From Zygnema circumcarinatum SAG 698-1b (Eukaryota > Plantae > Zygnematophyceae): a DNA stretch of 64,000 bases. Shown here one piece after another: positions 1 through 64,000 of the stretch. The position numbers and the translations under genes were made by a program. Within the stretch, counting starts at the first letter, position 1. Every line of letters begins with the position of its first letter. Below the pieces are notes generated by a model that saw only the letters and a list, made by a program, of their open reading frames with translations, made no database searches and was not told where the DNA came from. The DNA lies in assembly GCA_037447605.1 (NCBI GenBank), contig CM074805.1, positions 4,559,361 through 4,623,360 on the forward strand, written 5' to 3'.

Positions 1-852
1 TGTGTTCGATCAGTTTCCGTTTCAGTTCACTTCACATAATTAAGGTTCGAAGACATTTCTATAAAAAGGCAACGCACGAGGATCTTGATCCGTAGCCTGT
101 TATTTTTTGTCTCTTTGATGCCATCGTGAGATCGAGGGAAGCAAATTTCTTTCCTCAATCGCCAATGGAATAATGAAAATCGCTCATCACAATTATTCAG
201 TCCCTAGAGAGAATTGAGAAACGGCCTAGCAAGCCCTAGTGTCTCCTAGGGGACACTATCAAGAAGGATACTTTTTGATTGGAGAGATGCGCCACTGACC
301 TCACGATGGCGATGATGCATGCCATCAAATGGACATGGACAACATCAGCATCATGGGAAACCACAAGGAACTAAGGACAAAAGGAATTTTTTTTTGAGGT
401 TGAGGTGTGACAGATGATTCAAATGCCGTGGAAAATTCTCCTACTCAGACCGTATTAAGGGTTTTTAGGGTTTCGGGGGTGTCAGACTTTACAAAATCTT
501 ACGAAAAGCATAACGGAAAATAAAGTTACGAAAGTACTCGTTTTAGTGTCAAACTTACAAACTGACACACTGACGTTTTTTAAGCATAAAAGCATAAAAA
601 TTGTGAATATTGTTGATGTATAGATACATCAAGGTTGTTGGTACTTAGTTCCTCGCATGAGTGTTGTCCACGAGAACAATATTGTGTTGGGACAATGTCA
701 TGCATGAAAGGTCATGTTTGGTGTAGGACCAAACATGGGGGGGGGGGGTGCCCGTATCGTTAGGGCACGGTACGACAGGTCTAGGGAAGGTCTAGAGTCG
801 TAGGGTTACGGCTTAGGCTTAGACCGTACCAAAGGGGGTGCGCGGAATGCGC

Positions 853-1447
853 TGTAGCGTAACGGAGCTGCGTTCGACGGATCCGCGCCCGTTCAGTTGT
901 ACTTGACATGTTCATATTCAGTGTCACCGACCGGCCTGATCCAGGAATTGCCGACGGAAAATGCGAGACGGCGGCGCCATTTGTTGGCGGCCCACGGGNN
1001 NNNNNNNNGAGGAAGGAAAAGAAGAAAGAAGAACAAGACAACAAACCACACAGCAAATACAAATACTAAGCCCAGCACTAAAAGACAAACAAGCATCACT
1101 GACATCCCATCTACTTAACACTGACAATAGATCTTGAGTCTTGGTAGTGACAGTCCCTGATTGGCCAACTGCCCACTGAGAGGCCTGACTGACTACGTGG
1201 AGCCTTCGGATAGGTCAACGAATGATAATCGGCGGCCTTAGGCGGTGTTCCCGAGTGCGCCTTGCTGGATAGTGTGCCGTTCCGTGGACCGCCAACGCAT
1301 GGCGCCGCCTTCTCTCAATCTCCGTTGGCAGCTCCTGGATTCCGTTGATCCGTGACACGGAAGAGGCATAAGTCAAGTACAATTGAACTGACGCAAATCC
1401 GTCGAACGCAGCTCCGTTACGCTACACCCCACTTATCTTGTGCTACA
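853..1447 (+). mobile_element. Solo LTR of gypsy family C containing an inverted copy of the same LTR (about 1010-1426)
   Basis: Starts TGTAGCGTAACGG and ends CTTATCTTGTGCTACA, matching the two ends of the element C LTRs. Flanked by GCGC/GCGC. An N gap lies inside. Confidence 0.6.
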
Positions 1448-1688
1448 GCGCCCTCATTGGATGGAGCGCGACCGTACGGACGACGCGTGACTGTACGGAT
1501 AAATCGGAAATGTACGGACTCGGTGATTTGGACCGGAGGACCAAACTGGGCAAGAGATTCGTACGGTGAGAAAATGTCGGTAGAAAACGAAGGAAACAGT
1601 ACTGAAAATTGATGTTTGGCGAGCTTGGCACGTGATCAGTGCCACGCTTGTCGGACAAAAAAAGGACATTGTACAATAATTTGTTATG

Positions 1689-2388
1689 GGGGGCGACTAT
1701 TTACAGTGTACGTTTTCTGAATGTAGTGTACGTTTTCGGGGGGCAGCAAAAAAATCCTTTTTTTGGCTGCCCGGCGCTGTTTCATACTTTTCAGAATAGA
1801 TACAGACCTTTTTTCGTCGGATGTACGGATGGTGATTTGAAATGTACGAAGCGCGCGCGTCGACAAGGTATAAGGGCGCAACACGTGGAGCGACATGATT
1901 GGTCGCGGCAACATATGACGTGACAAGTATGTTTGGGACCGTGACGTGACGAAACGAGACGCGACAAAAGTGGAGTCCGTGGACGGCAGTCGGAAATGGC
2001 GGGAAAAAAACTGACAGATTTTTCCTGAAACACGCTACGTTATGTGCCCTATCTTTTTCTGTCAGTTTTAATCCCCGCCATTTCCGACTGCCGTCCGCGG
2101 ACTCCACTTTTGTCGCGTCTCGTTTCGTCACGTCACGGTCCCAAACATACTTGTCACGTCATATGTTGCCGCGACCAATCATGTCGCTCCACGTGTTGCG
2201 CCCTTATACCTTGTAGACGCGCTCGCTTCGTACATTTCAAATCACTATCCGTACATCCGACGAAAAAAGGTCTGTATCTATTCTGAAAAGTATGAAACAG
2301 CGACGGGCAGCCAAAAAAAGGATTTTTTTGCTGCCCCCCGAAAACGTACACTACATTCAGAAAACGTACACTGTAAATAGTCGCCCCC
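1689..2388. mobile_element. Mutator-like (MULE) foldback MITE
   Basis: About 330-bp near-perfect inverted arms starting GGGGGCGACTATTTACAG, with a short spacer. 9-bp TSD TTTGTTATG at 1680-1688 and 2389-2397. Confidence 0.88.
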
Positions 2389-2404
2389 TTTGTTATGGGC
2401 CTTA

Positions 2405-2889
2405 CAGTAGACCCCCCCAATATTTTCGCCCCTCTTATTTTCGCTACCCAATATTTTCGCCCTGATTTTGCCGAAACCAGTTTTTTGTACGGTAAGGCTG
2501 TGTTAGCCGTACTATTCGTACTGATTGTACTAGCCGTACTGTACTAGCTTTACGAACCGTACTAACCGTATTAACCGTACTGTACTCGCCTTCAGATTCG
2601 TACTAACCGTATTAGCCGTACTGTACTAACCTTACGAGCCGTACTAGCTGTACTAGCCGTTACGGGCTCAAGACTCTTCCCGCACGTGCCGCCGTAAGAG
2701 GCGCTCGCTCCTCTCCTCTTCTTCTTGGTTTCGATACGGTACGATACGATACGATACGTACAAACAACAGTAACCCTAACCTAATACCGCCCGCCTATTG
2801 TTAACACGGACACCCTTATATTTTCGTTACCCAATATTTTCGCCCAATATTTGCCGAAACCATGGCGAAAATATTGGGGGGGTCTACTG
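2405..2889. mobile_element. pogo/Tc1-mariner-type MITE
   Basis: TIRs CAGTAGACCCCCCCAATATTTTCGCC, TA on both sides. Internal TAGCCGTAC and GATAC tandem repeats shared with the ends of the large pogo element. Confidence 0.85.
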
Positions 2890-2949
2890 TAGTTTTATGT
2901 TGCAGTACTCTAGTGTCTACCTAGGGCTTAGGGGGTCGTAAAGCTATGA

Positions 2950-3130
2950 ATGTACGAAGCGCACGAAAAGTCGCCGAAAGTACAAAGGGGCCACGACACA
3001 TGATGATTGGTGGCGATATCATGTGACGTGACATGATAATTTTGGGACCGTGACGTGGCGAAACGAAATGCGGCAATTGTACGGCAGTGCGGACGGCAGT
3101 TCGGACGGTAGCGGAGACGGCAGCCGTAAA
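2950..3130 (+). repeat. Diverged fragment related to the MULE TIR arm
   Basis: Shares AATGTACGAAGCGC and TTTGGGACCGTGACGTG.CGAAACG with 1840-1990. Confidence 0.5.
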
Positions 3131-3580
3131 ATGGCTAAGGGCCGTGAGAGGGGACCACTGACGGCGGAGGGACGCTGAGTCACCTTCCGCCGTAAGCAAG
3201 GCCCTCGTAAGCCGGCAGAGCGGACAACAGTCACGGACAGCCAGGCTCATAAAGCTAGCCTTAGAATAGAGCATTTTAACCTTTGCATTTGCAATGGCAG
3301 GGTTGAGGCTTGAAGTTCTGGGTTAGGCTTTGGTGTTAAAACGCAGAGTTATAAGTTGGGGCATTTGGGGTGGCACCACTTGAGTACGTTTTGTATTTTT
3401 TCTGAAAATTAACAGAATTTTAGGCCTTTGTGCTTTCTCTAACATTTTTTTGTGTATTGTCTATTCCTTTGTAGTCTTCAAAGCTCAGTCTAAATCACTT
3501 CAGAAATTCAGACTACTGAGCAATTCAGACTACCATAGACGGGAAGTGGCTCAACTTCCTCGGACCCAACAACCGAAAGC

Positions 3581-3707
<127 letters not shown>

Positions 3708-4191
3708 CTCTTCCTCCGCTCCTCCGTCACTGTCTTCAGACCTCCCCTTTCTGAACCCTTCCAATTCCTACGACACTTCTCCTTCCTCCCTGAACGTTAG
3801 CGCACGTGCCGTCTTTCATTCGTACACACTGTCCGTACACACGGTCCGTACACTTTCTGTACATGAACCACAAATCTGTACTGCCGCTAAAACTGTAGAC
3901 TCTCAAACAACACAATGCAAGGTCCCACACCAACTCGTGCGTCCACCGCAAGTTCATCAACACCACAAGTTTTCTGTTTATCCCCAAAACATGTTAAAGT
4001 CCAAACCCAAGAACCCCTCCTCCCCTTCCGTCCGCACTAACACTTTTCCAGGCGATTGGCCCGTTCAATTGAGAACTTTGTTACTGCATTTGTTTGTGAA
4101 TCTTGAAAATAACATCTATTATGCAAATTGTATTCAAAGGCGCTGCTTACAAGGTGTGTAAATAGCTTCCCAGTACTTTTATATTCTTTTG

Positions 4192-17686
<13,495 letters not shown>

Positions 17687-18285
17687 GGCCCTCTTTCCCT
17701 CCCTCCCTCCCTCTCCCTCCCTCTCCCTCCCTCCCTCCCTCCCTTCCTCCCTCCCTCCCTCCCTCCCACCCTCGCTTTCTCCCTTCCTGCCTCCCTCCCT
17801 CCCTAGCTCCCTCGCTTCCTCCCTCCCTCCCTCCCTCCCTCCCTCCCTCACTCGGGCCCGCTCCCTCGCTGACCTCGGCCAGCGGGAACTGCGAAAGTGT
17901 TTGGTCGTCGTCTTCCGCGGAGGACTGTACGAACTGTACTGACAAAGGCGGCTGGCAATCACGTTTGGCAGTTGCGATTGACCCAATGTGCGGGAAATCA
18001 TACGGACAGATATGTCCATACGATTGATTGGAATCGAATCTGAAAAGTTCGGCGGCAACCGACACGCCGCTTTTTGGTTTGACTTGAAAACCGTGGACGG
18101 GACAAAACGACGAATGTGTGGGGCCCACCAGGTCCCCTCCACAAGGAGCGGGCATCCATTCAGGCAGTATGAAGAGCTCACTCCCTTCCACTCTCCCACC
18201 ACCCACTCCCTGTTGAGATCCGTACAATCGGACATACAGGGGATCCTCGTCATATTTTCCACCTTCAACAGTGCGTCACCAATTA

Positions 18286-18485
18286 GGGGGAGTCAGACCT
18301 TGACCATCGCCAAATCAATTTCGTAAGCCTGTCGGGCGAATTAAGCATTGGCTAGATACGCATTTTGGTGCGGCTGTGTATGGCGAAGCCGCGGATCCTG
18401 ACCCGGAATTCGTACACGAAAGAAGTGACTTTTAGTATAAGGAATTCGGGAATTTCGTAGGCGATGGTCAAGGTTTGACTCCCCC
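18286..18485. mobile_element. 200-bp MITE with GGGGG termini flanked by TA
   Basis: TIR GGGGGAGTCAGACCTTGACCATCGCC / GGCGATGGTCAAGGTTTGACTCCCCC. Confidence 0.8.
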
Positions 18486-18551
18486 TAATAAATTCGCCCC
18501 GATTTTGCTGAAACCACCTTTTTGTACGGTAACTTTGTGTTAGCCGTACTA

Positions 18552-18980
18552 CAGTGGGGGGTCCTCGTATTTACCACCCTAAGGAGTGCGTCCTCAATAT
18601 TTTCGCCCCGATTTTGCCGAAACCACCTTTTTGTACGGTGTTAGCCGTATTATCCGTACTACCCGTACTGTCCGTACTATCTGTACTAGCCGTTACGGGC
18701 ATACGCAAAACTCACCTAATCTCCCCGCTCGTGCCGCCGTAAGAGGCGCTCGCTCTTCTCCCATTCTTCCTGGATTCGATGCGATACGATACGAAACGAT
18801 CGGTACGATACTTTACGATACTAGGCGATACGATACGAAACGCCCCGATATGGTATTGTCCGTACGAGCCGTACGAGCTGAGACGAACAACAGAAAGCGG
18901 AAAACTACGTCTATGCGTCACGATATGGCACGATACGATACGATATTAAACGAGACAGTACGATACGGTACGATACGTAC
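18552..18980 (+). mobile_element. Truncated pogo-family MITE (left end only)
   Basis: TA-CAGTGGGGGGTCCTCGTATTTACCACCC followed by the family's subterminal repeats; no right TIR seen. Confidence 0.7.
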
Positions 18981-19263
18981 TCCTAGTTTTTTTATTTTGT
19001 GCTTGGTTCATTTGCGACCAATTTTTTGTGGTTCCTATGTTGACTTTGTCCATGTTTATTTGATGGCCTCACCATCTTGAGACCAATGCAAATCCCCTTT
19101 TCTTTTGTCGCACATTGTTGGAAGTCAATAGTGAAAAGGAAAAAACGAGGGGGGTGGAATGTCCAGAAAAAGAGGAGGGGAGGGGAGCGGAGNNNNNNNN
19201 NNGAGGGAGGGGAGGGGAGGGGAGGGAGGGGAGGGGAGCGGAGGGGAGCGGGCAGGAGGGGAG

Positions 19264-20192
19264 TGTTGGGTACAATAGGGGTATAGCCTAGAATTGTACG
19301 TTGTACGGTCCTTAGCCTTTTGTCGGCGGTCCTTAGGAGATTTGGTCACAGTCTGAACAGGGCGCTAGGGCGCTGTTCTTAGTGGGAACACGAGAGGTCT
19401 GAGTAGGACACGTGGAGGGCGGCGATAGGCCGCGCCACCACAGGAGTCTACTTAGAATTGATAAGTATAGTTTGGACACGTGGCGCGCAGCGATAGGCTG
19501 CGTGTCAGCTTTGTATTGCTTATTGCTTTAGTGGACGACCGTACGAAATGTCCGGAGCTTACGAGACGCATGGATGTACGGACGACCAACACAGGCGCTG
19601 GAGAAGCGCGCGCGTGGATGCGAAGCTTCGAGAAGGTCGGTGCGCCTTTGGAAGGAGGAAACTGTACGGACCTTCTCCCTCCTGGCCATGGCGACCCTGA
19701 GGGTGAGTTCCAGCGCGGTGCGAGGCGAGCTCCTGGAGACGTGGAGCATCACCAGCGACATGGAGGTGCGCTGTGCGGTGGAGCGCGGTGGCGCGCGGCG
19801 GCGTGCAGTAGAACGTGGAGTAGTGCAGCGCTTAGTATTTAAGTAGGTGTTGATTAGGAGTTAATCAACCTGAGAGTTCAACTTAATTCAGCTGTAGCTT
19901 GGCTCGTGTTGCCGAGTGTAGTTGCCTGGCTGTATGGGCAGCAGGAAGTAGGGGAGTTAGTCAGAGCATAGGTGGAAGCCTGAGGGCTTGACATAAATGC
20001 TTGTTTCTCTTCATTTCTTTATTAAGGAGTTTTGAGGCCGAGGAGCTTTCTCCTTACTTATTCTCTTTCGGTGTTTGCTTGATTGGATCATTTGCTTTTC
20101 AGTGTGTGCACTTGAGGGTTGTATTGATTCAGACATTGCAAGCATGTCAGAGAGTGAGAGTAGTGGGAGGGACCAGGCTCAAATTGTCAACA
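19264..20192 (+). mobile_element. Solo LTR (TGTT...AACA family)
   Basis: TG...CA ends, 5-bp TSD GGGAG, inserted in a G/A-rich tract. Shares TTAAGGAGTTTT..GAGCTTTCTCCT with 38370-39384. Confidence 0.8.
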
Positions 20193-21286
20193 GGGAGGGC
20201 CGGGGAGGACAGGGCAAGGGAGGGGAGCGGAGGGGAGGGGAGGGGAGGCGAGGGGAGGGGAGGGGAGGGGAGCGGGCGGGAGGGGAGGGCCGGGGAGGAC
20301 AGGGCAGGGGAGGGGAGCGGAGGGGAGGGGAGGGGAGGGGAGGGGAGGGGAGCGGGCGGGAGGGGAGGGCCGGGGAGGGGGCAGGGGAGGGGGAGGGGAG
20401 GGGAGGGAGGGAGGGAGGGAGGGAGGGGAGGAGGGAGGAGGGAGGGAGGGGAGGGAGGGAGGGGAGGGAGCGGAGAGGGCGGGAGGATCTTTTTCCCGAA
20501 ATATTCAAAACTGGGGGGTAACCAAAACGGGCAGGCAAAATTTTCAAAACGGGGGTAAGAAAGACAAAACGCGGGGATTGAATGCTCATCACAGTTAAAA
20601 AGTTAAAAGTTAAACGAACGGCGCTTCCGACCGTTGCGCCTGCTGCCGCCGCCTCTGCCGCGGCCACGTGGCAGCCTCTTGTCGTTGTCTTTGCGTTTTC
20701 CTGTCACGTGTCTTGCTGCATTGTTTGTGCTTCTTTTCGTTTTTTGTTTTTTGTTTTTGGTTGTTTTGTTGTTGTTTTGCTGCGGTTTTTTCTGTTCTAA
20801 CGTTTCTCGCCTTGTTTTCTGACATTTTCTGCCGTAGCTTGTCTTGCTGTGTTGCGTTTTCCCTTTTGTCTCCCCATTTGCGTCTCTTCGTCCTTGTGCT
20901 TCTTCTTTTTGAGCTGCTCTCGCCTTTTATGCCCTTTCCACCCTTTTTATGCTGTTTTCCTCCTTCCTTTCCCTTCTCCCTTCCCTTCGCCTCCCTGGTC
21001 CCTTCCCTTCCCTTCCTTTCCTTATTCCTCCACCTCTGTTTCCCTATCCCTTCCCTTCCAATCCCTTCCTTTGTCCTGCCCCTTCCTTTTCCTTCTCCCC
21101 CCCCCCTTCTCATTTCCCCTCCCCTTCCCTTCTCCCTTCCCTTCCCTTCCCTCTTTCCTCCCCGTTTCTCCTCCTCTCCTTTCCTTTCCCTCCTCCCTTC
21201 CTTTCCCATCCCCTTCCTTTCCCGTATTCCCCCCTTTCTTCTCCCTTCTCTCTTCTCTTTCCTGTCCCTTCTCTTCCCTCCTCTTC

Positions 21287-21808
21287 TGTAACAAGCCTTG
21301 AGCTCCAAGCCCAAAACCTGCTAGAGACTAAGTCACATGAATGTATAATGCTGGTTTCCAGAGTGTATGCAAGTGCCGCATCTTTGATACTCTTGCATAC
21401 GCTCCACGCCCCTTATACGCTCCCCCCGTCGAACCCTCTACCAGCGTGAGGGGCCGGGAGCAGGGCTAGCCAATAGCAAAATGCCATATGGCCAACATTG
21501 GAAAAAGTCAACGACCTTTCATTGCCACTAGCTGAGTCCAATATACGTACACGACGAACCACGCCGCACGAGATTGGATCGCGCGCCCTTGACGAACGCG
21601 ACACGTCGCGCTGAAAAGTCGCCGACAGTCCGTACCATCCGTACTGTCCGTACAGATACGTACGAATCCGTACGCCCGAGCCGTGCGGTTGTACGGAGGC
21701 CTTGTACGGCCGAACCGCACAATTAACTTTAGAATGCCGACGGCATTATAGTAACGGTCTCCATGACGCGCAGGGCATCATGGTGTCTGTAGCGTTCAGT
21801 TCGCTACA
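21287..21808 (-). mobile_element. Solo LTR related to chromovirus family B
   Basis: TGTAAC...GCTACA, TSD TCTTC. Shares TATACGCT.CCCCCGTCGAACCCTCTACCAGC with the B LTR. Confidence 0.82.
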
Positions 21809-22555
21809 TCTTCTCTTCCCTTTCCTCCCCCCCCCCGCCTCCTCTCCCTTTCTTTCCCTCCCCTTCCTCTACCCCTTCCCTTCCATCCCCTTCCCTTATC
21901 CTTTCCCCTTTCCCTTCTTTTCCGTACCCTTATTCCTCTCGCCATTCCTTTCCTTTCCTCTCCCTCCCCTTCCCGTCCCTTCCCTTCTCTTCCCTACCCT
22001 TCCNNNNNNNNNNNNNNNNNNNNNNNNNNNNNNTTTGTTGTTGTTTTGCTGCGGTTTTTTCTGTTCTAACGTTTCTCGCCTTGTTTTCTGACATTTTCTG
22101 CCGTAGCTTGTCTTGCTGTGTTGCGTTTTCCCTTTTGTCTCCCCATTTGCGTCTCTTCGTCCTTGTGCTTCTTCTTTTTGAGCTGCTCTCGCCTTTTATG
22201 CCCTTTCCACCCTTTTTATGCTGTTTTCCTCCTTCCTTTCCCTTCTCCCTTCCCTTCGCCTCCCTGGTCCCTTCCCTTCCCTTCCTTTCCTTATTCCTCC
22301 ACCTCTGTTTCCCTATCCCTTCCCTTCCAATCCCTTCCTTTGTCCTGCCCCTTCCTTTTCCTTCTCCCCCCCCCCTTCTCATTTCCCCTCCCCTTCCCTT
22401 CTCCCTTCCCTTCCCTTCCCTCTTTCCTCCCCGTTTCTCCTCCTCTCCTTTCCTTTCCCTCCTCCCTTCCTTTCCCATCCCCTTCCTTTCCCGTATTCCC
22501 CCCTTTCTTCTCCCTTCTCTCTTCTCTTTCCTGTCCCTTCTCTTCCCTCCTCTTC

Positions 22556-23077
22556 TGTAACAAGCCTTGAGCTCCAAGCCCAAAACCTGCTAGAGACTAA
22601 GTCACATGAATGTATAATGCTGGTTTCCAGAGTGTATGCAAGTGCCGCATCTTTGATACTCTTGCATACGCTCCACGCCCCTTATACGCTCCCCCCGTCG
22701 AACCCTCTACCAGCGTGAGGGGCCGGGAGCAGGGCTAGCCAATAGCAAAATGCCATATGGCCAACATTGGAAAAAGTCAACGACCTTTCATTGCCACTAG
22801 CTGAGTCCAATATACGTACACGACGAACCACGCCGCACGAGATTGGATCGCGCGCCCTTGACGAACGCGACACGTCGCGCTGAAAAGTCGCCGACAGTCC
22901 GTACCATCCGTACTGTCCGTACAGATACGTACGAATCCGTACGCCCGAGCCGTGCGGTTGTACGGAGGCCTTGTACGGCCGAACCGCACAATTAACTTTA
23001 GAATGCCGACGGCATTATAGTAACGGTCTCCATGACGCGCAGGGCATCATGGTGTCTGTAGCGTTCAGTTCGCTACA
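22556..23077 (-). mobile_element. Second copy of the same solo LTR, inside a 1.27-kb block duplicated across an N gap (probably an assembly duplicate)
   Basis: Identical to 21287-21808 at offset 1269, with the same TSD. Confidence 0.6.
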
Positions 23078-24990
23078 TCTTCTCTTCCCTTTCCTCCCCC
23101 CCCCCCCCGCCTCCTCTCCCTTTCTTTCCCTCCCCTTCCTCTACCCCTTCCCTTCCATCCCCTTCCCTTATCCTTTCCCCTTTCCCTTCTTTTCCGTACC
23201 CTTATTCCTCTCGCCATTCCTTTCCTTTCCTCTCCCTCCCCTTCCCGTCCCTTCCCTTCTCTTCCCTACCCTTCCCTCCCCTTTCTCCTCCCCGCCCACC
23301 CGCTTCCCTTCCCTCATCCATTCCCTTCTCCTTCGTCATGCCTCTTCGTCGCTCCTCTCGTTCCCCTTCCCCTTCCCACCCCCTTGCCTTGTCATCTGCT
23401 GTTGCTCTTCCCCCTCCTGTCCGTTCTTCCCCTCTTCCTTCTTCCCCTCCCGCTGCTCGCCCCAGGCCTCTCCCCCGGGTTCCTTGTGATCATTGTGGAA
23501 ATTGTTTTGGTCAGGGTGCGGGTTTGTCCCGGCATATGCGCGCGTGTCCTCTTCGTCCTCCTCCCATTGTCGACCCTTCTTCTACTCCCTCTTCTTCTCT
23601 ACCCGTCACTGCCACCCCTGGGTCTACTTTGCATGTTGGGCCTAGTCCGGCTGCTTGGGCGTATGCTCGGTCTTTAGATGTCCTTGGGTCGTTTTTTGTT
23701 GGGTCCCGTCGTCCTCGTCTTTACGCTCGTATCCCACGGGCTTTGCGTGTTTGTGTTCGTGATGCTTTGCGTTTGCCTCTTGCTCGTCTTGCGTGTGATC
23801 CATCAGATGTTGCTGCATGGCATGTCCTTCTTCTTTTCCCCCTTTGGGTTTTAATTTTGCCCCCTCGTGGTGGGGCCAGCGCCGTTCGCGAGACCCGTCG
23901 GCGATGTCTTCACCGTTTGGGTGGGGATTGGGGCTTTGCAGGCGGCTCGCGGTGATCGCGTCTGGAATTGCGCTTGTCGTCCGCCCGCCCACTTTCCACG
24001 CCCGCCCACTCCCCTTTGAGCGCCTCGCTGCGACATGCGTCGGAGCAGTTCAAAAGGCGATGCGGTTGTCTCGCTGCTGGCGCTCTTTATTACTACGCCC
24101 GCCCGGCCCAGCTGCGCGACACTTTGGATGCGCCGGACTCTCCATCCGGATGCGCCTGCGGATGTCCCTTCCTTCATCGACACTTTTGAGCCTGTCGACT
24201 CGTTTGTGCTTGATCGTGCCGCTTTCATTCGGGCGCTTACTCGCTCCCCTCATTTGTCTGCAGGGGGGCCTTCGGGCATGGTTTATGAGTTGCTTCGTGA
24301 TGTGTTTTCTCCAGACACCGGGGATAGTGGGTTTGGTTTGCTTTTTCAGCTTGCTTGTGTCATATCGCAGGGTCGTGTTCCCTCGTCCGTGAGTCACATC
24401 CTTACGTCAGCTCGTTTGGTTGCCCTTGCCAAGCCCGCAGGGGGAGTTCGCCCTATAGCCGTAGGGGAGGTTTTGTATCGCATGGTTGCTCACGCTATGT
24501 GTTTTCAGTTACAAGGGGCCTTTCAAGACCATTTTTCCCCTTATCAGTTTGGTGTGGCGACCCCTGGGGGCTGCGAGGCCGTAGTTCATGGCATTCGTGC
24601 AACGTTGGATCTTCACCCTGATTGGGTTGTTTTGCAGGTTGATGTGACAAATGCTTTTAATACGGTGGATCGTCATGAGATTTTTCGCGAGTTACGAGAG
24701 GCCCCTGCACCGATTGCGTCCCTTTTTCCTTTTGTGCGCACATTTTATTCTCGTTCGAGCCCGCTCCTTTTTTGTAGCGAAACGCTACAGTCACCCCAAG
24801 GGGAAGGATTACTTAAAGCCCGGCGTGGCCTTATGTTCCCATCCAATGCACTACCTAATGGTTAGGGCGTCGAATACCCTATAGGACAACGGAGGTCCTA
24901 GGTTCGAACCGTAAGAACTGGTTCACACGTGGGGGCACCACATAGTCACGGTGCGCCCCACATCACCCGCCAAGGTCCCCTCCTCGGCTT

Positions 24991-26388
24991 TGTTGTTGCA
25001 GCGCCCTCCCTTGGTGGGGGTGCCACTTCTCCTCTACCTTGGGTAGAACTCGACATCTTCAATGAATTGCTCAATCACACAAAGCACACTAAATGCAAGA
25101 GAACAACTCAGCGGAAATATGAAAATGTAAGGAGAAAGCCACCAGCCTAAAACTCCTTAAGATAAAGATGAAATACAACTTGACAACACTAGAGCCAAGC
25201 TTCAAGCACCTCTCTCAAGCTACGTGAATAAACCACCCACTACAAGCTGAACTCTTCCCACTATCTCCTAGGCCCTAAGCAAGATAGCCTCACTCCCCAA
25301 TGTGAGTCACGAGAAGGTTAACTTCTACCAAACAATCTAACCCTTAAATACAATAGGGGGTCTCAGACTTAAACAAAACTTGGTAATCGTACAGCTTGGT
25401 AATTGGTAATCGGGGATAGAGAAATTGGTAATAATGATTACTTTGCCGAACCTGTGCCGAACCAAATGCAAGTCAACGCTGGTAATCGTACAAGTCCGAA
25501 ATTGGTCATGGGCGCCNNNNNNNNNNCCCCGCGCGGGCGAAGTTGGTCATCGCGCCTTTGGAAATTGGTCATACCGGCAAATGCGGAGTGGTGATAAAGT
25601 CACGTCGCGTCACGATCACGGTTACGTTCGGGGGGCGCGAGACTGGTGAAGTTGACTCGAAAACTTGGTAATCGTACAGCTTGGTAATTGGTAATCGTTT
25701 TTTAAGTCTGAGACCCCCTAATATGGCGCCAATAGTGACATTGTCACGTCACGGCCGCACATGCAACGCCTTGCAAGACCCTTATCCCGATCCTAATCTC
25801 GCGCCGTCGGATCCTCCTCAGCTTGCACGGATCCAGCACATCAATGCCGTCAGATCCGCCTCAGCCTTATCTCCATCCGAGTCCTCCACCGTAGGATCTG
25901 ACTCCTCATTACTTGGCGTCATGTGGGACCCCGTAAGCCTACGAGCGCCACCGACCTAGGCCGTACAGGCCTTCCCTTTAACCCAACACGTGGCGCCTTC
26001 CGATTCGCCACTGTCCTCCAAATGAATCATTGCTGACTTCGCACTTCGTCAATTCTGCTCCGCGCGCTGATTCGCGCCTCGTCACGTCCCGATTTGTCGC
26101 GTTGTGCCACGTCACATCTGACTCCGCCACGCCGCGCCTCGCCACCGACCAATGTCCGTACATTCGAGGTCCTGGCCTTACAAATCGTACCACTGATTGG
26201 CTCCACCGACATTCTGATGCCTTGCCTTGCCAAATCAGACTCTGCGCGCTACACGCACACCCCTTAAAGACTTGTACGGTCGCCTAGACGCCCCTCCGTA
26301 CAATGTGGACAACATGAGCACACCCCTCCTTAGAACTTAGTACCAACAACTTAGTGTACAACTAGTTCCTAACTACTTTACACTAACA
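24991..26388 (-). mobile_element. Solo LTR (TGTT...AACA family) inserted in the 5' LTR of element A
   Basis: TSD GGCTT; the uninterrupted site is visible in the 3' LTR near 39985. Confidence 0.85.
25356..25718. mobile_element. MITE with GGGGGTCTCAGACTTAAA TIRs nested in the solo LTR
   Basis: Inverted termini flanked by TA (AAT is also possible); internal 38-bp direct repeat AAAACTTGGTAATCGTACAGCTTGGTAATTGGTAATCG; N gap inside. Confidence 0.75.
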
Positions 26389-26834
26389 GGCTTAAGGGAG
26401 GGTTGGGGATTAACGGCACCACGGGACCAATCCGGCCCCGCGATTGGATCTCGGGCCGCGGCCCGGATCCCCCTTTTGGAATCGGCGGTCGTCCCGCGTG
26501 CGATTCACGGGTTCGTTGGTACAGGACGGGGCGGCTGTCGAACCCGCGCAGCGTAGGATCGGCCAGGTACGCAGGCGTCGCGGCGGCGCGCGTCGCGGCG
26601 TAGCGCCCGGCGAAATCGCGGTGAGCGTTGATGCGTTGTACACCTCGACCCATTCGGAGTCCGCGGGGGAGGCAGCGTGGCGATGCCGTTGGGCGGCCTT
26701 ACTTCGATGATCCTCCATCTTTGGTAGGAGGTTCAGCGGGGGAAGCGTAAAGGGAAGCGCGGGGGTGGCTATGCGTCAACCAACTAGCGATACCGGCGAC
26801 CGGTTGCACCTGCCCGAGTGCGCCCGACCTCACG

Positions 26835-26964
<130 letters not shown>

Positions 26965-27049
26965 ACTTTTCTTGATTCAGACGCTGAGTGCAGGCTAAGA
27001 GTGATTCCGCGCACGACCGAGGAGGGATTAGCCCCGCGGTCCGTTACAG

Positions 27050-27061
27050 TGGTATCAGAGC
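27050..27061 (+). promoter_or_regulatory. Primer-binding site (tRNA-iMet), element A
   Basis: TGGTATCAGAGC, 1 nt after the LTR end. Confidence 0.92.
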
Positions 27062-27102
27062 CGCGTTGCGGCCTTCTTCTTTGGGGAAGAACCTAGTGGG
27101 TC

Positions 27103-28637
27103 ATGGTGACCACTCGCCGGGCCGGAGGGGACCCGGGGCCCTCGGGGCCGCCACCTCCACCACCCGTCCCCCGGGACGAGGTGATGGAGGAGAACTCGGA
27201 AACTGCGGCCGTCCCCATGGAGGGGCCCAGTCCCGAGCCCACGGATGACCAAGGTCATCCGGTGAATGCTGCCCCTCCTCCCCTGCCACCGGAGCCGTTG
27301 GCTCTGGCAGACTCCTCCGATCCCATGATCGGGGCCCACATCACGGTGGGCGCGTTCTTGAAGATGAAGAAGAGGATCAATGATCTGGGAACGGACGTAA
27401 GGCAGCAGCGCGTCTCCACCATGGCTTATTCGAGGAAGGTGGACGACATGGAGCTGACGGTCCGCCGCCTGGTGGACACGCTCCAAATGGAATTCAAGGG
27501 TCTTTCAGAGATGCTCCGGAGGATCGAGGAAGGTATGCCCCACACCCCCCCTCAGGCTGTAGAGGCAGTGGATGCAGCAGGTCCTGGGGAAGGGGTTAGG
27601 CATACCACTCCGGTAGCGTCGTCTATACCGACGCCCCAACCGGCTGCCGGAAGCAGCCGGCAGAAGTCCGCACCCCCTGGCTTGTCCACAGGGGGGAGTC
27701 ACCCCCACGGGGGTGGCGAACCACCCAGCAGTGGGGGACCCCCGTCAGGGGCAGCTGCTGGGGGCGGAGGAGATCCCAGTCCTCGGACTGCTCCTCCGCA
27801 ACCTACTGAGGATGCCAAGCGGAATCGGGCCAAGGTGGCCCCGCTTTCCTTTTGGGGTGAACATCCTAACACGGACTGCTCGATTGAGCAGTGGTTGGGT
27901 CAAACGAAGGGTTACCTTCTTGCGACCAACTGTCCCCCCCTCCAGTGGGTAAGCTTTGCTTACCCAGCACTCAGAGGAGCCGCATACCGTGTGTATGAGG
28001 GTCTCTCTGATGAGATTGGGGACGATTGGGATAAGTTCAGAGATGAACTTATCAAACACTTTGGGGCCTTGGATCCCGGATTGGAGGCCCGGGATAAATT
28101 TCAGAACATGGTCCAAACCGGCAGTGTCAAGCAGTTTCTGCGAGACCTGCGACAGGTGGTGCCGCAAATCACCACCCACAAGCCTGGTCAGGCTGAGTTC
28201 TTTTTCCACTTCAGGAATGGCCTCAAACCACACCTGAGGAAGCAACTCAGGACCAACCCACAGACTCTAAAACCGTGGGACCCGCTGACTCTGAGCTGTA
28301 CTTTGATGCAGTCATTCAGTTGGACACCGCCCCTGCAAGCGATGCAGGCCCTTCCCGACCCCAGCAGAGGTCGGGCGATGTGACAGGGTCGTGGAAGGCG
28401 GGACCCTTTGCTCCTGCTAAACCAGCAAGAAAGAATAAGCGGGAGCAACCAGAGGCGGCTGCCCGCCCAGCCCCTGCACGGCCACAAAAGTTGACTCCAG
28501 AAGAGAAGGAGCGGATGCAGCGGGAGAACAAGTGCTTCCGATGCAGGAAAGAGGGGCACAAGGCCCGGGATTGCCCTCTGAATGCTAAGGACAAAAAGGG
28601 CAAGGGGCCGGAAAACCCCAACCCACCAGCAGCTTAG
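27103..28637 (+). pseudogene. gag: gag of element A (1-bp frameshift near 28280)
   Basis: Retrotransposon gag core plus zinc knuckle CFRCRKEGHKARDC. One C is missing in GACCC(C)GCT relative to element D. Confidence 0.85.
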
Positions 28638-29576
28638 GGGTCGCTGCTGGTGGACATGCTAGGTTAGGGGTAGGGATGGAAGCTGCCGCCAGGACTAGGG
28701 GACATTTGTTTCTTAGAACCTTGGACATTCTTAAATTGATTGGCAGACCTTTGGGAATGCATGATCTCTTTGTGTGTGATGCACTCCTTGTTTCCATTTC
28801 TCTTTCCCCTGCCACTATAGTGACTCCTTCTGGGTTCATGGATGAAGTGATGCATGGTCAATGGAATGTCGTTATCCTCAATGTAATGGGCGATGATGTC
28901 CTGGTGGAATGTTCCATGGATGCTTTGCATGTCATGAGGGATACATCCCACATCCTTGGGCTGCATGTGCTGTTTCCTCAGCACATGGCAGTTCGCACTC
29001 TTCCCAACGACACTTGGCGGTTGGTGAAACAGTTGAGGAAAGGGCACCCTTTGGTGCAAATGATGGAAGGATCCACCAGCTCGCTGGTGGGATCACCCTA
29101 CACCTTGGTGTGGAGGACGGCTCGTCCTCAACCCTCGCATATAGTGCGATCCATGTTCCATCTTGCCCATCGTGCCATGACCTTCACCGGGTCAGCCAAT
29201 GGCCACCCAGCAGTTATACTGCTAGATACTGGGGCAGATGCTAACTTTGTTAGTTCTGCATTCACCCAGAGATTTGGGTTGACCACAGATCCCCATTCAG
29301 AAAGTGTGACTTTCGGGGATGGACGCAAGGGCCAGATTTCTGGTAGCGTCACACTCAAGATCAAGCTCCAATCCTACTCCGGGGCAGTGAAGTGTCTTCT
29401 GACACAACTGGCTCCTGGTACAGATGTTATTTTAGGGAGTGCTTGGTTAACCATGGTCAAAGCCCAATTGGACTTTTCCATCCCACACTGCATTCTGCAC
29501 AGTGGGGATAGGCGCATCACACGGCACCCTGGCAAACCCACATCCACTGCTACCACGCAGGTTGATACTCCTTCTC

Positions 29577-32500
29577 TGTAACGAGGGTCCAGGGGACTGG
29601 TCTGGCGAGTCAGCGAGGAGTCGCGAGAGGTAGAGGGTGGAAGAGAGCGAAGCCGGTTTCCGGGTTGAATGCCGTTGCATTCGCCCCCGCCCCTATACGC
29701 TTCCCCCGTCGAACCCTCTACCAGCATGAGGGACCGGAAGCAGGGCCCACCACTAGCGAGACGCCGCGTGGCTGGTGTAGCCCATGGCGGATCGCCACGT
29801 GGAGTATATGTCAGTGCTCGGCCCGGAGCCGTCGCGCGAGGTTCGGCGTCGTCGCATATACGACGCGCGCATACGACGCGCATATGCGACACGCGACCGA
29901 CACCCGCGCGCGGCGCCCGCCGAAAGGCGGCGCGCGTCCGTACGCGCGCGGTCCCAGTATGTCGGTCCCCCGGCAGTCCGATCTCTGACCGGACTGACAG
30001 TCGGTACGGACAAACCGTGCGGAGATCTCTGTGGTGCGCGTAGCGCCCCGGTGGCTGTAGCGTTTCGCTACATTGCTCCCCCCCTAAAAAGATCGTGACG
30101 TCCTCGTCACGGGAGAAGACTAAGACAAAGCAGCCCGCAGCTTCAACGGTTTCCGCCGAAGTCTGCGTGAGGTCCGGGAGGGCTCGGCTACAACCCCGGT
30201 CAAGTCCCTTTCCGAGTTGCGCGCGGACTGCGCGGGGACGCCCCGTGCAGTCCGTGCCCGCTCACCAGCGGCTTGCGCCTCCCAATATAAGTTCACGAGC
30301 TCTTGGCAATGGGTCAAATTGCCTTCTTTCTCCCACGTGCTATGTTCAACCCCATAGCCCAGCCACTTCACGAGATATTCGTGGCGGGAGGTCTGACCCC
30401 TTTTCACGGTTCGGTGGGTCTGAATGGACTCGACCTCGTACTCGAGGTCGCCTTCAATATCCACTGGGGGTGGAGGTGGCTGGATCCTCCCGTCACTCAA
30501 GTAGCGCTTTAGCAGACTCACATGAAACACCGGATGTATCCTCATGTGAGCAGGCAAAGCCAGCTTGTAAGCGACTTCGCCAATGCGGCTCAAGACCTTG
30601 AATGGTCCGACGAACCGTGGCCACAACTTACGGGTTCCCCCGTAAGCCTTTAGTCTTAGGTTCGCGGTACTCAGCAGCACGTCCGCCCCAGGCTGGAATG
30701 TGAGCTGAGTCCGTTTGCGATCAGCATAGGTCTTCTGTCGGGACTGTGCCGCCAGCAGTGCCTGCCTTGCACGCTGCACAGCTTCGGACATGAGTCGAAC
30801 AAAAGATCTAACGGCGGGTGGGTGAGCCCCCCCAGCTCCTCTCAAGCCCCATGGGTCATCGTCCCGGTGGATGCCTGCAGTCCACGAGGACGGTGGCTGA
30901 TCCCTTGGCTGCAGGGGATTTAGAGGATGCTGACCATAATTCAAAAAGAAGGGGGTCGTACCGATTGATTCTTGATGAGCATTGTTGATGGCGTACTCCG
31001 CCAGTGGGAGTAAGGTATCCCACTCATCCGGCGTGGGTCCCACGTAATGCCGCAGGAAATCCTCCACAATGCGGTTGACCCTCTCCGTCTGGCCGTCAGT
31101 TTGTGGATGGAAAGCTATACTGAGCGCTTGCTTGGTGCCCACGATTTTCAGGATTTCAGTCCAAAAGTGACCGGTAAATCGGGGATCTCTGTCAGAAACA
31201 ATGGTGGACTGAAAACCATGCAAGCTCCACACCTTGTCAACGTAGAGGCGCGCCACCTCTTCCGCCCCAGCGGACTTCCTAGTAGGTGCAAAGTGCACCA
31301 TCTTGCTGAGACGGTCGACAAACACCATAATAGCATCGTGACCCCGTGGGGTTTCTGGTAAATCTGTGATCAGATCCATACCGATGCTCTCCCACTTACG
31401 AAAAGGGGGAGTGAGTGGTTGAAGCTGGCCAGGAATCCTGCCAGTGCGGGGCTTATCACGTTGACAGGTTGGACAGGCGAGTACATATGCCGACACATCC
31501 GACGTGAGTCCCGGCCACCAAAACTCACGGAGTATTGCCTCGGAGGTTTTGGCAACACCCATGTGGCCCCTGTAAGGAGGATCGTGCATCTCACTTAGAA
31601 TGAGCTGCCGTATAGTTCCACACGTGGGAACGACTAATTGCTTGTCGCGGTACCAAAACCCGTCTGTGGAGCGCAGCACTTTGTCCTTATAGCCACTACC
31701 CTGGCCGTCCAAGAACATAGGATCACCAGCATAACCCTCCCGAATCATCCATCTGTCTAAGATCAGAGAGGGTAGGGGGGTCGACCGTGGCGCTGGTTGG
31801 GGTGTCTATGGCTAAACACGTTGGGAAGGGAGAAGGTGAGTTGGCCGGCCCACCTTCTCGACCGCTTTGTTCCTCCAACACTCGGGTCGACGAGCGCACC
31901 ATCCAGGCAAGATGACTGGACTGTCTGCTCAACGGATCGGCAACATTCAACCTTCCTGGCCGATATACCCATTTGCAGTCAAATCTCTGGAGGAACTCGG
32001 ACCAACGGGCCTGCCGCCTAGATAGTGTCTGTTGGGAGGAGAGGAAGGTCAAGGGCCGGTGGTCTCAGGATCAACGTGACGTTTCCGCCTCTCCAAATAA
32101 AGGCAACGCTTACAAGTCTCAAGGCGTGAATAACTGGCGTAGCAGTTCCTCGCCGTTGCCGAAAGTAGTTTCAGATAGTTGGGTCTATCTTCCGCTTATA
32201 AGTTGTGTGGGTTGGCTCTCCGGGAACAAAGACGTAAATACAAGAGTTTAACCCTCGACAAGCCGCAAACCAATTTCATGTGGTTTGGTAGGGTCTGCCA
32301 ACACCAACGTAGGTGCGGTGATGAGGGCGTGTTTGGTCCCCTCAAACGCCACCTGACATTCATCTGTCCAGGTGTAGCGAACTCCAGATTTTGTGAGATC
32401 TGTAAGTGGAGTAACTAGCTTACTAAAACCTTGAATGAATTTACGAAAATAATTCGCAAAGCCCAAGAAGGAACGCAACTGATGCAGATCCTTAGGAACA

Positions 32501-35500
32501 GCCCAAGTGGCAACCGCCGCAATTTTAGCCGGGTCGGGCTTGAGGCCGTCCGTTCCAAGGATATGTCCAAGGTAGAGCAACTCGCGTTGCATGAACTGAC
32601 ATTTCTTGCGCTTCGATAGAATGTGGCCGGGCGTAAGACCGGCTAAACACATTGCTAACGGGTCATGGTCTTGTTCGCTTTTTGCTAAACCGGAATGTCA
32701 TCGTGAGGTAGACCGTAACGCATCACCCATGCTGGAGAAACATCTCGTCTATGATGATCAAAGGTTGCCGGTGCATTTGTCAACCCAAAGGGCAGTACCT
32801 TGTATTGGAAATGACCAATAGGCGTACGAAACGCAGTCTTTGGTACGTCAGCATCCGTGACCCGGATCTGATGGTAGCCCTGGGCCAGATCGAGCGAAGT
32901 GAAAATTCGCGCCCCATGCAACCGGTCTAATAAATCATCTATTCGAGGTAAAGCATAACGATTTTTTATCGTGATTTTATTAAGGGCCCGATAGTCAATG
33001 CACATTCGCAAGGAACCGTCTTTCTTTCCCACAAACAGGATAGGGGCCCCAAAAGGGCTCTGACTGGGCTCAATCCAGCCCTTGGAGCGCAGATTGACCA
33101 GCTGCTTTCGCATTTCTTCGGTCTCCTTGGGGCTCAATCGATAGATTGGTCGCCAAGGTGGTTTCTGCTCAGGCTCAAGGGGAATAGTATGCCCCACGCC
33201 ACGCGCAGGAGGCAGCCCTGAGGGGAGGTCCTCTGGGAAAATGTCCTGAAATTCGTTAAGTAAAGATTGGATCGCCAGTGGTACGGGTGGTAACGACTCT
33301 GAGGCAGTGGGTAACCACTCCTGGTCGCCGTCATAGACAGACTCGATTTCATCGACGAGGTGCACATAGAAGAGTACACAACCCGTTTTCACGGCTTTCG
33401 CCACCTGCATGGCGGAGCACAAGTGCGCCGCGTCTGGATGGAGGGGGGAGACAACCATGGGCATACCGGGGAGTAAGGTGACCCGCCGAGCGCCACTGCG
33501 AACCACGCAGTTTGGGACTGCAAAATCCATCACGGCCCGAACGGACTGCAACCAATGACTGCCTAAAATCAAGTCAATGCCCGGAGTCAGAACTGTGACC
33601 AAGCATTGAATTTGCCCGGAAAATGATTGAATTCGCAATCGAGTAGTCACGCAACCGAGGATCTGTCCCTTACGACCATCGCCGAACGTGACCGTATCGG
33701 AGCGGTCTGCAAGAACCAGGCCAGCCATCTTAACAAACGAAGAGTTCAGAAAATTATCGTCAGCGCCTGAATCGAATAATGCGATGACAGGTCTACCTTC
33801 CACAACCCCCGAAAAGGTCATGGCACAATGGGATCGCTGAAACATGGATCTGAGTACAACCAACGCAGCGGGACGCGCCGTGCGCCAAAGGACAGGGAAC
33901 AGAAGCGTGCAAGAGGTGATGTGGCCTGAGTCGTCCCAGCGCACCAACGGGTGACCCCTCCGCCAAATCCGTACCACCTTCCAATGGGCGTGGCCGAAAC
34001 AAGTGATGGGGACGTGTTGCGGAAGCAAGACGTGCACCGCAGACACGAGCATGGAAGTGCGCCCCCGTCGGAAGGCATCAAGGACACTATCAAACAGATC
34101 GGTAGCTCCGGTAGGGTTCAGAATCCAGATTTCAGCAGAGCCATCCCATTGCGCAACAGAAAACTCAAGAGAGGTCATTCGGGTGGAGAGAGAGAACAAA
34201 TAGTCATTCAGATATTCCGGGCAATGTAAGACGAAAATATCTGATGCAAGGGGCTGCCGGCCCATAATATTCAATAAATCACTGGAAAAGGGTACAACAA
34301 AATCCCTACGCCTGGCAGCTCCAACAACCATTCTCCCCCCCCTACCACTACCACCTGCAACAACCTCTAGACTGCAGGTGGGTTTCCGTTTTCCGGGCCA
34401 GGAGCTTGCTGACCCTTAGGACAGTCACGAGCCAGATGCCCCGCCTGTCGGCAACGGTAGCATCGGCCCTCCTTCTTGAGCCTGTCCGCTTCTTGGGACG
34501 TCAACTTGGGGACTTTCGCCGCCAAGGGCTGAGTTGGTGCATCCCCAGGACGCTTGGGCCCCCTTCCGCCCCCACGCGGGGCTCGAAAGGGTGGGGTCTC
34601 CCGCCGAGGCGAGTTGGAGCCAGAGGGTACCGGGGACCAAGTCCACGCCACGGGTCGGCCGCTACGGTCCGCGCGTCCGCGTTCACAGCGGCCGCATAAA
34701 ACAGATCTGCGTCTGCAGCCACCCAGGGCTTAGAAGTAGCGGGGTTGAGCAACAGTTGGTTAGCAATGTGAGGTTTCAAACCCGGAGAACTCAGAACTGC
34801 TCAACTCGGGAGGAGGTCACGAGTAATCGACACCGTGTCGCCAGCAGTCGCTGAGGAACTGGAGCACGCTGCCTGTCTGCACCAAAGTGGCGTACTTCCG
34901 GCGACCCTCCAAGCTGGGGTCGAGCACGCCAAAGTGCTTGTTCATCTCGGTTTCAAACCGAGCCCAACTGCCATTGATACTGGCCCGAAGGTTGGAGAAC
35001 ACGCGGAAAGCCTGTCCACGGAGAGAGGGGTACGCGTAGTTCACCCACTCCTCCGGTGGGCAGCGGGTCGCGTAAAGGTAACCCTCTGTCTGACTGACCC
35101 ACTGCTCAAACGGGCAGTCGGTAGCTGGTCGCTCACCCCACAATGAGATGGTGGGACCTACGCTGTTGGGCGCAAAACCCAGTCGGGGTGGCTTATCGCT
35201 CAAGGGGTCAAGGCCACCGGCCCGCCCCCGCAGGTATCGGGTGGGGGTATCCCCATGACGGGAGGATGACCCCATCGATATCGCGTAGAGCCCCCGCTCG
35301 TAGGGCGTGGGTCACACCGTACACCCGGAGGTGGCCCGGCCGGGAGGGGAGGGGGGGGTGCCACCGGCAACGAGTTCACAGAGGTGGCACCCCTGAGTGG
35401 ACCCCTCGGAGGAGGACCAGGCTCACTCTGGGTGCGGAGGGGCTGACCTCTGGTCTCGCGATGTCCCGCCCGGACCTCCGCGAGGTCCCGGCGGTAGTCG

Positions 35501-36472
35501 TCTCGGAAGTCCTCCTGAAGGCGTCGGTTCTCGTCGGTGGACCGTCGTAGGAGGAGCTCCAACGAGGTGATCTGCCGTTCCAGGCGGTCGGCCCGCTCAT
35601 CTTGAGCGGCCGAACGCAGGAGAAGGTCGTTCCGCTCCTCAGTCACGGGAGTCAGATCCGCAAGTGTCAACGGGCGGCCAAAGTCCTCGTGCTGAGGAGG
35701 GTCCTCCGGGTGGTCCTCCCAGAGGTTTGGTTCTGCCGGCAGGGCCCGCGCGGCCGAGGTCGCGGTGACCGGAGCCCCGACCGGTGGAACATGCTCCCCT
35801 GAGGCCTCGCCCACGGCAAGGTAAGCGGGTGCCGGTGGGGGAGGTGGGGGAGGAAGGGGAACCGGCGGTGTGTCTGACGGTGCCGGCTCCCCAGCTCCCC
35901 GTGCGCGCGTGGTGACCATGGTGGGAGCGGTGAGCAGCCGTAAGATCAAGAAAAACGGCTCTGATACCAATGTAACGAGGGTCCAGGGGACTGGTTTGGC
36001 GAGTCAGCGAGGAGTCGCGAGAGGTAGAGGGTGGAAGAGAAATAAGCCGTTTCCGGTTGAATGTCGCTGTATCGCGCTCTCACCTATACGCTTCCCCGTC
36101 AACCTCTACCAAAGATGAGGGACCGGAAGCGTGGCCTACCATCATGCAGGTTTTCGCGGGCGTCGGTAGCCCAGTGGGCGATCTTTTCACGCGGGAGTAT
36201 ATGCCGTGCTCGCCCGAGCCGTCACAGGTTCGGGCGTTGCCGCGATACGACGCCGCCGCATACGACCCAAGCATAGCGCGCATACACGCCGGACCAACAA
36301 CACCAAGGCCAGCGGGCTCGGGCCGAAAGGCGCGGCCCAGACGCTGCGCGGTCCCAGCAGGCCGAAAACCTTCCGCAGTCCGACCGACCGGATCGACAGT
36401 CGGTAATGACAAACCGCACGAGATCTCCATGGTGCGCCAGAAGCGCTCTCGTGGGTGGCTGTAGCTACCACA
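29577..36472 (-). mobile_element. Ty3/gypsy chromovirus, element B, nested in pol of A
   Basis: LTRs 29577-30072 and 35971-36472; TSD TTCTC; PBS 35958-35969; PPT AGGGGGGGAGCAA; gag about 35920-34367; pol 34370-30120 with integrase and chromodomain (ORF 30120-31748). Confidence 0.92.
35958..35969 (-). promoter_or_regulatory. Primer-binding site (tRNA-iMet), element B
   Basis: TGGTATCAGAGC on the minus strand next to the LTR. Confidence 0.92.
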
Positions 36473-38369
36473 TTCTCCTCGCCGGCCATGCAATTGGCCA
36501 AAGCTGTTAAGGAGGGTTGCACCTTGTTCATGGTGCATGTCATGGCAGCCACTGAGGATGTGCATGACGAAGATCAGGAATGGCAGATCACATCTACGGA
36601 TGTGCTCTCGGCCGTTCCACCCAAAATCCAACCTTTGTTGGATGAATTCAGGGATGTCTTCCCTGACGACCTTCCAAGAGGGTTGCCACCATCTAGAGGA
36701 GTGGGGCACACAATCCCTCTTGAGCCTGAGCAAAAGCCGCCTTGGCGGCCGATTTATCGGTTAAGCCCAAAAGAAACCGAAGAGATGCGTAAGCAGTTGA
36801 CTAATTTACGGGACAAAGGCTGGATAGAACCCAGTCAGAGCCCCTTTGGGGCGCCCATCTTGTTTGTTGGGAAAAAAGATGGCTCGTTGAGGATGTGCAT
36901 TGATTATCGCGCACTCAACAAGATCACCGTAAAGAATCGATTTGCTTTACCACGTATCGATGATCTGTTGGATCGTCTTCACGGCGCCAAAGTGTTTACA
37001 TCACTTGATCTTGCTCAGGGGTATCATCAGATCCGCGTCACGGAAGCTGATGTGCCAAAAACTGCGTTCCGGACGCCGATTGGTCATTTCCAATATAAGG
37101 TGTTGCCCTTTTGGATTGACTAATGCTCCAATTGACCCAACAGACCTTGTCTAGGCGGCAGGCACGCTGGTCTGAGTTCCTCCAAAGGTTTGACTGCCAG
37201 TGGGTTTATCGACCCGGAAGGCTGAATGTAGCAGACCCACTGAGCAGGCAGCCTCGGCATCTTGCCTGGATGGTGCGCTCGTCGACTCGAGTGTTGGTGG
37301 AACGAGATGACAGAGGTGAGGGGCCGGCCAACCCCGAGTCTCCGTCTCCAGCATGCTTTGTCATAGATCCCTCCACCAGTGACGCAGTCGACCCTCCTGC
37401 TCTCTCTGATCTCAGACAGATGATTCAGGAGGGGTATACTGGTGATCCAATGTTCCTGGATGGCCAAGGTAATGGCTATAAGGACAAAGTGGTGTCTAAG
37501 GACGGATTCTGGTACCACGGCCAGCAGTTGGTCGTGCCCAAGGCCGGAACTGTACGGCAGCTCATTCTGAGTGAGCTACATGATCCTCCGTACAGGGGTC
37601 ACATGGGAGTTGCTAGAACCCGTGAGGCACTGCTCCGTGAGTTCTGGTGGCCTGGACTCACGAGGGATGTAAAAGCGTATGTACTCGCTTGTCCAACTTG
37701 TCAACGAAACAAACCTCGCAATGGTAGGATACCTGGCCAGTTGCAACCCCTCACACCTCCTTTTCGGAAATGGGACAGTGTGGGTATGGATTTGATCACA
37801 GATCTTCCTGTGACACCTCGGGGGCATGACTCCATCCTCGTCTTTGTCGACCGGCTCAGCAAGATGGTGCATTTTGCACCAACTACTAGGACAGCTGGGG
37901 CCGACGAGATTGCACGGTTGTATGTTGACAAAGTGTGGAGTCAGCATGGTCTTCAGTCAGAAATTGTGTCTGACCGCGATCCACGATTCACCGGCCATTT
38001 TTGGACGGAAGTGCTCAAAATCGTGGGGACCAAGCAGGCATTGAGTACAGCTTTCCACCCGCAAACCGATGGCCAGACGGAACGGGTGAACANNNNNNNN
38101 NNCTGATCGTCACCGTACCCAACTCACCTTCAAAGAGGGCGATGAGGTGTTGCTAAGTACGGCGAACTTGAGACTCAAAGCTTATGGCGGAACACGTAAG
38201 CTGTGGCCCCGCTTCATCGGACCTTTCGAGGTCGTGAAGCGCATCAACGATGTCGCTTACAGGTTGGATTTACCAGCCCATATGAAAGTGCATCCGGTCT
38301 TTCATGTGGGATTGCTAAAGGCCTACTGTAGCGATGGGAGGATCCAGCCACCTCCCCCACCAGTGGAAC

Positions 38370-39384
38370 TGTTAGTGTTAGTGTATGAGAGTTAGACATT
38401 GTATGGCACACACTAACTTGTTGTGGTACTCAGTTTGTAGAACATGAGATCTGCTAGGCGTAGTGCTCTTAGATTTAGGAATGTTGGTGCTCTGACTCAG
38501 GTGAGTGCGCCGCGAGTGCGCGGAGTACGAACGAGCGGCGCTGATTGGACGCGGCGCTGACACATGTGCGCGGAGGACGGACGCGCAACTTTGATTGGTC
38601 GAGGCGCGGCCGCGGATTCGCGAAGTACGGACGCGCGCAACTTTGATTGGTCGCGGCGCGGGCGCGAAACGCGGAGCGCAAAGTGCAGCGCGGAAACGGC
38701 GTGAGAGGTATTGGCGGCAAACCGGAATCTCGCGGGTGAACGCGCAATGTGGGTCCGCGAGTTCGAGTGTACGGCCGAGGTGTCGGCGGGCGAAGACTGG
38801 GAAGGAGCGCTGGCGAAACGGCGAAACTGTACGGACAGGTGTACGAGCCGACAAGAACTAGGTCGGCGCTGCCGTAGGTTTACGAGGCAGCTAGCCGGTC
38901 GCTATTCCTGAGTGCGCCCACTCAGACTCAGTGCATGGGTTTGCAATGGCGGACGCGACGTGACATGTGTGTCACGTCACGGACGCCATATTATATAGTG
39001 CATAGTTTTATTATGGGAAGTAACCCACCCACACTACTTTGTCATAGTCTCGGGTCTTATTCTGTGCCTGCTCGTGCTGCTAGGCTGCCTACACTTGTGT
39101 CGTGAGGTAGTGAGTAAGAGGGACCTTGAAGTAGTGGGAGAACTTCATTGTGGGAACACAGTTTTATTATAAGGAGTTTTAGAGCCGTGAGCTTTCTCCT
39201 AACACACTCTCATTGTGATTTCCGCTGTGCTTGTCTTGTAGCTTCATTCTGTTGTTATGGGCGATGAGTGAAGTAAGATAGAGCTTTGAGTGTTTGAATG
39301 TCTTCATCCGTGGGAACTCAAGTTCCAATGGAGGGCGACACCCGAGGTGGCGCCGGAAGTGGGGAGCAGACCCCTGCTTCAACA
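38370..39384 (+). mobile_element. Solo LTR (TGTT...AACA family) inserted between the integrase and chromodomain of A
   Basis: TGTTAG...TTCAACA, TSD GGAAC. Removing it restores PPPPVELEGELEYEVE. Confidence 0.9.
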
Positions 39385-40375
39385 GGAACTTGAGGGTGAA
39401 CTTGAGTATGAAGTTGAAACCATTCAAGCCCACTGTATTGTGAGAACGGGTCGTTCTTCCCGTCACGAATACCTCGTGAAATGGTTGGGCTATGGGGTTG
39501 AACATAGCACATGGGAAGCCGAGGGCAACCTAACCAATTGCCAGGAGCTCATCAACTTGTACTGGGAGGCGCAGGCCGCAGGAGAGCGGGCGAGGGCGGC
39601 TCGGGGGGTTCTTGAGCCGTCCCCGCGCAACTCAGAAAGGGACTTGATCGGGATTATCGCTGAGCCCTCCCGGTTATCACGTAGAGTTCGACGCGTGCCG
39701 TTGAAACTACGAGCTGCCTTTACTACCCCACACACGTGAACGAGGGCGTTCACATTCTCACAGGGGGTAGTAATGTAGCGAAACGCTACAGTCACCCCGG
39801 GGAAGGATTACTTAAAGCCCGGCGTGGCCTTATGTTCCCATCCAATGCACTACCTAATGGTTAGGGCGTCGAATACCCTATAGGACAACGGAGGTCCTAG
39901 GTTCGAACCGTAAGAACTGGTTCACACGTGGGGGCACCACATAGTCACGGTGCGCCCCACATCACCCGCCAAGGTCCCCTCCTCGTCTTAAGGGAGGGTT
40001 GGGGATTAACGGCACCACGGGACCAATCCGGCCCCGCGATTGGATCTCGGGCCGCGGCCCGGATCCCCCTTTTGGAATCGGCCAGTCGTCCGTACAGTTA
40101 CGGGTTACCGTTGGTACGGACGGGCTGACAGTCGGACCCCGCGCCGCGCGCGTAGGATCCGNNNNNNNNNNGAGCGTTCGTACGTTGTACACCTCTGACC
40201 CATTCGGGTCAGAGAGGGACACGTGGCAGTCTGCCATTGGACAGCCCTGCTTCCAATCCTCCATGCTGGTAGGAGGTTCAACGGGGGAAGCGTAAAGGGG
40301 CGGGGGTGACTGTCGTCAACCAACCAACGTACCGGCATTCGGTTGCACCCCTGCCCAGGGCTGCGCCAACCTCTG

Positions 40376-40436
<61 letters not shown>

Positions 40437-41189
40437 TTTCTTGATTCAGACGCTGAGTGCAGGCTAAGAGTGATTCCGCGCACGACCGAGGAGGGATTAG
40501 CCCCGCGGTCCGTTACATTTTTCCTCTTGGCGATGCATCTGGTGGAGTGGCGACCTTGGAGTCTGCGACCGGGACCCGCCAAGGCGACCCTTTAGGAGGT
40601 CCTTTGTTCGCTTTGGCGCACATTCGTGCGCTTTGAGCTTCGGCACAGGCTTTTCCAGGCTGCCTTTTTCCATCAGTGGCCGACGATACTGATATCATTG
40701 GCCCTGCTGACCAGGTCGTTGCCGCGTTTACTGATTTTACTACTCGATTGGCCGCTATACGTTTGACGGTAAATTTGTGGAAGTGTTTTGCTTGGTCTCC
40801 GGTTGGTATCCCTTCTACCCTTTCGCTCCCTTGTGGTATCCAGACTTGTGCTGATGGAATTGGTATTCGTGTTTTAGGCTGCCCTTTTGGCGTTGCATCT
40901 TATGTTGATCGTTTTGTTGATGATGCTTTGGTTGAGGATACGTCTCAGGTCGATGAGCTTCCACATCTTTCAGATCCTCAGGTGGCTTTTTCTTTGCTTA
41001 CNNNNNNNNNNCAACTTTTCCTTAGGCTCGCCGCATCTCGCGGGCCACGCCGCGATGCGCGGCGCCGTACGTCGGTGCACGGTCGGATCCTGCGCGCGAG
41101 GCGCGGGGTCCGATTGTCTACAAGATCTCTCCTCCCGGAAGTTCCAAGGGGGGGGGGGGGGCTGATTAGCCAAAAAAAAAAAGTACAAT

Positions 41190-41594
41190 TTTTCCCAAAA
41201 GGGGGCGCCGATATCCAAGAGGTGGGGCCGCTGTATCATTTTCCCGAAAATATGAGGACTGTTGACTGTACTATAGCTCATACGGCTAGTACAGATAGTA
41301 CCGTATCGTGGCGTTTCGTATCGTTTCGCATCGTACCGTATCGTATCGTATCGTATGGAAGCCAAGAAGAAGGGGAGAAGAGCGAGCGCCTCTTACGGCG
41401 GCACGTGCGGGGAGATTAGGTGACTTTTGCGTAAGCCCGTAACGGCTAGTACAGCTAGTACGGCTAGTACGTTTAGTACGAATAGTACGGCTAACACAAA
41501 GTTACCGTACAAAAAGGTGGTTTCGGCAAAATCGGGGCGAATTTCTTGGGGACGCACTCCTCACTCAGGGCGGTAAATATGAGGACTGTTGACT
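41190..41594 (-). mobile_element. pogo-family MITE remnants
   Basis: Two AAATATGAGGACTGTTGACTG termini (about 41268 and 41594) and the family's subterminal repeats. Confidence 0.6.
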
Positions 41595-41685
41595 GGACTT
41601 TATTGTCCATACTAGCCGTACTAGCCGTACTAGCCGTACTAGCCGTACTAGCTGTGTACTAGTCGTTACGTGCTACAGTGGGGGG

Positions 41686-44600
41686 TGTAGCACAAGATAA
41701 GTGGGGTTAAACAAAGACTGCTGAGCTAGCTGCAGGTGCTGTACGGCCACTCGCGCGTCCGTGCTGAAACTGACGTAGGGTTGGGGTGGTGCTGTGGGTC
41801 TGCCTGCAGCATAGAGCCAGGATCCGGGGGATTCAGAGGTACGCGCAGCGGAAGACGTAGGGNNNNNNNNNNACACAACTTAGATAAAGGTGGTATTTTG
41901 GAAACTCACCCCAGCCAGCAGTTGGCTGGGGAATGTCATTACAATGAAATTGTCTTCTCACTGAAATCTTTGTCTAACTGGGCTGAATGGGACGTCTAAA
42001 TGCTATCAGCAAGAAGACTCTTTCTCTCTCTCTCTCTCTCTCTATCTATGGCATGGAACTCTCTCTCTCTCTCTCTCTCTTACATAGCATCTGTTGTTGT
42101 AACTGAAGAGGAAGGAAAAGAAGAAAAAAAAACAAGACAACAAACCACACAGCAAATACAAGTACTAAGCCCAGCACTAAAAGACAAAAAGCATCCACGA
42201 CATCCCATCTACTTAACAACTGATAGATCTTGGAGTCTTAGCGTTGTGATCTCGATTGTGGCCTTTGAGAAGAGCCTGGCCCGACTCGTGGAGCCTTGGG
42301 ATAGGTCAACTATTATTGACAATCGGCATCTTCAGAAACTTCGAGTGCGCCTTGGATGGTGTCTTGCGTTCGATGGGCCACTCCAACGCATGGCGCGCCT
42401 TCTCTTAATCTCGTTGGCATCTCACGGATTCGGCGATCGCGACGGAAGAGGCCTATGTCAAGTACAACTGAGCGGACCCAGCGGATCCAGTGAGCGCAGC
42501 TCACGTGCAGCTACATGCGTAGCAGCACATGTAGGGGAAACAAGCGCCGCGCCCTGCTTGTGCCAATGAAAAGAGAAGAAGAGCGAAAGGAGGCGTGGAG
42601 GAGCGATGATGGCGTGGGCGGGGAGGCGAGTGGGTGGCCGCGTGGAGAAGCGGCGCGTACATTCGGCAATGGGGAGTATCGGGAGGACCGTATTGGAAGA
42701 GACGGCCGGCCGGCGAAATGTGGGCGAAGGGGCAAAAAGTGGCGGGAAGGGCAGAATTGGCGGCGGGAATTAGAAATGGACCAATGAGGAGTGCGTCGAG
42801 GCGGGGTGCGGAGGAGGCGGCGAGGCGGTCGCAAACGCTTCGACCATCGCGGGGGAGGAAGCTGGCGGCGTGGCGGGGCGAATGTAGATCGGTATGACGC
42901 CGGCCGGCGTTCCACAAGTCCCGGGCCTTAGAAATGATGGCACAGCACAGGATATCTCCGTGGACCGACACAAATGAAGGGCCCAACCACGGGAAAAGCC
43001 CGTTAGTGGTTTGGCAAGATTCACTGAGCGAGATAATTTGATGTGGCTACGATTGGGCGGGAGAAACGGTGGCGTCGGCCTCGAAAGTCGGTGAGTTGTC
43101 GCTGATAGCGGCGTTAGTGGTGGGAGGCCATGGAATCTAGGGTTTGGAAGCGGAGGGCGGGGCTGAAGGCCCGGGGCGTGCGATCGGGGGAGGCGGCGTC
43201 ATGCATTAGAAGGGCTGTGAGGAGGTGAGGAATCGCGACTACGTGCATAGAGGCTTCGTAGGGAGAGGCACGTGGAGGTAAAGGCGGAGGGTGTTATGCG
43301 TGAGCCGGGGAGGATGACCTCGCGCCCGATCCGCCTCCGGCTCGCGGCAGCGGCGAACCTGCGCATCCTTGACGTCTGTATGATGCGTTAAGCCCATTAC
43401 GCCCGAGTAGAAATTTAGAGGTAATGATGAATGATGCGGAAGTCACGCATAGGCTTAGCAAATACTTGCTGTATTAGGTGCCATTGTCAGTGGAGCCAGT
43501 AGGGTAGAAATTGGCGGTGAATGATAGCCCGTCGGAGGCTTGGCGAGTGGGCCGGAGTCTTGGAGTGCATGGCGTGAACCTCTACCCACTTGGTGTATCG
43601 TCACGGCTGGAAGACCGAATGTAGCGAGAGAAGTCTTGCATTTGCGGGGATAGAAAAAGATGTCAATGTTCCAATGTACGAGCGCTACCATTATGGGGAT
43701 CTCACACCCATCTCCGAGGGGGTTGGCGGTCGAGAGGGAGGCTTGAGGCGCTTGCAGCGTTAAGCCTTGAGTGCGGTTTCGATGTAGCGGCTCACAGCGC
43801 CCGTGAAGCAGGAGCCAATAATAGCGCTCTGCGTAGGCGACCATCTTCTTACGGCCGAGGTGGAATCCCGGCCCAGGGCTGGGAATGTGGCGACATCCAG
43901 AATCTCCATGCGTTCATTGGGGAAAGGAACAGGAAGGCCAGAGGGGAGGTACAGTATCTGTCCGTCATCATCAACAGAGAAGTTCCGAGAGCGGCGGAGC
44001 AGCCTAGCCCTCTCGGTGTCCGTGATAAAGGGGGGTAACGTGCGGGTCATGACGTAGCGCAGAAGGGAGGAGTCTGAATGGACGTCATTGGCGCTGGGGA
44101 AATGGGGAGGAAGTAAGGGAGCGTCGCCATCGTCATCCATGAGGAGTTCCCACGGATCCGCATGGGGGTGGCCGTGGGTGAAGTCAGGGTCCTCCCAGCG
44201 ATGGAGGGTGGTGGCGTTGGCCGGAATATCGATCAGCCCATCTGCGAATAGGACATCATGCAGGGCTTGAGCAGCAATAAAAATCTCAATGGGAAGATGC
44301 TCAGGGTTCAGGAGGGTGGGTGGAGGGATGGGTTCAGGAACGGCCGGATCGTGGCAGAGGAGGGGAGCCGAGGGATTGCGACTGAGGCCATCAGCATTGC
44401 CGTGACTACGGCCGGGACGGTGAGTGACCTTAAGTACATTATACTCCTCCAACTTCATCACCCATCGTGCAAACTTAGGGCGTAGGGTAGCCATGATGTG
44501 CAGCCAGGTGAGGGGCATGTGGTCAGTCCGGATGATAACGGGCTGGTAGGCCGTGAAGAGCTTGAACTTCTCGAGTGCCCAGAGGATAGCCGCGGCCTCT

Positions 44601-47600
44601 CCCTCAGTAGGGCTGTACTTGGTCTCGGTTTCNNNNNNNNNNCCAAATCCCGTCTGACTCCAGTCAGCGTCAATGACGGTTGGCAGGGTGGGGTCAAATT
44701 GATGCAGACAAGGAGCCTGAAGGAGGGCACTCTTGAGCGCGTGGAAGGCCAAATCCTGCGCTCGGCTCCATTCGTATTGGACTCCGTGCTTCTCCAAGGC
44801 ATGTAGGGGACGTGCGATAAGGGCATAGCCCTTGATGAACCGGCGATAGAAGGAGGTGAGCCCCAAGAAGGACTTGAGCTGAGTGAGGGTCTGTGGAATC
44901 GGCATAAGGGCAATCGCTTCAATCTTGTCGAGTGATGGTTTCAGGCCATTGATGCCGAGGCGGTGCCCGAGATGAGTGATCTCCTGATGGCCCCATTTGC
45001 ACTTCTTGGGTGCAATCTTCAAACGCGCACTAATGAGCTGTTGCAGGACTTGGTCAATGTGTTGCGGGTAAGGAAGGGGCCGTCCTTCTTTGTGGAGAGG
45101 CATCATCCACGTAAAGGCCATGAAGCGGCAGGGGGAGCCGGAAATACTTGGTTGGCGAGGCGCTGGTGAGTGGCTGGAATTCATGACCCAAAGGGAAGCA
45201 GCATCCCCTTTGCCGCGAAGCGTGTGGCAATGCGCGGCCACTATCTTACTGATGTCGGCACGCAGCGAGGATCTGCGAGAAGGACTACGCATGTCAAGTG
45301 CGAGAACCATGGGTCATCGGGGAGACGCGTGGAGAATGAGTCCACATCGGTAGCGATGTAGGGATCCCACTTCGTTATTGCATTAGAGTTTCGGTAGTCC
45401 CCGCGAAGCGGAATTATTGCCATCCCGGCTTTGGGGCGAGCGGCCTGAGCTGGCCCGCGGCCCTTCTCCGGAGTTCATCAATCCAGCGTACGTTCTCGTC
45501 GTCACGTCGTTCGACGCTCGGCACTTTCTGTGGCGGAAAAGCGGTAGAGAGTCGAGGTCATCACGGAGAGCGCATCCCCGTATCAATGTGGTGCTCAATC
45601 AGGTGAGTCTTGCCGATGTCGAGTGAATGTCGTGCGAAAACTAGGTGATTTCGGCGCAGCACTTGGCGTAGTTGAGAATGCTTGATCGGGTCTGAGAGGA
45701 CTGCAGGCCCCAATCGCATCTGCCCCTCTATTTCCAGCCACTCCTCATCACTGATGGTCTCATGGGGGGGAAAGGTGGGTGTAGGTATCACTGGCGGCAA
45801 CAGTTCTTCCGTCGGCGTACCGAGAGCTGGACTCGGAGGAGCAGGAGGGGGAGTCTCGTCATCGGTATCAGAATTGGCCGATCCATAAGAAGAATGGGAG
45901 CTGCCGACCGAATGGTACATGGTGATCTCCGGGTAGGAGACCTGCGCCGTGGCGTGGCGCTTGGGGAAGGCGGAGGTGGTGAGGGACTCGAGGATGATGG
46001 GGAAGGAGCAGTCTGTCCCGCCAGCAGATAAGTGCAGTTGACATGTAGCAAAGTCGATTTGTGCTCCCATCGCGATGAGCCAATCTGAGCCCAGCAGGAT
46101 AGAATAGTGTTCAGCGGCCGTGATGACCGCATTCACCGTGGCTCCCATCTCGCCAAGACTGATGACCACTTGGGCGCTGCCCAATCCTTCATGTAAGCTC
46201 CCTTCAACCCCCACATATCGGGGGATGGGCTCAAGTGTCTTGTCCAACTTAACCCCTGCCGCCTTCATCACAGGCTTGGACAGAACTGTGCGCATAGCCC
46301 CCGTGTCGATCATGGCTTTGCTGGGATGACCGTTGAGCCATACATTGACAATGATCCGCACGTTGGGCGTTGGGATGAGAGGGAGGATCTGAATCTGTCG
46401 AGGAGGATGGCGAGGGGAGCGGACTGGGTCCGGCGGAGGCGCCGTAGCCATGTGGTGGATATCGGCCGGCGAGGGGACGTCTGGAGGAGGGGCCATAGGA
46501 ACCGTGGGAAGCGTAGGGTGGCCTGGCTGTCGGCCAGCTTTGAACTTCTGGCCGGCAGCACCTGGTACAAAATTTTGCATCCAAGCTGACAGGTAATGCC
46601 GATCTTAACTGTCTCCCATGAGTTGATACATGCGTTCAATGAGGATAGGCCGTGCGTACCGGTGTGCGACGATCACGGCTGCTTGGGGTAAAGCGGGCTG
46701 CTTCGAGGGCGATGTGTGGAGGTTGACGTGCATCTCTTCGGTCGCCGGTGGCGTCGGCTCTGGCTGCGCCGCTGTCGGCTCCTCTTCATTGAGATCTTCA
46801 ATTTCCTCCTCAGGCAGGGATCCCAAGGGATGACCCGTGAAGGGAGAGGATGACTGAAGTTCTTCGGACAGGGGTGGTGACCGGTGGAGCCGTGCCCGAG
46901 GAACTGGCACCGTTGACATTGCTTGAGGGGAGGAATGGCGAGGGGATGAAATGAGGATCGCCCCGGTTGTGAGGAGCTTTGCAAAGAGGCGATTGCAATC
47001 GGCGATCGGGCCGAGCATCCGCCGGAAGTGATAAGGATTCGGACAAGGCGGTTGAAATGCAGCGGCAAGCATTGGGCATTGCGTGTCGAGCGGCGGAGGA
47101 TCACGTCTCGGCACTATCGTTTGAAGGGGAGTCCATGGGGTGCAGGTGGATAGGCGGTCGTTGCAGGATGGTGTAAGCGGGTGAAGGAGGTGGAGGCGGG
47201 CGAAAGGGAGCCGGTGTTCTCGGTGGTGTGGGAGCAGCCGGGAGCATATCCATGAAGGTGATCTCTGCAGGTGAGTTCCCTGCTGCTGCCTCTTTCCCCT
47301 TCCGGGCCTTCTCACTTGAGAGTCTCCGCATGCACACACGGGCATCATGTCCCGTGATCTGGCAGAAGGTGCAGGTCCATGGTCCGCAACGCAGCCGCGG
47401 ATTATGATTCAGGCCGTAGGCAGACATACGCCACTCGAACCCACTGCCTCCGTCATCAGGCGGCGCCGGATAAACCTGGCGACTTCTCTCTTCGGTGTCG
47501 CGTCCCGGAATAAGGGCGAATATCTGGACGAGAAACATCTGGTATGTGAGGATTCACAGCCAATGGGATCGCGGATCATGCGGAGTGCAGGGGAAAGGGA

Positions 47601-49108
47601 AGGGAGCTTGCTCGCTATGGCGGTACCATAGGGGGCTGCCGGACGTCTGGCAGTGGCGCCCGGAGAAGGAAAACACTTGTTCGAGTAGATGTAGCGTAGG
47701 GATCGAACAACTGTTGATTCTGTGTCTTCAGGAACTGCTGGTAGATTCGATCTTGTCTTGGATCGGTAGCGTTCATGTAATGTGGTCGTACATGTCGATT
47801 GCCTCTCTCTTGATCGTACGAATTCGCTCACGCCCCGCTTCCCAACAAGGCACGGGCATCTGGCTGGTGGGTTGTCGGCGCAGCTCCGCGATCGAGGTGG
47901 AATCGCTTCTACGTGATGGCCTTCTTGGAACCCTTGGAACGCCGGAAAAAGTCAGGCAAATGCCGGTCGTATTTGCCATGCTTTCGCTCGGTGAATTCAA
48001 GCGACGCTCATCGCTGTAGCATTCTATGTAGCGAAGTCGGTCTACCACCGTGATCGGATCTGAAATCCAACGTTGTCTGAAAGCTTGCTTGAATGTGTCC
48101 CTTGTCAGGGTGGCGACGACATCTACTTTGTGCCAGTTTCGGGACAGCTTCCAGTTGACTGCCTCGCCTTCCAGCGCTCCAAGGGCCAGCTTGATCCACT
48201 GGTCTTCCTTCAGGTCTGCTTGCGCTGCCTTCTCCTCAAGATGTCTCAGCCAGGCTTCTGCATCTTCCTGCTTGCCGGTGAAGCCTCTTGTGATGATGCC
48301 CGTGGTATCCCTCACCTCACTCTTTTCAGGAATCATTGCTATCAGTTTGGTCATCATCTCTTCCATCTTGCTGGGAAACTCAGATCTGACTCGTGTGCTT
48401 CTCTGCAGGTTGGTGCGAAAGCTGGAGGGTCCTTGCGATCGTCCTGCCCTTGCCCCTGAAGCCGCTCGCCTGGGGCTGCCGGATGGGTAAGTTGTGAACG
48501 CCGGAGGTGAGGGTGTCTTCTGAGGAATCCCTTGCTCTGCTGTAGGACTGCGTGCCGCTGCTGTGCTTGAAGGGACTCCTGGTGCTGTAGTTATCCGACT
48601 GAGATCTCGTGGGTTCTGTCTCTGGTGGGCCGCGGTGGGGACCTCAGGTTCGAACGGCACTCCTCTCCTCACGGCATCTGCGGCCGTGACAGCGACTGGG
48701 CAGGCTGCAAGCTTGATCATCCGGCGTGCATATTGCCAGCGAATTTTATGGCCATCACTGCCTAGATGAAGTCGCTGCAGCTCTTCAATCGACTCGATCT
48801 GCNNNNNNNNNNATCTTGAGTCTTAGCAGTGACAGTCTCTGATTGGCCAACTGCCCCTTGAGAGGCCTGACTGACTACGTGGAGCCTTCGGATAGGTCAA
48901 CTGATGACAATCGGCGGCATCTTGCGGCGCTTCCGAGTGCGCCTTGCTGGATGGTGTGCCGTTCCGTGGGCCGCCAACGCATGGCGCCGCCTTCTCTTAA
49001 TCTCCGTTGGCAGCTCCTGGATTCCGCTGATCCGCGACACGGAAGAGGCCTATGTCAAGTACAACTGAACGGACGCGGATCCGCCGAACGCAGCTCCGTT
49101 ACGCTACA
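41686..49108 (-). mobile_element. Ty3/gypsy element C (no chromodomain seen), degenerate or error-rich
   Basis: LTRs 41686-42515 and 48813-49108 (gapped); TSD GGGG; gag 48720-47800; CTFCQITGHDARVC; PR AMIDTGA; RT/RH (LKSFLGLTSFYRRFI, YSPTEGEAAAILWAL, IIRTDH); frameshifted integrase (YTKWVEVHA, TDNGT). No clear PPT recognised. Confidence 0.85.
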
Positions 49109-49560
49109 GGGGTCCTCGTATTTACCACCCCAAAGAATGCGTCCTCAATATTTTCGCCCCAATTTTGCCGAAACCACTTTTTTGTACGGTAACTTGTGTT
49201 AGCCGTACTATCCGTATTGTTCGTACTGTCCGGCGCTCGCTCTTCTCCCCGTCTTCTTGACTTCGATACGATACGATACGATATAATACGGTCGATACGA
49301 TACGAAACTCCCCGATACGGTACTATCCGTACTAGCCGTACGAGCTGTAGTAGCCGTTACGGGCTCGAATTTAAACTCTCCGAATTTTCCCGCCCTTGCC
49401 GCCGCGAGAGGCGCTCGCTTCTCTCCTCTTCTTCTTGGCTTTGGCTTTGTCTTACTGCTGCAAGCTCATCAACACACACAGTACACACACACACACACAG
49501 ATCACACAGTACATCCACCATCAAAAGAAGGCGGCACGATCTCTTTTATGCGCTTATACC

Positions 49561-50253
49561 ATGGAGGAGGAAAATCCAATAGTGAAGGAGGTAGCACCAC
49601 CACCACCACCAAGCACCACCGCGGAGGTGCTGAGGGAGATACGAACGCTCCTGCCACCTGGAAGCGACACTCGATGTCGAACAGCTCAGGTTGCGCTGGC
49701 TTACATTCGTAATCTTCTCTCTACTTCATCTCGTCATCGATTTCAAGTGTACGACCCTCCAGGTGATGGCCACTGTGTCCTTCGGTGCGTAGTAGCTTCC
49801 CAATTCGGGTTTGAGAGGAGCAAAGACACGGACACTATTTGGGAATTGAGGTCGAAAATCAGCGAAGTTCTTTGTGCCAATGTGGAGTCGTTCCTTGATG
49901 ATGGAAGCTTAGACATCATGTTGCTGGAGACAGATCCGTCTCTGGTTATTGATAACTTAGACGCGGATGAGAAGAAAATGTTATGGGGCTTATATTGTGA
50001 CGAGTTCAAGGAGCAGTACCCGGACCACCAACCTCTGTATGCAGGCCATGCATCACTTCTTGCCATTAAGGACTTCATTTTCCCAGAGAAGAGGATAGTG
50101 TTTGTGAGTACACAGATTAAAGGCGGTCAATCAGAAGATTCTTCATATCTTATTGGCTCTACAATGGTAGTGGCAGATGAATCAGAGTTGGCTGATGACT
50201 GTAATCTAGTACTTTTACTTTATATAGACTCCATTCAGCATGCGTGTCTTATC
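49561..50253 (+). CDS. OTU-like cysteine protease domain ORF inside the pogo element
   Basis: YDPPGDGHCVLRCVVASQFG..WELRSKISEVL..N..SF ... YAGHASLLAI..RIVFV ... LLLYIDSIQHAC resembles the OTU Cys box, Gly box and His box. Ends at an N gap. Confidence 0.6.
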
Positions 50254-50263
50254 NNNNNNNNNN

Positions 50264-53200
50264 CGACTGACGAGAATGGTGGAGCAGTCGAGCCACAAAG
50301 CACTTCTCATCAAGAACAAACGAAGACTGTCCCTCAAACTCTTCCAGGCATTTGGTCATATAGTGCGAAGAACACCTTCTTCAATGGCACCATCAGACGT
50401 CGGAGAGAAAGGAAGGCGAAGGTGGTGCTTTCACATGAGATGAAGCTGGGCCTTCTTAACGATATCAGCAGATATGGTGTGTCAACTCTCTCTGTCGCAA
50501 AGAAGTACAATGTCACTCGACGCACTGTGCAGAATATGTTGAAGCGTAAAGACAAGATCATCGAAGCAACTCTGAATCCGAGAACGACAAAACGCAAACA
50601 CATTCTTGTGAAGCTGAAGTTTCCTACCCTTGATGCGTTGGTCCAAGCATTTGTCCAGCAACTCCGTTGTAACGGCTGAGATCTGACTCCTTCAGCCTAC
50701 GCGGAATCACACACCAGCACTCAGAGTTCAGCGGGAGAGAGAGAGCAAGAGAGAGAGCTTCAGAGGGTGGCGCAGCCCTGGGCAGGGGTGCAACCGAATG
50801 CCGGTACGTTGGTTGGGTGACGACAATCACCCACGCCCCTTTACGCTTCCCCCGTTGAACCTCCTACCAGCATGGAGGATTGGAAGCAGGGCTGTCCAAT
50901 GGCGATCGCCACGTAGTTCCTCTCTCACCCGAATGCGGGTCGAGGTGTGGCTAACGTAATTTAACGCCAATGCATTTCGCTGGGCGTACGCCAGCGACAA
51001 AGGGCGCCAGCTGTACATCGCTGCACCTGCTGGATCCCCGCTACGCGCTGGGAGCCCGGACAGCTACTGTCCGTACCACCCTGCAAATTCGTGACTCGTA
51101 CCTGACGTAACGGCTGGCCTGGGATTCGGCCGCGTGGCCCGAGATACCCACGGACCGTGATTGGTCCCGCGGGTGCCTAATCCCTAATCCTCCCCTTTTT
51201 AAGCCGAGGAGGGGACCTTGGTTGCAGCGGGCCACCGCGACTACGCGGTGCTCCCCACGCGGTGGTAGAACCGCCTACGGCTTCGAACCTAGGGACCGCG
51301 GGTCCTATAGGGTATCCGATGCCCTAACCGTTAGGTACCGCATTGGATGGAAACATAAAGCCACGCCGGGCCCTAAGTAACCCTTCCCCCTCAGCGATCA
51401 GAATATGCCGCCATTACTCCCCTCAGGAGAATGTGAACTTCCTGCTCACGCGGTAGTAAAGGTACCGTAGTTTCAACGCACGCCGGGCCAACTCTACGCG
51501 GATAACCGGAGGGCTCACCGATAATCCCGGCCAAGTCCCCGCCCGAGTTGCGCGAAGACGACTCAGGGACCCCCCGTGCCGCCCTCGCCCGCGCTCCGAC
51601 GGCCTGCGCCTCCCAGTAAAGGCTGATGAGCTCCTGGCAATTGGTTAAGTTGCCCTCGGCTTCCCATGTGCTATGTTCAACCCCATAGCCCAACCATTTC
51701 ACGAGGTATTCGTGACGGGAAGATCGACCTTTTCTCACAAGACGGTGGGCTTGAATGGTTTCAACTTCGTACTCAAGTTCACCCTCAAGCTCCACTGGTG
51801 GGGGAGGTGGCTGGATCCTCCCATCGCTACGGTAGACCTTTAGCAAACCCACATGAAAGACCGGATGCACCTTCATGTGGGATGGTAAATCCAACCTGTA
51901 GTTTAATATTTATCGATTCGCCTGACCCCGAAGGTCCGACGGTGGCCACAGCCTACGGTTCGCCATGTTTCTTTGAGTCCTGCTCGCATTTTAGAACACC
52001 TCATTGCCTTCGTTGAAGGTGAGTTGGGTACGGTGACGGTCAGCATAGGCCTTTTGTCGCGACTGGGCCGCTAGCAGGGTCTGCCGTGCCCTCTGCAGCG
52101 CCTCAGACATTAGTCGGACAAAAGATCTGACTGCGGGAGGTTGAGTCCCATCAGTCCCTCTCAGCTTCCAAGGATCGGGGTTTCTGTGGACGCCCATGTT
52201 CCACGGATCAGGGGGCTGATCCCTTGGTTGCAGGGGATTTAGAGGATGCTGGCCAAAGTTCAAGAAGAAAGGGGTGGTACCAATGGACTCCTGGAAAGCA
52301 TTATTGATGGCGTACTCTGCCACTGGGAGCAGTTCGTCCCACCCATCCGGGGTAGGTCCCACATAATGCCGGAGGTAATCCTCCAGGATCCTGTTCACCC
52401 GTTCCGTCTGGCCATCGGTTTGCGGGTGGAAAGCTGTACTCAACGCCTGCTTGGTCCCAACGATTTTGAGCACTTCCGTCCAAAAATGGCCGGTGAATCG
52501 TGGATCACGGTCAGACACAATTTCTGACTGAAGACCATGCTGGCTCCACACTTTGTCAACATACAACCGTGCAATCTCGTCGGCCCCAGCGGTCTTAGTA
52601 GTTGGTGCAAAATGCACCATCTTGCTGAGCCGATCGACAAAGACGAGGAGTCATGCCCCCGAGGTGTCACAAGAAGATTTGTGATCAAGTCCATACCCAC
52701 ACTGTCCCATTTCCGAAAAGGAGGTGTGAGGGGTTGCAGCCGGCCAGGGATCCTGCCAGTGAGGGGTTTGTTTCGTTGACAAGTTGGACAAGCGAGTACA
52801 TACGNNNNNNNNNNAAATTAGTCAAGGGGGTAACCAGTTTACTAAACCCTTGGATGAACTTACGAAAATAATTCGCAAAGCCCAGAAAAGACCTCAACTG
52901 ATGCAAGTCAGTCGGTGGCGCCCAAGTTTCTACCGCTGAAACTTTGGCAGGATCAGGCCGAAGGCCTTGATCATTCAAGATATGCCCAAGATAGAGCAAC
53001 TCACGTTGCATGAAGTGACACTTCTTCCTCTTGGCATAAAACTGGTGTTTCCTCAGGGTCTCAAACACTTTCCGAACGTGTTCAAGATGTTCCTCCTCCG
53101 TCTTACTGAAGACAAGGATATCATCGAGGTAAACCAAAACAAACTCGTCCATGCCGATGAACATCTCGTTCATGACAGCCTGGAAAGTTGCCGGAGCATT

Positions 53201-56200
53201 AGTCAATCCAAAGGGCAACACCTTATATTGGAAATGACCAATCGGCGTCCGGAACGCAGTTTTTGGCACATCAGCTTCCGTGACGCGGATTTGATGATAC
53301 CCCTGAGCAAGATCAAGTGATGTGAACACTTTGGCGCCGTGAAGACGATCCAACAGATCATCGATACGTGGTAAAGCAAATCGATTCTTTACGGTGATCT
53401 TGTTGAGTGCGCGATAATCAATGCACATCCTCAACGAGCCATCTTTCTTGCCAACAAACAAGATGGGCGCCCCAAAAGGGCTTTGGCTGGGTTCTATCCA
53501 GCCCTTGTCACGTAAAGTTGCCAACTGCTTACGCATTTCCTCGGTTTCCTTCGGACTTAACCGATAGATCGGCCGCCAAGGCGGCTTTTGCTCAGGCTCA
53601 AGAGGGATTATGTGCCCCACACCTCTCATGGTGGCAACCCTCTGAAGGTCATCGCGGAAGACATCCTCACTCCATCCACACAAACAGGTCGATCGGGATA
53701 ATACCGGTGAAAGCACACATCCGCGGGAGGCTGTGATCTTCATTCCCGAAGACCGCGCTGGCCGCCATGACATGCACCATGAACAAGGTGCATCCTCCTT
53801 AATCAAGCGGCCAACCGCATAATCGGAAAGCACGCATAAGGATGTAAGCAGTCGCTGGACAACAGAGGATGTGGCTCGCCAGGTGCGTAAGTCACTGTCA
53901 CCACCGTGAATGCAATGTGGGGACGTAAAAGTCCATTTGTGCCTTGACCATGGTTAACCAAGCACTCCCCAAAATAACATCAGTACCAGGGGCCAGTTGT
54001 GTTAGAAGACACTTGACTGCCCCAGAGTAGGATTGGAGCTTGATCTTGAGTGTGACGCACTGCAGATCTCGCTCTTAAGGCCCATCCCCAAAGTAACACT
54101 TTCCTAATGGGGATCTGTCAATCTCTAAAACTTTCCTCGGTGAACGCAGTAATCAACAAAGCTAGCATTCCGCCTCAAAGATCGGTGCGTAAGAACCGGC
54201 CGGGTGGGCTACTTGCCGTAATCTCGACGGCGGTCAGCGGCACGCATGGGCAAGGTGGAACATAGATCGCACTATATGCGAAGGTTGAGGACGAGCCGTC
54301 CTCCACACCAATGTGTAGGGTGAGCCAACCAGCAAGCTGGTGGATCCTTCCATCTCTTGCACCAACGTGTGGCCCTTTCCTCAACTGTGTCACCAACCGC
54401 CAAGTGGCGCTGGGAAAGGTGCGAACTGCCATGTGCTGAGGAACCAGCACATGCAGCGCAAGGATATGGGAGGTGTTTCCCATGACATGCAAAACATCCA
54501 TGGCACATTGCATGAGAACATCATCGCCCATGACATTGAGGATAAAGACATGCCAATCACCATTCATCACTACATCCATAAACCCAAAAGGAGTCACTAC
54601 AGTGGCAGGGGAGAGGGAAATGGAAACAGGGAGTGCATCACACACAAAGAGATCGTGCATTCCCAAAGGCCTGCCAACCAATTTAAGAATGTCCGAGGTT
54701 CTAAGAAACAAATGTCCCCTAGACCTGGCAGCAGTCTCCATCCCTCCCCCTAACCTAGCATGTCCACCAGCAACGACCCCTAAGCTGCTGGTGGGTTGGG
54801 GTTTTCCGGCCCCTTGCCCTTCCTGTCCTTGGCGTTCAGAGGGCAATCCCGGGCCTTGTGCCCCTCCTTGCGGCAGCGGAAACACTTGTTCTCCCGCTGC
54901 ATCTTCTCCATTTCCTCTGGAGTCAACTTCTGCGGCCGTGCAGTGGGTGGGCGGGCAGCCACTTCCGGCTGCTTCCGCTTGTTCTTTCCTGCCAGTTTGG
55001 CAGGAGCTGAGGGTCCCGCCTTCCACGACCCTGTCACGTCGCCCGACCTCTGCTGGGGTCGGGAAGGGCCTGCATCGCCTGCAGGGGCGGTGTCCAACTG
55101 AATGGCTGCATCAAAGTACAGCTCAGAGTCAGCGGGGTCCCACGGTTTCAGAGTCCGTGGGTTAGTCCTTAGCTGCTTCCTCAGGTGTGGCTTCAAGCCA
55201 TTCCTGAAGTGGAAAAAGAACTCAGCCTGTCCAGGCTTGTGAGTGGTGATTTGAGGCACCACTTGTCGCAGGTCTCGCAGAAACCGCTTGACAGTGCCGG
55301 TTTGGACCATGTTCTGAAACTTATCCCGGGCCTCCAAGCCGGGATCCAAGGCCCCAAAGTGTTTGATAAGTTCATCTCTGAAGTTATCCCAATCGTCCCC
55401 AATCTCATCAGAGAGGCGCTCATACACACGGTATGCGGCTCCTCTAAGTGCCGGGTAAGCAAAGCTTACCCACTGGAGGGGGGGACAGTTGGTCGCAAGA
55501 AGGTAACCCTTCGTTTGACCCAACCACTGCTCAATCGAGCAGTCCGTGGTAGGATGTTCGCCCCAAAAGGAAAGAGGGGCCACTTTGGCCCGATTCCGTC
55601 GGGCATCCTCAGTAGGTTGCGGGGGAGCAGTCCGAGGACTCGACCCTCCTCCTCAAAGCAGCTGGAATGGGCGGCCTTCTATTGCTGGTGCAGGAGCCCG
55701 CCACCCCTCGCGGGGTGATCGCGGGAAAACCAGGGGGTCCGGACCGCCGCCGCCTCGCAGCCGGGTTAGCGCCGGGACAGTGATTTTACCACCGAGTGGT
55801 TTGTTTCAACCCTTCCCCAGATTCGGCCGCAGACGCACGCCTCTACGTACCGGGGTTCGGGCATACCTTCCTCGATCCCGCTCGGGAGCCGGCCCAAAGC
55901 GTTTCGCAACCTTATTTGAGCGGTTCACCAAGTGACCGCGGAGTCGGCGTCGCCCACCTGCTCGCATATGTGCTATGGGAGTGAGGCCGCCTTCTTTACA
56001 TCCGCCCAGTTCGTCGACCCCTTCTTCATCTTCGGTGACGCCGCCCACCGCGGATGCAATTCTGTCATGGGATCGGGCGTGATCTGCGGCCGGCGGCTCC
56101 GTGACGCTGGAGGGTGGGTAGCAGCCACCGATGCATCTTTGTCATCTCGGGTTTCCTGTGGACTGGCCTCCTGCCAGGGACGGGCCGCTAGCCCCTGAAG

Positions 56201-59200
56201 TTCTTCCTCTATCACCTCGGCCCCTGCGGGACAGGAGGTGGCGCCCCGGTGGGCCCCGGGGTCCCTCCCCGCCCCGACGGTGAGTGGCCTACCAGCCAAT
56301 CCGCGCGGTGTTCCCCGTCAAAGAGAAGGCCGCAACGCTCATACCAATGTAACAAATAGATCCACCTTCCTGTACCACGCCGAATCACACACCAAGATTC
56401 TAGCTCAATGGGAGAGAGAGCAAGAGAGAGAGCTTCGCTGAGAGCAGGCGTCAAGGGGTGCAACCCAAATGCACAAGTGGAGCAGGGATCATGCAGTCAC
56501 CCCACGCCTTCCCCCGCTTGAACCTCTCCTAACAAAGATGGAGGATTGGAAGCAAGGCCGCCCAATGGTAGATCACACGGTTCTCAATTCAATGGGTCGA
56601 GGTAATAACGTGACGAACGCTTCATCAGATTTCATGCTGGGCTGCCGCCGCGACAAGGTAGCGCCGCCGCATATCGCTGCACTGCTGGATCCTACGCTGC
56701 CAGCGGCGCTGTTTGATCAGCCACTTCGTCTGCATCAACGGGTGTACCGTAATTGTACCTACCAACGGCGACCTGGCAGTGGGATCCGCCAGTTCAGATC
56801 CACCGGCGATCGGATTTGTAGCGAACGCTACGGGGCCACTCCACGTGAGGTGTACTTCCTGGTGGGCGCCGCCTCCGCCCTAGTACTCTCACCGCGCTGG
56901 CCGATGCCAAGGCGCCGGGACCACCGGGACCGGAAGGGGTCTCCGGGATCAACCCGCGGCGTTGTAGTGGTCTGGCGCGCGCTGCATAACAGACATATAC
57001 GTGATGTCAGCAAGTCAGCCGATGTGGTCGAGGGATCATGGAATCCCTAATACATCTTCTTTAGCTGCTTCTTGGGAACGTGAATCGCCGCCCTGCATAA
57101 TTACGGTTACCGTTGAGTAATGACGGATCGCTGGCCGCGACTCGGGCACGCTGCTGTAGGGATCCGGACTGCAGCCCGACAGACGATGGCGGCGCGTTGC
57201 AAGTCAGGGCGCCAGCGAATGCGAAGTAGTAGCATTCAGACAGCAGGCCACCTCTCACCCATCCGAAGTCGTGAGAGGACACGCGGGTGCTTGCCATTGA
57301 CAGCCTCGCCTAACTCTCCATGCCTGCAGGAGGTTCAACGGGAAAGTCAGAGGCTGTGGTGATCATTGCCACCAAATCTAACGTGGTATCGCATAATGGG
57401 TTGCACGCCCATACCGGGGTCGCCCCTCACCTCGGAAGCTCTCTCGAATCCTCTGTCCTCAACTCGCTTTGCCAATGCCGTTGAGTGCACCCGCCGCCAG
57501 ACCGGGGCAGGCGCCATTGTTACGTGATTGGTCCCTTGGTGCCTGCAATCCTCAATCTCCCTTAAGCCGAGAGGGACCTTTGGTTGCCAAAAGGGCGACC
57601 GCGACTATGGTGCCCCCACGCCAGGAACCGCCTACTTGCTCAACCTAGACCTCCGTGGTCCTATAGGGTATCCGATGCCCTAACCGTTAGGTACTGCATT
57701 GGATGGAAACATAAAGCCACGCCGGGCCCTAAGTAACCCTTCCCCCCTTGGGGTGACTGTAGCGTTTCGCTACATCCGTGATCAAGGGTTCCCTATCACT
57801 TCCCAAATTATTAGAGACTTTGCGCTTGTAATGGCTACAAACATGGGGATTAGCGAGGATGAATTCAAAGCTAGTGAGCCATGGGCTAGAAATTTTCTCA
57901 AAGAAACGGGTTTGTGCTCGAAATTTCACCGAGAAGTCAGCTCGCATTGGTGCACGGTACGGTTCCGCCCAATAAAGGATCTAAGGAAACGTTTGGAAGG
58001 ATATCCTTTGGAGAATATATACAATATGGACGAAACAGGGTTATTTTACTGGTTGCTTCCCAAGAAAACGTACGTTACAATGCGTGAGGATAGAAAAACT
58101 ATCAGAGGAACAAAGCAGATGAGGTCCAAGGATAGGATATCTTTATACTGTGCGACTAATGCGACTGATACTCACAAAATACCGCTCGGTGTAATCGGCA
58201 AATCAAAGAATCCAACAGTGTTTGGTAAAGGGAAGGAGGCTATCTTACGCGATTTGGGCTTCGCCTATTTTAGCCAGGCGAATGCGTGGTCCGATGGTTC
58301 TACTATGACAAGGTGGCTTCGAGAGGTCTTCCTTCCGGCTATAAAGACAAAGAAAAAGAGCGGCAGGATAGCACTTTTACTAGACAACTGTGGTCCTCAC
58401 AATATGAAAGCAAAGGGAGAGAAGACCATAACGTCGAGCGATAGCCTGTCATGTGAAAAGCTGGCCTCCGTGGAGAATGTCGATATTCTTATGCTACCTC
58501 CGAATGTGACATCCCTTCATCAACCAATGGACCAAGGAGTAATCTCCATGACAAAGAAGAACTATCGATATCGTTTACTGATGGAGTGGAGCAAGCTATT
58601 CATGGATCGAAAGCTGTTGGCTGCGCTCTCCAAAGGGAAGAAGAAAGGATCCAGGGGCCTTTGTGAAGGTGCTCAGCCTCATTTGCTGGATGCTTTGAGC
58701 ATTCTTTCCGCCGTTTGGAGAGATTCTGTTACTACGGAGGCTATTGCCAGGTGTTGGATCAAGGCAGACATCCTTCCAGCTTCCTACAATGCTCAATTGA
58801 TAAGTAAACATGGAAAGCAAGGGCGGACATATCGACGAGTGATTCCTGATGATGACGGCAACAACGTAGACCCACTCGAAGATAGCACAGAGGAGATAGT
58901 CAATGAGGTTGAAGAAGTGCAAAACTGTGAAGAGGAGAAGGATATCGTGGAGCAACTGTGTTCAGTCTTTGCGGACATCGACTTGGCCTTCGGTGGATCT
59001 ACTGTGGACTCGCTTGTGTCTCAGGGTCTTGACGAAGATGTCATTGACTGCATGGCGTCCATAAAGTCAGCTGAGTCTATTGAGAAGCTATTGCATTCAT
59101 GGGTGACGATTGAAGACAACCAAGATGTAAGAGAGGCGATCGTGGAAGACTTTGTCGGAGACTTAGAGCGACAAGCACTCAAGAACTTACCATCGCAGGA

Positions 59201-59582
59201 CCACGAGAATGATGCACAGAATCAAGAGCAACAATCAATGCTTAATGGCAACGAGGAAGACGAGGAGGAAGGTGAAGAACTAAACGAAAAAGGAAGCGAC
59301 CTCCAACATCAAACAGGCTCTTTTATTGCCGCCGCCAACGCCACTGAGCAGCTTCAACTTCCTGACTTGGAGGAGGCTCTCTCTACCCTGAACGATTTTG
59401 ATACCATGCTGAACAACATGGGAGGTCACGGGTCGAAGGCAATGCTTCATCTTAGCCAGGTAAAGCGAGACTTCATTGGTGCTTGGCGAACGGTGAAGAG
59501 GGCGCAGACAAAGGCGAAGCCATCTCGACAAACTTTTGTTCAAGACTTCTTTACTGTCACAGGAGGAGGAGGAGAGGCGTGA
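50264..59582 (+). pseudogene. pogo transposase (CENP-B-type HTHs + DDE_1), split by element D
   Basis: RKAKVVLSHEMKL..VAKKYNVTRRTVQNMLK..KFPTLDALV..QQLR|DQGFPITSQII..FKASEPWARNF; MDETGLF, LLLDN, LPPNVTSLHQPMDQG. Removing 50668-57774 and one TCCGT restores the frame. Confidence 0.92.
50668..57774 (-). mobile_element. Ty3/gypsy chromovirus, element D (same family as A), inserted in the transposase
   Basis: TSD TCCGT; LTRs 50668 to about 51413 and 56348-57774; degenerate PBS TGGTATGAGC at about 56337-56346; gag core nearly identical to A; RT with VYLDD; integrase and chromodomain. Confidence 0.9.
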
Positions 59583-59761
59583 GGAGTAATTTTCAGGTTG
59601 TGATCTGACACCAGATAGAGATTAGAAATAGTCAGTGCGGTTTATGCAATGGTAGGCTATCTCCTATCACGTGGGACTTTGTTCACATTTGTTCGGAATG
59701 TTCATCGTAGGTAGGGCTATTTTTCTCATATTCTTTCTTTATCAACTCTTGCCTTCTCTAG

Positions 59762-59850
59762 CGCCTTAGCATTTACTAAGGCAGCAAGACTGCCTCAGTA
59801 GCTGAGGCAGCTACTGAGGCAGTCTTGCTGCCTTAGTAAATGCTAAGGCG
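59762..59850. repeat. Perfect 43-bp inverted repeat with a 3-nt loop
   Basis: CGCCTTAGCATTTACTAAGGCAGCAAGACTGCCTCAGTAGCTG-AGG-exact reverse complement. Confidence 0.95.
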
Positions 59851-60389
59851 TGAGCTGCTGCTTCCATCTGTTTTTCGGTTATGTGTATGCGGTTCACCAG
59901 CTGATCTTGGCTCATGTAAGCCACCATAAGGTCGGTTGCCACATTTAGCATCTCGCAAACAACGTACCTGCTGTACAAGTACAAGTGCAATTACAGTACA
60001 GCATATCAAGTAACGTTTGCTGTGTGTCGTGTGTGGAAATCGCCCAGTCTGCACGCAAGGTGCAAAGGAGAGAGAGAGCGAGCGAGAGAGAGAGAACGGC
60101 AGCCCTCGGCAAGGGTGCAACTAACTGCCGGTACGTTGGTTGGATGACGACAGTATGTACGACAGTATATGCGTCACGATACGTCACGATACGTCACGAT
60201 ACGATACGATGCTAAATGATACAGTACGATACGGTACGATATGGTACGGTACGATACGTACGGTTCAACATGAACTCTAACATAATACCGCCCGTCTATT
60301 CGTAACACGAACCTTATATATGCAAATTTAATATTTTCGCCTCATTTTGCCCGGAACCAGGGTGGAAAATATGAGGACCCCCTACTGTA

Positions 60390-60713
60390 ACGCAAAACTC
60401 ACCTAATCTCCCCGCCCGTGCCGCCGTAAGTGGCGCTCTCACTTCTCCCCTTCTTCTTGGCTTAGATACGATACGATACGATATTGATCGATACGGTACT
60501 ATCCGTACTAGCCGTACTAGCCATACTTGACGATACGGTACGATGCGGTACGATACGACATCAAATGATACGATACGATATGTACCGACATACATGAACT
60601 CTAACAAAATTCCGCTCGCCTATTATTGGTAACTCGGACCTTCTATTTGCCAAAAACAATATTTTCGCCCGGTATTTGCCGAAACCATGGCGAAAATATG
60701 ACGAGGACCCCTG
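60390..60713 (+). mobile_element. Right part of a pogo-family MITE that received the large pogo insertion
   Basis: Continues the MITE consensus CGCAAAACTCACCTAATCTCCCCGC seen at 18704; ends GAGGACCCCTG-TA. Confidence 0.65.
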
Positions 60714-61090
60714 TAGAATCGTATGGCATATTTGTACGGAGTTAATGTACGGAACTGTACGGACGAATTCTCACCTCTCTAGCTGTTTAGCAATTGGTGT
60801 GAATCCCAAGACCCTTTGATCGAATGGTTCATGTTGTTCATCATGTTTTGCTTTTGGCGGCGAGGTTTTACGAAGGACATGTATAAGACTACTGTTTTCT
60901 GTGTCTTTGTCAACCGGAGCTTTGAGGGAGGCATGGGATGCTTGAGCTCCTGTTCAATTCTGAAATAATTTTTTTGTGGATATATGTGCTGTTCCTTGTA
61001 TGATTGAGACTCTTGAAAATATCTAGGAAAGAAAACGCTTCTTAGGATGAGATAGAAGATACTGAGAGAGAAATAGGGCCCAGTTCTACA

Positions 61091-61290
61091 CTCCCTCCCA
61101 CTCTCCCCCTCCCACTCCCTCCCACTCTCCCCCTCCCACTCCCTCCCACTCCCTCCCCCTCTCTCCCACCTCCCACTCTCTCCCACCTCCCACTCCCTCC
61201 CACTCTCCTCCCCCCACTCTCTCCCACTCTCCCCCTCCCACTCCCTCCCACTCTCTTCCCCTCCCACTCTCTCCCACTCTCCCCCTCTTC
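61091..61290 (+). repeat. Pyrimidine-rich minisatellite (CTCCCTCCCACTCTCCCC-like units)
   Basis: Direct reading. Confidence 0.8.
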
Positions 61291-61849
61291 CTTTTTCGCT
61301 CTCTGCCCTCTCAATGTCAGTTACATAAACCAATCTCGTACTTGTACAAAACCTTGATCTTAGCTTATCTGTACCTTGTAATCTCTCGTGTACTTTTAGT
61401 GCAGTCGCTCTCACAACCAAGCCATCTTAACGACTGCTTTAGGGACTGAAATTTCAGGACTTGAATTCGCACACATAGCACATTGCAATCCTTGTTGGGC
61501 AAGTCATCACATTCCAAGTGAACAACCATCCATGAATAGATTGCGAAAAGACATGCATTTGAAAACATAAGGCGAAGAAGCAGTTAGAAGTTTGGTCTGG
61601 CACTGCTGCTAAAACAATGCGTGAGTGAGTGAGTGCTAAAGGAAAAGAAAAAGCATATGCATACAAAGTCCCCCCCTCCCCAGATCATCACTGAACTAAC
61701 TCTAAGACAGGGTGACCAGCCATACTCTCTATCAGCTTCACTACACTATTAGAAGTGTACCAAAAAAGCATAAAGTTAAAGTCTGCAGGTCATCGCTGCG
61801 GCCTCAGGCTATCTGCTCCCAACGCCCATACCCCTGTCAGACCACTCTC

Positions 61850-62110
61850 CTCCTCCTCCCCTTGCCCCTCCCCCTCCCTGACCCCCCCTCTCCCTCCCCT
61901 TCCCTCTCCCTCATCCCCCCTCCCCCTCCCTCTCCCTCGTCCCCACTCCCCCTCCCACTCCCCCTCCCTCATCCCCCCTCCCCCTCCTCATCCCCCCTCT
62001 CCCTCATCCCCCCTCNNNNNNNNNNTCCCCCTCCCCCTTCCACCCCCCTCCCTCATCCCCCCTCCCCCTCCGCCTCCCCCTCCCCTCCCCTTATTCCCCC
62101 TCCCTCATCC
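61850..62110 (+). repeat. C-rich low-complexity tract with an N gap, downstream of P4H
   Basis: Direct reading. Confidence 0.8.
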
Positions 62111-62197
62111 CCACAAGCATCCATAGTGTCCCAATCAAAGCTCTTTCTTTCCCACTCCCACTCCTTCCTCAAGTTCACGCAGGGAAGGGAAGGATCA

Positions 62198-63765
62198 TTA
62201 CCACCACATTCTCATAGGCTTGTCACGGATCCACTTTGTGGCCACCCATTTTTGCCCTCTAACAACGGGGCAGCTCCCGTGCAGTGAGGACTGTCTCCCC
62301 ATCCAAAAAGTTAACCAATGACACATTCAGTTTCAGTTCCAGTTTCGGTTCAGTTACCCTTTCAAAATAGTCGAGAGTAAATGAAGCAGTCAAGGAAGGA
62401 AATGGGAGGGAGACTGCAGATAAGTGGTCTGTCTGAGACTGGCAAACCCTAAATACCCTATCACACTACATAAAGCATAGTTCAAAATTCCATTACAGAG
62501 TGTTGCAATCCTGAGTTCCATGCACTCACTTTGTCGATAGTTCCGTTGGGATACACGGACCAGAATAGTAAGCCATCCCCTTGCCTTGGCTTCACTGTGA
62601 GGCCTATGCAACTTTTGTAGTCATAGCCAATGTTCATATTTTTGAATCCCTGGGGGAAGAAAGGGTAAAGGGCATCAAAAGCAGTTAGTTAGGAGAGTTC
62701 CACAGGTTGAGTCGCACTCTATCTGACCATAGAACCTTCAAACCCTAACAGAATCTGAACCCAAGAGAGTGTGCTAAGCAGGATATGGCATTCTCGGTTT
62801 TCCTTTAAATACTTGAACAGTGGGCCAATACCTCGTAAGGGAACATAGTCTCTCCTCCCTCCTCGACATCTGAAAGGTATAAAAGGAAGGAAGCAATCTG
62901 AAACCACTCAGAGTTGCCCCGTGTCAGAAAAAATCAGCAGCAAACATAAATAAAACCTAAGAAGCAAATTCTCTCTCTACAGGGCCTCCATCTCTGTCTC
63001 TAAATTATCCAAAATCTCAAAGACTGTTCAATGGCTGCCGAGTGTTTCAAAAACGTGCCACGTGTCACATACCCGTTGGCTGCTTTGCGGGCCGTACTCC
63101 TCTGGGCTAAATGTGTCGTAATGTGAATCGTATTTTTGACCAATTTCATAACGTAGAACATTGTAGGCCTGAATGAGGTCCCCCCAGATCAACCCATTTA
63201 TCTCAAGCTCTATGGAAAAAAAGCGAGAAAAAAGGGGTCCTGCAGAGGCTCATGCTTTGATTCCGCTTCAGAAAAGAAAGGTTGCTAAACTTCAAGCATG
63301 GTACAAATTTCAAAAAAAAAAACAAGTGAAGTGATTGTTTCAAATGTCACGTTAGTCTCAATCCTAGCCAATCAAGCCAAGGTGTAATAGGTCTAATGAA
63401 CGAGGCAAACCAAAGACCTAAAGGAAAAAAAAAAAAAAAAAACTCAGAACTCAGAAGAATTTCTTTACTCTATTCATAGTCAGGTGCGTAACGGCTGAAA
63501 TTTGCAGCACGTTTTTAACGTTAGCTGACCCTTTAGTTCATAATTTCACATGGCCCTATATGATAAGCACTCCGCACTCCTCTCAGAAAGTCTTTCCTAA
63601 AAATGTGCCAATTCGTGCTCAATCTCTATTGGTCCTCTCCCCCTCCTCTCCCTCTGTCTCACCTCTCCATGCGAGACAGGCACCATTGTGATTTTGGCTA
63701 TCTTTTGTTCGACCCATCCAAGGGCACCATCGGAATCCTCGTAAGAACTCAAGAAGGTGCCTGAG
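62198..63765 (-). CDS. P4H1: Prolyl 4-hydroxylase, P4H1-like (last five exons; 5' exons not found in the window)
   Basis: Exons 63663-63765 ([34 protein letters not shown]), 63073-63168 ([32 protein letters not shown]), 62832-62897 ([22 protein letters not shown]), 62530-62649 (..[27 protein letters not shown]), 62198-62290 ([30 protein letters not shown]). GT-AG and in frame; Fe ligands H-x-D and H and the 2OG-binding K are present; closely resembles Arabidopsis P4H1 as I recall it. Confidence 0.93.
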
Positions 63766-64000
63766 CTGCACACTCCATCCCATGACTGAAAAGTTAGTCA
63801 TCATTCAGACTCCAAAGACCGCCTTCAGGCAAATCAAAGATCTCACATATTGCGTGATGAATAGTAAGTAGCACAATCTCCTAGACAGCTTTCAACCTCA
63901 GAGGTTCAGCATACTCATTCAGAGTTTAGATTCCTTCAAGACTTCCCCCCCACCCCTCCCTCCCTTCTTCTCTCCCTCCCTCCCTCCCTCCCTCCTGTCC

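Follow-up and report, generated by a model that had tools for sequence, protein, structure and literature searches.

We consider positions 49561-50667 of the window, the whole stretch of 64,000 nucleotides of Zygnema circumcarinatum SAG 698-1b DNA that was analysed, to be probably the 5′ part of an autonomous pogo-superfamily transposase gene that opens with a domain of the OTU (ovarian tumour) fold. The copy in the window is dead, and its transposase is split by a 7.1-kb chromovirus. The features on which the argument is built are as follows.

49105-49130, forward strand: TA target-site duplication (49105-49106) and left terminal inverted repeat (TIR), CAGGGGTCCTCGTATTTACCACCC; located by pattern search, with both right copies aligning to it once reverse-complemented
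49561-50253, forward strand: OTU-like cysteine-protease domain, a 231-codon ORF piece with the Asp69-Gly-His-Cys72 loop, YAG at 160-162 and His227; based on the homologue, ESM Atlas, hhalign, MAFFT and AF2
50254-50263: assembly gap of 10 N, a conventional length, immediately downstream of the OTU-like domain's His strand
50266-50667, forward strand: 134 codons after the gap, with an acidic/polar linker containing NGG-A, the basic stretch RRRRERKAK and a CENP-B_N-type helix-turn-helix (HTH), ending ...VQQLR; based on Pfam, BLASTP and alignment
50668-57774, reverse strand: Ty3/gypsy chromovirus of 7.1 kb splitting the transposase gene, with LTRs and gag/zf-CCHC, RT, integrase and chromodomain ORFs
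57780-59582, forward strand: rest of the transposase, 600 codons and a stop, with HTH_Tnp_Tc5, DDE_1 (PF03184) and an acidic C-terminal tail
60360-60384, reverse strand: inner right TIR copy, reverse complement GGGGGTCCTCATATTTTCCACCC, followed by TA (60383-60384); the best match to the left TIR
60697-60715, reverse strand: outer right TIR copy and TA (60714-60715), ending a second tandem copy, of about 325 bp, of the right subterminal region

The pogo element and the retroelement nested in it

The preliminary description of this DNA had assigned the element to the pogo transposons, and this assignment is borne out by the Pfam matches of the downstream piece to HTH_Tnp_Tc5 (E 1.6e-8) and DDE_1 (E 5.4e-32) and by the TIRs flanked by TA. 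The left end consists of TA followed by CAGGGGTCCTCG... (49105-49119), a pattern that occurs once per strand against 0.03 expected by chance. Because the inner right copy resembles the left TIR most closely, it is probably the true right end of the element, which would measure approximately 4.2 to 4.5 kb without the nested retroelement. The D,D,D triad of the piece that begins at 57780 is formed by D83, D201 and D250 (in NMDETG, LLLDNC and PMDQGV), with 49 residues between the last two. The DNA-binding region is bipartite and comprises HTH_Tnp_Tc5 and a first HTH that aligns to the CENP-B_N region of the relatives, below the Pfam cut-off. The transposase has 224 relatives, of which the best are 33-41% identical and the closest approximately 41%.

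The break in the transposase at 50667/50668 and its resumption at 57780 are absent from the preliminary description. The chromovirus that occupies the interval has LTRs at approximately 50668-51418 and 56348-57774 (TGTAAC...CTACA), a PBS-like sequence, TTGGTATGAGCG, adjoining the inner edge of the right LTR, and a 5-bp target-site duplication, TCCGT, at 50663-50667 and 57775-57779. When 50668-57779 (the insertion and one copy of the duplication) is excised, the frame is restored and DQGFPIT... resumes at the exact spacing of the family; therefore, the two halves belong to one element, not two. An origin from two pogo copies had been suspected, since a stretch of approximately 12 residues from either flank of the retroelement occupies the same alignment columns. 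This origin was rejected because the three codons that precede the stop (CNG) are LTR sequence, whose TGTAAC start is also found at 56348, and because CTACA, as at the terminus of an LTR, closes the 28-base stretch upstream of 57775, in addition to the duplication and the spacing given above. The GC content of the three pogo pieces is 46.7-46.9%, versus 56.3% in the retroelement.

The OTU-like domain

The frame that starts with the ATG at 49561 stays open for 231 codons until the gap at 50254, and it is the only frame that does so. The reading of the sequence and the ORF list agree with the preliminary description, in which an ORF of about 230 aa carrying PGDGHCVLRCV, YAGHASLLAI and a His motif was placed inside the TIRs and directly before the HTH region. 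Cys72 of PGDGHCVLRCV is encoded by TGT at 49774-49776, YAGHASLLAI spans residues 160-169, and His227 (CAT, 50239-50241) sits within LLYIDSIQHACLI, with QHACLI around it.

A full, all-against-all HMMER search of 1.84 billion representatives returned a single relative, P0001, which is 53% identical over residues 9-189 (E 3.9e-41). This homologue indicates that the ORF is more than a chance reading frame and is real coding sequence. DGHCVLRC, and likewise GDGHC at residues 68-72, is unchanged between the two proteins, and an N-terminal helix region at residues ~24-53 is conserved; the alignment breaks down before the His strand, so that His227 itself is not alignable. Word-index protein searches with the ORF piece and with the two-sequence alignment found nothing beyond P0001, a scan of metagenome and viral contigs with the same alignment gave no confirmed locus, and tblastn with the pieces detected no second copy within the window.

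Judging from sequence comparison and modelling, this domain of approximately 230 residues most probably adopts the OTU papain-like cysteine-protease fold. Of the 30 nearest ESM Atlas clusters of the whole piece, 24 have PF02338 OTU, with a top score of 0.94 at 184 shared features, and 22 of 30 still have it when residues 1-77, and with them the Cys loop, are removed. For direct comparison we used 24 natural viral OTU domains, 18 of which pass the Pfam OTU model. In hhalign, the alignment of the ORF with P0001 matched this set with a probability of 64.5% (E 6.3e-5, 100 columns), and the single sequence scored 28.8, compared with 12.5 +/- 2.6 and a maximum of 22.4 for 100 shuffles. Once the Cys loop is cut, the single sequence drops to the shuffle level (11.1 vs 10.9 +/- 2.2), which means that the profile signal comes mostly from one motif. 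In an unsupervised MAFFT alignment with the same 24 domains, GDGHC falls on their invariant DGNC column, Cys72, YAG and His227 fall on the OTU Cys, WG and His columns, and four OTU landmarks are collinear: the Cys loop, the LR helix, the aromatic-Gly helix and the strand with His.

The OTU likeness claimed in the preliminary description is supported indirectly by the Atlas neighbours, by hhalign and by the register of Cys, WG and His, but not by any curated HMM. Neither the piece nor its core nor P0001 gave a match to Pfam OTU or otubain (PF02338, PF10275) even at E<=10, and no protease family of Pfam or NCBIfam was recognised in the OTU-like piece, the post-gap piece or P0001. Searches of PDB sequences with the single sequence and with a profile gave nothing significant, the best OTU hit having an E of 1.1 and covering the Cys loop only. 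The domain therefore appears to represent an OTU lineage too divergent for Pfam.

The fold search against OTU structures that had been suggested as a check gave a divided answer. An AF2 model computed with OTU sequences in its alignment is confident (pLDDT 78, pTM 0.73), places Cys72 at a helix N-terminus and His227 within the last strand, and has OTU domains as all of its best structural matches, with OTUD1 at a Foldseek E of 1.8e-5 and a Z of 12.6 (rmsd 2.5 A over 132 residues); however, this match is circular because the alignment consisted of OTU domains. The model from the ORF and P0001 alone reached a pLDDT of 35 and is unusable as fold evidence. The helices occupy the same positions in both runs, and the helix at the Cys loop starts at residue 72 in the first and 71 in the second.

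The junction with the transposase and competing readings

The preliminary description placed the domain apparently N-terminal to the transposase. Its position upstream of the HTH stands, but the gap hides the junction itself. The window contains 13 gaps, 12 of 10 N and one of 30 N. If the nominal 10 N and the two bases CG that follow are counted, the frame continues at 50266 for 134 more codons, to ...VQQLR at 50667; since 10 N is a conventional length, being in frame across the gap carries no weight. Beyond the gap, the sequence is open in two frames, one of which runs into the HTH. This region matches HTH_23 (E 9.6e-4) and CENP-B_N (E 3.6e-3), both below the Pfam threshold, and BLASTP at ~1e-4 relates it to pogo transposase N-termini, with which it aligns at their N-terminal CENP-B_N HTH.

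No stop codon separates His227 from the gap, and beyond the gap the frame runs into the HTH through 58 codons that contain neither a stop nor an ATG; when the first 54 of these were shuffled, only 5.6% of the shuffles lacked an in-frame stop. Met is not encoded in this frame until codon 59, inside the HTH, whereas the relatives start 3 to 20 residues before theirs, and none of them has the linker of approximately 45 residues past the gap as its N-terminus. An open frame up to the gap and no start codon downstream of it together favour one polypeptide, and we infer from this that the OTU-like domain is fused to the N-terminus of the transposase across the 10 N. With the start-codon-less linker and the first HTH followed by HTH_Tnp_Tc5 and DDE_1, the most likely product of an intact copy would be a single OTU-HTH-HTH-DDE polypeptide.

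It has also to be asked whether two genes are present, with the OTU-like ORF as a separate accessory ORF1 and a transposase that starts in the gap or is joined to the ORF only by splicing. A stop, a start or an intron may lie unseen in a gap of conventional length, and the closest pogo transposases start just before the HTH and have no such domain; in none of the 120 listed relatives (of 224) is the HTH preceded by an OTU domain or a DG.C loop. Moreover, OTU sequences of Helitron-like elements are often separate or fragmentary (PMC11417382), and P0001 is a stand-alone gene model of 253 aa. However, P0001 lies on a contig of 1.4 kb and may be truncated, the two parts have the same base composition, and the open sequence on both sides of the gap, with a linker unlike the N-termini of the relatives, argues for the fusion; we regard two genes as rather unlikely. 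That the domain is a lineage-specific N-terminal module of another fold, with a D-G-x-C motif by chance, would agree with the silence of the curated HMMs, the loss of the profile signal with the Cys loop and the low pLDDT of the family-only model. This seems to us quite improbable, since the Atlas neighbours are still OTU without the Cys loop, the four landmarks are collinear in an unsupervised alignment, and both AF2 runs agree on the helices and put Cys72 at a helix start. Furthermore, other pogo transposases have N-terminal extensions that reach scores of only 9 to 18 with the same OTU profile, and the extensions of the longer relatives P0015, P0016, P0024, P0025, P0028 and P0031 show no similarity to OTU or to the OTU-like ORF.

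An OTU fold may also be catalytically dead or re-purposed, serving as a ubiquitin-binding or protein-interaction module rather than as a deubiquitinase. The catalytic His of OTU proteases lies on the C-terminal β-strand, usually as His-aromatic with Asp, Asn or Glu two residues on, and in the Zygnema domain His227 is followed by Ala-Cys instead. The lack of conservation of the His strand in P0001 and the divergence of the domain from Pfam point in the same direction. Against this, the Asp-Gly-x-Cys loop is invariant in two proteins that are only 53% identical, Cys and His both fall within the catalytic columns, and some active OTUs, such as A20, have the third triad residue positioned elsewhere; a domain that has lost its activity is therefore, in our judgement, not likely. 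Finally, the domain could act as a self-processing protease, as in tymovirus, arterivirus and nairovirus polyproteins; it might cleave behind the Gly-Gly of NGG-A, for instance, and thereby release a transposase of normal pogo size, whether or not it is also a deubiquitinase. The polar linker does contain, 5 to 6 codons past the gap, a Gly-Gly with a small residue behind it, many of the viral OTU domains used for comparison lie inside large polyproteins, and viral OTU-type proteases have dual roles. However, one GG in a linker this short would be expected from chance alone, and we know of no transposon OTU for which self-cleavage has been shown; we consider self-processing very unlikely. We keep to the reading of one transposase gene that opens with an OTU-fold domain.

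Proposed role and relation to known elements

In the fused protein, the OTU domain would remove ubiquitin or a ubiquitin-like modifier in cis. The target might be the transposase itself, which would be spared from proteasomal turnover, or it might be chromatin and repair factors at the site of excision or insertion. A role of this kind has also been suggested for OTU and Ulp1 domains in Ginger1, Helitron and Mutator elements; to our knowledge, nobody has shown what captured proteases do for their transposon. The fuller proposal is that a pogo family of a green-lineage alga carries an active, divergent OTU deubiquitinase, fused N-terminally and acting in cis by stabilising the transposase, by editing ubiquitin at the break or by self-cutting at the linker Gly-Gly. 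Any such enzymatic activity is putative, and we advance this proposal tentatively.

The Ginger1 elements of Hydra, Aplysia and aphid, which the preliminary description did not mention, encode an integrase-like DDE transposase to which a protease domain, OTU or Ulp1, is fused (PMC2836005). They resemble the Zygnema element in combining a cut-and-paste DDE transposase and an OTU-type cysteine protease in one gene, for which a role of the ubiquitin pathway in transposition has been proposed (PMC2836005). However, the Ginger1 OTU is C-terminal, is recognised by pfam02338 and belongs to a gypsy-integrase-like transposase (PMC2836005), whereas the OTU-like domain of the Zygnema element is N-terminal, too divergent for Pfam and probably joined to a pogo transposase of the IS630-Tc1-mariner group. 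The occurrence of OTU domains in Helitrons, to which the preliminary description had referred, is documented: captured OTUs lie upstream of the transposition enzyme (Rep/Helicase), and the captures were repeated and independent (PMC11417382). These elements differ in being rolling-circle transposons without a DDE transposase, and their OTU is often fragmentary and is judged non-essential (PMC11417382). The Mutator-like KI-MULEs, as they are cited in PMC2836005, likewise associate a papain-like-clan protease for a ubiquitin-like modifier with a DNA transposase, in plants among others; according to the same citation, that protease is an Ulp1 (Peptidase_C48)/SUMO protease, not an OTU, and the element belongs to the Mutator and not the pogo superfamily.

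With the pogo superfamily (Tigger, pogoR, Lemi, Passer, Mover and Fot), the Zygnema element shares the CENP-B_N-type HTH, HTH_Tnp_Tc5, the D,D,D of DDE_1, the TA duplication and the TIRs (PMC7386202). Its spacing between the last two Asp residues fits only the widest published range, the DD29-59D/E of pogoR (PMC7386202). In the pogo survey, transposon copies have DNA-binding motifs only, KRAB, zinc-finger and dimerisation domains are confined to domesticated genes, and no protease is listed (PMC7386202). A literature search found no report of an OTU domain in pogo or Tigger elements.

The value of this locus is limited by the fact that the copy is dead and the OTU/HTH junction lies under a gap. 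Unrelated DNA transposons have repeatedly acquired proteases of the ubiquitin and SUMO pathways, Ulp1 in the case of Mutator and OTU in the case of Ginger1 and Helitrons. Because the OTU lineage described here appears too divergent for Pfam and has one relative in the representatives searched, domain scans of transposons would miss such domains. An OTU-bearing pogo transposase would add an independent capture in Tc1/mariner/pogo, the best-studied and most easily assayed group, which would make a direct test of the catalytic Cys in transposition practical. If the proposal is true, the Zygnema element would be the first deubiquitinase-bearing member of IS630-Tc1-mariner and the third independent capture of an OTU domain by DNA transposons.

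The OTU-like reading frame and its pogo element

The preliminary description placed an ORF of approximately 230 aa with GDGHC, YAG and His motifs within a pogo transposon, and this observation is confirmed. The frame remains open for 231 codons from the ATG at 49561, and no further Met occurs within the open frame 5′ of this codon. A reading of the sequence identifies the motif PGDGHCVLRCV, with Cys72 at 49774-49776, the motif YAGHASLLAI, and the motif LLYIDSIQHACLI, in which the two residues after His227 (50239-50241) are Ala-Cys, where an aromatic residue followed by an acidic or amide one would be usual.

Features of the pogo element
49105, plus strand: left element end, TA followed by CAGGGGTCCTCG...
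49561 to the gap at 50254-50263, plus strand: OTU-like ORF, open frame of 231 codons
57699-59582, plus strand: 3′ ORF of the transposase, with the Pfam matches HTH_Tnp_Tc5 (E 1.6e-8) and DDE_1 (E 5.4e-32)
60360-60384, minus strand: inner right end, inverted TIR copy followed by TA, the better match to the left end
60697-60715, minus strand: outer right end, second inverted TIR copy with TA, past a tandem duplication of ~325 bp

These two Pfam matches and the TA-flanked inverted ends bear out the identification of a pogo element with TIRs. The DDE_1 Asp residues lie in the motifs NMDETG, LLLDNC and PMDQGV, the last two 49 residues apart. The piece that follows the gap (50266-50667) has sub-threshold Pfam matches to HTH_23 and CENP-B_N and aligns with the HTH at the N-terminus of pogo transposases. 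The three pogo coding pieces share a GC content of 46.7-46.9%, compared with 56.3% in the retroelement that separates the two transposase halves.

This retroelement is a minus-strand Ty3/gypsy chromovirus whose ORFs include a gag with zf-CCHC and an RVT_1 (both Pfam). By eye, ORF 51991-52620, for which no Pfam family match was found, is integrase-like and ORF 51391-51894 is chromodomain-like. Both LTRs open with TGTAAC (50668 and 56348), a PBS-like TTGGTATGAGCG adjoins the second LTR (56348), and the insertion terminates in ...CTACA at 57774. TCCGT occurs on either side (50663-50667 and 57775-57779), and removal of 50668-57779 joins ...VQQLR to DQGFPIT... in frame with the exact spacing of the family alignment. 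Given these flanks and the restored frame and spacing, the transposase halves are one element interrupted by a single insertion. Since the insertion lies within the transposase, the pogo copy at 49105-60384/60715 is dead.

Several further structures were observed. The chromovirus LTRs are unequal (56348-57774, ~1427 bp; 50668-51418, 751 bp); the longer holds an inverted LTR segment (57316-57457 vs 50739-50877), and 92% identity is confined to the last 105 bp (51286-51390 vs 57642-57746). An 85-nt module with 78% identity, common to LTR positions 50741-50825 and the pogo 3′ subterminal region (60068-60152), may represent a short mobile unit or a captured fragment. The pogo right end is tandemly doubled (60199-60393 and 60523-60717, period ~325 bp), which yields two TIR-like ends. 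Mirrored bases lie outside the left TIR (49097-49106, CGTTAC..TA) and the inner right TIR (60383-60392, TA..GTAACG), and the region right of the inner end (60395-60540) resembles the left subterminal region (49232-49441) in direct orientation. Short GATACG-type repeats with a 10-nt period fill both subterminal regions (49256-49332, 60159-60266 and 60461-60590) and are possible transposase binding sites. Within the element, ~180 bp 3′ of the transposase stop, a perfect inverted repeat (59762-59850; 43 nt, 3-nt loop, 100% complementary) may serve as a structural signal or derive from a foldback insertion.

Probable assignment to the OTU fold

A HMMER search of 1.84 billion representatives returned exactly one relative of the OTU-like ORF, the 253-aa protein P0001, with 53% identity over residues 9-189 (E 3.9e-41). 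DGHCVLRC and many further positions are invariant between the two sequences, and P0001 diverges ahead of the His227 strand. By this conservation, the ORF belongs to a real protein family.

The claim that this family is OTU-like was upheld by some methods but not by others. Pfam gave no match for the domain even at E<=10, and PDB sequences gave no significant match, the best OTU (E 1.1) aligning at the Cys loop. Among ESM Atlas features, however, PF02338 OTU was found in 24 of the 30 nearest clusters (top score 0.94); with residues 78-231 alone, from which the Cys loop is absent, the count was still 22 of 30 (top 0.91). For comparison we used 24 natural OTU domains from viral contigs, picked by the pattern DGNCLFRA, 18 of which pass Pfam OTU. 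Against this set, hhalign with the two-sequence family profile gave a probability of 64.5% (E 6.3e-5, 100 columns). The single OTU-like sequence scored 28.8 vs 12.5 +/- 2.6 (maximum 22.4) in 100 shuffles, and removal of the Cys loop brought its score to the shuffle level. In an unsupervised MAFFT alignment, the Cys loop, the Leu-Arg helix, YAG (at the OTU Trp-Gly position) and His227 fall in matching OTU columns.

The fold comparison that had been suggested alongside the profile search was made with AF2 models. When the alignment included the OTU set, AF2 reached pLDDT 78 and pTM 0.73, and this model matches only OTU structures (OTUD1: Foldseek E 1.8e-5, Z 12.6, rmsd 2.5 A over 132 residues), but it is circular because OTU sequences were in its alignment, and AF2 from the two-sequence family alone gave pLDDT 35. 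The helix positions and the C-terminal strands coincide between the two runs, and each puts Cys72 at the beginning of a helix or adjacent to it. We consider it probable that the domain encoded by the ORF has an OTU fold; its function can only be inferred.

Continuity across the assembly gap

The OTU-like ORF was originally described as nominally in frame with the transposase, with the junction hidden by a 10-N gap. Of the 13 gaps in the window, 12 consist of 10 N and the other of 30 N, so that 10 N is a placeholder length and the nominal in-frame continuation carries no meaning. The sequence on both sides of the gap is compatible with fusion. Before the gap, the sole open frame is that of the OTU-like ORF, with zero stops past the His strand. 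The nominal frame after it runs from 50266 to ...VQQLR at 50667 (134 codons), followed by three codons and a stop; its 58 codons leading into the HTH contain neither ATG nor stop, and when the first 54 post-gap codons are shuffled, just 5.6% of the shuffles lack an in-frame stop. The first post-gap Met sits within the HTH, in its first helix region, and transposase relatives begin 3 to 20 residues ahead of the corresponding HTH. The transposase thus starts either at ATG 49561 or at a codon concealed in the gap. It is also possible that an intron spans the gap between the OTU-like ORF and the HTH piece. These sequence features lend moderate support to a single polypeptide, although they are not proof, and given an OTU fold, we regard fusion of the domain to the transposase as fairly likely.

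Acquisition of the domain and known systems

The best of the 224 transposase relatives are 33-41% identical and mostly metagenomic. No OTU domain is present in any of the 120 listed; the only DG.C match among these 120, at residue 243 of the relative P0036, lies well inside the transposase and not N-terminal to the HTH. The N-terminal extensions of longer relatives show no likeness to the OTU set or the OTU-like ORF family. On this distribution, the domain is a lineage-specific acquisition. In the close relatives P0015, P0016, P0024 and P0028 we also observed Cys-rich N-terminal extensions (e.g. CAAKHLCK...C..C), which Pfam does not recognize and which are unrelated to the OTU-like domain. The transposase clade seems prone to gaining N-terminal accessory domains.

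Ginger1 likewise combines a captured OTU with a DDE transposase, but its OTU or Ulp1 domains are C-terminal; Ulp1 is also borne by Mutator elements, and ubiquitin-dependent repair has been suggested as a hypothetical role of these transposon domains (PMC2836005). In Helitron-like elements, OTU has been captured repeatedly upstream of RepHel (PMC11417382); the preliminary description had named OTU as an accessory domain of some Helitrons. In contrast, a pogo survey described transposons with DNA-binding motifs only, with extra domains confined to domesticated genes (PMC7386202). The further statement that OTU was not known in pogo is consistent with our full-text literature searches, which found no paper joining the two. 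The locus 49561-50667 is a broken, gapped member of its transposon family. The capture of ubiquitin-pathway proteases by transposases is a known theme, to which the locus would add the pairing of a probable OTU with pogo.
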